From: Blepharisma stoltei ATCC 30299
Taxonomy: Eukaryota; Protista; Ciliophora
Assembly: GCA_965603825.1 (NCBI GenBank)
Contig: CBFDEM010000024.1
Span: 434,001-498,000 of the forward strand
Length of the DNA: 64,000 nt
Reading direction: 5' to 3'
Numbering within the stretch: the stretch's first letter is position 1; each line of letters opens with the position of its first letter. The notes beneath the pieces were generated by a model. It ran no database searches and was not told the DNA's origin. It was given only the letters and a program-made list of their open reading frames with translations. Positions 1-64,000 of this stretch are shown in pieces. A program made the translations under genes and the position numbers.

Positions 1-460
1 CATTATTTTTCATGTAAGCTATATTAAAGTAAGTAAATTCTCCCATATCCTTATGAAAAGCCCATGTGTCTGAAGACAATGTTCTATAAAACTTTGGATT
101 TCTGCTCTTATTAGGAGCCTCTATATGAGGACCAAGAGGGGTAAATCTATTATATGGATATCCATCCTTACGCGAAGTGCCCATCATTTGGTCTTGCTTG
201 ACAAGCTTTGTTTTCCATAAATCACATGATTCGGTATTTTTATTGAAAATTTTTGCTCTGATGCTTGCATTTTGCAGCGAAGTTTGTGGGTCTAAAATTC
301 CACCTTTTTTGAGATCAGTTATTGACATTGATTTGTTGTTCAGGAAAGGAAAGATTTCTGTCCTTTGGAAAAATCCTTCTCCTGTAGATCTCAATGATCC
401 GAGAGCTCCTTGCTTGAGGTTAGTTGTATAAGCCAGTGGCAACCTTTCTTTTTCATACAT
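1..460 (-). CDS. Hypothetical protein, 3'-truncated by window edge
   Basis: ATG at 460 after an AT-rich leader; open frame MYEKERLPLAYTTNLKQGALGSLRSTGEGFFQ... runs to position 1 without a stop. Not in the ORF track. Confidence 0.75.
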   Translation of the reverse strand, partial: MYEKERLPLAYTTNLKQGALGSLRSTGEGFFQRTEIFPFLNNKSMSITDLKKGGILDPQTSLQNASIRAKIFNKNTESCDLWKTKLVKQDQMMGTSRKDGYPYNRFTPLGPHIEAPNKSRNPKFYRTLSSDTWAFHKDMGEFTYFNIAYMKNN

Positions 461-1064
461 TAGATTACTTATTAGCATTTTTTTGGTTGTACTCAGTGAG
501 TTAAATTAATTCAAAATACTACCAATTAAAAGAAATTGATAATATTCAATAAAAAGCTTTTCCCTGCGTTTAAAATAAAAGCATTTATAGGCTATTGAGA
601 CCAATAAAGCAGCGATGTATTATGAATTATTGCCATCAAGATACATCTATATAAATATATTTTCATCAGTATATGATTCAAAAAGAAATTCCTTTCATTA
701 ACTGAGTAAAAATAATGCAATAGAAGCCTGACTAACTCTTGTACATAATTGCGTAGGCACAGCTAAAAAATTTTTTAAAGCGATTATTTATTATTAAGAA
801 TTTAAAAATATATATATTTAATTTAGAAATAGTAAAAAATCTAATCAATTTTTAAATAGCTTCACGCTATAATTATTTATTTTGCATGATTAGTATCCGT
901 TTTATTTATATGCTTTTGAGAATTTATTATTCAACTAATTGAATTGCTTTAAGCTAAATAAATCTAGCAGCACTTAGGATTAACTTAATTCTATAACAAT
1001 ATAAGTGATTTTCAATGAAAAATAAACTGAAATAGATAAAGAAGAAAATTGTATATATATTCAC

Positions 1065-1619
1065 TTAAATTAGAACACATTTGCACTTGTTATTATGAAA
1101 ATCTTGAATCTGAGGGCCTAAAATACTAATTTGATATGTTTTACTGAGTTCTTCAACTTCTTCTATTGCCTTTTTCCCTCGATCATCGTTTTGCGATTTA
1201 TTTTTAGTTCTATTTAGCGCAAGTGCAATTTCTTGTACAGACTCTATTTGACTATTTATTTCTTGACCAGTTTTCTTCTTAGCAGATGTTTGATAGCCTT
1301 CCCTTATCATATTATAAATTTCCCAAAACTCTTCATTCCAAGAATCCTGATAGTCTGAGCCCAGTTCGTTAAATTTTGAAGTTGCTTCTCCAATAAGGTT
1401 TTGTGATGTCAAATCTTCGGCTTTCCTTGCAAGCTGATGCAAACCATTGATAATCGAATCTTCAAGAGCTATATATTGGTTTAAGAGAACTTCTAACTCG
1501 GCCCTGATGATATTAGGGACTTTGAGTTGGTCAACAATAGATTCTAAAACTATTAATCGGTCTTCTAAGTCATCTATATCTCCGATTTGAGTCTCCATAG
1601 TATCAGACAAGTCAGCCAT
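1065..1619 (-). CDS. Coiled-coil hypothetical protein with C-terminal CaaX motif (KCKCVLI)
   Basis: 184-aa ORF, ATG to TAA, heptad-like helical composition, ends CVLI. Confidence 0.7.
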   Translation of the reverse strand: MADLSDTMETQIGDIDDLEDRLIVLESIVDQLKVPNIIRAELEVLLNQYIALEDSIINGLHQLARKAEDLTSQNLIGEATSKFNELGSDYQDSWNEEFWEIYNMIREGYQTSAKKKTGQEINSQIESVQEIALALNRTKNKSQNDDRGKKAIEEVEELSKTYQISILGPQIQDFHNNKCKCVLI

Positions 1620-1924
1620 TAGGCAATAAAATAACTTTAATTAGAGAAGTATTCAAATCAAGGCTTATTCCATTAAGTGAAATGGCAAAATGTCTAAATT
1701 TATCCTTAAATTCAGATATATATCAGATTTTAATAAAATATGCACTCTTCATATAAGATATCATGATATTATTACTATCAAGTACGGTCTTTTATTTGCC
1801 TTAGAAAATAAATTCTTTATTTGAGGTTGCATAAAATATATCCTTATGTGAATAATATTTTTAAATCAATTTTCGAGATTTTTATATCTAATTTTAATTT
1901 TCTTTATGTAATTAATTGATGAGT

Positions 1925-3007
1925 TTAGTTCTCCAGAATACTATTCGCTCCCAATATTCTGCTACTCCATGATTGAAGCCTTCTCCATCTTGGAACATCA
2001 GGTAAGGCTTCAATTTTTTGTTCAGAGTCATTTTCTGGATTTGCTATTCTTGAGATTTTCGAAATTTGTGTCATAATTTGTGTAAGATCTTCTGAAAATG
2101 CTTTCATTTCAATCAAAAATTTCAAAATTTCATGAGCAGTCAGCTCTGTGTTTTGCAAAAGCAGCAAATGCTTGACCCATGGCGTTATTGATAATTTTAT
2201 AGGGCTTGCTAATGAAAAAATGTCTTCAACTAACGTCTTTACTAAGCCAAGTGACAATTCATTAGCTTTTAATAATTTAAAAGCCGATTGGATCACAGCT
2301 TCAGGAAATTTTATTATTTTGCTTTGAAGATGCAAAACTAGAATAGCCCATGGCTCTTCTTTCATTTTCGCTCTTAAAGCTGCAACAAAATGAGCTATTT
2401 TCCCTCTAAACTGTGCCAAATCTCCAGTAAAGGTGCTTTCTGCAAACTGTGCCAGCGAGTAGTTGTCATCAGTCACTCTTGACCTTTTCTCAAATTTGTC
2501 TATTAGCCCTAATATTTTTTCTTCCTTTGTAATATAGTTCTCGTACTGCTTTTTCCAATAATTTTCGGTAAGCCATATATATAAGCAATCAAGGCCTCTT
2601 GCTAAGACATAAAGTTGAGGCAGAGATCCATGTGTGGCATCATGTCTAAGGTCGACCAAAAATTCAGGCAATCCCATGGTTTTTGATGCCATTGAAACTG
2701 ATTTAGCGAATTTTGCATTTTGGTTAAGGTCACACAGCTGATTCACTATCCTTGCAATACACATTCCTAATGAAAGTCTGGCCACCTCAGTTGTCACAGA
2801 CAATATTTCAGGGAAATTGCATGTCCCAGTTAATTCTTTACAAACTTTTAAAATCGATCTTGTTGCGTCAACTCTCACTGGCAAAGGCATCCTTATAGCT
2901 CATATTTCAAGAATTTCAAGTGCTTTTTCTTTGTCTTCCTGTAAGAATTTCCATGCTTTTAATCATTCATCTCAATCTCTCCATGGCACTTTTTTAGGAG
3001 CTTCCAT
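1925..3007 (-). CDS. LAS1: Las1-like HEPN endoribonuclease (pre-rRNA ITS2 processing), 360 aa
   Basis: Extending the ORF upstream through TGA at 2972, 2963 and 2900 gives MEAPKKVPWRDWDEWLKAW...ALEILEIWAIRMPLP, the typical Las1 N-terminus. HEPN RxxxxH motif LRHDATH...LP present. Confidence 0.88.
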
Positions 3008-3031
3008 GATTTTTATGATTAAATCAATTAA

Positions 3032-3553
3032 TTATACTTCCGCTAAGTTATCGAGCTGTTCTTTGATTTTTCCAAGCATTCCCAACATGATTTCTACTCT
3101 TGACCTTGTTAGCTCAATTATTTCTTTTTTCCCTTCTATATTTAACTCTAATGATGCCCTCGGAATTCTTGGAGTTTTTTCTAGCCCAGAGCTAGCTGTA
3201 CGGATATCAATTCTCCAGTCATAAGAAGTCAACTTCGGCAAATTTGGCTGCTTGCTAACTTTTCTTAATTCATTTTCAAGCTCAAATAGCAAGGAGTTCA
3301 GCAGTTCCTTTAATTTTTCATGAAAATCAGCTGGATATTCAACACTCGACTCTTTCAAATAAACAATTGTGAGGTTTGTAATTGCAGATAGCAAAGAATT
3401 AAATTCATTATCTGTGAGCTCCATACTGCTTTGAATTTCTTGCAATATTCTGGGGATTGGAGGAGTTTGGCTTGCAAGTCTCACAAGAGTTTTCACTTGA
3501 TTTTTGGAAGTTGCTTTTAATAGGAAACGAAGTGATGAAAAATCAATCTCCAT
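3032..3553 (-). CDS. COMMD9: COMM domain-containing protein, COMMD9-like
   Basis: N-terminal LLKATSKNQVKTL, YPADFHEKLKELL and COMM core LPKLTSYDWRIDIRTASS...MLGMLGKIKEQL match COMMD9 as remembered. Confidence 0.8.
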   Translation of the reverse strand: MEIDFSSLRFLLKATSKNQVKTLVRLASQTPPIPRILQEIQSSMELTDNEFNSLLSAITNLTIVYLKESSVEYPADFHEKLKELLNSLLFELENELRKVSKQPNLPKLTSYDWRIDIRTASSGLEKTPRIPRASLELNIEGKKEIIELTRSRVEIMLGMLGKIKEQLDNLAEV

Positions 3554-3719
3554 CTTCTTAATATGAGAGAAAATATTCGGTTTTCATATTAAGATTTATT
3601 CCAAATAGGATTTTGCTTTAAAATTAAAGTATTTATAATTACAGATGCAAAAGTCCAATATAAGTTTATATTACAGCATTTTTTATTCATTAATGCTTCT
3701 CTATATTTTCGCTAAAATT

Positions 3720-6539
3720 CTAGCAGCTAGCTCGTCTGATTGCTATTCTTCCACTTAGCAGCTTCTGAGATCTAGCTTTTATAGCTTTCCTTTTAGTTTT
3801 CCTCTTGATTTTGTTTTCTTCTTTTTCAACTTCTTCTCATTTGTGAGTTGGCGAGCACTGAGGAGACAAAAATATTGTCCTTCTTTTTTCATATCCTCTT
3901 TTTGTTAAATACGAAGAAACTGTGCTTAACAAATTTTCAATTTGGCTGTTTGGATCCGAAAATTCTTGCTTAAGTCCTAAAAATTCATCTATTGAAGCAT
4001 TTTGACTCTGTAAACAATTTGTAGACTCTTGACTTGCAACAGATCCTTTATTTGATGCATATGCTTGCGATGAAACTGTTTTGGCACTTTCTTTTAAAAG
4101 CCTAACTGAGGAAATAATGCTATTTGAAGCGGAATTTGATTGCAATTTTGCACGTCTAAACAATCTTTTCTTACTTTTTATAGTTGTTTTACTTTTTGTC
4201 GTTGAAAGTCCAGAATTTTTATTAGAAGGAAAATTCCTTTTTTCAAAGCTTTCGATACTGTAATTATTATTTTTGGTTTTTCTCGGATCTAAATTTATAT
4301 CAATATGTAATATTTTTCCTGAAGTTAACGGTGAGCTGTATATTAGATCTTCGTTTAATTCTGGTGAATATACGTCTTCTAATTCTTCTGAAGAGCTTAA
4401 AAGGGGAGATGTTATATCTTCTTTATACTTCGTGTTAAAAAGCTCCATTCATCCAATAGGTAAAGGCTCTGAGCTGAAATAAGTGTCGTCTGGCATATAA
4501 ATTGATTTATATTTGGTAATATTGACTGGAAGTCTCCTAGGGTTAACTGTATGATCTTTTGCTAAGCCAAACACAAACTTTAAGGTCATAAAATGGGCTT
4601 GATGAGCAAATAAAGGAACTTCTCATAGCTGGGTAATTGAGTCTTTTTCTTCCATTTCACAGGAAAACAGCTTCAGAGGAGAAGAATCGCCAGTTGAAAC
4701 TATCTTAGTCTTATTTTCTGTTATCATTATATTCATTACTTCTGAGCTGCTTAGTGCTTTGGCATGGGCTACATCTTGTGTAAAAAAATAAAATAGTCTA
4801 GTCCTTCTCATCCTCAATTTATTAGGTTTGCGGAGTTTATGCGATAATTTTATGACGTGAGACTGCTCAAATATATTGAAATGGAGGTATAGATTGCGAT
4901 TTTTTCAGCCTTTGAAGTTTGAATATTCAATGTTTTTTAAATATATCAAAACTCGCCATTGCATTGCTGATGAAGGAAGAAATGGCGGATGCTCATACAC
5001 AAGTTTCCTGGTCAAATCTTCAGGTTTAATAGAAATATTTAGCTTTTTTGCCAATTTTGTTTCGATTTCCATTAGCTCATATTCCTGGAGAACTAGCAAG
5101 TGGCACATATTGCAGACTCTGACTCAATGGCTTAAAAAATCAACAGCAAGAGGTCTTATGTGGGAAAGTTTCAAAGACTTCCTGCCTGATTTTCTTGTGT
5201 GTCTTTTAAAAAGCAAAAGCATTTTATAAGGCAAAACATGTTCGAGCTCAAGCAGTTTGAAAGGAAGCAGGCACAATTTACAGTGCATTGAACTCAGTCT
5301 TTGTTCTCTCATTTCTTCTACTTCGTCTCGAATAGCAGCAGGAGATTTCAATTTTTCGTTTTCAATTCTTATTTCCCTAGATTTTAGCGCATTTTCGTCT
5401 AAATTGAATCCTTTACAGCCAATAAATCAGCATTTCCCATCTTTATCTTTTATAAAATCAAGTACAATTTCAGTAATTCTGACTGCATACGCATTCTGTA
5501 AAAATTCCACAATTTGTTTCGCATTTTTTTCTAGATCTAAAATAGCTTCTCCATGTATTGGGTATACATCAATGCCGTCAACTATTTCGCAGCACACAAG
5601 TATCTTTGTTTGAGAATATTTTTCCATAGCTCGATTGCTGCTTGTAATGTAGTATGCACAGGAAGCTTTATTGTCTTTGTTTTTGCTATTGAAAAAAAGT
5701 CTAATTAGACTAGGTCGATCACTATAGCTTTTTAGATATTTTTGAACCATTGTTCCGCTTAATAAGGTGCCTTTTAGTATCTTGTCAGAGAATTCAATAG
5801 AATTCAGAGGGTTAGCTTCCATTTCAGTAGTACTGATTGGATGTCTGAAGACAGCTATGATTGCTAAAGGATCATCTATGTTTCCTTTTAAATCAGCATT
5901 GACCTGAAACTTATTATAATCTTGAATTATTTTGGCTTTGCCTGTTCCTTCGTCAGTATAAATCCAATAAGTTAGAGAGTCTGCTATATAAAAAGTTGGA
6001 GGAATGTTGATATGAAGCAAAGAACAAGGGAATTTGGGGTTAGTCAGAAGGGCTTCATAAAAATAAAACCCAGGCTTAAAAGGAGATGTTACATATCTTG
6101 GATCATTTGCTTCAAATTTAATTTTCTTATAGGACTGCAAGTATTTTCTTTTGTAAAAAGCTTCTTGTTTTGCACGATACTCTTCTTGTCGTTTCATTTC
6201 TTGATCATATCTTTCATTGAGTTTTCTTTGACGTTCTAATGCTTTTAATTTTTCAAGTTCAGCATTTTGCTTTGAATAGTTGTCTTTCCAAGTCCTTTTA
6301 TCTACTGATTCTTCGTACTTTTGAAGACCGGTGTGTGTAATTATATCTTCTGAGTTCATTTGCTTAACAAACATTTCTTCAAATATAGGATTTTCATCAA
6401 GCCCTTGCTATATAAATTCTACCGGTATTGCAATTTCTTGTTTAGCCTCTGTTAGAAATACCTTTCCTGGAATGAGAGAGAGGGGAGAAGACTGTTTATT
6501 TGCTGAATTTAAATTGCTTCTATGACTAGTTGCATCCAT
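3720..6539 (-). CDS. Large hypothetical protein (~934 aa) with degenerate ATP-grasp-like segment and CxxC pair; one 15-nt intron
   Basis: Five track ORFs (5427-6374, 5124-5351, 4905-5108, 4623-4817, 3837-4448) share one frame and are separated only by TGA. ATG at 6539, intron 6408-6422, true stop TAG at 3720. Confidence 0.8.
6408..6422 (-). other. 15-nt spliceosomal intron GTAGAATTTATATAG
   Basis: GT-AG, A at position 10; removal deletes an in-frame TAG and links the upstream ATG. Confidence 0.8.
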
Positions 6540-6947
6540 TTATATCAAGATTTTTTATAGCAATTCCTGAAAAATGAAACTAAATTATTTGTCTTGTAAT
6601 TACTTTAGTAATAAATTCATAACGAATATTCTAACCCAACTTTTTAGATGGCGAGGAAATGTAAAGTCTCAGGATTTGAAGGGTGGCTAGACGCTGAATA
6701 CGCTGGAAACCTGGATAAATAGGTCGTTAAGGGACTGAAACGGGTATAAGCTCTTTTTATGTAAATGGAATGTAATATTTTTACTCAAATATTGCGTCCG
6801 TTGCAAATGCAGGCAATTCTTGATTTCTTTTATTCAATTTTCAATCGTTTTTTACTTTAAATAAAAGTAATCAGTAAAATTAAATTAACACTTAAAAATT
6901 CTTGGATATTTGGGGAAATGGAAATAAACCTCTAATAGGATCAATAT

Positions 6948-7493
6948 ATGAAGCCAACTAAAAAAGCTGTACAAGAAATCTCTTCTAAAATCCCTTATGC
7001 GACTTCAATTGCTCACTATTACAATCCTTCTAACAATTTTTTAAAGCGATTTGCTTGGAACATTCTTACAAGATATTACATAACCCAGATCAAAGGCACA
7101 TTTTTGGATTTTGATAAGAAAAGCTTTACAAATCAGGCAAAAGATATATACACAGGTGCATATAAAGCCTTATACAAAGGAGATAAAACAGATCTCAATA
7201 AAATGATGACTCACCCAAATTATGAATGCCTCAAATATTGCCAAAAGCTCAATACCAACCCTCCATTTACCATATATCCTGAAGTCAAGTCAGCCAAACT
7301 GGTTCAGGCATACATCACTTCTGAAAAAGGTGACAATATCAGTATTAACAACTTCGCACACATCACTGTGAAAATGACTTGTGAAGATGAAAATGGAAAT
7401 CAAATCACTCAAATTAATGTTTTCGAAAGGAGGCTCGATTCTACAAATAAGATGCCATGGAGAATCGCAATAATTGAAGATTATAACAAATAA
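6948..7493 (+). CDS. Tim44-like domain protein (mitoribosomal mL45/Mba1-like)
   Basis: FDKKSFTNQAKDIY...ALYKGDKTDL...FAHITVK...VFER...WRIA fits the Tim44/MRPL45 fold pattern. Confidence 0.65.
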   Translation: MKPTKKAVQEISSKIPYATSIAHYYNPSNNFLKRFAWNILTRYYITQIKGTFLDFDKKSFTNQAKDIYTGAYKALYKGDKTDLNKMMTHPNYECLKYCQKLNTNPPFTIYPEVKSAKLVQAYITSEKGDNISINNFAHITVKMTCEDENGNQITQINVFERRLDSTNKMPWRIAIIEDYNK

Positions 7494-8313
7494 TAAATTC
7501 AATAAGAAAAGAATTATTTTATGTGTAATATAATGAATGAGATTTGTTTGCCAGTTCATTGTTATAAGTGGAATATGCTAATATTTATCAGTCTTTTAGC
7601 GAAGCAATATATTAGCTTAACTATTCGGAGAAATCTTGCAATGTTAGTTTAATTTATAAGCAATGCTTTGTAGCCAATCGGAGATGCATAAAAGTATTTT
7701 TATTTAATAAACGTTTGTTATTAAAGTTTAATATTTGTGTTTTAGATAATAATAAATCAGAATCATTATTATTAATCAAAATATTTTATAAAAGTAGTTA
7801 TATAAAAATATATTTGATTAATAAGGATTAATTTTAAATAAATGTAAATTTTTCAATGATATCATTAAAGGAATCTTAAACAAATTAGCTTCAAAGAATT
7901 TAAAGCTTGAAAAATAATCCGGAGATTCTTCCAAATTTCCTATGAGAAAAACCTTTAAAATGCTGAATAAAATCTACGATAATTATTTGCTAAATATTTT
8001 AAAAGTATTTAGACTGCTAAAACAGAAATTAAAATATCAAAATTAGAAAGAAAGCATGGAACGATTCTTCATATATTCTGATTATATGTTTTATTGTGGA
8101 AATTAGTATAATCATTTTAAATAGCTTTGAGGCCGCTAAAGCACATGTATGACTTATTTAATTAAATTTTCTTAAATAATCCACTGTCTATCAGATATCT
8201 TTTAATCCTTTTCATTTGGCTAGGCCAAAGACGTTAAAATTAAATTAATTTTCTTTCAAAATTTTTGTGTATTTAAACTTTTATATATATAAATTTATCT
8301 GAATAAATATTGC

Positions 8314-9228
8314 ATGCACAGCATAAAGCATGGCCTAGCCCTGAAGGAATTAAATCCAAGAGCAGTTCCTGAAGAGCAAGATATACCGTTAAGATTGAAA
8401 AAGCTTCTAGAAAGCAACAAGCCCAAGAAAAGTGCAGAATTGCCCAAAAAGTTTATACAGACACAAGCTAAGCCAGCGAAGCCACAAGAGGTGAAAAAGA
8501 GTGAAAAACCAAAAGCAGAGAGCCCGAAGCAAGTGACTGATTTGTATAAAAAGCAATTGGAATATTCTCGAAACTATGAAGCCTACATGAGTGAGTCAAA
8601 ACAAGGGTTTACCAAAGATGATCTTTTTGATATCCCTAAGAAAAGCAGCGCCAATATTCCTGAGAAGCCCAAGCCTGACCCAAAACCCCAAAAAGATGTG
8701 GATGCACTTATAGCCCTCGCAATCCAAAAGAAAAAGAAGCGGACTAATGAGAAAGGTATTAAATTAAAGCACGGGCAAGGTCTTTTAAATGGCTACATGA
8801 TTTGGTGTGCAAGGTGCTCTAAAAACCATCCTAGCGATTTCCATCAGAAAGCAAAGACAATTAAAAGCACATCTACCCCTGCTCTTCCTATAAAAAGGGA
8901 TAGGCTTGAGGCGCCAATTATCAGTAAGCAAAAAGTGAGCAGCCCAGTTGACGAGTATAGCTATGAAGAGGAAGAAGAGTACGAAAACGAAGATGAGGAG
9001 TCTGACTTGGACGGGTTTATTGAAAGAGACGACTACCAAAACAATGTGTCAAAAATCGTCAGAAAAATGTATAATTATGATCCAACTAAATATAGAGACA
9101 TTGATCGATTACCAACAAGAGATATGGAAGTCGGAGCTGAGAGGATATTTAGAGAAGAAGATTACAGTGCGAAAATTGGCAGGTATGAAGATCGAAAAGA
9201 GTTTGAGAAGCTAAAACGAAGATATTAA
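8314..9228 (+). CDS. SPT2: SPT2-like chromatin protein / histone chaperone
   Basis: Acidic tract plus DLDGFIE..D...IVRKMYNYDP.KY...DMEVGAERIFREEDYSAKIGRYED, the SPT2 C-terminal domain. Also a CxxC..H....H motif. Confidence 0.8.
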   Translation: MHSIKHGLALKELNPRAVPEEQDIPLRLKKLLESNKPKKSAELPKKFIQTQAKPAKPQEVKKSEKPKAESPKQVTDLYKKQLEYSRNYEAYMSESKQGFTKDDLFDIPKKSSANIPEKPKPDPKPQKDVDALIALAIQKKKKRTNEKGIKLKHGQGLLNGYMIWCARCSKNHPSDFHQKAKTIKSTSTPALPIKRDRLEAPIISKQKVSSPVDEYSYEEEEEYENEDEESDLDGFIERDDYQNNVSKIVRKMYNYDPTKYRDIDRLPTRDMEVGAERIFREEDYSAKIGRYEDRKEFEKLKRRY

Positions 9229-9335
9229 TAATTTAGATTGGAGCTTATATTATCTTTAAATGCTTTGTATTTAAAATTAAATGATTAAGAGCTTGCTTAT
9301 CTTAATTTATTTGAATTGGTTTGCTTATAATAATT

Positions 9336-9554
9336 ATGTCAGATCAAGGTACTACTAAAAATGAATATCTCAGCAAAGAAGAGCTAATTGATCGAATTTT
9401 GCAATTGCAAGAAACCTTGCAGGAATTAACTGGCCGAATCGAAAGTGTTAGAAATGAAAACCAAAGTCTCCATGATGAAAATGTTGTCTTAAAAGAATAT
9501 ATTAACAATCTGATGGTCAAAGCAGGGAATCTTGGCTCAGAAAACCTCTCATAG
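9336..9554 (+). CDS. SCOC: Short coiled-coil protein (SCOC/Slo1 family)
   Basis: KEELIDRILQLQETLQELTGRIESVRNENQSLHDENVVLKEYINNLM matches the SCOC consensus. First ATG at 9336. Confidence 0.8.
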   Translation: MSDQGTTKNEYLSKEELIDRILQLQETLQELTGRIESVRNENQSLHDENVVLKEYINNLMVKAGNLGSENLS

Positions 9555-9796
9555 ATTGATTTTATAATCTAATTTCAAATAATCGCATAAAATTTCCTTT
9601 CTTAAAACTATTCACTTTATCAAAAGTCTCTTGAAAGATTGTACAGCAACAGATACTTTGTTTCATTTCTTATAACTAAAAACTGCAAAAATGTTTAATT
9701 GAGCTTAAGCGTCATTGCTCTCAATGAAAATTATGAGTTATTTTGATCTATTAAAAGTGGGAAAATATTAACTATAATATCACTTAACAGTCTTCT

Positions 9797-10911
9797 TTAT
9801 GGCGATATAGCCAACTCAGGTGAGCATTTAGCATTAGTATTTTTTTCCTTCCTTCTTATTGATTTATTTTCTTGAAAATTAAAAAATTTCGAAAAACTTG
9901 ATTCTAGCCTAGACTTAATCATTCCTATTGAATAAGATTTTTCAAAAACTTGCCCTTCTATATTCAAATCATTTTCTACAAGAAATCTCTTTGGAGACTT
10001 CTTGCTACACAAGACACCTAAAAAATTAGAACAAAATCCTCTTAAAGCATAAGGGTTATACTTCGGCTTTATCCACGTTTTCTTGATAAATTCTTTAGAT
10101 GTTTTTCCAATCAAAGCCAAATATGTGTGGAAAAAAGTCAGCCCTATTACAAATCATCCAATCTAAATAAAAAATACAAGCGAAATATACATCAAAAGCA
10201 CAATGCTTCCTCCAGCATTATCAATTGCCTTGGTAATTTGGTTTTTTATGCTCATATCTTTCGTATCACTCGAAATATCAATTAGATTTTTAACCACAAA
10301 AATAAAATTAAAAATAATCAGTGCTGTTGAGGAATATAAAAATCCTAAAAATGTTTTATAATTTCTTTTCCCTATGCAATTACCAAGCCAAGGGCAATGA
10401 TGATCGAATTTTTCTACACATAAATCACAATCAAAGCAGTGTGAAGCTCTAGGAGGCCTTAATATATAGCCTGAATAAGTGATACAAGTTTTGCAAAATT
10501 TCATTTTAGTTAGTCTTCCACAAAATGGGATTTCGAAATATGAGCTATCCATAGGAGATGGCTTTGAAGGTTCATTTTTTAGAGCGGTTGAGATAGTAGG
10601 AGACCCTTTAGGCCCTCTTGCAAAGGGAGGAATTTGTTTGGCTAAATATCCAGGATCTGATGTTGATGTTATAACCAAAAATGAAAGAGATCATATCATC
10701 AGCCATAAACTTATAATTGGAATTCAGCCGTCATTTTTATTAAATTTGTTTGCTGAGGTTGTTGCAAGAAATATAACTTCAGGGCATAAAATCATGATAA
10801 AAGTAATTATGGCCCGATGGTAATCAGGACTAATTTAAATTTACCCGACCATTATCTTGCCTTTGCAGATAAACTTGTTGTTTCCAGACCAAATTTTATT
10901 TGATTATACAT
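9797..10911 (-). CDS. DHHC palmitoyltransferase (Erf2/ZDHHC9-14-18-like); three 15-nt introns; start uncertain
   Basis: WSGNNKFICKGKIMVGPDY N-terminus and CKTCYILRPPRASHC..C..CVEKFDHHCPWLGNCIGKRNY after splicing 10830-10844, 10471-10485 and 10163-10177. The ATG at 10911 is 1 nt out of frame with the conserved N-terminus. Confidence 0.9.
10163..10177 (-). other. 15-nt intron GTATTTTTTATTTAG
   Basis: Removes an in-frame TAG and joins the DHHC TM3 and TM4 coding segments. Confidence 0.88.
10471..10485 (-). other. 15-nt stop-less intron GTATCACTTATTCAG
   Basis: Removal restores canonical CxxCxxxRPPRxSHC spacing; A at position 10. Confidence 0.8.
10830..10844 (-). other. 15-nt intron GTAAATTTAAATTAG
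   Basis: Removal restores the conserved GPD motif and deletes an in-frame TAA. Confidence 0.88.
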
Positions 10912-11036
10912 TAATTTAATGAAAATAAAATTTTTGTGCAAAGATTTATGATAAAAACTATAAGAAAATTTAGGCATCTAAGAAGACATCTAATCACTAT
11001 TATATAAATATAATAATTACATATATCAGTTTTTCG

Positions 11037-11975
11037 TTAAATGTTAAATGTCCTTGGACTTAAACTAAGCATATAGCTCGGACTTTCAAAAAGTATGTAA
11101 GAAACTGACTTGCTTAATCCTTCGCCTGGGCTTTGAGTTTGATTAAACTTTGCGGCACTTTCATATTTATCATTCAAAAAACAAGGAGACAAAATCCTAT
11201 TTCTCGGAGGCGATTCAGCAGGTGTAAACATAAGTGCTGTGTCTTCAATTACTGATAATTCGCTATAGCTTGAATTCATCGTCGTAACTTCTATAATTTT
11301 TCTTCTTTTTTTCGGCAAAGGTGTTACTGATAAATTTTCTTTATCTGCTTCTAATCTACAGCTATCTACTGAGTTCTGGTACCCTTGGATCGCGTTTGTC
11401 AAAATTTGATTGTGTGCTTGAATACAAGGAACTTTGGGAAGATCTGAATTTTCATTGATTGATTTTCTTCCTCTTTTTCTTTTGCCTCTTTCTTCTACTT
11501 GATGAGTAGAGCACACATGTTTTGGGTCAGTATAAATATGGTCTCTGATAAGATTATTATACCTTGTGTTGAACTCTGGGATTAGTTTTTTCATTGATGA
11601 ATTCCAATGGTTTTTAATTGAGTTGTCTGTCCTCCCTTTAAGAATTTTCGCGATTTCAGCCCATCGATTTCCCATCATCTTATGATAGAGAAATAAGAGC
11701 CATTCTTCGTCTTCAAGTCACTGGTCCTTTCGGATATTTGGGTTTAAATGGTTGTGTCATCTTTCTCTGCATTGTTTTCCTATCCTACCTGGTAGACTTT
11801 TTGCAATGTGACTTCATTTTTGAGGGCCGTATTTATTAACCAATTTTATTACCATTAAATCTTCTTCGGTTGTCCAAGGACCAGTTTTTATTTCACTTGC
11901 TGCTGTGTCGTCATAATTCCATGAGTAATCTTTTGATTTGATTTTTCGGCTGCATCTTTCAACTGTAAGTGCCAT
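11037..11975 (-). CDS. R2R3 (c-Myb-like) MYB transcription factor, 312 aa
   Basis: GPWTTEED...GPQK(W)[18 protein letters not shown](W)HNHLNP...Q(W)LEDEE...[25 protein letters not shown]. The bracketed Trp are TGA at 11814, 11757 and 11718. Confidence 0.95.
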
Positions 11976-12490
11976 TTAAATTTAAATCATTTTCATATTG
12001 GTTTAGATTTAAGGTCGAGATCTGCAAAATTGACGTCAAATTTGAATTTAATCTATGAAAAATTATAATTATATTGATTTTTTTAATATTGATAGGCTGC
12101 TATTATAAATTTAATAAAATACTTATAAATTCAATCGAAAAGATTTTATAGAAAATTCAGAAGCTTATTTTATCGAATTTCTTAAGGATTAAGCAATAAA
12201 TGCTCCTGGGTACTTATCCATTAAAAATATGAGTGACCATTTTATAAAATTTTAATCTGTCTGACTTATCAAAATTTAGTAAGATATTTATGGCTATTTC
12301 CACCAATACTTTCACAAGTTTTAATTTGTATCCGGCTACTTATTTTTTAATATTATTTTATGAATATGGATAGCTTCTTTTAATCTCCAATTCTAGTAAA
12401 TCTGCCGTCCTTTGCTTATTCAGTAAACCAATTTTAAAATTTTATTACTTCCTATCTATCTAGTAAGACGATGGTTTAAAAAGAATCATT

Positions 12491-14284
12491 ATGCAAAGCT
12501 TAAAATCGCTCTTTGGAGCTCTAGTGAAAAAAAGCTTTGAAAATAGGCAAAGCATCGGAGAAGAAGATACGAAATCTTCTGAGAACCAGTCCTCACCCTC
12601 CCCAATACTATATGAGTCTGAAATCCAAGACTCATTTTTAGGATCAATCAGCGAGGGAACTGAGTCGATGCTGGCACAGAAAATTCCACCGTCAGGATTC
12701 CAACTTGCTACTGTAATTCCGTCAACTCATTCTGACGTCATGAGCCATGCGTTATACAAAGCTGCACAACAAAACAAAGCAGAACTGTGTGGCGAACTGC
12801 TACAGAAGTCTTTTTATGGAGATGCTATGGCCAATGTTAATTTTAAAGACGAAAATAAAAATACTCCTCTGCATGTCGGAGCAAGCCAAGGATATCTTAA
12901 AGTGTGTGAAGCTTTGCTAGACTATGGAGATTCTACCAATCTTGATGCCAAAAATATTGAAGAAAGAACTCCACTCCACTTGGCTTGCAAGTTTGGACAC
13001 TTGCAAGTGGTGCAACTCCTAGTCAGATCTGGCGCTGATATTGATACTCCTGATGAAGATGGAAATACTCCTTTACATTTGGCATCAGAAAACGCAAAAA
13101 CTGATGTGGTTTCTTGGCTTTTAACTAAGCATCCAAATTTATTTATTGAAAATAAATTTGAAAAGACCCCAGCAGAGGTAGCAGGCACTGAAGAAACAAA
13201 AGCCCTGTTTGCAAAATATTCAAACCGATCTCAGAATAGCACTTTTAGAGGTAATAGTCCAAGACTCTGCGTAAGAGAAATGAGCTTCTTTGAAGAAATA
13301 AAAGAACCTTCCAGGGTTTTCCCATTAGATTTTGAGATTTTAACTGAATTAGGAAAAGGCAGTTTTGGAGAAGTTTATCTGGTCAGGAAATCTGATAGCT
13401 GTCAACTTTATGCAATGAAAGTGCTGAGAAAAGAAAAAATCATGGGACAAAATTTAATAAAATATGCAATGACAGAAAGGCACGTTCTCAGTTATATTAA
13501 TCACCCATTCATAGTATCGCTTAACTTCGCATTTCAAACCCCAGAAAAATTGTTTTTAATACTAGACTACTGCCCTGGAGGAGACTTGAGCTCACATTTA
13601 GCTCGGGAAAAGCATTTCGACGAGTATAAAGCAAGAATTTATACATGCGAAATATTACTTGCATTAGAAGAATTGCATAGGCATGGAATAATTTTTAGAG
13701 ATCTGAAGCCTGATAATATCGTAGTTGATGAAGATGGCCACGCTTTGTTGACCGATTTTGGGCTTTCAAAAGAAGGAGTATATGATGGCGACACGGCTAA
13801 AAGCTTTTGTGGCTCTTTAGCTTATTTAGCACCTGAAATGATCAGAAGGCAAGGGCACGGAAAAACTGTGGATTGGTACCTTCTTGGGGTTTTGTTTTAT
13901 GAAATGGTGGTAGGGATTCCACCTTATTTTTCTAATAATAAAGAAGAGCTGTTCAATAATATCCAGAAGGGGAAGCTAAAGCTTCCCTCAAGTTTATCAC
14001 TAGAAGCAAAGGATCTGATAATAGAAGTAAGATTTATTTAGCTATTACAAAGAGATCCGTCAAAAAGACTAGGTGCAAAAAGAGATGCTGAGGAAATTAA
14101 AGCACATAAATTCTTTCAAGGAATTGATTGGGATAAAGTTATGAGGAAAGAGCTTAAGCCTCCTGTACCTCCTAAAAAATGTATTCCGGACCAAAGAATT
14201 GAACCTCGGCTTGTGTATGGAGATTTGTCGAGATGTGAAGAAAAGTACAACAGGGTTTCTGGCTGGTCTTTTGTTTTAGAATAA
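12491..14284 (+). CDS. Ankyrin-repeat AGC-family Ser/Thr kinase (~592 aa), one intron
   Basis: Ankyrin repeats (TPLH), GKGSFG, AMK, RDLKPDN, DFG and SFCGS...APE. After intron 14027-14041 the AGC tail FFQGIDW...LKPP...GWSF runs to TAA at 14284. Confidence 0.92.
14027..14041 (+). other. 15-nt intron GTAAGATTTATTTAG
   Basis: Removal gives DLIIE-LLQRDPSKRLG (kinase subdomain XI). Confidence 0.92.
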
Positions 14285-14428
14285 ATATTATCAAGCATAA
14301 ATATTTATTCGTTGTACTTCTTACAAATTTAAATACCATAAATAATAATTAAAATGTAAAATTTTCAAATTAAACTAAATTATAAGTTATAATAATTGAT
14401 TAATTTTATTCTAATCGAATTGGTGCTA

Positions 14429-15226
14429 TTAAAACAACTGATCCTGTGAATTGGCTGTAAACTTTTGCTCTACAATTTCTTCAAACTCTTCAGTTTTTTC
14501 TTCAAAAATTTCCACATAATTTTTCATTATTTTTTCTGTTTGCTTCTTGATGTTTAATATAGTGGAGGCTATTGTTTCCCCCACGCTTTTGATTTCATCC
14601 AGTTCTTCTGAAAAATAATTTTTGATTTTGCCGAAAAAATTACCGACCTTTTTGCAAGTAATTTTGCTTTGGATCATTCATTCTTTTGCGATTCCAATTC
14701 CAAGCTTATGTCTGGAAATATTTTTATCTAGGCACCTCTCAATGAAGTCGTCATTTTTTTTGATGAATCTGATCAATAAGTCATTTGTGCTGAGGGTTTC
14801 TACTGGCTTCATTGGCCATATTCTTTCTGCAGCTTTTAATTCACTGTATTTTGGATCATTTTCTTCTCCTTCGTTGACTATAAGATAGTCAATGAAATAG
14901 TCTTCTAAGAAATGGATTGTAATGTTCGTTGGGCATGGACATATGGTATCAGTAACCCAATGGCATTGGCTTACACATGCTCCACGCTCGTATTCACTCA
15001 TCAAACATTTCCTGCGTCCATTTTCATCTCCTATGATCCCAACGATCAACGATCCATTGACAAATAGCTTCTTGCATTTTTCTAACTGTCTTAAATGCCC
15101 AACGTTAAACATGTCGAATGTGTCGACATAAAGAATTCGAATTTCATCTGGATCATCTGAGAATTTCAATTTTTTCCTCGCACTTGATGCTCGTGAATAT
15201 CTAATTCTCTTTTTGGGAATATCCAT
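14429..15226 (-). CDS. Choline-phosphate cytidylyltransferase-like protein with degenerate active-site motifs, 265 aa
   Basis: Two ORFs joined at TGA 14678. IRILYVDTFDMFNVGHLRQLEKCKKLF...LIVG...MSEYER..VSQCHWV...IDY, followed by an amphipathic C-terminal helix. Confidence 0.75.
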
Positions 15227-15960
15227 ATTTTAAAATGTGATTGGGGCATTATTTCTTGATTTTCTTGACATCAAATTTTGGGAAATTATTGGAAAGTTGT
15301 ATTGATCCTTGATTCATTGGTTTTTTTGATATATAAATTGTAAAAATTCATATTAATAAAAATTAATAGAGAGGCACGCAAATATCAAAGTAAAGAGATA
15401 TAATTTTAATGAGAAAGTGTTTATTCATTAAATATTAAAATCAAAATTTCCAAATTATAAATCTCAGTTATACTTTGGATTTTCTCAATTTTAAACACAT
15501 ACTAAAATTAGCATTTTCATGGCTCATTAGAATGGCAAAAATATCACCTCTAAAATGAGTTATAGAGCTATAAACTATAGTGGAAGTGCCTTATATCGCA
15601 TTATATTTTATAATTTTAATCAGAATAAAATGTTCAAATTAGAAATTTATTTTAATTAAATGTCCAAATATTAGTCTTACAAGAAATTATACAGGAGAAT
15701 AAAACCATATTAAGACCGATCAAATTGCTTTTGCTTAATGGTCTTCGCTAAAAATGATAAGTAAAAATCAAACTCAGAACTTTTAATTTGATATTAAATT
15801 GAAGAATTCAAATTGAGCATTATTGTATAAATCACCCTACCTCTAAATATAAATGCAATATTATAAAAATCGCTAATCTTTAATTGATGCTTGGGTGGAA
15901 AACCTAAAAACAGCTTTGCTCTACTTTAATATATGGGGGGTAATTAGTACAAAAATTTAA

Positions 15961-16371
15961 ATGTCAATTAAAGACCAAAATCAAGTAAAAGAGCCTCAAG
16001 TCAAAGCTGAAATTGCATTAGGAAGATCAATGGAATATCTAAAAGAAAGCCGAAGCTGCAAAGTTTGTGGAGTTGAATACACGTCAAGTTTAGAAATAAT
16101 ACCTCATTTATATAGAGAGCACCCAAAGTGTAAAGATTGCAAACTTCGATCTTTATCAGTTGAAGATCATATTCTCCACAGACTTGAAAAGCATCTTAGT
16201 GATATAAGGCAAGCATTTCAGACATCTTATGGAATTAAAAAAAGTATTGGTTTAAGGCATGAATGCTCAGTATGCTCAGCTGTTTTTACCAGGAAAACTT
16301 ATGCGCTTGTGCATATGGCTAAAAAGCACCCTTTAATTGTTTCATTATTTAACTCTGACAGCACATTTTAA
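15961..16371 (+). CDS. C2H2 zinc-finger protein
   Basis: Three CxxC-x12-HxxxxH motifs (CKVC, CKDC, CSVC). Confidence 0.8.
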   Translation: MSIKDQNQVKEPQVKAEIALGRSMEYLKESRSCKVCGVEYTSSLEIIPHLYREHPKCKDCKLRSLSVEDHILHRLEKHLSDIRQAFQTSYGIKKSIGLRHECSVCSAVFTRKTYALVHMAKKHPLIVSLFNSDSTF

Positions 16372-16377
16372 ATTAAA

Positions 16378-17994
16378 TTAACTACTTTCTTCGCCTAGGT
16401 ATTTTTGATAAAGCTTCATAAATGTTTGGCCTCCTTTAGGAGATTTAAAAGACTCATGAGGTTTGTCTTGAAACTGCTCTGTAAGCTTTTTTCTGGACTC
16501 GTTAAAATCTTGCAAAGCCTTATTAGAATTCTCATAATTATGAAGAATTCCATGAATCATTTCATCTTTTTTAGATTTAATTTCTTTGAGTTGCTGATTT
16601 TCAGTTTCAAGAGACTTTATTTTTTCAATTAATTGCCCATTGCCTATGTTTAACTGGTAAATAAGATATCCCATAAATTCCACTTCAATAATCAACTGCA
16701 AATCATCTCCTTGTAAAAAAAAATAGTTTTTTGTTATTTCTTGCCTTTTCTGGTAAAAGTCTTCACCAACTGCAATATTAAAGCACTGATAAATATTGAA
16801 GGAAGTCTCTTTCACAATATCGATTATTGCTTCAAGATCTTTTATTTTTTTGTTAGACTTATCATTTGAAAATTTGAGATCTTTTATTGTTTCTTGGTCT
16901 TTTTCTGAGCTTAATTGCATTATTTTAGTGAGTTCTGATTCTCGGCTGCTTCATTTGCTTTTTAATATATCAATTTGCTGTCTCAACTTTTGCTCAGATT
17001 CTCTTGCGTCAGAAATCTCTGCATCTGAAGACCGTTTTATTTGGTCATAACTAAGCTCTAATTCTTTAGTTTTCTCTTCTAAGTTTTTAGCAGTTTCTTC
17101 AAGTTCGCTTCTCAATTTTTCATTTTCTTCTTCAAAAACTTCTTTTTCATTGATCAATTTTTCAACTTCACCAGAATAAATTTTCCTGGACTCTTCAAAG
17201 CTCCTTATTTTGCTTTTAGCCAAGTTTTCTTTTAATTCTTTTATTTTTGCTTCGTTTTCTCGTATTTCTTCTTGAAGCCTGCAAATTTCTTTATTAAATT
17301 CATTTTCTATTTGTTCTTTTTCGTTTTCATATCTATCAACTATTTTTCCTAACTCATTTTCTAAATTCTGAATATTTGCATTTAAAATCAGAGTATTTTC
17401 AATTGCCTTGTCCATTTTACTAAAAACCTCGATTTCTGACTTATCAAGCCAGCTAGAAAATGCTCCGACTTTATAATTTGCTTCTTCTTCAATCATCTTT
17501 AAAGATTTTCCATCGCTTTTATCAGCAAGATCATCTATTTTTAAAGGTGAATCGTTCTCATATCAACTTGAGCTCTGAAATGATGCACGTTGGTCTTTGT
17601 CTAATAATTGATAAACCCTCTTTTTAACTTCATTGATAAATTTTGTGCTTGAGTCAAGAGCATTCGTGAACTTGCCAATAATTCCATTGACTATCGAAAA
17701 TCCATTCTCATCTGCATCAAAACTATAAATATCTGAAAAATCAGTTTGCACTTCATTATCAGTTTTTGGCTTATTTTTATTTCGAGAGTGAGCTTCAGCC
17801 TGCAAAGCCCAGATTTTGGCTGCGGAATGAAGCAAGCAGGCTTTTTCAAAAGATTGTTCACGTATATACTCGTATTTGTTTACCAATTCTGTAGGAAGAG
17901 GAAATGAAAATAATATTTCCTCAGCAACATTCAACAAAGCTAATAAACTTTCAACTTCTGGCTTCAGGCTATTTATTGCTCCTCTATTTTCCAT
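16378..17994 (-). CDS. Coiled-coil hypothetical protein, 538 aa
   Basis: Three same-frame ORFs joined through TGA at 17563 and 16951; E/K-rich heptads. Confidence 0.8.
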
Positions 17995-18011
17995 AAAATT
18001 AAATTTAAAAA

Positions 18012-19259
<1,248 letters not shown>

Positions 19260-19293
19260 ATTTAAATTTTATGAAAAGTGTTTGTTAATTAAA

Positions 19294-20463
19294 TTAACTC
19301 TTTTTGAAATTACGAGGAAAAGGTGATACTTTTTTTGAAATAGATACATCAATTTTATATGAGCTTGCTGATCGAGGTCTATTTTCTGTTGTTATCAAGC
19401 AATTTTCACATTTCGTATTACTGCTCTCAGAGAGACCTGAACTCTCTGGGATTGATTTTGGGTTAATTTTAAATATAATTGGCTTTAGACTCAGTGATTT
19501 TTCTGTTTCTTCATCTGAATCAGTCTGCTTTCATTGAGAAAATCCTATGATCCTCTTCGTTTGTGGAGTTTTCTCCATCAAATCAATTGGCTTTTGGCTA
19601 AAATTGCAGTTTAAACTAGATACTGAGCCGAATTTTGGAATAAACTGTTTTTGAGAGCTCTTAAATTCATTTGAAGTTTCCTGGCTTAACTTAATACCAT
19701 TATTGTTTTCAACTCCAAGGCCATTAACTGCTCCAGCATTATTTCATATTGAAATAACTTCTTTTTCATATTTCATTGTCTGATTGTCAGAGCTATCATT
19801 GAGGTAATTGATATTTATTGCCTCGCTCTTCCATTTTCTTCTGTTATATATTCTTTTCTTTTTATCAAAATTCAAACATTTTGATGAAACACTTTCTGGG
19901 TTTTTTGAATTTAATTCCAAAATAGACTCAGATGAAGGGTTTCTTTTGATCTTATTCAATTTCACCTCATTGCCCGTTTCAAGCTGAGGGATGCTATCAA
20001 GATCATCATTGTTACACTGCTCTTGCTTTTTAATGGTTTTTAGAGAGTGATACAATGGATATGCATTTATTGTATAGCAAGGAATTTGAGTCCTAGACCT
20101 CACATGTATGATTTTAATACGCTCCATGGATATCACATTTAGCTGTGGCTCCTTAGGCGATTCACATATAGGTGACCCAGGAGGATTTGTACGAGGCGAA
20201 AATGATTTTCTTATTCCACTTTGAGCGCTTGTTGTACTGGCAGGTGAGATGTCAGTATATTCTTTTGTGAACATTTTTCGAAGGTTCATAAGGGCTTGCT
20301 CTCTACCTTCTCCAGTTGGCGAGCATATTTTAAAGGTTCCAGATCTTGTATGGATATAGGTTTTACTTTTAGCTGCCGAAATTGGGCGCCTTCTTAACAT
20401 CTGGATTTTAGAATTTGCTGGCTTGATTTCAAGTTGAGGAATCTCTTTCTTATGAATTCTCAT
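19294..20463 (-). CDS. Hypothetical low-complexity (S/K-rich) protein, 389 aa
   Basis: ATG at 20463; frame continues through TGA at 19744 and one more TGA to TAA at 19294. Confidence 0.7.
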
Positions 20464-20858
20464 TAATATTATATACAGTAAATGACTTCTCAAATATTTA
20501 TCATTTAGGAAATAAAATAGCGTTAAGAAAATTTTTATTTATGGTCGTAAGTTATGATTTGACTACTTAAAATTTTATTTATTAATTTTATTATCAAAAG
20601 GGAAATAGAAAGTCTACTGATAAATTATTTATAACGCTTGACATATTTAGTTACATTTAAATTCAAATAGTTATGAGATTATTAATTGATTGATTTTTAT
20701 GATGTTTACCTTATAACTTTAAAGAGCAGGCGAATTATATTTAAAAATTAATTTTCCTCAGTGAGATTTTATTACAAAAATGAAAAAATCAATAAATATT
20801 AAGTTAAGGAATATTATCATTAATTTGCCGAAAATTCGAATTCTTTGTAATAAATTAA

Positions 20859-22172
20859 TTACTCATTTTTTTCAATTTGAAGATTGTCTAAAAATGGATA
20901 AACTTCTCCTAAGCTTTTACTTCCAGTATAAAGTACTTTATAAATTTCTCCCATCTGTTCTGAGCTCGCAAGTCTCTCATATTCTATATCTAATTGTGCA
21001 CCTTTTTCAGCATTATTTTGTGTTTTAAGATAATCTACTCTAGCCCCTATTCCCATAGACTCTAAAAAAAAGCCTTGAGGTATCGGCCCAATAGTTCTTA
21101 AATCTGTATAAGTATCAGCAACAGCTTTCAAAGTTGAAAAATCGACGTAAGCGCTCAAATCAACTTTTCCAGGCATCTGGAGTCATTTATCAGCGTCAAG
21201 CTTTTCATGGCCTTTGATTCCCTATATAGCAAATACTCTTATTGAATTAGAAAATGAATGATTTTCTCCATAATCAATAATTATTCCTGCTCCAACAGTA
21301 GAGTTAATGAAATCACATATTTGAGTCATCAAACTGACTGATACTGGAGATAATTCTATTCGATTTCCTTCAAAAAGCTGTATGCTCGCTTCTCCTGAAA
21401 ATCGTTTTTCTGGCTTAAGGATATTTTTTACATTTTGGTTTGGTCCGTTACTTCTTATTAATTGAAAATCATCATTTTCTGTCAAATTAACCTGCACCTC
21501 ACATCATCCTTGCTGCTCTGAAAATTCGAAAATGTAAATAGGAAGGGCATCAAAAAGTTCGTGCCCGATAACTATTGCTGGATATCCTTTAAGTGCTTTA
21601 TTGTAGAGATCCCTCATTTTTTCAAATGAATCATATCAAAGAAATGAGGTATGTTCATAAAATAACTTATCAATTCCATCCTCACTTTGGCTTCATGTTT
21701 TTAATCCTCAATCTTTGAATACTTTTTCAATGTTTTCTTTTTGAATTTTTCTCAAGGCAGCACTGACATCAACTAAATGAATGCTTAACCCCGATAAGCA
21801 ATCTAGGCTTTTCAGGGTTCTAAGTATATCGCATGTTAATGTGCCTCTACCAGGTCCTAATTCAATTAAATTTCATCTAAATGGATTTTTGAACTTCTGC
21901 TGAACATGGTTGAGCCAAACTCCAATCATTTCACCAAATAATTGAGAAATTTCAGGAGAAGTAATAAAATCTCCTTTTCGACCAAACACATCTCCTTGGC
22001 AATAATATCCATATTGTGGATGAGCCAAGCATTGCTCCATATATTGTGCAAATGATAGAGGACCGTTTGAAATGATTTGCTTTGTTAAATGCTCTTTTAG
22101 CTCGTCTTTTTTTGGCTGAAGGGACTTTATAATTGTTCCTCTAGGACCTCGAAAAAATCTTCTTAAAAGCAT
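20859..22172 (-). CDS. NDUFAF7: Mitochondrial protein arginine methyltransferase NDUFAF7/MidA, ~432 aa
   Basis: GPLSFAQYM..CL.HP.YGYY...FG.KGDFITSPEISQLFGEMIG, ELGPGRGTL, HELFDALP, IIDYG and PGKVDLSAYVDF. Six TGA codons and intron 21222-21236. Confidence 0.93.
21222..21236 (-). other. 15-nt intron GTATTTGCTATATAG
   Basis: Removal restores SIR-GIKGH and deletes an in-frame TAG. Confidence 0.9.
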
Positions 22173-22963
22173 GAAGTCAAATAATATATAAAGATGAAAT
22201 TTTTGAGATGGGCTGGCGATTCAACGCTAAATTGTTTATAAAATTTAAATAATTCAAATTTACAAAGGTGATTTTTAAATTTTAAATTAAATATGACTAT
22301 TGTAAAACATTACAACTAAAATAAAAATAATCAGCGAGTAGTTCAAATATTTTGGGGAAATAAAAAAATTGAACAGAAATATCAGAATACAAGCTTGCTA
22401 ATCTACTTTTTAAAAGATGAAAACTGCACAATAAAGCTTTTATAGAAAATTGCACATTAAATTCAAAATTAATGGTTCCAAAACTCAATCCTCATTAAAA
22501 ATTCTTGAGTAATTTTGTTTAGCAACATAAATCTCTCTGTTTTAGATTTTTCAACAATCTTTGAATAATCTTATGCAAAATGTCAAGAAAAATTCACTGT
22601 AAGCTCGAAACCAAGGTAATTTACAAATACGAAAAATGCAAACCTAAACATCGATTAAATCCTTAAACTTAGAAACTCAAGATAATCAAAATTGATATAG
22701 AGCTAAAGACTCGATAATTATTTTGAAAAACTATTGATGAATCAAAGTCCATAAATTATAAAGAGTGAGTTTAAAAGATTAATGAGAAATGAGCTACTAA
22801 TATATTCTTTTAAGCCTTGCACTTTAATTTAAACCTCAGGATATTAACTATCTACATTAAGAAACCCTAAATTTATACCACATTAAGTAAATTCTCAATG
22901 GCTAGGATTGTTTTAATTAATACCATTGAGCAGTTGTTTGTCAATCTATAATATAAATTTATT

Positions 22964-25900
22964 ATGAATTCAAATAATAAGCGCCTAGCAAAGCCTGGGT
23001 TTATTAGCAGGATTATTGTTTGATGACTCTACCCACTTGCATGAAACTCTGTAAAAGAAAGTAAAAAAGATGAGAAATACCTCCAGCCAATTCTCGAAGG
23101 CCTAAGGCCAGATGAAAATAGTAAGAAACTACAAAAAGCTTGGGAAAATGAAATGTCTTTGAAAAATCCAAGCTTTATGAGAGCTTTATTTAAAGCATTC
23201 GGTTACGATTATTTGAAAATAGGAATTCCATTTACTATAAGCTTGTTTGGAAATTTAGGGATTTCAATATTACTTAGCAAAATAATAGATTATTTTGAAA
23301 ATGAAGAAGCTGGGCTATGGGTAGCTGCAGTTTATTCAATTCTTTTACTAATTGTATCTGTTATTGCTTTTATTCAAAACGAAAGAGGATATTTAGAATC
23401 AATGTTGCTAGGCATCAAAATAGAAAGCTCAATATCCTTATTGTTATACGAAAACACATTAGCATTTTCCGCAAATTCTTTAGGCCCGAAATCTTCTCAA
23501 GGGAAAATTGTCAACTTAGTTTCATCAGATATTGAAAATTTCCGAAATTTATCAATGACAGTATCCATATGGGTCTTTCCAATTTACTTTATCGCTGCCA
23601 TGGTCACAATTGCATTTTTTCTAGGCTGGGCCGGAGTTATAGGTCTTACTTTGGTTCTTTTTAGTTTTCCTATGCAAATGTTTTTATCAAGAATGACTTC
23701 AAGAAAATTAAACAAAACAAGCAAATACATTGACAGTAGGATCAACTTAATTAGCAATATATTTGACGGAATAAGAATTATCAAACTTTATGGCTGGGAG
23801 GTTCCATTTATGAATATGATCAGTCTTATAAGAGGATATGAAATTTCTGAGTATTGGAAGAGCACAATTTTGAAAATTTTTGCCTATGGAGTCAATATAA
23901 GTGGCCAAGGAATAATCATTCTTATCACTTTTGCACTATACATTCGCATAAGCGGTCCACTTGAATATAGCAATATTTATTGCGGAATGAGCATACTGAT
24001 GATATCATATTCTTATATGACAGGAAATGTCGCATTAGGAATGCTTCAAAGAGGGCTTTACATATCCACATGCAATAGGACTAAAGAAGCATTGATGTCT
24101 CAGCACGTCAAGAAGTATCCTCACCAAGAGAATGCAATAGGAGCCATCTCATTTAGAGAAGTAAATTCCAGCTGAGCTCCTATGCCTGAGACGGCACCAG
24201 ATCCAAAACTAACACATGGATTTGTGTCAACTTTAGATAATATTGATGAAAGCCTTGGAGGTTATAATTTCACTGTCGAGCCAGGTGAACTTTGTGCTGT
24301 TATAGGAAGTGTTGGCTCTGGAAAAACTAAATTGTTACATACCATTCTTGGAGAAACATTTATATACGGAGGAGAAATAAAAATGGGAGGATCACTAGCA
24401 TATGTAGAGCAAGAGCCCTGAATCATTGCAGGGACTGTAAAAGATAATATTTTGATGAGCGAGCCATATGAACAATCCAAATATGAAAGCGTTCTAAAAT
24501 GCTGCTGTTTGGAAGAGGACGTAAATGCAATGTCAAATGGCGATAATACACATGTAGGAGAGCACGGATGCAATTTAAGTGGAGGACAAAGAGCCAGAAT
24601 TTCTCTTGCTAGAGCAGTCTATGCTGACAAAGATATTTATCTGCTTGACGACCCTTTTAGTGCAGTTGACGCAAGAGTAGCTGAAAACATTTTAAAAGTA
24701 TGTATAAAAGGTAGACTGAAAAGAAAAACCATCATTATGGTCACTAATCAGCTTTATTACCTTCCATTTTGTTCAAAAATCTTATTAGTTGACAATGGAA
24801 AAATCATCTTTGAAGGGAATTATGATAAATTAAGGCATGAAGAATGGGCTCTGGAAATGATTGGCAAAAATGGAGAAAATAATCAAGATGATCGCACAAA
24901 CTACCAAATCAAAGATATGAAAGAGGTTGCTAAAGATCCGGCATCAAAATCGCAAGATGAAACACAATCTGATGAAGAAGAGGACACAATAAGCTCAAAG
25001 GCAGTAAAACTCAGAGTTTATTTTCAATTTCTTAAAGCAGGCTTTAGGTCTTTTTGTGTACTATTGATATTTCTTTCTATATGCGCTGTAGCTCAAACTG
25101 TATATATCATCATGCAATATTGGATTACCTACTGATGCTCAAAGAGTGATGGTGAACAGAAAAAGGCATTTTACCCATTAGTGCTTCTAGTTGCAACCCT
25201 TTGTGTATTTTTCACAGCATTTTGCCAAGGAGCTTTTATCATTAATGTCTTGCTATATGCTTCCAAGCTTCTGCACAACACTGTTTTTGCAAGATTACTG
25301 TTTGCACCAATAACATTTTACGATGAAAATCCTGGTGGAAAATTGCTTAATATATTTTCAAGAGATATTTTTATTGTTGATGCGTTTGTTTCTGCAGGCC
25401 TTTCTGACTCTTTGAGAATGTTTTTGATTATTTTTGCGCTGCTTGTTACAACGGTTTATATTGTCCCTTATTCTCTTATAGTGATTGTTATATATTTGTC
25501 CTTCTTTTATATGGTTCATGTACTTTTAATTAAGAGGATCAGGTATTTAAAACAGCTTGACTTAAGCAGCAGAAATCCTGTAAATGAGTGGTTTGGCATC
25601 ACTTTTGATGGGCTAAGAACTATCAGATGCTATAACTTTCATGGCTATTTTAAAAATGCTGCTATTTCAAAAGTAACTCAAGCTTTGCAGGTGAGTTTTA
25701 ATTTTATTATCAATAGCCGCTGTCTGATTTTATCTGGCTCCACTTGTGTAGGAGTATGCTTAGGGCTTAATGCTTTAATTATTGTCGCATTTGTTGATAA
25801 AAGCAATGCAAGTCTTGCCAGTTTAAGCCTTAGCTTTACTTCAACAATCATGCAACTACTTCCATATTTGATTAGGACCATAGTAGACACTGAAATCTAC

Positions 25901-27004
25901 ATGTCAAGTACTGAAAGGGTGAACCAATTCCGAAACATTTATCCGGAAGAAGACTCTGAAACTAAATCCTTAAATATCACAGAAGGTAAAATTGAGTTCA
26001 AAGATGTAACAATGAGATATAATGAACACTCTGAATTCATATTGAAAGGCGTATCTTTTGAAATTGAAGGCGGAAAGCGCTATGGGGTGATTGGTAGGAC
26101 TGGATCGGGCAAGAGCACTCTATTCCAAGTGCTTTTTAGGCTCTACCATATGCAGGATGGAGCTATTTATATTGATGGACAGGACATAAACACAGTAAGT
26201 CTAGCAAGTTTGAGAAAAAATATGTCGATTATCCCACAAATACCGTTTATATTTACAGAGACTTTGAGAAATAATCTTGATCCTTTGCATGAGCATACAG
26301 ATGAAGATTTGCTTGATGCACTTGACTCCGTGAGCCTTTCTTATTATTTTCAATGTTTTAACGGTTTAGACACCCAATTGGCAAGCAATTTCTCGATATC
26401 TGCAGGGCAAAAACAATTAATTTGCCTTGCAAGAGCTATTCTAAGACAAAATAAAATTCTGGTAATTGATGAGGCTACAGCTTTCACAGATGGTCAAACT
26501 GATGAGCTCATCCAGAATATTATTTCTGAAAAATTCAAAGGATCAACAGTTTTAACCATTGCCCATAGGCTATCAACAATAATTAATTATGACGGCATTA
26601 TACTGATCGATGGAGGAGAAATCATGAAAATAGGAAAACCTGATGAAATGATAGAGAAGAGAAGAATAACGATGAGGGAGATGACCAAGAAAGGACGGTC
26701 AGACATTGAATTTGCCTTAAGGCCGCAATACGAAAGCATGACTTGTTCTAGATTAACTCTCAGTTCAATTCAAGAAACCCCGATGAGCCTCACACCAATT
26801 GCACCTCAACCTGCAAGTCCAATCAGCCATGTAGTAAAGAAAAATGCTGCGTTTTCAGAATATACAGCATACCGTGGACTGACTTATAAAAGAATTCAGT
26901 CCAGAGGTGAAGGCGATACAACTTTTTTGAAGTCTCAGTATGAAAGCATTACTGGAAGTATCAGAAGCAGTATTAGGAGATTTGAATCCATTAACATTCT
27001 TTAA
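22964..27004 (+). CDS. ABCC/MRP-family ABC transporter (TMD-NBD-TMD-NBD), 1346 aa
   Basis: One frame from ATG 22964 through TGATGA (23021-23026, ISRIIV-WW-LYPL) and TGA at 24173, 24419 (QEPW) and 25133. Walker A GSVGSGKT and GRTGSGKS; signatures LSGGQ and ISAGQ. Confidence 0.95.
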
Positions 27005-27061
27005 TGCAAAATTAATTTTAGTTTAATCTGCTCCTTTTGATTATTATTAAATTTAAAATTT

Positions 27062-28468
27062 ATGTCTAAAAATGTAAAATCAGCCTTGGTTAGCAGCAAG
27101 GCTCCTAAGCCAACAACCTTTTCAAATGAAAGATCAAGTCATCATTCAGTCAATCCAGACCTTGCGTCCACTTCTCCGACAACTTCAAAATTTTATATTA
27201 ATCTCCAAGATTTGGTCAATCTTGAAGAGATTTTATCAGGCCTTATCATAGTTTTCCAGCAAGATAAAAGTGCTTCTTATGAAATTGAAAGATGGTGAAA
27301 AATTACCGATGAAAATTCTATTGTCCGAATTGACAACCTTTTTCAAAAAGAAGAAGTCAAAGAATGCTTAAGAGAAGCTATTATACTAGAAGCAGTTGGA
27401 GTCTCTTTATCTGGATTTTTAGATTATTCTGCCTTGGGGAATGTTGAAACTAAGCTTGCTATTAATGACTTGCTTGAGCTGATTCATGAGAATTTTTTAG
27501 TAATAATTGACATCGTTTTACACAGGCTTCCGAATCATTGTTCCACAAATTCCTGAGCTGTCACTTTGCAAGCAATCACTTTTACAAAAAGGAAAAACAA
27601 ATGCTCAAAATATGAAAATATAAATGTATTATTAAGTCAAAATGAGCTAATAAAAGGAAAAATCCAAGATGTAGCTAAGGAGCACACTAATCCTGGAGCG
27701 ATGACGAGCAGAACTGCGAGATTTCTTTTGTATACCACTATTCAAATTGTAAAAGACATTGAAAGTTTCGAAGTTTTAGGTGCAAGAGAGTTATTAAGAA
27801 CTGTAATTAATGAATATTATGAACCGCCCGCATTAAACACTACAGAATCCATTGACTCTGATATCGAGATCCCATTAGCTGAAGCTCCTTATTTGCCTGA
27901 AACTGAAGAAGATATTTACACACTTGTGCTAGATTTAGATGAAACTTTAATCCACTATTACGAAGATGGAGATGAAGGAGGATTTTTAATTCGCCCAGGA
28001 TGCCAAGAATTCCTGGAAGAAGTTTCAAAACTGTATGAAGTGATCGTTTTCACAGCTGGACTTCAAGAATATGCAGATTGGGTTCTTGATCAGATTGATC
28101 CTCATAGATTTATTTCTTATAGGCTATATAGACAGCACGGATTGCCAACTGGAAATTTCTACACAAAAGACCTTTCAAGGCTTGGCAGAAATATAGAACG
28201 AGTTATAATTGTAGACAATATGGCAGAAAATTTTCGAATGCAGCCTGATAATGGGATTTTAATTAGAACTTTTATTGATGATATGACTGACAATGCATTG
28301 CTGGAACTTCTACCTTTGCTTAAAGGTAACTTATAATCAGAAATCGCTTTGAAAAAAGGCCGTGATGTAAGAAAAGCTCTCAAAAGCTTCAGAGACCAAA
28401 TGATGAGAGCAATTGCACGAGGAGACAGCAGCCCTCATCTCAATTTGCACTTAGAAGACGATTTCTAA
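27062..28468 (+). CDS. NIF/CTD small phosphatase-like (HAD, FCP/SCP) protein, ~463 aa
   Basis: Read through TGA at 27296 and 27554. TLVLDLDETLIH, RPG, FTAG..EYAD and KDLSRLGR...IVDN present. Intron 28326-28340, TAA at 28468. Confidence 0.9.
28326..28340 (+). other. 15-nt intron GTAACTTATAATCAG
   Basis: Removal restores LLKEIA....DVR and deletes an in-frame TAA. Confidence 0.87.
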
Positions 28469-28527
28469 TTTTCCATTATTTTATCTAAAATATTATCTAA
28501 TATTTTATCAATTTTCAATACAAAACT

Positions 28528-29373
28528 CTAATGTCTCCATCCCCTTTCATGACCGCCTTCCATCTGGGGCTCTAAAAATCCTCTAAACTGCTGCTTATTT
28601 ATAAGTCATCTCACGCCATATCCTTCTTGAACCCTGACTTCAATAACAGGCTCTTCGTTTGGCAAGCAATGAATATTGATCCAGACACAATTCGTAAAAA
28701 ATCTCTCTAAAACTTGCTGTGCAACTGCGTTTTTCATAGTTTCAGTACCAGTGATTTTCCCCCAGAATCCATCTGAGCTTCGATGGCAGTGCTTTGTAAG
28801 CGCTCTTGCTCCAACAGTTAAAGATGATTTTTTGCTTTCTTCAGCAGTATGAAGCTGTAAAAAGGAACGTTCAAGATTACTCTTTGACGGAGGCAAGTAT
28901 TTATCAATGCTTCCTTGGGTTCGTCTGATGCCTAAGCATGTTAGCACCCCTCTCGAGCCCATCCTCAATAGTAGATTTTCAGCCAAGCCAGGGACAGCAG
29001 GGTCATTTAATCGGCTCACAAGATCGACAACCAAGCTTGATAATACTGACAAATTTTCAATTTCTTTACGTGTTATTTCGCTATCAAAGCCTGTCAAATT
29101 TAAAAAGGAAATAGGAAATGTCCCGAGCTGACTTCATAAACAGATAACTTTCGCAAACTGCTTGATATAGTTGCCTGAGGGGTATCCTTTAAATATATAT
29201 CTGCCTTCATGCACAATGTTCATTTGCATTGAATTTTCTCGTGAAGAGTTTAATAAATTCCTCAGAAAAGCCCTTCCATAGCAGTCAATTATTTGCTTGT
29301 TCTCGCTAGTGAGAACTTCTTTTAAAATTATGTATATTTCTTCTTCAGCTGTTGAAGAATCGCTTCGATCCAT
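28528..29373 (-). CDS. Conserved uncharacterised protein (281 aa) resembling the non-ASCH part of plant 'RNA-binding ASCH domain' proteins; putative nuclease-like domain
   Basis: ORFs joined through TGA at 29134 and 28606. C-terminus LTVGARALTKH..RSSDGFWG...EVRVQEGYGVR(W)...FRGFLEPQMEGGHERGWRH, then TAG. Confidence 0.8.
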
Positions 29374-29387
29374 TTTAACTATTTAAC

Positions 29388-31925
29388 TTATTGATAATTC
29401 TTATTTGTTTTATGTAAAAGTGCAATCAAGTGCTCAAGAACCTCAGGCTTTGTAGGGGATTTATTTCTAAGGTCTTCTAGCTCTTCTTTGAGATGTGATA
29501 TGTCTTTTTCTTTGCTAGAGAGCGTTATTTCTAGGTTTTTGATTTTATCAAAATCTGAATTTTCTTTGTGTTTCATATTTTCGATCTCATTTTGGAGCTT
29601 GGATTTTTCAAAATCGGTTTCTTTTTTAAGATGGTCAATTTCAAGGCTTAAATTCATGCATTCTTCTTGAAGTCTGGTCTTGTTTTCAGGGTCAATCAGC
29701 TTTGCTCTGACTTCGTTTCTGATTTTCTGTTGAAGTTCGAAATGATTTGTATAGTGCTCTAGCTTGACCAATAAATCATTTTTATCTTCATCAAGCTTCT
29801 CATACTGTGCTTTGTATTCGTCAAACTGAGTTTGTAGGTTTTTAGTTCGGGCTTGTTCATCTTCTAATGCTTTTAAAGTTTGATTAAGGATGTTTTCAAG
29901 ATCATCCCTCTGCTTTTTGGTTTCAGATGACTGCTTTTCTTTATCAATTTCTATTTCCTTTAGCCTGCTTTCGAGTTCTCGAATTTTGATATTTGAAGAG
30001 TTCAACTCCGAAGCAACCATTTCAGCGTTTTCAGCTTTCATGTCTATTTTTCTCTGCCCTCTTATTTGTTTTATTAGTTTTTCTTTTATTTTCAGCTCAG
30101 AAGATAGTGCTTCCTGCATTTTTTGAAGCTTTACTTTAGTTTCATTTAGTTCAGCTTTAACTTCTTCTAAAGCAGGATTAAATTTATATACATCCAATTT
30201 ATCGATTTCAGAATTCAGCTTCATGATGTCTTCTTTTCATTTTTGATACTCCGATACAAGCTGTCTCTCATTATTATTCAAATAGCTATTTTTTTCAGAA
30301 GTTAAAGATGCAGCATTCCCAAAGCTATTTTTTGACTGTTTTTGTTCAATTTTTTTCTTGGCTTCTAATATATCAATTTTCTCTTTGCTTAGCTCTTCTA
30401 CTTGCTGCTGTAGTTTTTTATTCATTTCTTTTAAAGATAAAATTTCAATAGCTTGCCTTTTTGACTCTTTCTCTAGTTTTGAGGCTAAATTGCTTGAAGA
30501 ATTGTTTTTGAATTTCAAAATTTCAATTTCTTCATTAAGATGACACTCTTTCTGCTTCATAAAAGAAATGTGTTCTTCAAAGAATTTATGCTCACTTTTG
30601 GTTTTATTAAGCCTAAGCCTTAGCAGTTTATTTTCATTTTTTTTTTCGATAAACAAAGATTCTATTGAAACATCTTCTGTAGGTTTTTCTTCAATTAGCA
30701 AAGCATCTAGCCTTGTTTTTAAATAGTAATTTTCTTCTCTTACTTCATTTGCTGCTTTTTCTTTGTGCTCTATAATTTGATTCTTTTCTTTTATTTCTTC
30801 TCTTAAGCTATTTATAATATTTGTGTTATCATCTTTTTCTATTTTAAGTTTGGAGTTTTCGTTTATTAGCTCTGGAATACTGGCAAACGATCCTGTTGGC
30901 TCAATAACATTTCCTGTTTGAAGCCTATGATTTTCAACTAATAGCTGCTGAATAGTGTTAAGCAGTGTAGCTTTTTCTTTCTTAAAAGCATCTTTTTGCA
31001 GCTCAAGCTCTCTAATTCTTTTTTCTTCTTTTACAGGTAGCGATACTTGACTTTTAAGAGCCTCTTTACTTTTTAATACAAGTTCATTATAAGCCCCAAC
31101 AAGATTTTCGTAGTCTTCTCTTTGTTTAGCTATTATTGGAGATTTCCTATCTATTTCTTCAAGCAATTCATTTAGCTGCTCTTCTAATATTTCTGCTTTC
31201 TCTTCTGCCTTGCTGAGCTTGAATTTATATTCATTATTTAAGCAGGATAATTGATAAACTGATTGGTCATCAACTGTAGGCAGAACAAATTCTTGTGCTT
31301 TTTCTTCGAATTCTTCACTACACTGGATTTCTTTTTCGCATTTTAATATAGTTTTTTCTTTAATTGGGGAGAGTTCTACGCTTTCAATAACTTGGCTATG
31401 CAAAACCTTTATTTCTTGCTGATGATTTTTCAATAGTGTTTCATAGCCTATTTCAAGCTCTTTGTAGGCTCTTATTTTTTCATTTAAAGAAATTTCTAGA
31501 GTCTTGTTCTCTTCTTTGCTGAAGTGTAAATCTGTTTCGAGCCCTGAAGTCTTTACTATATATTCATTCAATTTTTTATTTAGAGTGTTGGAGTTAATGC
31601 CATATTCTAGCTCTTTTTGTTTTAGCTCTTCTTTGCATTGGGCCAGAGATTGGTTTAGGACTGCAATTTCGTTATGGATGCTGCTGATTTCTTTGTCTTT
31701 TTGGTCAAAAAGTGAATCATGTAATTTAAATAGTTTTTCTAAGCTTAATTTATATTCTTCAAGCTCTGTAATTTTCTGAGATTTATCTTTTAGCTCTTGT
31801 TCAAGGTTGTCTATAAGCTTTGACACTTTTTCATTATTAATCGTCAATAAAGATTTTTCAGCCTCGCTCTGCTCTAATAATTGCCTCTCTGCTTCGTTCA
31901 ATCTTTTCTCGCTGGGATTATCCAT
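29388..31925 (-). CDS. Long coiled-coil protein, possibly nuclear-basket TPR/Mlp1-like, 845 aa
   Basis: Joined at TGA 30237. EEIDRKSPIIAKQREDYE and FASIPELINENSKL resemble TPR/Mlp conserved segments. Confidence 0.6.
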
Positions 31926-32001
31926 TTATTTTTGTTAAATTAAGATTATTTAATAAACTGAAAAATAATCAGAGTTTTTATATAGATTTCAAATACATAA
32001 C

Positions 32002-33753
32002 TTATTTTTCGTTAAATGAAAGCTCAGTCCTGAATCCTTCAAATTCTTTTCGACTTGCTGCTAAAGAACTTTGCTGAGAATTGATGTATTCGTGGGTGTT
32101 TATTCTTTCTTCATCATATGCAGCAAGATCTTTTATGTATGATGAAGAATTGAAGCTTCTTTTTGGTTCTATTCTAGAAGCTCTTTTTGGCTCAAAATAA
32201 ACATCTATAGGCTGAATATTGGAAATATCCAAAAATGACTGTGAGATTGTGGTAGAATGCATTTCTTGAACAAGGCTGCATCTCATTCGTTCATAAGTTT
32301 TCATTTGAAGCTGGATTTCTCTATTCAACTCTTTAGATGCTGAAAAATCGTTTTTGGCTTGTGATTGTAGATTTTCAACTTCCATTTGGATTTTTGCAAG
32401 TTCTTGTTTTTCTCTTTCAAGCTCAATTTTGGCACTAGCAATTACTTCACTTTGGTTGTGTAATTCAAGAGATAATTGATGGATTCTGTACACTTCATTT
32501 TCAAACTCGCTTTGCTCAATCTCAAGCATTTGCTTTTGTTTAAAAACCTTGTTTATTTCTTCTTGGATTTCGCGTTCTCTTTGCTCGACTGATGAAAGCT
32601 TTCTCTGATATTCAGATTCGATAGAGCTGATCTGGGATCGGTTTTCTTCAAGTTTTAGCTTTTTCTCACTTAACAATTTTCTTTCTTTTTCAATGGTTTT
32701 AAGAGTTTCTTCATGATTTTTTTCTAGGATGTCTTCTCTTGTTTTCAAGTCTTCTAACTTGCTTGTTAGCTCGATTGATAGCTTCCCTTGTTGCTTGCTG
32801 AAGCCTTCACTTAAAGCTTTTAGCTTTATTCTCTCTACCTCAATTTCTTGTTTTTTTGATTTTTCTTGCTCCATAAGCATTTTGTAAAACTCAAATAAAT
32901 GTTCTCTTTCTTTCTTAATCTGAGCTTGTTCTTCATCAAACATTTTCCTTTTCTCTTCTTCAGATTTTTCGAAAAATTTGATTTCTTCTTGTAAGCTTTG
33001 TTTGATTGATTCTACATCTCTTTCTTGGCTAATGATGTTTTCTTCTCTCTGTTTAATTGTATTTTCAAGCTCAACCAGCCTATGCGATTTTTCTCTTTCG
33101 TGGTCTTCTTTTTTATCCTGCAGTTTCAAGGAGACTGAGTTGATCAAATTTGAGTTAAAATTGATGGAATCAGCAAGCATTTCTAGTTTTTCATAATACC
33201 GTTTAGAGTTCTCCAGCTCTTTAAGCTGCTCTTCATACATTTTCTTCTTCAGCTCTAAGCTTGTGGCGAATTCTAGCTTTTTGCGCTCGATTTCATCTTG
33301 GTTGTATTTGATTAATCTTTTCCTGTCTTCTTCGACTTCGTCTTTGATTTCTTGGTCAAGTTTGGCTATTCGTTCTTCCAGGTCTTTTAGAGGGTCAGCG
33401 TTTACTTTGATTTTATCCTGGGTTACGTCTGCACTCATAAAAATGATGGATCCTCGGTCATCTTCGCTAATGATGCTTCTTCTTATTTCTTTTACTGGAT
33501 AATCGCCGTCTTCTGGTGCAGATTCGAGAGAGCTTCTCCCTTTTAGTAAAGTTTTCCCTTTTTTCTCGGGCGCAGTTCCTGCTCTTTGCTCATACTTCTG
33601 ATGCTTGTGCTCATTTTTAGATGCTTCTGCATTTTTTGCTGGTTCCTTAGCTTTCATTTCCTCCTCTGCTAATATGTTTTCGAGATCTGAGAATGAGTCA
33701 GAATCAGACAAATGTTTAGGCTGAGAAGTTTTTGCTCTATTAAAAGGATCCAT
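32002..33753 (-). CDS. Coiled-coil hypothetical protein, 583 aa
   Basis: Long ORF, ATG to TAA, E/K/Q-rich heptads. Confidence 0.8.
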   Translation of the reverse strand: MDPFNRAKTSQPKHLSDSDSFSDLENILAEEEMKAKEPAKNAEASKNEHKHQKYEQRAGTAPEKKGKTLLKGRSSLESAPEDGDYPVKEIRRSIISEDDRGSIIFMSADVTQDKIKVNADPLKDLEERIAKLDQEIKDEVEEDRKRLIKYNQDEIERKKLEFATSLELKKKMYEEQLKELENSKRYYEKLEMLADSINFNSNLINSVSLKLQDKKEDHEREKSHRLVELENTIKQREENIISQERDVESIKQSLQEEIKFFEKSEEEKRKMFDEEQAQIKKEREHLFEFYKMLMEQEKSKKQEIEVERIKLKALSEGFSKQQGKLSIELTSKLEDLKTREDILEKNHEETLKTIEKERKLLSEKKLKLEENRSQISSIESEYQRKLSSVEQREREIQEEINKVFKQKQMLEIEQSEFENEVYRIHQLSLELHNQSEVIASAKIELEREKQELAKIQMEVENLQSQAKNDFSASKELNREIQLQMKTYERMRCSLVQEMHSTTISQSFLDISNIQPIDVYFEPKRASRIEPKRSFNSSSYIKDLAAYDEERINTHEYINSQQSSLAASRKEFEGFRTELSFNEK

Positions 33754-33832
33754 TTAAGTTTATTAAGTCAATTTAAATTTAATTCTATTAAATATTGATG
33801 AAGAATTGAAATTATCCACAAAGGTAACTTAT

Positions 33833-35239
33833 TTATAAAACACTATAGCAATTTTGAACTTCCTGGATTTTTCCTTCAATACTCCTGTAAATTGTCATCA
33901 AATCAAATTTTCTGCCTCTCAACAGATCAAAGGAAAGCGCAGTTAAAAAATTGCCAGCATCGTAAACAGTAACTTTGAAGTTAACGATGTCAGTTTCGGT
34001 AACTACAGTAGCCAACACCTCGTAATAGTCTTGGGATACTTCACATTCTGCGTTATATTCAAAGAGGCAATGAGAAATTATTGACATAACCTCAGTTGGA
34101 CTTAGTCCTGTGAATAATTGAAAATATTTGTGAACAGTCTCAAAATTTAACGGCAAAGGTTTAGCAATAAGATCTTCTGGAGGAATTGAAAAAGAAAGAG
34201 ATAAACTCCCCATATCACTTTCATCACCTCTGTAAAATCTGTTAGACGGGATTCCGACACCTGGCCTCTGCCCAACTGTTCTTTGTCTTAGTTCACGAGC
34301 TTTTTCAGCATTTTCAAATATCTTTTGGCGTCTGATTCTTAGTTCTTGCCCCACTTCTTGTGTCGAAGCAACAGGACCTTGATACCAAGGATGAGCTTTA
34401 ATTTGCTCAATTGTTAGCCTTTGAGAATGATTAAAAGCGAGCATGTCAGTAATCAAAGATTTAAACTCAGCGCTGTAATAATTCTGAGGCTTGTTTCTTG
34501 AGTGAAGCTGCCAAAACCTTTCTTCTTTGTTTGATAGCAGCCGATAGTAAGGCTCAGTTAAAGTTGCTTTATTAAAGGGTGGATTTTGAGAAAGCATGAT
34601 AAATAAGATGATACCTGCTGCAAACAAATCAACAGAAAATCCATTATATGGCTGCCTTGCAAGAATTTCTGGCGCCATATAATTCTCCGCCTTTAAATTT
34701 GTTTGTAAGCAGCTTGATCTATTATTTCCAGTGTCTGAAAAAGCAAACCCAAAATCAGTTAATTTTAAATTAAAATTTTCATCAAATAATATATTTTCAG
34801 GCTTCAAATCTCTATGTGCAACCCCTGCCCTATGGCAAGCTTCAAGTCCATCAATTAATTGATGAAAATAGAACCTAGATGTTCTCTCGTCAAACCTTCC
34901 AGATTGAAATAGGATATCAAAAAGTTCTCCATTTGGACAGAGCTCCATGATCATATACATACATTTATAAGTGTCACCGTTTTTCTTCGTGTAGACTCCA
35001 TTCTCGTTTGCATTAAAAATGCTTATAATATTCGGGTGGTTGAGTCTCTTCAGGCTTTGCATCTCGTTTTGGACTATTTCTCGAAATCTCGAAGAGAGCG
35101 CCTCGCATGGGAATTTCAAGATTTTTGCAGCATATGTAAATCCATTAGCAGGATCACGCACTGCTTTGACTTTTGAAAGAGCTCCTTTACCTAGTTTGTG
35201 AAGCACAATATAATTATCCAAACAGCTGTGTTGAGACAT
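33833..35239 (-). CDS. CAMK-group Ser/Thr kinase, diverged tandem paralog
   Basis: GKGA, AAK, HRDLKPEN, DFG, APE; colinear with 35630-37027. Confidence 0.92.
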   Translation of the reverse strand: MSQHSCLDNYIVLHKLGKGALSKVKAVRDPANGFTYAAKILKFPCEALSSRFREIVQNEMQSLKRLNHPNIISIFNANENGVYTKKNGDTYKCMYMIMELCPNGELFDILFQSGRFDERTSRFYFHQLIDGLEACHRAGVAHRDLKPENILFDENFNLKLTDFGFAFSDTGNNRSSCLQTNLKAENYMAPEILARQPYNGFSVDLFAAGIILFIMLSQNPPFNKATLTEPYYRLLSNKEERFWQLHSRNKPQNYYSAEFKSLITDMLAFNHSQRLTIEQIKAHPWYQGPVASTQEVGQELRIRRQKIFENAEKARELRQRTVGQRPGVGIPSNRFYRGDESDMGSLSLSFSIPPEDLIAKPLPLNFETVHKYFQLFTGLSPTEVMSIISHCLFEYNAECEVSQDYYEVLATVVTETDIVNFKVTVYDAGNFLTALSFDLLRGRKFDLMTIYRSIEGKIQEVQNCYSVL

Positions 35240-35629
35240 TATTTTATTGAAATGATAAAAATATAATTGTCAGAAGCAATCGGATTAATCTCAATATAAA
35301 ATGAAAGGTTAGGATTTATTTGCTAAATTTTCCTTATAAAGAGCTCAAAATCTTAACAATTTATTTTATTTTCACCAATTAGTGAGTCTATCATAAATAT
35401 CAATTAATTAATAAATTCTTAATGCAAGCAGCCGAAATGAATTTTATATTCCAATTCTTCAATCTAAGAAATAAATTTTTACAAAGCTTATACATTCGAC
35501 TATTTGTTTTCTATTATCTCTGCCGCATTTATTTTATTCATAATATCAGTGGTTTTTATAAAATTATATAATTCTATTTAAAATTTCTTTCAGAACACAA
35601 TTATTTAATTTCAAGAGAACTTATAATAT

Positions 35630-37027
35630 TTAGGAGCACTGGACTTCTTGAATTCTCTCTTCGACTTTTCTGTATATATTCATCAAATCAAATTTGCTCC
35701 CTTTCAATAAATCAAATGAGACCAAGGTCATGTTATTTCCAGCATCGTATACTGTGACCTTGAAATTGACCACATCAGTTTCTGTGATCACGTTGGCAGT
35801 TACTTCATAGTATCCTTGCGACATTTCGCACTCTACTTGATAATCAGAAAGGCAAATTGAAATAATTGTCATTGCTTCTTGAGGACTAAGTCCAGTAAGC
35901 ATTTGTGAATACTTGGTGACAGCTTGGAAATTAGCTGGAAGAGGCTTTGCTACCAAATCTTCTTGTGGAATTGAGAAAGAGAGTGAAAGATCACTGACTC
36001 CTGTATCGTCACCTCTATAGAATCTTCCGCCTTGGCAGACAATCCCTGGTCTATTGCCTGCAGCACTTTTCAGTCTTTGTTCACGGGCTCTTTCGGCAGC
36101 TTCTTGGATTCTTTGACGTCTTGCTCTAAGTTCGTTTCCAACTTCTTCAGCAGAAGCTGTAGGGCCATTATACCAAGGATGGGCTTTAATTTGTTCAATG
36201 GTCAGTCTCTGAGCTGGGTCTAGTGTGAGCATGTCTGTAATCAAAGATTTAAAGTCAGCGCTATAATAATTTGGAGCCTTGTTTCTTGAATGAAGCTGCC
36301 AAAATCTTTCTTCTTTGTTTGACAGAAGCCTGTAGTAAGGCTCAGTTGGGGTTGCTTTGCTGAATGGTGGGTTTTGTGAGTACATGATGAATAAGATGAT
36401 CCCGGTTGCAAATAAGTCAACAGAAACCCCACTATAAGCTTTTCTTGCATGAATTTCTGGAGCCATATAACCTTCAGTCCCTAAGTGTGTATGGAGAGCT
36501 CCTGACCCATCTCTTCCTGCTATTGCAATTGCAAACCCGAAATCAGTTATTTTTAAATTGAAGGCTTCGTCAAATAATACATTTTCAGGCTTCAAGTCTC
36601 TATGAGTAACCCCTGCTCGGTGGCAAGCTTCAAGCCCTTCAATTAGCTGGTGGAAATAAAACCTGGTGGTTCTCTCATCGAACTTCCCAGACTGGAAAAG
36701 GATATCGAAAAGTTCACCATTAGGGCAGAGCTCCATCAGCATGTACATGCAATTGTACATTGACCCGTTTTTCTTGACGTAAACTCCGTTCTCGTTTGCG
36801 TTGATTAAATTGACGATGTTTGGATGGTGAATTCTGTTTAAGCTTTGCATCTCATTTTGCACGACTTCTCTGAAACGAGCAGTGAGAGCTTCGCCTTGGC
36901 TTTTGAGAATTTTTGCGGCGTAAATGGCACCTGTGGCTGGGTCTTGAACTGCTTTCACCTTTGCAGTTGCACCTTTGCCTAGGCCTCGGAGGACGACTAA
37001 GTTGTCTAAATGACTGTTATTGGCCAT
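35630..37027 (-). CDS. CAMK-group Ser/Thr kinase with C-terminal KA1-like region
   Basis: GKGATAKV, AAK, HRDLKPEN, DFG...LHTHLGTEGYMAPE. Confidence 0.93.
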   Translation of the reverse strand: MANNSHLDNLVVLRGLGKGATAKVKAVQDPATGAIYAAKILKSQGEALTARFREVVQNEMQSLNRIHHPNIVNLINANENGVYVKKNGSMYNCMYMLMELCPNGELFDILFQSGKFDERTTRFYFHQLIEGLEACHRAGVTHRDLKPENVLFDEAFNLKITDFGFAIAIAGRDGSGALHTHLGTEGYMAPEIHARKAYSGVSVDLFATGIILFIMYSQNPPFSKATPTEPYYRLLSNKEERFWQLHSRNKAPNYYSADFKSLITDMLTLDPAQRLTIEQIKAHPWYNGPTASAEEVGNELRARRQRIQEAAERAREQRLKSAAGNRPGIVCQGGRFYRGDDTGVSDLSLSFSIPQEDLVAKPLPANFQAVTKYSQMLTGLSPQEAMTIISICLSDYQVECEMSQGYYEVTANVITETDVVNFKVTVYDAGNNMTLVSFDLLKGSKFDLMNIYRKVEERIQEVQCS

Positions 37028-37341
37028 TATTATTATAGCTGTGCTAAGAGTAACTGCTTTTATCTAAGGATTCGGACCAAATCGGGTAATAAAAATTTCA
37101 AAAAATTAGAAAAATTATTGTGAATTTATCAAATTAATTGTGCAACGTGGTCTATTTAGATTTTATTATCAATAAAAAATATGAAATTTAATAAAGTAAA
37201 TAAAAGTAAGGAAAGATAATAATTATATATGAGAGAAAATATTGTAAAGGAAAATGGTGAAGATCAGAAATAATTATTTCATGCAAAGTTTGAGATAAAA
37301 ATTGTCGCCTACTCCCTTAGCGAAAGCCCCATAAAATATTT

Positions 37342-38445
37342 ATGGAAGCAAAATATATAGGGCTATGTGCTATGTTTCTTGGAATTGATGTAGTAGCCCA
37401 TTATACCGGAACTCCAAAAGACGAAGTCCAAGCATTTAAAACACTTGTGAGCTATGAAAATCTCTCATTTTTTGATGAGCTTAGAACATCTGTACTTGAT
37501 GTAGTAGGCCGAGTAGGATTACAGCATGCATCAGAAATTCTTTCTATACCCCTTAAAACTTTAGCTCTAATCAATGATAGCTCTCGTTATGGAATGAGTG
37601 CCATCAAGCCAGAGCTCTCGCCCCGTTCCAAAAATCTAAATCTTATCAGAAATGAAAGGCTTGAAATGAAGCGAAGTCTAACTAAAAAAGCAAATATAAA
37701 ACAGAAATCTTATGAAAATCCTGTCACTGATCTCCATGATATTGATGAATTAAAACAAAGGGTTGCCAGGCTTTACAATAATGGGGTAAATATAAGAGTT
37801 ATCCAATCACTTTATGATTTAAGAAATGGCGGAATTATTCACTGTTGGGGAGGCTGGGAAAGATCCCCTTCATTCTATGCAAGGGCTGACGAGCTAAAAC
37901 AGCAAATTATTGCGATGAGGGCAGGCGGAATTCGTGACGATGAAATCTGCAAGAATTTAAAAATAAAGAAAAATCACTTGAGTGAAATAATGGGAGAAAT
38001 TAACAGGCGAAAACTGATTTTTATGAAAAAAGATATTAAAAATGTACTTATGGAGTATGCTACTAAAAGGAGAAAAGATAAATTAGCAAAATATCATGGG
38101 ATATCAAAAAAACAAATAAATTATTGGCTTGACAGATGTGAGAAAAAGCAGCTTGATACAGTTTATGACCTTGGAATAATGGGCCCTATTGAGATTTTAA
38201 ACGCACTGGAGACTTATTATATTTGCGAAAAGCTTGATTTGGCAGCAAAAGAGCTTGGAATTGATGAAAATGTTTTGGAAAGAATAGTCCAAAAATTTGA
38301 AGAGAAAATGGACGATTATTATGGGGAAAATAGTATCAGAACAAATTGGAATAAAAAGTATGATATTATTTGGTGCAAAGAAATAGGAAAATATTATATA
38401 TCGAGAGATGGAGATGTTAAAAAGAAGCAGAAGATAATAGAATAA
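37342..38445 (+). CDS. Hypothetical protein with several helix-turn-helix-like segments
   Basis: 367-aa ORF; HTH-like ASEILSIPLKTL, EICKNLKIKKNHL, KLAKYHGISKKQINYW and LAAKELGIDENVL. Confidence 0.7.
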   Translation: MEAKYIGLCAMFLGIDVVAHYTGTPKDEVQAFKTLVSYENLSFFDELRTSVLDVVGRVGLQHASEILSIPLKTLALINDSSRYGMSAIKPELSPRSKNLNLIRNERLEMKRSLTKKANIKQKSYENPVTDLHDIDELKQRVARLYNNGVNIRVIQSLYDLRNGGIIHCWGGWERSPSFYARADELKQQIIAMRAGGIRDDEICKNLKIKKNHLSEIMGEINRRKLIFMKKDIKNVLMEYATKRRKDKLAKYHGISKKQINYWLDRCEKKQLDTVYDLGIMGPIEILNALETYYICEKLDLAAKELGIDENVLERIVQKFEEKMDDYYGENSIRTNWNKKYDIIWCKEIGKYYISRDGDVKKKQKIIE

Positions 38446-39169
38446 ATTGTCTAAAATAATTGTAAATTGACTCATACATTTGATATTTCAATATATGTAT
38501 TTTTTTGATTTAAATTTAGTCATATGAATGTTTTAAATGGTAATTGAATATACTTTTTCTTGGCAAAAATTAAATTAAATTTTTAAATTTGCATACCTTT
38601 TGAAATTTTGAAATATGAAACCAAGTTTATATCATAAATATTTTCAGAAAAAAAGATAGTAAGGATTCGTCACTATTATATGCTCCACAAATAACCAGAA
38701 AAATTAATTTAATTTTTAAAGCTGCTCTTTCAAATAGGAATGATTTTGATTTTAGTAAATAATTGAAATTTCAAAATGCTATGCATTTCATCTTATAGTT
38801 TATTATCTAGATAATAATAATAATAAAAGTCCAAATTCTTATTAGTAAAAATATTTTCTAAGTATTTATTACGCCACTTAGTTTTTTATATTAAATAAAT
38901 CATGCAGTTTATAAAAGGAAATACAAAAACTATTAATTAACTAAGCTTTTATAACGAAAATTCTTCTTATTTCAGCCTCCTTAGTCACAAAAGATATTTT
39001 TTCAAGATCTTGATTCAAAGTCTTTTTTAATCTCAAATAAACTTTTTAGAAATCATTCATCAGCAAAAGCAGCATAAATAAATGAGTTCTTTCTCATTTT
39101 TGCTACTTATTTATAAGAAATTTCAGTATTTAGTATTAAGCGCCATCAAATAATAATATCATATAGGTC

Positions 39170-40528
39170 ATGAGTGGGCCAAACAATGCAATAGAGATAA
39201 TTCCAAATAAGTTATATTGGATCAGCGACCGTGCACCTCCACGAAATCAAGCCAACTCCTATTATTTTTGCATTGATAATGAATTAGTTTACCAGCCCTT
39301 TTACCTTGACTTTGGTCCTTTAAACATTGGAATGGCCTACAAATTTTGCACAGAGCTGGAAAGACTTATAAGAAACCCTTCTTACAACTCTTACAAAATC
39401 TATCATTTTACATCACTTCTGCCAAACAAGCGAGCCAACGCAGCTTATCTAATGGGTGTTTTCCAAGTTCTTGTTTTAAATAAAACTGCAGATGAAGCTT
39501 GGCAGCCATTTTCAAGTCTTCCTCCTTTTGAAGGATTTAGGGATGCAGGCGGGACAAATTGTCCTTATCGGTGCACGATTCTGCAATGCTTAAGAGGGCT
39601 CGAAAAAGCTATTAAACTTGGCTGGTTTGACATGGCGACGTTCAATATAAAAGACTACGAATTTTATGAGAAAGTGGAAAACGGAGACTGGAATTGGATT
39701 ATTCCAGGCAAAATGCTGGCTTTTGCATGTCCAAGCCCGACACAAATTGACCAGCAAGGGTTTAGGGTATGGACTCCTGAAGATTATGTACCTTTATTTA
39801 AACAAATTGGAATCACTGCTGTGGTGAGACTAAATAATAAAACCTATGAAGCTGAAAGGTTTACCAGGCATGGGATAAGGCATTATGATTTATATTTTCT
39901 TGATGGATCAGTGCCTTCAAATGAAATTATTGCTGAGTTTTTGAGGATTGCAGAAAGAGAGCCGGGAGGACTTGCGGTCCATTGTAAAGCTGGGCTAGGG
40001 AGAACTGGAACTCTAATTGGAATGTATGCTATGAAGCATTTCAGATTTAGAGCAGAAGATTTTATAGGCTATATTAGGCTTTGCAGACCTGGTAGTGTTC
40101 TAGGCCCTCAACAGCAATTTTTGTGTGATATGCAAGAGCGAGTATTTTCATGGGGCGATGAGTATAGAACTGAACATGAAATTACCGCCGGAGTTTCAGT
40201 AATTTTTATTTAGAAGCTTAATGTAAGCAACAATGAAGAGCAAAAAACGCCGATGTCTCCTGAAGATAAATTTATTTCTATGTATGGAGATAAAGGCCAA
40301 GCAGACAGACTAGTCAATGCCAAAAAATCGAATCAAAGCTCTCCAGTTACAAGTCCTTTTATGCCTAAGGATAAAGGATCTTCCGCACAGAATCGAGCGA
40401 ATTCTACAAGCCCAGAAACTAAAAAGGTGAAAGCAGGACTTAGCATATTTGATAAAGGGCCAGCTCGCCATACTACGCCAAACTCAGTTCGTACTAATAA
40501 CACGAAAAAAGCAGGATTCTTGAGATAG
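39170..40528 (+). CDS. CDC14: Cdc14 dual-specificity phosphatase, ~447 aa
   Basis: FCIDNELVY.PFY.DFGPLN, ENGDWNWIIPGK, catalytic VHCKAGLGRTG, RPGSVLGPQQ. Intron 40199-40213. Confidence 0.95.
40199..40213 (+). other. 15-nt intron GTAATTTTTATTTAG
   Basis: Removes an in-frame TAG and joins the downstream same-frame ORF. Confidence 0.85.
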
Positions 40529-40757
40529 ATTTTATTTTCAATATATTTATTATTTCAATTCATTTTATTTGATATTTAAATAATGTCCAAAAATCGAACT
40601 TAAAATTATCCTCCACTTCCCAGCATTAAGAAAACAACACACAAATGAGTATTTTATTGATTTTTAGCAATAAAAACTGATTTTTCAATATAATTATTAT
40701 GCAAATCAAATCTTTAAATAATATTGATTAAAACTAGTCTATCTCTTAAATAATGTT

Positions 40758-41720
40758 TTAATCTTTAGCCAGCAAAGATAACATTTGTGTAGCTGCAGTT
40801 CTAGGAATAATCTTCATTTGATTTAGATCAGCTAAGATATGATTATAATCCCCACTTGATTTCATTTCTTTTAATTTTGCTCTCAGCAAATCTTCCATCA
40901 TTCTATGGGTTTGCAATATCATCTGTGCTTTCCTTTTCTCAAAAATTTCATATTTCAGTTTTTCTTTTGCATTCAAAATTTCGTTGACCAGCTCTTCAAT
41001 CCCCTCTTTATTTTTGGCTGAAGTTAGGAGCACAGGTGGCACCCAATTGTCATATCTTCGGACACTCATTTTAAAAGCTTGCTCTAGCTCAAATTTGGTC
41101 ATTTCAGCCTTTTCTCTGAATGGTGGCTCTGCTTTATTTACAACCACTAAATCAACGACTTCCATGATTCCTTTTTTGATTCCTTGCAGAAAATCTCCAC
41201 CTGCAGGATTTGCGACAAGAAGAATCAAATCAGTGACTTCGTCAACTGTGGTCTCACTTTGCCCAAGCCCAACTGTTTCTATAATGATCGGATTATATCC
41301 TGCATTTTCACATAAAATTATATTTTCACTGCAAGCACTTGTCACACCTCCTAGAACGCCTTTTGTAGGAGACGGCCTTACATAAGCATCAAGATGAGCT
41401 GAAAGTTCTTGCATGCGGGTTTTATCGCCCAAAATTGATCCGCCAAATTGAACTGATGATGGATCCATAGCTAATACAGCTGGTTTCATGCCGTGGCTAA
41501 TAAACTTGAGACCTAAGGTTTCGATAAGTGTTGATTTGCCAGCTCCAGGAGCTCCACAGATACCTAGACGAATACTACTTGGAGAGGGACTTAACTCACT
41601 TAATAATTCTGTAGCTTGCTTACGATGGTCTAGGTTTGCTGATTCTATTAGGGTAATTGACTTGGAAAGCGACATTCGATTCCCAGACAAAAGTCCTTTA
41701 AGTAAATCTTTGGTCAGCAT
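40758..41720 (-). CDS. MMAA: Methylmalonyl-CoA mutase-associated GTPase MMAA/MeaB
   Basis: LSKSITLIES, GAPGAGKST, DPSS..GGSILGDKTRM, RPSP..G.LGGV, ETVGLGQSE, LQGIKKGIME. Confidence 0.93.
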   Translation of the reverse strand: MLTKDLLKGLLSGNRMSLSKSITLIESANLDHRKQATELLSELSPSPSSIRLGICGAPGAGKSTLIETLGLKFISHGMKPAVLAMDPSSVQFGGSILGDKTRMQELSAHLDAYVRPSPTKGVLGGVTSACSENIILCENAGYNPIIIETVGLGQSETTVDEVTDLILLVANPAGGDFLQGIKKGIMEVVDLVVVNKAEPPFREKAEMTKFELEQAFKMSVRRYDNWVPPVLLTSAKNKEGIEELVNEILNAKEKLKYEIFEKRKAQMILQTHRMMEDLLRAKLKEMKSSGDYNHILADLNQMKIIPRTAATQMLSLLAKD

Positions 41721-42365
41721 TATAAATTAACATATTTCTCTGACGTAATGAAATCATTCAAAATAATATTAAATGAAAGTGAAAATATAAAGCAGTGAAT
41801 TCTGAATTTAAGATAATTAAAGAATCCATGAAACCAATTTTCATTAACTGTTAGATTGTCTCAATTGAACATAGACCTAAAAGAGGCACAGCATAACTAA
41901 ACGAAATTCTGTACAAGTCTTAGAATTACAAAATAAATATCCTTAGCATGAAATTCTCTGTGAAAATTCCATGAGGTGTCCAATATGCACTCTGACTCTT
42001 TTCAACGAACAAATTTAGAAAAAGAATTGCATCTGAAAACAGATAATTTATTCATTATTGAGCATCATTTTTTTATAATGACAGAAATATCTTTATTTTC
42101 ATATTCCTAATTAATATTTGGACTAAAATGTATATTCATGATTCTTTATTTTAATAAAACATTACAGTAGGATTATATAATAATATAGCTCTCAGATTTC
42201 AGAAAAACTCAAATTTTACATACTCACAACTCAATAAGAAATATTTATCAATATTTTAAAATGAACCAGAAAATTACAAAACACTTATAAAATTAATAAT
42301 AATTTCTCAAGATTTTATCGTTATAACCTGCATTTAAGCGGACTAATAATAAGATTCCATATAAA

Positions 42366-43265
42366 ATGTCAAGAAGAACACTGAGAAAAAGAATGCCAGA
42401 CGCTGAATATTTAATTGGCTATGTTGAAGATAACGAACCGATTGAGAAGATCATGAAGAAGTTCAAACAACTTGAAGAATACCAAACAAAAGTTGGCAGA
42501 GATAACCTAACATCTGAGGATTGCCGCGAATTAATCGAATCCACATCAATAGGAGAAATCCAAAGTAGTTTCAGGCCAAGGTATGAGTTTTCTGATATTT
42601 CGTCAATGTCTTCTGATTCAGATTCAGAAGGAACAGACAGCACTCGTCAAGCAAAATATGTGGATCCCGTCACACAGTCATATATGGCGGTACAGAAAAA
42701 TCTCGGCGAAGGCAGGGTAATTCACGAAGACGTATTTAATTTAAACTTCCAAGAAAAATTTGAAGCAATTTTGATAAACGCTCCTGACGGTCTAAACATC
42801 AGAGCTAAAGGAAAATTGAAATACCTCAAAGGATTGATGAATAAAGGCCTTATTTTCCTTTGGAGCCAAAAAAAGGAAATCAAGGAATGGGTTGAAGTCA
42901 TGGAAAAAATGAAGTATCAATATGTGGAAAATCTTGTATGAGTACAAGTAGATCAAACTAATGTGGATGCAGCTGGAGGTCTTGTTAATCTCACAGATTT
43001 TACTCCAAATCTAATTAGTAAGCAACCTGGCTGGCCTTTTGCAACTTCTCATTTGACACTACTGATGTTCAGAAAGATCGCTTCAGGAAAGTTGGAGTTG
43101 AGACATCAGAGAACTTGTGATGTTGTTTTTGATTTTACAAAACCAAAAAATTATGTTTATCATATGATAGAAACTTTATTACCTGAAGCTGGGGTTAAAT
43201 TAGAGTTGTGGGCAGATGGAGAAAGCCGAGATGGATGGATTCATGTAGTTCATGAAGAAAATTAA
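42366..43265 (+). CDS. MTA9: MT-A70-family methyltransferase-like protein lacking DPPW; likely MTA9 (AMT6/7)-type subunit of the ciliate DNA 6mA complex, 299 aa
   Basis: Joined at TGA 42939. FEAILINAP in place of DPPW, GLIFLW, YVENLV(W)V, LELRHQRTCDVVFD, YVYHMIETLLP, KLELWA...GW. Confidence 0.68.
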
Positions 43266-43328
43266 TGCTAATTAAGTCAATTTTAGTTATAATAGAAATA
43301 TCGCAATCAATATGATTTCTCAGACTTT

Positions 43329-44360
43329 CTAATGAATAAAGCGCTGTTTATTTCTAAAAAACGGAAATATTGAAGGAAAAGCATACCCAGTTGTATATTC
43401 ATGCTTTTCATGCCCAGATGATAAATTTGTAACACCACTTCGACTTATTGCAGCCGGCTTCTCCAAATGATCCCTTGGATGCCTTGACTCAATTCAATCA
43501 ACAGCTATTTGTGCTAAAACTGCTTTTTGTGTCATATTCAATGATTTAACACTTCCGAGGGCAGCATCAGTAAATGCAATGGCTTTGACTCTGCGATTAA
43601 ACTCTTTCCAATATTTTTCTAATAAATGAATTGTAGATGCTCCTCCACGAGAATGAGCAACGATATATAATTCTCTAGCAGGGCAAGGACGAATAAAATT
43701 TTCCCACACATAATCTGAATGCTCATCTGAGTCTCCATTAAAAGGAATCCTTTCTCTGGTTTCTGGGTTTTCATTGTAATTTGGGTTCAAAATTATTGTT
43801 GAGTAGCCACCTTTAAACGCTTCTTCAAGAAATGGAAAAACTGCTCCTATATTTAAAGAGTCGTTGATGCATACTGATCTTGCCCATTGCCCAGCTCTAA
43901 CAGCTCCAGTGCCTTGGATTAAAATTAAACCTTTGTTTCGGTTTGAAAATCAGTCTTTACTGTGAAAAATATTGCATTTATTACTTCCGTTGTAATGCTT
44001 TGCAAGAGGTATTTGAACTTCATCTAAGTTATAAAAGCTTACAAGCTTTTCTTGTATGTAATTTAAAATGATGTCTCCAAGGATATCATAATGTGTTTGG
44101 TCAATAAATTTGAACGGCTGGTTATTTTCGATTGATCTTAAACAAAGTTCGTCGTTAAAATAATAGCCGTACTGTCCTCGTATGACATCCTCCCAGGAGC
44201 TTTTTATATTTATTTCTTTATTTTCTTCAAATTTTATTGGTAGAATTGTATCATATGAAGTGTAAATATCTTCATGGTGCTCCTGTCTTGACGCACGGCT
44301 AATAATTGAGCTTTTCTTTTTTCCTTTTTTGCCTAAACTTTGGTTTCTTTTTCTATCCAT
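43329..44360 (-). CDS. FAM172A: FAM172A/ARB2-domain alpha/beta-hydrolase-fold protein, 343 aa
   Basis: Read through TGA at 43950 and 43494. LILIQGTGAVRAGQWARSVCINDSL..G..FP, IVAHSRGG, IAFTD, SSGHEKHEYT; TAG at 43329. Confidence 0.88.
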
Positions 44361-44502
44361 TATATAATCAAAAATGTTCGAGATATTTTTATATAATTAT
44401 TTATTTCCTACTTTAAGTTAGGACTTTAATAAGTTTTCATAGCTTAAATATTATAAAAATTCGATAATAAAGATGCTAGCTTAATAATTTTTCAAAAATT
44501 TG

Positions 44503-46101
44503 TTATAGTCTAAATGGTCTTTTTCTTTCAACACTCGTCGAGTCTCTTGAAGACTCTCTTAATCTAAAAGGTGATTGGTCTGGAGTTTTTATTTTATGTC
44601 TGCTACTAATTGTGGGCATCCAAAAAGAGTTTTGTGGAGATATTCTTCGTATTCTCTTTATTTCTTTTTCATTGATTTCATTTAATACAACTGGCCTGAT
44701 AAATTCATCTCTTGGACTTTGAGTGCGGGACGATGGAGTAGAGAAGAAAGCGTTGGATATTTTTGGAGTAGAAGAGTCCCAATTTAATTTAACAATTGAA
44801 TGGCGGGACGATGATGTTTTTAATAGCTCTTCCAAAGGAATCGAAACTACTCCAACTTTTGCATATAAGCGGCCTTCTTTAATATAAACTTTAATCTTTT
44901 GCCCATTGAATAAATAGTGATCATTACTGATTTTTGAGCATGAACCCTTATAATTGATTTTCAATAAGACTTCTTTTACAAGTGAGTCTAATACTAAACT
45001 TTCATCTTCATTTTTTTCAGCTTCTTTATGACTACCATCTTTTTCTTTTTGAATCTCAATTATCTTTACTTTCACTGTTTTTTCAAGACTATTATTTTTC
45101 AAAAGCCGATTTCCTTTTGAAGGATTTGAGACTTCTTGGCTCTTATTACTAGGCTTCAATACTGAATTCTCAATATCTGCCTTTTGTTTATTTTTTTCAT
45201 TAATTTTAAAGCAGTCAATTTCTTTAATCAACTTTTTAATAAGTTTTTCTGAGTCAACTAATTGCTCTTTGGCCATAATAAGCTCATTTTGCAAGATATT
45301 AATTTTCTCTCTTTGAGGATTCATTTCAAGTCTAGATATTGTATCTGATAAATGATTATTCTCACTCTCAAGCTTCCTATTAAATCCTTGAAGTTTAGTA
45401 ATTTCAGTATGAGCAGCCAACAATTCTGACTCTTTTTGCTCAAGCAGTTTCAAAAGTGATGCTTCTCTGAGTTTACTTTTTTCTACCAATTCTTCATATT
45501 GTTTAGAAATCTTTTCCAATTTATTATTTAAGTCATAACTTTTTTTTTCTTCAAATTTTAGCTTTGGTTCATACTTTGGAATATTTTCTTCATAATCTTG
45601 ATTTATATCAGTTTGGTTGCATTGTTGGTATTCAATTAAATGCTCATATTTTGTTGGATTTTCAGAAAAAATATCCTCACATCTTAAATTTACTTCTTCC
45701 ATGCAGCATAATGAGCTACTGAAGCTATTTTCATTTGCATTTGTCTCATTTATTTCTTCTCTTTCACTTTTCTCTTCACAAAATACTAATACTTTTGGGT
45801 TGCTAACATTGCAAGGCAACTCAGTCAGAATATCGTAATTGGATGTTGATATTGGAAGCCATATAGCTTCATTGAGAGGCAAAATCTCTATAGGAAAGTT
45901 AACGCTTCCTAAGACTTTGTCTTCTTTCAAATCTTTGAATACCAAATTCAAAGTCCCTGAAGTTGGCAATTTGACACTATTTTTTATATCTGTGGAAATT
46001 GCTGTTATAATATTTAGCAAACGATTGTCTAGAAATATAAAGCAGCCGATGCTGTAGTCGCTCCATGTATATTCGCCTCTTCTTATCTGTAACCTCAGCA
46101 T
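44503..46101 (-). CDS. Coiled-coil protein with C2-like N-terminus and degenerate GAR/GAS2-like segment
   Basis: 532-aa ORF; YLFNGQKIKVYIKEGRLYAKVGVVSIPLEELLK resembles the GAR core. Confidence 0.7.
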   Translation of the reverse strand: MLRLQIRRGEYTWSDYSIGCFIFLDNRLLNIITAISTDIKNSVKLPTSGTLNLVFKDLKEDKVLGSVNFPIEILPLNEAIWLPISTSNYDILTELPCNVSNPKVLVFCEEKSEREEINETNANENSFSSSLCCMEEVNLRCEDIFSENPTKYEHLIEYQQCNQTDINQDYEENIPKYEPKLKFEEKKSYDLNNKLEKISKQYEELVEKSKLREASLLKLLEQKESELLAAHTEITKLQGFNRKLESENNHLSDTISRLEMNPQREKINILQNELIMAKEQLVDSEKLIKKLIKEIDCFKINEKNKQKADIENSVLKPSNKSQEVSNPSKGNRLLKNNSLEKTVKVKIIEIQKEKDGSHKEAEKNEDESLVLDSLVKEVLLKINYKGSCSKISNDHYLFNGQKIKVYIKEGRLYAKVGVVSIPLEELLKTSSSRHSIVKLNWDSSTPKISNAFFSTPSSRTQSPRDEFIRPVVLNEINEKEIKRIRRISPQNSFWMPTISSRHKIKTPDQSPFRLRESSRDSTSVERKRPFRL

Positions 46102-46364
46102 TATGATAATTTAAAAATTAACGAATCATTTTGATTTAAGGAATAATTAAATTTGAACTTTATATAGAACTTTAATATAATAAACCAATAATTTCTATAA
46201 TAGGAATGAAGATTTTATCATATCATAAGCTAGGCACAATTTCAATTTATTAGAGATAAATGATTTTACATAAATGTTTATTAAATCACTTTAATGTCAA
46301 TAATTGTTGCTTTCAGAGTTTGGAATGGCTCTTTTATTCATAATCTAAATGGCCATAATATTTT

Positions 46365-46805
46365 ATGTCATTTTGACGAGAATTTTTCAGACCTTTACCT
46401 AAATTCTTTTCCATTCGCTGGAGACGAAACATGATTGTATACAACAAACATAAAGAAAGTAAATCTTAAACAGGAAACCAATTCAAGCGTGAAAAAATGG
46501 GTCAGAAATTCAAAGAAAAAGCAAAATCAACATTTGCGAAGCCTTCTGGCATTGATCTTAATGAGGCCCTTAAAATTTTACAAATTGAGTCCAATTATAC
46601 AGTAGAGCAGGTAGAGGAAAGATTTAAACGACTCCTTAATACTAATGACCCAGCCAAAGGAGGTTCTTTTTATCTTCAATGCAAAATCCAAGGGGCAAGA
46701 AATACTTTATTAGAAGAATTAGAAAAGCCTCAAGAGCAGCAAGAGCAAGAAGAGCAAGAAGAGCAAAAAGAAGAAAACACAGAAGGAACTGAAAAGAAGG
46801 AATAA
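46365..46805 (+). CDS. PAM16: Mitochondrial import motor J-like protein Pam16 (Tim16), ~141 aa
   Basis: IDLNEALKILQI...NDPAKGGSFYLQCKI is the Pam16 signature. Upstream exon from ATG 46365 (MSF(W)REFFRP...) joined through intron 46459-46473. Confidence 0.85.
46459..46473 (+). other. 15-nt intron GTAAATCTTAAACAG
   Basis: GT-AG, A at position 10; removes an in-frame TAA and links a basic, presequence-like exon. Confidence 0.75.
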
Positions 46806-46824
46806 ATTATACTTAAGTTAACTT

Positions 46825-47826
46825 TTAGCCAAACAAGCCGCTCATATCTTCATCCTCCTCTTTTTCAACTCTATTAAAGCGGTCTCTATCATGAGGTCTC
46901 ATATAGTCAACTCTTGGTCCAAATGGAACGACTCCAGTTGGGTTTATTGTTTTATGGCTCTTATAATAGTGATTTTTAATATGATCGAAATTAACAGTCT
47001 CGCTGACCCCTGGTATCTGATATATATCTCTCAAATAGTTGGACAAATTCTTATACTCTTCAATTCTCTGCAAATTGCATTTAAAATGGCCAACATAGAC
47101 TGGGTCGAATCTTACCAAGGTTGTAAAGAGTCTGATGTCTGCTACAGTTAGAGTATTGCCGACTAAGTATCTCTGGTTTTCAAGTTTCTGATCAATATGA
47201 TCCAAAGCACAAAACAGCTCTTTTACAGCTTCTTCATAAGCTTCTTGAGTGGTTGCGAACCCTGCTTTATAAACTCCATTGTTGATCTTGTCGTAGACAA
47301 ATGTATTTGTTTCGTCAATTTCTTGTTTTTTATCAATAGGATAGTAATCGTTGTCATTGGCACAGTCAAACTCACTGTTGAACATGAGGATAATTTCTGC
47401 GGACTCATTTGATACTGCTGTTTGAGATAGTTTATCCCAGAGAACTGGCACAGTGACTCTTCCCGTATAGTCAGATTTGGCTCTAAGATAAACCTCATAC
47501 AGGTATGAGCTATTATTTAGATGGTCTTCAGTGCTTCCTTCAAAGTTGCCAAAAGTCCACCCATTTTCATACATAAGTGGATTGACAACAGAGACAGAAA
47601 TTGCATGCTGAAGGCCTTTGAGATTTCTCATAATCAATGTGCGATGTGCCCAAGGGCAAGCATAAGAAACATAGAGGTGATACCTCCCTTCAACCCCTTT
47701 AAAGCCACTGCTTCCATCACGGGTAATGAAGTTTCTGAATTGCGATGCTTGCCTTACAAATTTTCCTCCAGTTGAAGAAGTGTCATACCATTGATCGACC
47801 CATTGGCCATTAACTAGCAAGCCCAT
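46825..47826 (-). CDS. Glutathionyl-hydroquinone reductase (GST Xi/omega-like, YqjG/ECM4 family), 333 aa
   Basis: MGLLVNGQW.DQWYDT..TGGKFVR, RYHLYVSYACPWAHR, YTGRVTVPVLWD, NESAEI, INNGVYKAGFATTQ, HYYKSHKTINPTG. Confidence 0.95.
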   Translation of the reverse strand: MGLLVNGQWVDQWYDTSSTGGKFVRQASQFRNFITRDGSSGFKGVEGRYHLYVSYACPWAHRTLIMRNLKGLQHAISVSVVNPLMYENGWTFGNFEGSTEDHLNNSSYLYEVYLRAKSDYTGRVTVPVLWDKLSQTAVSNESAEIILMFNSEFDCANDNDYYPIDKKQEIDETNTFVYDKINNGVYKAGFATTQEAYEEAVKELFCALDHIDQKLENQRYLVGNTLTVADIRLFTTLVRFDPVYVGHFKCNLQRIEEYKNLSNYLRDIYQIPGVSETVNFDHIKNHYYKSHKTINPTGVVPFGPRVDYMRPHDRDRFNRVEKEEDEDMSGLFG

Positions 47827-48056
47827 TTTAATGATTATCAAATAATAAATTCACCATAAATTTCTGTTGTTTAAAATATCACAAATATATTTTAAAATTG
47901 TTAATTTTAGTGAAATTTATTTTAGACCGGAAAGCCATTTTTGTAATTAATGTAATGATTTTTAAAGATTTTATTTGATTTTTATTTTATTATCTTTTCA
48001 TTAACTGCGTACGATATGATTAGATTGGAAATAAACAATTGGTAGTGAGATTTAAT

Positions 48057-48899
48057 TTAATAATAAAATTGTTTTGGGACAGATGAAGACCTTGAAGTAA
48101 ATGCTGAGCGATCTATTGTAGCTTTTAAGTTGCATTTACCCATAACCTCTCTAGCCAATTCTGAAAGCTGTCCATCAACTAAAATTAAATCATCCTTGGA
48201 TTTTAGCTTTCCAATATCTGCCAATTTAGCAATAATTATAGGATTCTTCGGCAAGTTTGGATCTCCAGTTAGTCCTTTTTTAGCTTTTTTAACATTAATT
48301 TTCACTTCAGCTAACGAAGGGCCTTTTAGAGATGGGCTGACATCTAAAGCCAGAGATTCAACAGTTTTATAATAAGTCTTATGTAAATGTTGAGGTAAAA
48401 CATTTTCCCCATTTTTTGTTTCATTTTGATTATTTTTATCTGAAATATACCAAGAGTTGCTTAAAATAGCTTTTTGTTGGTTAAGAGAATCAAAAATTCT
48501 TTCGTATCTGTCTCTTGGAGTAAATTTCAAATCTGGATTGATTTCTTTGGTTTTCAGCCTTTGTCTGAATTGAAATTTGAAAGTGTTATATGGGACTGGA
48601 TCAAGATTTTGATATTTAACCAATGTATCTTTTATTCTTTCTTCATCATTTTTGGGTCTAAATCTGAATGCAGGATCTCCAAGATAGGTGTAGTTTCTTG
48701 CTGTAGAGATTATTCTTGGAATCGGGACTGGATTTTCAGCCATCTCCAAAATTCGTTTTTCAGTTCTTCTTTGGTGAGATTTCACAAGCTCAGCTCTCAT
48801 TTTGATTTGAGCAGTCAAGCTCTTCTTGACTTTTTTTAAGTTGCTTAATTTAGCTTCTTCTTTTTGTTTCTCTCTGTCATGTATATATCCATTATACAT
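48057..48899 (-). CDS. Hypothetical basic protein, 280 aa
   Basis: ORF from ATG to TAA; no family recognised. Confidence 0.7.
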   Translation of the reverse strand: MYNGYIHDREKQKEEAKLSNLKKVKKSLTAQIKMRAELVKSHQRRTEKRILEMAENPVPIPRIISTARNYTYLGDPAFRFRPKNDEERIKDTLVKYQNLDPVPYNTFKFQFRQRLKTKEINPDLKFTPRDRYERIFDSLNQQKAILSNSWYISDKNNQNETKNGENVLPQHLHKTYYKTVESLALDVSPSLKGPSLAEVKINVKKAKKGLTGDPNLPKNPIIIAKLADIGKLKSKDDLILVDGQLSELAREVMGKCNLKATIDRSAFTSRSSSVPKQFYY

Positions 48900-49198
48900 A
48901 CTTTATTATAATAACGCTTGTAAAGGTATCATATTAATGCAAATAAAAAAGCAAAAATATAATTTTTAAGCTAGTTCTGCACTGTTAATTTCAGCCTCCA
49001 GAATCTTTCAAAAAATTATTAATTAAGTTTAGACTATCTTTGAGGGGTAATAACCGTCTTTGGAGAAGCTGCTGGCTCATATTTAATGGAGTTTCTTTAT
49101 TATTCGAGGCTTTTAAATAAATCCATTAGACAATGTAAAAGTATATCTTAAGTATAATGCAAATGGCTTAAAAAACTCAGCTATCTAATAATTATTAT

Positions 49199-51627
49199 AT
49201 GACGGAGAAGAAATGCTTCGAGCCAGGGTGCATAAATGAGGTTGGGTATTCATGCAATTGCTCTTCTCCTGAAACTTTATTGTGCAATGAGCATACTGGG
49301 GAGCATGTAAACTCGCCTAATAGAGCTCATAATCTTAAATCAATTTTTATGCACCCTTGTGAAGGGACAAAAGAAGCAATTCTTGAATTTCTTACAAGAG
49401 AAAATTCAAAATATACCGAGTTGAAAAGAAAAATTATAGATTCCTTTCCTAATTGAGAGAAAGATTTAGGAGATTTCACAAGCAAGTTGGAGTGCTTCTC
49501 AGGTGAAATAAATTATTTTTTTGCAAAGATTTCCCAAGTTTCAAAACGATTAAAGTCAGACCAAGATCCAATTTTAGGATTATTGAGTTTACAGCCTCAA
49601 GAAGCTATTGAGAAAATAAAATTGATGACCATAACCAGCAGAGATTGATACAAAGGTGCAATGCTGTTTTATATATTAAACCAAAAGTTAGAGAATCTAA
49701 ATAGATCCTTCTTTACAGAAATATGTGGGACATATCTAAAAAAAAGGAATATGCAGAATACTCCTGAAATACATAATAAAACTAGTATGCCAACAATTAT
49801 AGAGCCAGTAAACGTTAAGGATTCGATTTCCTTGATAATAAATGAGGACAATGAGAGTCTAAAAGGACTTCAAAGCATAAGCAAGCCAATAAAAAATAAC
49901 CTAGAAAACGAGATAAGCTTGCTTAATTCTCAAAAAAGCACTGCTTCTAAAGATCTCATTAATAAGTCCAAGGAAACAGAAAGCGCTTTAAACGTTATAG
50001 ACACCTTAAGAAATAAAACAGCTGAGATTTTGAGTAGACCAAACAATCCAGAATTAGAGATAAATTTCAGAACAACTGCTCAGAAATTCAGACAAATTCT
50101 AATTTGAATGACCCGACACTAATGCAAGCTTACCAAGATTATCTTAATGCTTATCAACAAAAGACATCTCTTTATAGTATTACAAGAGATGGCAACAGAA
50201 GAAGAACTAATTTGCATATTTATAACACTGAAACTGAAGCAGAAGAAGTCAAAAACTTGAAGACTCTAACACCACTAGACAAGACAACTTGTATAACTCA
50301 ACTTCCAAATGGCAAGCTATTCTGTTATGGTTATAATCTTGCTTCTGGAATTACAGTTTTAATTGATGTAAATGGTGGAGTCGAAATGCTGCCATCTGGA
50401 ACTCCTTGTTTATTATCATCATGCATCTATTTCAACAACAGCCTCTATTGCTTTGGAGGACATAATAATGAAGGCAAATTAACTCTATCTAGTAGATTCG
50501 ATTTGGATCGAAATCGATGAATTCCATTAACTCCAATCCCATAAGGTGATTGCGGGTGCAGTAGCATAATATTTAATCGAAATATATTGATTTCTGGACA
50601 TTTAAATAGAAATCTTTTGTTATACTCAATTGATATTGACTCTTTCTCGACAATTCCTTATAGGTTTGCAAAAAATAAAAGCAAGATCTTGATAACTGCA
50701 GAGAGACTATATTTGATTGAGTGCCAAAATGGATCAATCTATGAAAGCGAAATTGGAAGTTACTTGAATTGGAAACAAATAGGAAAATCAATAATCGATT
50801 ATCTTCTTCAATTTCACTGCTCATATAATAAAGGATTTATATACATCTCAATTGTTTCTCCATCAACTAGAGAACATTATTTTTTTAATTTAGATCAAAA
50901 AATCATTATTGATGTTGCTTACTATAATGAGCTTCTCTCACTTAGAAGAGTGGGTAAGAAGATTGAAGCAATAAAGTTCAATAACCTCGATCCTTATTAT
51001 CTGGATGAATCAAATTTAAAAGATGTCGCTCTAACAACTGTAGCTGAATATCTAGACGAAATCATATGCTGTGATGAAGATATCGAATTCAATCCAAACA
51101 ATGCTACTTTATACAGTCGTAAAGGCCACTTTTTAGTTTGTTTAGGAAGATATCTAGAAGCCGCCGAATGCTATGAGGAAGCAATCAAACTCGATCCAAA
51201 CGATGTTGATATTTACTGGAAGAAAGGATCTGCTTTATATGAATTAGGAAGATACCTAGAAGCAGTAGAAAGCTATGATAAAGCAATCAAAATTAATAGA
51301 AATAATGCCAAGTATTATAAAGATAAAGGCAATGCTCTTTATGCTTTAGAGAGATATCAAGAAGCAATACAATGCTATGATGAGGCAATCGAGCTTGAAC
51401 CCAATAATCCTTTGCATTTCTGCAGCCGAGCGAGAGTATTTAATAATCTCAGACAAGAAAAAGCAGCTTTGCAAGACTTTAATAGAGCCTATAATTTGAA
51501 GCAAGAAAATCAAGAAAGTGGTGTTTTTACTGGGCGTGAATGGAAACTTTCTAAAAAAGATATCAATTTTATTAACGACTTATTAGGCCGAGACCGTATT
51601 GAACTACTCCAAAAAATGCAGATTTAG
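49199..51627 (+). pseudogene. Disrupted Cys/His-rich + coiled-coil + Kelch-like + TPR gene
   Basis: TGA at 49454, 49646 and 50518 read as Trp, but a frameshift (~50035-50115) and an in-frame TAA at 50542 inside the Kelch region remain, with no GT-AG 15/16-mer to remove them. TPR repeats lie at ~51090-51490. Confidence 0.7.
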
Positions 51628-51649
51628 AATAAAATTTGGTTATAATAAG

Positions 51650-52125
51650 ACTTCATTATAATAATTACTGGTTTCAAGAAAAGCACTGTTGGAATGTTTA
51701 TATTTGTTCATATCTCAAATAAAATCGACAAACCCCCTCTTTTCTCAACTGAATATATTTTTTTGAACTTTCTGATAAAAATGTTATATAAGCTCTTTCC
51801 ATCGCTTTTAATTTCTTTTCTGAGGTTTACGTCACTATGATAAACACTTCTTCAAAATTCAAACTATTCATGCAATCCTAAATCTTTAAACATCAATAAT
51901 CCCATCCACTTAACAAATCATTGCAAGCATTAATCGCTGAATTTATTTCTATTGAGCAATCACTTCTATTTGAGCAAGCCCCAAATCCTGTTATCATCAA
52001 CTCTATTCCCCAGGTTGTTCGTATAATTTCTTCTTTATTTTACATTTTTGGTCATAATCGTTCATATAGTAATTTAATTGATGCTAAAAGATTTCACCAT
52101 TTGAGGCACATTTTTCACTATCCAT
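51650..52125 (-). pseudogene. Decayed fragment of a third endoglycoceramidase copy
   Basis: Colinear nucleotide similarity to ~52730-53210 (shared ttcaagaaaagcactgttgga and ctatttgagcaagccccaaat), with indels. Confidence 0.85.
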
Positions 52126-52593
52126 AAGAATAGAGTTTTAATTATTGAAGTTTAAGTGAAATATCAAGGAATAAAACAGTTAGATATTGATAGCCTTTTT
52201 TTAAAGGCTCAAAAAAGGCACTTATATAAATGGCTGCACTTTAAGAATTAAATAGAAATTGCTAGTTCAAGTTTCTTTCATATATAGGTACACAAAAATC
52301 TTGGTAAAGGCAGAGTAATGCACAAAGACGCACCAAATTTAAAATTCTAGGAAAAATTTTAAATAGATTTGGTGAGCGATCTGACAATCTAAACATGGGA
52401 CAGATAACAGATGCACTTTAATCAATTTATTTTTATCTTTCTCAATTTATTTGCCAGTTCTTTTTATATATTTACTAAACAAAACATTTTTTGGGCTATT
52501 CGTAAAAAAATTTATTGAAAAAGTCGATCTTTTTTATATCAATACAAAAATTAAAATAAAATAATTGACTTTCTACTTGATATTAATTAAGGT

Positions 52594-54183
52594 TTATTTT
52601 GCTTTTGGAGTTATGATAATAGTTGTTGTGGAGGCTACTGGATTCGGGAACAAAATGTTAATGAAGTTTCCTTTGCTCGTGATTTGAGGCTTCAAATCCA
52701 GTGTATTAGAAACTGTAAGAGTGTATCCATTAGGATAAACAAGTGCTGCATTCAAGAAAAGCACTGTTGGAGCACTCACATTAGGTGATAACTCAAATGT
52801 GGTTGAGAAATACCCTGTAGTATCAATGAAATATATTTTTGTTGGAACACCCTGATAATAAGGCACATAAGTTCTTTCCAGCGCTTTCAATTTCATAGTT
52901 TGCAAGTTTCCATCCCCATCATAAAGCCCTTCTTCCAAATTTCCACTTGTCGTGTAATCTCCAAATCCTTTAAACATCCAATAAGACCATCCAGTTAAAT
53001 ACTTATCACAAGCATTGGTCACTGAATTTATTTCAATAGGACAATCAGTCCTATTTGAGCAAGCCCCAAATTCTGTTATCATCAGCCCTATTCCTAGGTT
53101 GTTAGCATCTTCTCTTCTTAATTTTACTTTTTGGTCATGGAATCTTTCACATAACAATTTAGTTGATGCTGGAGGGTCTCCACCATTTGCGGTACATTTT
53201 TCATTTTCCATGTCACAGCAATATAAATGGTCATTTAAAACTTGGGCATAATTGAGACTTGGACCGCCAGGGGTTTCGTTAAATCCTGCATTAAAAACTA
53301 TTCCACCTAAGATAGGTAATAAATCTGATTGAACAGGCTCAAAAAAGAGGATCTTGTTTGAGTCATATTTTCTGACGACGTTATTCACTTTTTGATAGAG
53401 TGGCTGAAGGCCTTCTTTATCAAAAACTCCTGGAACTGCATAAGTTGGCTCGGTGTACATGTCTGCTGCTAAAGGCTCGTTTATTGGATCATAGCCGACT
53501 ACATAGTTATTATTAACGAAATATTGGGAAACAACGCCCCAATAAGCAAGGAATTTGTCTTGTAGCCCATTGATATTTTTATAAAGTCTATTGAAAGCAT
53601 CCATTGCTTGAGGGGTTGCATAGTATTCTGCAAACAGATGAGTAAGGCAGTCTGAAATTAAAGGATCCCCATTAGAATCATAAGTAAAATTGAACTTAGA
53701 CATAGGAGTGCATGCCCCAAATCCTTCTAGTACAGGAGAAAGTTCACCACATGTATCACTTAAATTTTGAGCATAAAAATCTGGAACTCCTTCCCCACAG
53801 ATTCTCCTTGCAAAAACATCTTGATGGGCGTCAACAAGCGTATATAACCCTGCAGCTCCTAATTGATTTACCAAATTATTGACTAGTTGCAAATAAGTTG
53901 TATTGTAAACTCCTGGGCTTGTTTCAACAGCTTGCCACATGACACCAAGCCTAACAAAATTAAAGCCCCAGTTAGCTAAGTTTTGGATATCTTGAGGACA
54001 TAAAGACATTTGTGGGTCGAAGCTGGTGGTTATCGGGATATATGGAGCTGATTTTACTACAACATTGACTCCATGGAATATTACTGATCTTCCATAGTCA
54101 TCTTGAAACATTTTTGTGGTCGTATTTACCTTGATAACTGCTGTAACTAAGCCAGCGATGAATAGCAGTAAGAAGGAGAGCAT
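52594..54183 (-). CDS. Secreted GH5 endoglycoceramidase-like glycosidase
   Basis: Signal peptide; GR.VIFHGVNVV.K, WGFNFVRLGVMW, DAHQD, acid/base INEP, nucleophile ITEFG, GWSYW. Confidence 0.92.
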   Translation of the reverse strand: MLSFLLLFIAGLVTAVIKVNTTTKMFQDDYGRSVIFHGVNVVVKSAPYIPITTSFDPQMSLCPQDIQNLANWGFNFVRLGVMWQAVETSPGVYNTTYLQLVNNLVNQLGAAGLYTLVDAHQDVFARRICGEGVPDFYAQNLSDTCGELSPVLEGFGACTPMSKFNFTYDSNGDPLISDCLTHLFAEYYATPQAMDAFNRLYKNINGLQDKFLAYWGVVSQYFVNNNYVVGYDPINEPLAADMYTEPTYAVPGVFDKEGLQPLYQKVNNVVRKYDSNKILFFEPVQSDLLPILGGIVFNAGFNETPGGPSLNYAQVLNDHLYCCDMENEKCTANGGDPPASTKLLCERFHDQKVKLRREDANNLGIGLMITEFGACSNRTDCPIEINSVTNACDKYLTGWSYWMFKGFGDYTTSGNLEEGLYDGDGNLQTMKLKALERTYVPYYQGVPTKIYFIDTTGYFSTTFELSPNVSAPTVLFLNAALVYPNGYTLTVSNTLDLKPQITSKGNFINILFPNPVASTTTIIITPKAK

Positions 54184-54268
54184 TTAATAAATAATTAAGT
54201 TTCTCCTTAAACATGGCGATAAATAAGCTAACTAATTTGAAAATTAAAAAGAAAGAATTTCTTTATTA

Positions 54269-55858
54269 TTAAGCTTCAACAGCAGATTTGGCTGTTATTA
54301 CTATAGTTGTCCTTGAAGATACTGGGTTTGTATATAAAATATTGATGAAATTGCCTTTAGTGGTCACTACTGGCTGTAAATTAAGTGTATTTGAAATAGA
54401 AATATCATACCCATTTGGATAGACCATTGCTTGATTCAAAAATACCACTGTTGGAGCATTCACATTTGGAGAGAGATCATATGAGGTTGAGAAATACCCA
54501 GTCGACGGAATAAAGAATAATTTAGTTGGAACTCCTTGGTAAGCTTGAGCATAAGTTCTCTGTAAGGCTTTAAGCTTATTTGTTTCTAAATTTCCACTTC
54601 CATCATAAAATCCTTCCACTGTGCTTCCAGCAGTTGTGTAGTCTCCATATCCCTTAAATTGCCAATAAGACCATCCAACTAAGTATTTATCACATGCATT
54701 TGTTACTGAAGTAATTTCAGCGACACATGCATCTGAATTAGAACAAGCTCCAAACTCTGTGAAAATTAGCCCAACTCCTAATTTTTCAGCGTCTTGGGAT
54801 CTGACCTTAACTCTGTCATTATGAATTCTCTCACAGTGTTTTGCTTCTGAAAGAGGAGGATCTCCTCCATTTTGAACACAAGGGTTAAAATTAACAGCGC
54901 AGCAGTATGTATGGTCATTTAAAACTTGTGCGTTATTAAAATTCACTCCTCCAGGAGTTTCGTTGAACCCAACGTTAAATATTAATCCTCCTAATGCTGG
55001 CAGCACGTCAGACTGTACTGCTTCGAAAAATAAAATCTTTCTTAAGTCATTTTTTCTAACAGTCACATTTACTTTTTGCCATAGATATTGAAGGACTTCA
55101 CGGTCAAAGTTTCCTGGAACCATATAGTCAGGGTTACTATACATATCAGCAGCAAGAGGTTCATTGAATGGATCATATCCAACTATAAAAGGATTATTTG
55201 CAAAAAATGAAGACACAGTGTTCCAGAATGCAAGGAACTTGTCTTGCAGCCCATTGATATTTTTGTAAAGTCTTTGAAAAGCATCAGCGGCTTCAGGAGT
55301 TGTATAATAGCGAGGGAAATCGTGAGTGAGACAGTCAGAAATCAAAGGATCTCCATTTGCATTATAGGTTAAATTGAACTTAGATAATGGGGTGCAAGCT
55401 CCAAATCCTTCATATACAGGTGATAGCTCTCCACAAGAGTCACTTAAATTTTGAGCGTAGAAGTCAGGGACTCCTTCACCGCAGATTTTACGTGCAAAAA
55501 GGTCTTGATGGGCATCCACCAATACAGAAATCCCAGCTGCTCCTAATTGATTAACCAAGGTATTGACCTGCTGAAGATAAGTCATATTATAAGACCCTGG
55601 ACTTGTTTCGACTGCTTGCCACATAACTCCAAGTCTTACGAAGTTAAAACCCCAGTTTTGGAGATTTTGTATGTCTTGGGCGCAGAGAGACATTTGAGGG
55701 TCAAATGAAGATGTAATAGGAATATATGGAGGAGCCTTTACAACTACATTGACTCCATGGAAGATTATTGTTCGGCCTGAGTCGTCCTCAAACATTCTAG
55801 TTGTGGTATTCATATGGATGGCTTGAGTGAAGCCCAAAAGGAGAATTAAGCTGAGCAT
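54269..55858 (-). CDS. Secreted GH5 endoglycoceramidase-like glycosidase (tandem paralog)
   Basis: Same motifs (FNEP, FTEFG); colinear with the neighbouring copy. Confidence 0.92.
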   Translation of the reverse strand: MLSLILLLGFTQAIHMNTTTRMFEDDSGRTIIFHGVNVVVKAPPYIPITSSFDPQMSLCAQDIQNLQNWGFNFVRLGVMWQAVETSPGSYNMTYLQQVNTLVNQLGAAGISVLVDAHQDLFARKICGEGVPDFYAQNLSDSCGELSPVYEGFGACTPLSKFNLTYNANGDPLISDCLTHDFPRYYTTPEAADAFQRLYKNINGLQDKFLAFWNTVSSFFANNPFIVGYDPFNEPLAADMYSNPDYMVPGNFDREVLQYLWQKVNVTVRKNDLRKILFFEAVQSDVLPALGGLIFNVGFNETPGGVNFNNAQVLNDHTYCCAVNFNPCVQNGGDPPLSEAKHCERIHNDRVKVRSQDAEKLGVGLIFTEFGACSNSDACVAEITSVTNACDKYLVGWSYWQFKGYGDYTTAGSTVEGFYDGSGNLETNKLKALQRTYAQAYQGVPTKLFFIPSTGYFSTSYDLSPNVNAPTVVFLNQAMVYPNGYDISISNTLNLQPVVTTKGNFINILYTNPVSSRTTIVITAKSAVEA

Positions 55859-56141
55859 ATTTTTATTCGCCTAATAACATGAGAAGAATTTATCTTATAA
55901 TATCAGAATGAGATTTAAAACCTACAATTTAATAATGCACTTTTAACCTTACCTTATATTAGTCTACTCAAAAGCTTTTTGATTTGTATAATAATGATGC
56001 TAAAATCTAAAAATCCTCTTTAAATTCCCCAAAAATAAATTTTTTTATATAATTGCCTCAATTAATAATCTTAGCAATTATCCTTTCTCAATTAATCGAT
56101 ATTTTCCTCTTAATTAAATTTCCACTTTCAAATAAATCAAA

Positions 56142-56795
56142 ATGTCACTACTCACAATTTTCCTTGCCAGCTTGGCTTCAGCTCAATGCCCTGCTTACAC
56201 ATGTGCCGAACTCTCAACAGACATTTGCATGACCTGAAGCAATAACGCTGTCCAATTTAACAAAAATAGCTGCACATCTCATAGCCAAAGCTGTTTGATT
56301 TCTAAAGCAATGCTTGAATACTCATTTAACCCTTCACAAGGCAACTATTCTTGTGAGGCATCCTCTTCTTTGGGTTACACATATGGTTTTATGGACTGTG
56401 GAGAACAATTAGAGACAGAAATTTATTTAAAATCTGGAACGTTCCCAAAAAGCTGCTCTTCAGCAGGTTACAGTGATGAGAACTGCTTATTAGAAGATGG
56501 AAATTATTTGGAATGTGGCTGTGGATTCGATTCACTTTTATATTGTAAGCCGAATCCAAGCTCATACGTTTTTAAGAAATTCTGGGATACTTGTTCAGAT
56601 CAAGATAACATTGTGACTTCAGAATTTTATGAATATTATGATCTTCTTTATTCCTTCTACGTTGAATATAATACTGCACCTGACTGCGCTCTGACTCTTT
56701 TCCAGGAGTTTGGCATACTTCAAGGAACAGTTCCTAAAAGCAGTTCAGCTGTTTTTATTGGCTTAGGTGCCATAATTGCAGTCTTTGCTTTCTAA
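56142..56795 (+). CDS. Cys-rich secreted, probably GPI-anchored surface protein, 217 aa
   Basis: ATG 56142, signal peptide MSLLTIFLASLASA, one TGA=Trp, many Cys, C-terminal SSSAVFIGLGAIIAVFAF. Confidence 0.8.
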
Positions 56796-56916
56796 AATTT
56801 TAATTTTTAAGAATTTTAATGCTTGAGCTTTGTATAATCCAAGTATTTAACATAAAAAATAATTTTTAATGGTATTCCTGCAAAACTCTCAATTTATAAA
56901 TCTAGTTCAATTATAT

Positions 56917-57117
56917 TTATCTTTGTGAAAGCTCTTTTAGCGATTGTAAAGTCGCCTCTCTACACTCCATAAATCTTAAAACACAATTCTTGATGCACGA
57001 TTTCTGCTTGCCCGTTAAATTTGGCGAAGGGTCGTTTACACACCTAAGAAAGCAAACATTTGTAGATTTCTTAACAATGTCTGAGAACAAAATATCATCC
57101 AAAGTGGGCTCAGACAT
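56917..57117 (-). CDS. Small Tim chaperone (Tim8/9/10/13 family)
   Basis: Twin CX3C motif (CFLRC...CIKNC..RF), 66 aa. Confidence 0.85.
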   Translation of the reverse strand: MSEPTLDDILFSDIVKKSTNVCFLRCVNDPSPNLTGKQKSCIKNCVLRFMECREATLQSLKELSQR

Positions 57118-57133
57118 ATTTCAATTATAAACA

Positions 57134-58813
57134 ATGTCAATCGAAATAATTCCTCTAGGCGCAGGCCGAGAAGTGGGGAGAAGCTGCGTCATTGTAAGAA
57201 TGGCAGGCCGAACACTTATGTTTGACTGTGGAATCCACATGGGTTATGAAGATCAGCGCAGATTTCCTGATTTTTCTCACATCGCTCAGACTGATGATTT
57301 CACGCCTTATTTTGACTGTGTGCTGATTACCCATTTCCATCTCGACCACTGTGGAGCTCTGCCTTATTTTACAGAGATGAAAGGATACAACGGGCCAGTC
57401 TTCATGAGTGGGCCTACACGAGCTATAGCTCCGCTGATGCTGGAAGATTTCAGAAAAGTGTGTGTTGAGTACAAAGGAGAGTCAAATTTCTTTACAAGTG
57501 AAATGATTAAAGGGTGCATGGCGAAAGTAACAACTATTGAACTGCATCAGACCATTACGGTGTGTGGGGATATTAATATTACTGCTTATTATGCAGGACA
57601 TGTCCTAGGAGCAATTATGTATCATATTGAATGTAGAGGGTACTCACTTGTATATACAGGAGATTATAATATGGCAGGGGACAGACATCTGAGAGGAGCG
57701 TGGATTGAGAGGCTAAACCCACATGTGGTGATATCAGAAAGCACCTATGCGACAAAGTATAAAGAATTGAAGATGAGAAGGGAAAAAATGTTTTTAAAGA
57801 AAGTTGTGCAGACTATAGAAAGAGGAGGAAAAGTACTGATTCCTGTATTCGCATTAGGAAGAGCACAAGAACTTTGTATTTTATTAGATACATATTGGCA
57901 TAGGACGCATATTGAAGTTCCCATCCATTTTGCTGGAGCTTTAACTGAAAAAGCAAATTTATTTTACAAAACTTATATAAACTGGTGCAATGAAAATGTG
58001 CAGCGAACTTTTCTTATGAGAAACATGTTTGATTTTCAGCACATAACTCCTTTTGATAGAGGAAATATCAAAGCAAAAGAGCCTATGGTCTTATTAGCGA
58101 CCCCAGGTATGCTCCACGGAGGTTTATCTCTTAGTGTATTCAAAGAATGATGCGAAGACAGTAAAAACACCCTTATTCTTCCAGGCTACTGTGTCCCAGG
58201 AACAGTAGGCCATACACTATTAAAATCGAAGACAGACGTAGTCATGATTGAAGGAAAAGAATACGAAGTCAGATGTGAAGTCCAAGCTATGTCATTCAGT
58301 GCTCATACAGACCATAGAGGAATTATGCAAGTTCTCAAATGAATCCACTCTAGCAACGTTGTGCTTGTCCATGGCGAAGAAGAAAGAATGAGAGGGCTTC
58401 TGCAAGATGTCCAACAAACAATGGGTGTTCCTTGTTTCATGCCTGGAAATTTAGAACACTTGATGATCCAAGTTAATGCTTCTGTCCCTATGAAAATTGA
58501 GTACCCTCTAATTTGTGACTACCGCGCTACACATCATGTCAATTTCGTAGAAAATATATTCCAAAATAATCCAAGGCCTCAGGAGCTCGAATGCAACATT
58601 ACTGATGATTGGATTTTAGAAGACGCCCGCAGCATTTCGTTCAGCTGTGAGATTTTCTGCAGCCTAAACCAATTAAAATCGACGCTTGAAGACTCTATTT
58701 TGCAGCTACTTTCAATAGAAGAAATTGCTGAGTCAAGGCTGCAGCTGACCTGGGATGCTAAAGATGATACACTAGTCTCTCCTCTCCTTTCTTCTCTCCC
58801 ACAGGCCGCTTAA
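57134..58813 (+). CDS. INTS11: Integrator complex subunit 11 (CPSF73-like beta-CASP endonuclease), 559 aa
   Basis: MFDCGIHMGYEDQRRFPDFS (INTS11-type rather than CPSF3), THFHLDH, AGHVLGA, YTGDYN, FSAHTD and LVHGE. TGA=Trp at 58148 and 58340. Confidence 0.88.
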
Positions 58814-58846
58814 TATTTTACTAACTAATAGATTGTCTTAGCTATC

Positions 58847-59545
58847 TTAATTACCAAACACTACCTTTCTTAACAATGGGACAGTGTTATTGAAAGCCAA
58901 CTCAAGTCTTTCGTCAATCGTATTGATGCATCTAATAAGCCCACCTTGAGATGTAAGAATGACTCCTCCACAGCAGCTTGCCGCATGAGAATCAGCCACT
59001 GGTGCAGGCGGCAAGAAGTTATTTTTATCGATAGTCACATTCAAGCTGTAGTGTCCTGAAGTTTGGCTGTTGATCATGTCTAGATAAGTTGCAGATGCTT
59101 CAGGGAGAACTTGTTCAATCAAAGCTAAGTCTTCTCTGCGGCACTGCAGGGTGATTTCAGCCTCCAGCATCTTGATGAAGCTTTGCACAAGCAGTCTCTT
59201 CAAGAAATCCTTATACTGGTTTGGGTTAGTCTTGATATTTTGGAGGATTGAGTGCTTGGTATCTTCAAGCAGCTGATTCATACAGTTGTTCCTAGTCGTC
59301 ATGATTTCCATGCGTGCTGCGTTGATTGCTGTAGACTTGCTGATCCTTTTCTTGACTTCCAGCTGCTTCCACTTCTTTTCGTACTCAGCGGTGAGCTTTT
59401 CTTTAGCATTATGAAGATGTTTAGCTTTGGCTAAATTGTACTCGTGCTCTGTCTTGCTTTCGATTTCTCTGGCTTTTTCTTTCGCTTCTTCTTGGACGAA
59501 GGAGATCATCTGCCTTATACGTTCTCTTGCGTCACTCTCGTTCAT
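58847..59545 (-). CDS. ATP6V1E: V-type ATPase subunit E
   Basis: IRQMISFVQEEAKEKAREI, S..IN.AR, GGVIL...G.I...NT...RL. Confidence 0.93.
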   Translation of the reverse strand: MNESDARERIRQMISFVQEEAKEKAREIESKTEHEYNLAKAKHLHNAKEKLTAEYEKKWKQLEVKKRISKSTAINAARMEIMTTRNNCMNQLLEDTKHSILQNIKTNPNQYKDFLKRLLVQSFIKMLEAEITLQCRREDLALIEQVLPEASATYLDMINSQTSGHYSLNVTIDKNNFLPPAPVADSHAASCCGGVILTSQGGLIRCINTIDERLELAFNNTVPLLRKVVFGN

Positions 59546-59596
59546 CCGAATAAATTATATAACCATATTTGAGAACAAAGGTGTAATTTAATTTAA

Positions 59597-60460
59597 CTAT
59601 AATAAGCTACAAGAAGAGCATGATGTCGAGTCTCGGTGGCCTTCAGGGTCTTTAGACTGCTTTTGAGTCATTCTTGGGATCATGTAATGCTGCTCACTTG
59701 GGTCCGTTGTGGATAATATGTCAATATTCTGGTCTTCTGCGTCAAAGTATTCTGTCTGTGCGACAGAGTAAAAGTTTGATTTGTTGGTCATTGCAAATGA
59801 TCGGCGAATTGTTGTGGATGATCTACTTGTGTCAAGTATGACTGAAACTTTAGTTTCACCTAAATAGAGGAGCAGAGCACCCAGTAAAGGCGCTTGATAT
59901 CCATAGGCAATGATATCTTTGTTTTTCTCAAATTTTATCCCGTTAAATTCAAAAATGTTCAGTAGCTGGTTTTTCGGAATTAATTCGCCTTGCGGATTGT
60001 GATAATCAAATGCGATGATATTTGCGTTCAAAAGCTGACAATTGGTTGTGTTTTTCTTTATAAATTCTTGAGCAGTACAGATTAGGTTGTAGTTTAAGTC
60101 AAATTGGGGAGATTCTGCTAATTTTATTTGAGGTGGATCGCCGCTGACAAATTCAATTTCACAGTTTTTTAAGGTTTCGGAGCCTCCAATAAGGACTTTT
60201 ACCTTTTCAAAGCCTGCTGCTTTAAGTGACCAAAATACCTGTGTTGCACTTTTGTCGTCTCCTATATCGTAGAGAACAATTGGTCGATTTTTATCAGCTC
60301 TGATACGCTTGATGTCTTCCAAAAACTCATCAACGTCTTCTTTAATATAAAACACTCATGAATTTTCGAGATATTCTGTGACTGAGCATGACTCTGGGCC
60401 ACAATAAATAAATAGATAATTTTTCAGATTGTCTTCAGGCAGAGTAGTAAAAGGGTTCAT
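59597..60460 (-). CDS. Degenerate tandem rhodanese/sulfurtransferase-like protein with CaaL motif, 287 aa
   Basis: ATG 60460, reached through one TGA. PIVLYD.....ATQVFWSLKAAGFEKVKVLIGG is rhodanese-like; ends CSSCSLL. Confidence 0.72.
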
Positions 60461-60698
60461 TATAATTTAGGAATAAATGTAGGTTAAAAATAAAATTAAG
60501 CATTTAAGCATGAAAGTGCAATTTCTGATGACTGTTAAGTCAAGATAATTAATTGCAAAAGCCAAAAAGGTATAATAAAACTATTTTAAGGTCATATATG
60601 ACTGTTCTTCATAGTTGGTGAGTTTTGCAGTCTTTTTATGATTTGTGTTTTAGCCTACTTTTTGACTTTTGAACAGTTTTGATTAAAGCAAATATAAA

Positions 60699-61577
60699 AT
60701 GGTAGATAAAGAAGACCCTTCTTTGTCATTTTCTCAATCAATCGAAAGCTTTTCTCAATCCATCAGCAAAAACCTAACCCCCCGAAAAGTCAAAAAGCTG
60801 CTTGAAGACAGGGAAAAAGCAAAAGTTGTTATCAAAAATATCAAACATGTAATGAAAGAGCAAGGCGAACATATAAAGAAGCAGCAAAACGAATATAAAA
60901 AAGCGATTTCTACATTAGAAACCCAAAGTTTCACAACCCGTTTCCACGCTGTCGCATTTAAGCTAGAACTTGATGCAATGCGTCTAATCAGTATCAGAAG
61001 AAAATTCGATACGTTAGACCTCAAGTTAAATTTTCAAAAACTTATAAAAAATACAGTACTCGCCAAAAGGCAAGAAGAAGCTCAAATAAAAGCTTCCTTG
61101 TCCTTGTATAAATCAGCATGCACAGGAATTTGATCAGTAATAAAGAATAAATCGTACGAATATTTGTCACAATCATTCCAAGCTCTCCGTTTGGGGCCAA
61201 AACCAAAGGCAAGCAAAAATTTGAAAAGTAGATTAGAAGCGCTGAAGCAAGAAAGGAAAAAATTGAGATCGCAGCTTAGAGGATCTTCAAAAGGACAAGA
61301 TGACAGCCAAGCTTTGCAAGATTCAATTGAAGAAAATAAGCAGCTGAAAGAAAAGCTTACATCAACTGAAGAAAGTGTGGCGACTTTTATTAGAGAAATG
61401 ACCTCATTGCTGGAAAAACATGAGCCGCCAGGGTTTAGAATCCCGGATGCAGAATCACCAAGACCAGGATTGAAGGTGAAAAAGGGAAAAAGACCGAAAG
61501 CAAGAGTGCCTTTGATTTCTCCTGAAAGAAATGAGATGGCTAGAAAACATAAGAATATTAAACTACAATTTGATTAA
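60699..61577 (+). CDS. Coiled-coil hypothetical protein, 292 aa
   Basis: Two same-frame ORFs joined at TGA 61131. Confidence 0.78.
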
Positions 61578-61680
61578 GCTTAGTTTTTAATAATGAAAAT
61601 TTTAAGTTTTGTTCTATTATTACTTCAAAAGTTGTTTATCCTTGAACAATATCTTGGCTTTTTCCAATAATCATTAAATT

Positions 61681-62049
61681 ATGACTGAAAATACCAATGC
61701 TAAGGCCTGAAAACTTTTCTATTTCTGGTACAAAGAAACATATGAAACACATAAAAACGAAAGAAGAATCACTAAAATCATGAAAATAGATGAAAGGCAG
61801 TTTCTAAGAAGACAATATATGGATGCATTTGTTTGGAATGGGATTTTTCACTGTGGGATATTATGGGTTCTTTATTACTGAGGAATTTCTTCAAACCGCT
61901 TACAACAAGCAAAATTTATACCCTTTCCAATTCGATTTGGGTGTATATTTGGTGTCCCTTTGCTTTCAGCTTATCTATTTTTCCAGTCAGCTTTTTATAA
62001 CGAAAAAATTATTGAGATTGCAGAGAGATACTCATCAGAAATAAAATAA
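61681..62049 (+). CDS. Small two-TM membrane protein, 122 aa (absent from ORF track)
   Basis: MTENTNAKA(W)KLFYFWYKE...FVWNGIFHCGILWVLYY(W)G...RFGCIFGVPLLSAYLFF...EIAERYSSEIK, ending TAA; two TGA=Trp. Confidence 0.72.
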
Positions 62050-62153
62050 ACATAAGGATTTATATCCAAGACATTCTTCACTGTAAATTCTTGAATTTTA
62101 ATATTAGAAAAAAATAAATAGATCTCTATGTGACATTTTTACATTATAATATA

Positions 62154-62786
<633 letters not shown>

Positions 62787-63760
62787 TTATTATATAAATT
62801 ATATATAAGTTTGATTTGAAAACTACTATTCTCATTTGGTCTTGTGCAATTTCTTTTATGATTATTCCATAAAATTTCTGAAAAAGTCTTTTTTTGTGCC
62901 TTACCTTGTTCAAAAAAAGTGCATCCTTTGAATGTTTGTTTTTCCATTATCAGAATAATTTTAAAGCGGATTTTTCATCATTCACATTGCTATTCTTTGG
63001 TTTTCTTGAAACGAATGCTTAATTTTTGAAAAGTAATGATCATTCTAATTATGCTGATTCTAGCTGGAGATATTGATAAATCTCCATTAGTATGGAAATC
63101 AATTTCCTACCAAATGTCTTTGTTTTTACAGCAAGGCAAGAGATTAGATTTTAAGAACTCATGCTCTTTTTTGTCTTATTCTAAAGAGCAATCAATTTTC
63201 AATATTTCTAAAAAGTATAATATTTTTCAATTCTCAAATTATTTCAAAGCTTTACATCGGGCGAGATGAATGAAAAATTGGCATTTGAGTAGAAATTCTT
63301 AAAAAAATTGCTACATAGCAGGTAGATTTATACTCTTCCTTTGAAGTACAGCTTTATTCCTCTGCTATTTTTGATACTCTCGAGATTAGTGAACCATTTA
63401 TGTGTATATTAGTTTTAGGAGTTATTTATTAAACGGTAGAATTAAGCCATAATGATAAATATGAAAAATAAGAATATGAGCTATTGAGACAACACATGAT
63501 TTTTGTCTATTTAGAAGAGCTATTAGTTAATAGATTGGTTGATTTAGGAAATTATTTTTTTCATAGAACAATCCAGAATTTTTATTTTTAGAAATAAGTA
63601 TAATAACCAAAATGTTTAAAAACTAGGGACGATAAAAATTTCTGAATTAGAATTTCTTGGTCCTCCATCATCTTAAAAAATAAAAAATAAATTTTTGAGT
63701 TATTTTAATTCTTACACAAACCCTTTATCTGACTGTTATTATGATAGCAAATTTAATAAA

Positions 63761-64000
63761 ATGGATGCAGTAACCATTCGTTCCAAAATTTTCCAAGTAT
63801 TAATAGGACCTCAACTAGCCGCAATGCTATATGCATCTTTAGAATTGGAACTCCCTGAACTACTTTTAACGCCAAAATCAATAGAATTTTTATCGGAAAA
63901 GACTCAAACCCTATCAGAAAAATTAGAACGCATTCTTTTTGCACTTGAATCGTTCGGATTCTTCTCTTATAACTCTGTTAGTAAAGAATGGTCAAACTCC
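63761..64000 (+). CDS. Probable SAM-dependent O-methyltransferase (winged-helix dimerisation domain), 3'-truncated by window edge
   Basis: MDAVTIRSKIFQVLIGPQLAAMLYASLELELPELLLTPKSIEFLSEKTQTLSEKLERILFALESFGFFSYNSVSKEWSNS fits the ASMT/COMT-type dimerisation domain pattern. Confidence 0.6.
   Translation, partial: MDAVTIRSKIFQVLIGPQLAAMLYASLELELPELLLTPKSIEFLSEKTQTLSEKLERILFALESFGFFSYNSVSKEWSNS

Follow-up and report, generated by a model that had tools for sequence, protein, structure and literature searches.

A predicted glutathionyl-hydroquinone reductase of the ciliate Blepharisma stoltei with a ribosomal P-stalk-like C-terminal tail

Results

A predicted glutathionyl-hydroquinone reductase (GHR) of Blepharisma stoltei ends in a short acidic-hydrophobic tail that resembles the free C-termini of ribosomal P-stalk proteins. 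As judged from sequence, this tail is a real and statistically strong oddity of narrow range, and its function is one that we infer. The reading that we favour, with a probability of about 0.4, is that the tail would act as a weak bivalent tether to eEF1A, eEF2, eIF5B or ABCE1, bringing a Cys-dependent deglutathionylase to these factors.

The gene lies in a window of 64,000 nucleotides (contig C24, positions 434001-498000), and the genome searches covered the whole 41.46-Mb, 64-contig assembly. In B. stoltei, a heterotrich ciliate, UGA codes for Trp and introns measure 15-16 nt; both properties fit the translations of its stalk genes and the RNA data. Coordinates of the features discussed here are collected in Table 1.

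Table 1. Features of the GHR locus, in order of position within the window
Feature	Position	Strand	Basis
Pam16, convergent neighbour, with a 15-nt intron at 46459-46473	46431..46805	+	Pfam Pam16, E 1e-17
Spacer between the Pam16 and GHR stop codons, 19 nt	46806..46824	.	sequence; 16 nt in organism B
GHR gene (YqjG/ECM4-like, Xi-class GST), intron-less, 333 aa	46825..47826	-	Pfam GST_N_2 and GST_C_2; YqjG match; AF2/Foldseek
Putatively gained 15-residue C-terminal extension, R319-G333, with stop	46825..46872	-	absent in paralogs, sister copy L218 and other homologs
P-stalk-like motif EKEEDEDMSGLFG, E321-G333	46828..46866	-	PSSM 25.0 bits; 8/13 identity with own P0
Tyrosine triad span (Y186, Y244, Y287)	46966..47271	-	alignment to YqjG residues that we take to be Y195, Y253 and Y296
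CPWA active-site motif, predicted catalytic Cys57	47647..47658	-	sequence; CPWA conservation in GHRs (PMC5063366)

The open reading frame runs on the minus strand from an ATG at 47826 to a TAA at 46827..46825, and its 333-residue product, already recorded as an identical protein in NCBI and UniRef, ends in PHDRDRFNRVEKEEDEDMSGLFG. The enzyme had been named correctly in the original prediction: a Pfam search matched GST families alone, and among solved structures E. coli YqjG is nearest (E 4e-133), with fungal and plant GHRs ranking behind and an identity of 62-68% to bacterial Xi-class members. An AF2 model (101-sequence input, pLDDT 94) was matched by Foldseek to YqjG 4g0l with E 1e-38 and TMq 0.88. 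The motif C57-P-W-A is present and the triad Y186/Y244/Y287 is intact, its residues being invariant or near-invariant in our alignment (A1). With a fold and a long N-terminus nearest to a solved GSTX, the CPWA cysteine and the tyrosine triad, the protein belongs to the Xi class by every feature testable on sequence and model, and glutathionyl-hydroquinone reductase is its predicted activity. CPWA is strictly conserved among GHRs, and ECM4 is a dimer with thiol-transferase activity; by analogy with this family, the ciliate enzyme probably dimerises via its helical domain (PMC5063366). Fold, CPWA and triad are thus the same as in the known Xi-class members E. coli YqjG, Sphingobium PcpF and yeast ECM4, from which the present protein, known from sequence, differs in belonging to a ciliate and in carrying a 15-residue acidic-hydrophobic extension that is found in none of ~450 homologs.

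The tail had originally been placed at 46825-46878, which covers F317 to G333 and the stop. The tail is real, but F317-N318 represent the ancestral family end, as a sister copy terminates in DRFNN-stop, and the part that can be regarded as gained is therefore 46825-46872 only. In the AF2 model residues 316-331 form a low-confidence helix (pLDDT 53-61, as for the last 13 residues) off a core with pLDDT>90, and the tail is thus predicted to stand outside the fold.

Likeness to stalk proteins was scored with a PSSM built from 74 non-self P0 tails. The GHR tail reached 25.0 bits, compared with 24.9 and 21.7 for the native P0s and 21.5-30.2 for native P1/P2, so that the resemblance claimed for it falls within the native range. 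The p value of 2.6e-9 per position (1.3e-7 with an acid-rich null) assumes independent sites and refers to a motif chosen post hoc, and a genome-wide pattern count was therefore added as an empirical check. By chance ~6e-4 such tails would be expected genome-wide, for 9 offsets and what we assume to be ~25,700 genes. In a six-frame search of the genome the pattern [DE][DE][ILMF]xG[ILMF]F[GDE] occurred 13 times, but only in the GHR and the two P0 genes did it lie close to a long-ORF terminus; a looser terminal pattern brought in 1 additional, weaker gene, ending EDWSILFD. The latter, a frame of >320 codons closing with LNEDWSILFD-stop (C47:472061-472087), is the sole other long-ORF terminus to combine acid with LFD and is much weaker than the GHR. 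No family of other stalk-tail mimics was found across the genome with these terminal patterns, and HMMER searches of PDB and Pfam with the tail alone returned no match, as expected for 22 low-complexity residues.

Ten PF00428 loci are present in the genome (two P0, four P1 and four P2). Comparison with these native ends upheld the proposed likeness for the core of P0, with 8/13 positions identical and, over nine consecutive positions, DEDMSGLFG in the GHR vs DEDLGGMFG in P0. It did not extend to the very terminus: native tails run on past FG, P0 ending in EVDEDLGGMFGDEDY (the FGDEDY ending) and P1/P2 in GAMDLFGGDEW or GGMDLFGGDEW, and the GHR tail is therefore a core-only mimic. An ending of the DEDY/GDEW type occurs in 10/10 native stalk genes and nowhere else in the genome, the GHR stopping at FG. 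Among 120 P0 homologs retrieved, the heterotrich-like ones carry DED[VL]GG[LM]FG or DMGGMFG followed in nearly all cases by an acidic-aromatic extension, and DEDMGGLFG is found in several further homologs. A terminal Trp/Tyr extension is common to heterotrich-like and several other protist P0s; those of animals, plants and fungi end in GLFD. Both P0 genes of B. stoltei (C48:396700-398838 and C56:743820-751518) lie 2-8 kb from an eEF1B-family (PF00736) gene, probably within a duplicated block, and a 34.7-kb contig of SRR24908292 (Logan) carries a P0 that is 81% identical to the B. stoltei protein and comes from a related Blepharisma-like ciliate.

Counted from the C-terminal Gly, E321, M328, L331 and F332 of the GHR correspond to E96, L103, L106 and F107 of archaeal aP1. 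All four of these aP1 residues contact aEF1-alpha, and L103, L106 and F107 contact aEF2 and aABCE1, to which short aP1 peptides suffice to bind, as helices; the L-F pair is important in silkworm P1/P2 as well (PMC5887453, PMC6125642, PMC4267659). Ser329 occupies a position where Gly is near-invariant (-4.0 bits). The Asp at the position of aP1 G102 is also carried by native P0 and is therefore tolerated in the Blepharisma lineage. With uL10/P0, P1, P2 and aP1 the GHR has in common a free C-terminus in which acidic residues precede hydrophobic-x-x-L-F-G; unlike them, it lacks the stalk N-terminal dimerisation domain, the uL10 rRNA-binding domain, the Ala-rich hinge and the DEDY/GDEW ending, and has Ser for Gly at -5. 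PF00428 and PF00466 domains are absent from it, and it is not among the ten PF00428 loci. We conclude that the GHR, having neither the dimerisation nor the rRNA-binding domain, is not a stalk protein, and that its end, to go by sequence comparison, resembles the ciliate P0 core and is statistically stalk-like.

The convergent Pam16 gene served as the control for RNA evidence. In three assemblies of organism A (X1, X3 and X4) the 15 nt of its intron are missing at 46459, spliced out, and the contigs are therefore RNA. They cross the GHR tail with no letter changed and no gap. The tail is thus present in transcripts, as the original prediction required, and is neither an intron nor an assembly error. 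A hidden intron or assembly artefact had been considered, there being a GT..AG 15-mer inside the tail, yet RNA contigs of four runs cross it unspliced. In X1, X3 and X4 one unstranded contig joins Pam16 and GHR; the fourth run, X5, which comes from another study and represents a second organism (organism B), yields a separate GHR contig with the tail included. The organism B GHR transcript extends into the coding end of Pam16, so that the 3' ends overlap antisense.

The X5 contig aligned over 46824-47821 with 63 differences and 0 gaps, corresponding to ~6% DNA divergence. The alignment passes the GHR stop by one base, and the spacer beyond it is shortened from 19 to 16 nt. The tail is retained in the second organism in a gapless alignment whose last nine codons (325-333) are not readable letter by letter, since an end filter hides differences near the ends of aligned pieces (a difference at 46802 was visible only in a loose-end consensus). 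Among the eight readable tail codons, N318 and E324 carry silent changes and one codon has a replacement, K322R, i.e. 1 amino-acid change in eight codons vs 3-6 expected under neutrality (estimated P ~0.01-0.15). In Pam16 the two organisms differ by 26 third-position changes in 72 codons. The tail in organism B fits purifying selection, as weak evidence from two organisms ~6% apart.

Four other GHRs are encoded in the genome, a tandem trio on C15 (69-70% identical to the tailed copy) and a single copy on C10 (48%), and the tail is absent from 4/4. The tandem region (C15:121061-125085) also contains a decayed fragment with stops between the genes, and the total comes to five GHRs in a maker of quinone pigment. 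No acidic LF tail was found among 290 protein matches, 80 metagenome and 80 genome loci (~450 homologs, mostly bacterial); when the last 60 GHR residues were queried against 1.84 billion representatives, no alignment extended past query residue 54. Stentor or other heterotrich GHR orthologs were not among the matches listed, a weak blank given UGA-Trp truncation. In a quick tree the tailed GHR is sister to the C15 trio (SH-aLRT 95), followed by the C10 copy and the metagenomic L218, all nested in bacterial sequences; the tree, drawn from a quick search and with the Blepharisma copies as its only eukaryotic GHRs of known origin, makes it likely that the Blepharisma GHRs are of bacterial origin by transfer. 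Since the tail is missing in the four paralogs, L218 and the other homologs, it is most simply a lineage-specific gain on the branch of one paralog, and the conservation anticipated among relatives holds, gapless, for organism B but fails for all of these. Inheritance from the bacterial donor was rejected on the same blanks, there being no acidic LF tail in the 290 proteins, the 160 loci or the 1.84-billion search.

At the DNA level the tail matches native P0 at 9-10/13 first, 11/13 second and 6-7/13 third codon positions. Recent copying from a native P gene is rejected on these third positions and on the different 3' UTRs; as third positions have mostly turned over relative to P0, any capture must be old. 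The tail would thus derive either from a P0 3' fragment captured long ago or from convergence. An in-frame TAA four codons past the GHR stop, which coincides with where P0 terminates, is not kept in organism B and was dismissed.

The nearest non-Blepharisma GHR, L218:29-979, is located on a 999-nt metagenomic contig with AT-rich flanks. A read-through tail was considered for it and discarded; only six codons separate its stop from the contig end, and these are not acidic. The AT-rich flanks together with an internal TGA (between YR and GF) suggest that L218 belongs to another ciliate, and the Cys found at this place in the homolog L220 points to a Euplotes-like code, with UGA read as Cys, and to an earlier acquisition by ciliates.

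Discussion

We suggest that, after the split from its three closest paralogs, one paralog of a bacteria-derived Xi-class GST would have gained a short linear motif of the type found at the ciliate P0 C-terminus. Dimerisation via the helical domain is typical of Xi GSTs, so that two tails would be displayed. Each, as a short helix, could insert its M328/L331/F332 face into the hydrophobic groove with which eEF1A, eEF2, eIF5B or ABCE1 binds the stalk, docking weakly and probably with micromolar affinity. A Cys57-dependent deglutathionylase would thereby be kept near oxidation-sensitive translation factors and may strip glutathione or glutathionyl-quinone adducts off them; such repair would benefit a cell that is full of blepharismin, the photosensitising quinone pigment of Blepharisma. 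Any coupling of quinone stress to translation, as originally proposed, would be conjectural. A light-induced Blepharisma GST, of this or another GST family, was reportedly described by Takada in 2004. With the ribosome-anchoring domain missing, the tail would be a tether and not a stalk substitute.

Supporting the tether is the fact that the tail scores like native stalk tails and is the strongest non-ribosomal C-terminal match in the genome. The register with aP1, the Asp that native P0 also carries, the modelled helix, the gapless retention in organism B and the properties of ECM4 speak for it too. Against it stand the missing DEDY/GDEW ending, a lack that could affect how ciliate factors are bound, the Ser329 in place of Gly, a retention seen in only two close organisms, and the four paralogs that do without a tail; furthermore, the multivalent native tails on abundant ribosomes could outcompete that of the GHR. 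More demanding is the proposal that the P-stalk mimic has been selected as a docking motif. The thiol/quinone reductase, acquired horizontally, would then ride on translation GTPases or ABCE1 and either repair or regulate these partners during oxidative stress caused by the pigment. We regard this as doubtful.

It may be that the tail is instead a tolerated relic, either an in-frame P0 3' fragment or a chance stalk-like read-through, persisting as a harmless acidic solubilising extension with no factor binding. Its presence in 1/5 paralogs and in no other homolog, a length shorter than that of native stalk tails and a retention seen in two close organisms only are all in agreement with this. 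Yet the core still scores native-like after what the P0 third positions (6-7/13) indicate would be an old capture, and organism B keeps the length of the tail while the adjacent spacer changes. We consider such a relic unlikely, while taking it seriously.

A tail that is functional towards another receptor (PUB/PUL, the proteasome gate, TCTP or eEF1A) or as an intramolecular active-site lid, with its stalk likeness due to convergence, appears distinctly unlikely. Motifs of acid plus L-aromatic serve several receptors, as can be seen from the organism's own Cdc48 copies, which end in EEEDLYS-stop, and its own eEF1B-alpha, which contains EEDDVDLFADD. The Cdc48/p97 PUB-binding/HbYX tail has the same acidic run with L-aromatic-small residue at the end, but that of the GHR lacks the Tyr which PUB binding needs and has the M-S-G spacing of P0. 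In eEF1B-alpha and other GST-fold translation scaffolds, what is presumably a GST-like fold is likewise followed by an acidic D-x-L-F stretch, and eEF1B-alpha meets eEF1A; the GHR, in contrast, is a complete predicted catalytic Xi enzyme near bacterial ones, with no exchange domain and with its motif at the terminus. On the P0-tail PSSM the stretch in eEF1B-alpha reaches 0.8 bits, and the nine-position match to P0 is far closer than that to either Cdc48 or eEF1B-alpha. A lid would have a parallel in the C-terminal helix that packs on the core in YqjG and Gordonia GHR (PMC5063366).

Still less probable is a competitor or signal, by which free tails would damp translation during quinone or light stress, either sequestering elongation factors or stimulating GCN2. 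A GCN2-like kinase is encoded in the genome (C18:488477-491950), and GCN2 is activated by free yeast P1/P2 (PMC6919976); mammalian GCN2, however, needs uL10 domain II besides the tails and is aided by ribosome attachment (PMC6919976). Domain II is absent from the GHR, which speaks against the GCN2 activation originally envisaged. A GHR dimer would offer two tails vs five per ribosome, and there is no evident stress switch that would expose them. The kinase locus (L241:1978-5451) comprises RWD, kinase and HisRS-like regions in 1157 codons with UGA read as Trp.

Finally, we give very little credence to a decoy model, in which ribosome-inactivating toxins from prey bacteria would be captured by a free tail of canonical appearance, the native stalk ends having diverged. 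Such toxins do bind the C-terminal peptide of the stalk (PMC3280276), the native tails of Blepharisma do have additional C-terminal residues and the cell feeds on bacteria, but the GHR tail has neither the Phe of GFG nor the terminal Asp, and an alanine scan of the stalk peptide showed that changing either raises the toxin Kd to at least 50 uM (PMC3280276).

Conclusions

No report of a cellular enzyme with a P-stalk tail was found in searches of the open-access literature, in agreement with the earlier remark that no description of such a fusion was known. Stalk tails have so far been known as parts of the ribosome and as docking sites of toxins. If the GHR tail binds translation factors, the motif can be borrowed for targeting an enzyme to the translation machinery, and the stalk tail would be a portable short linear motif available to other proteins, giving reason to search other genomes. 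The three ~70%-identical tail-less paralogs constitute natural controls. If the tail is neutral, it would be a curiosity confined to one genus; if it binds, it would offer a clear case of a bacterial gene fitted into eukaryotic translation via a gain of 15 residues.
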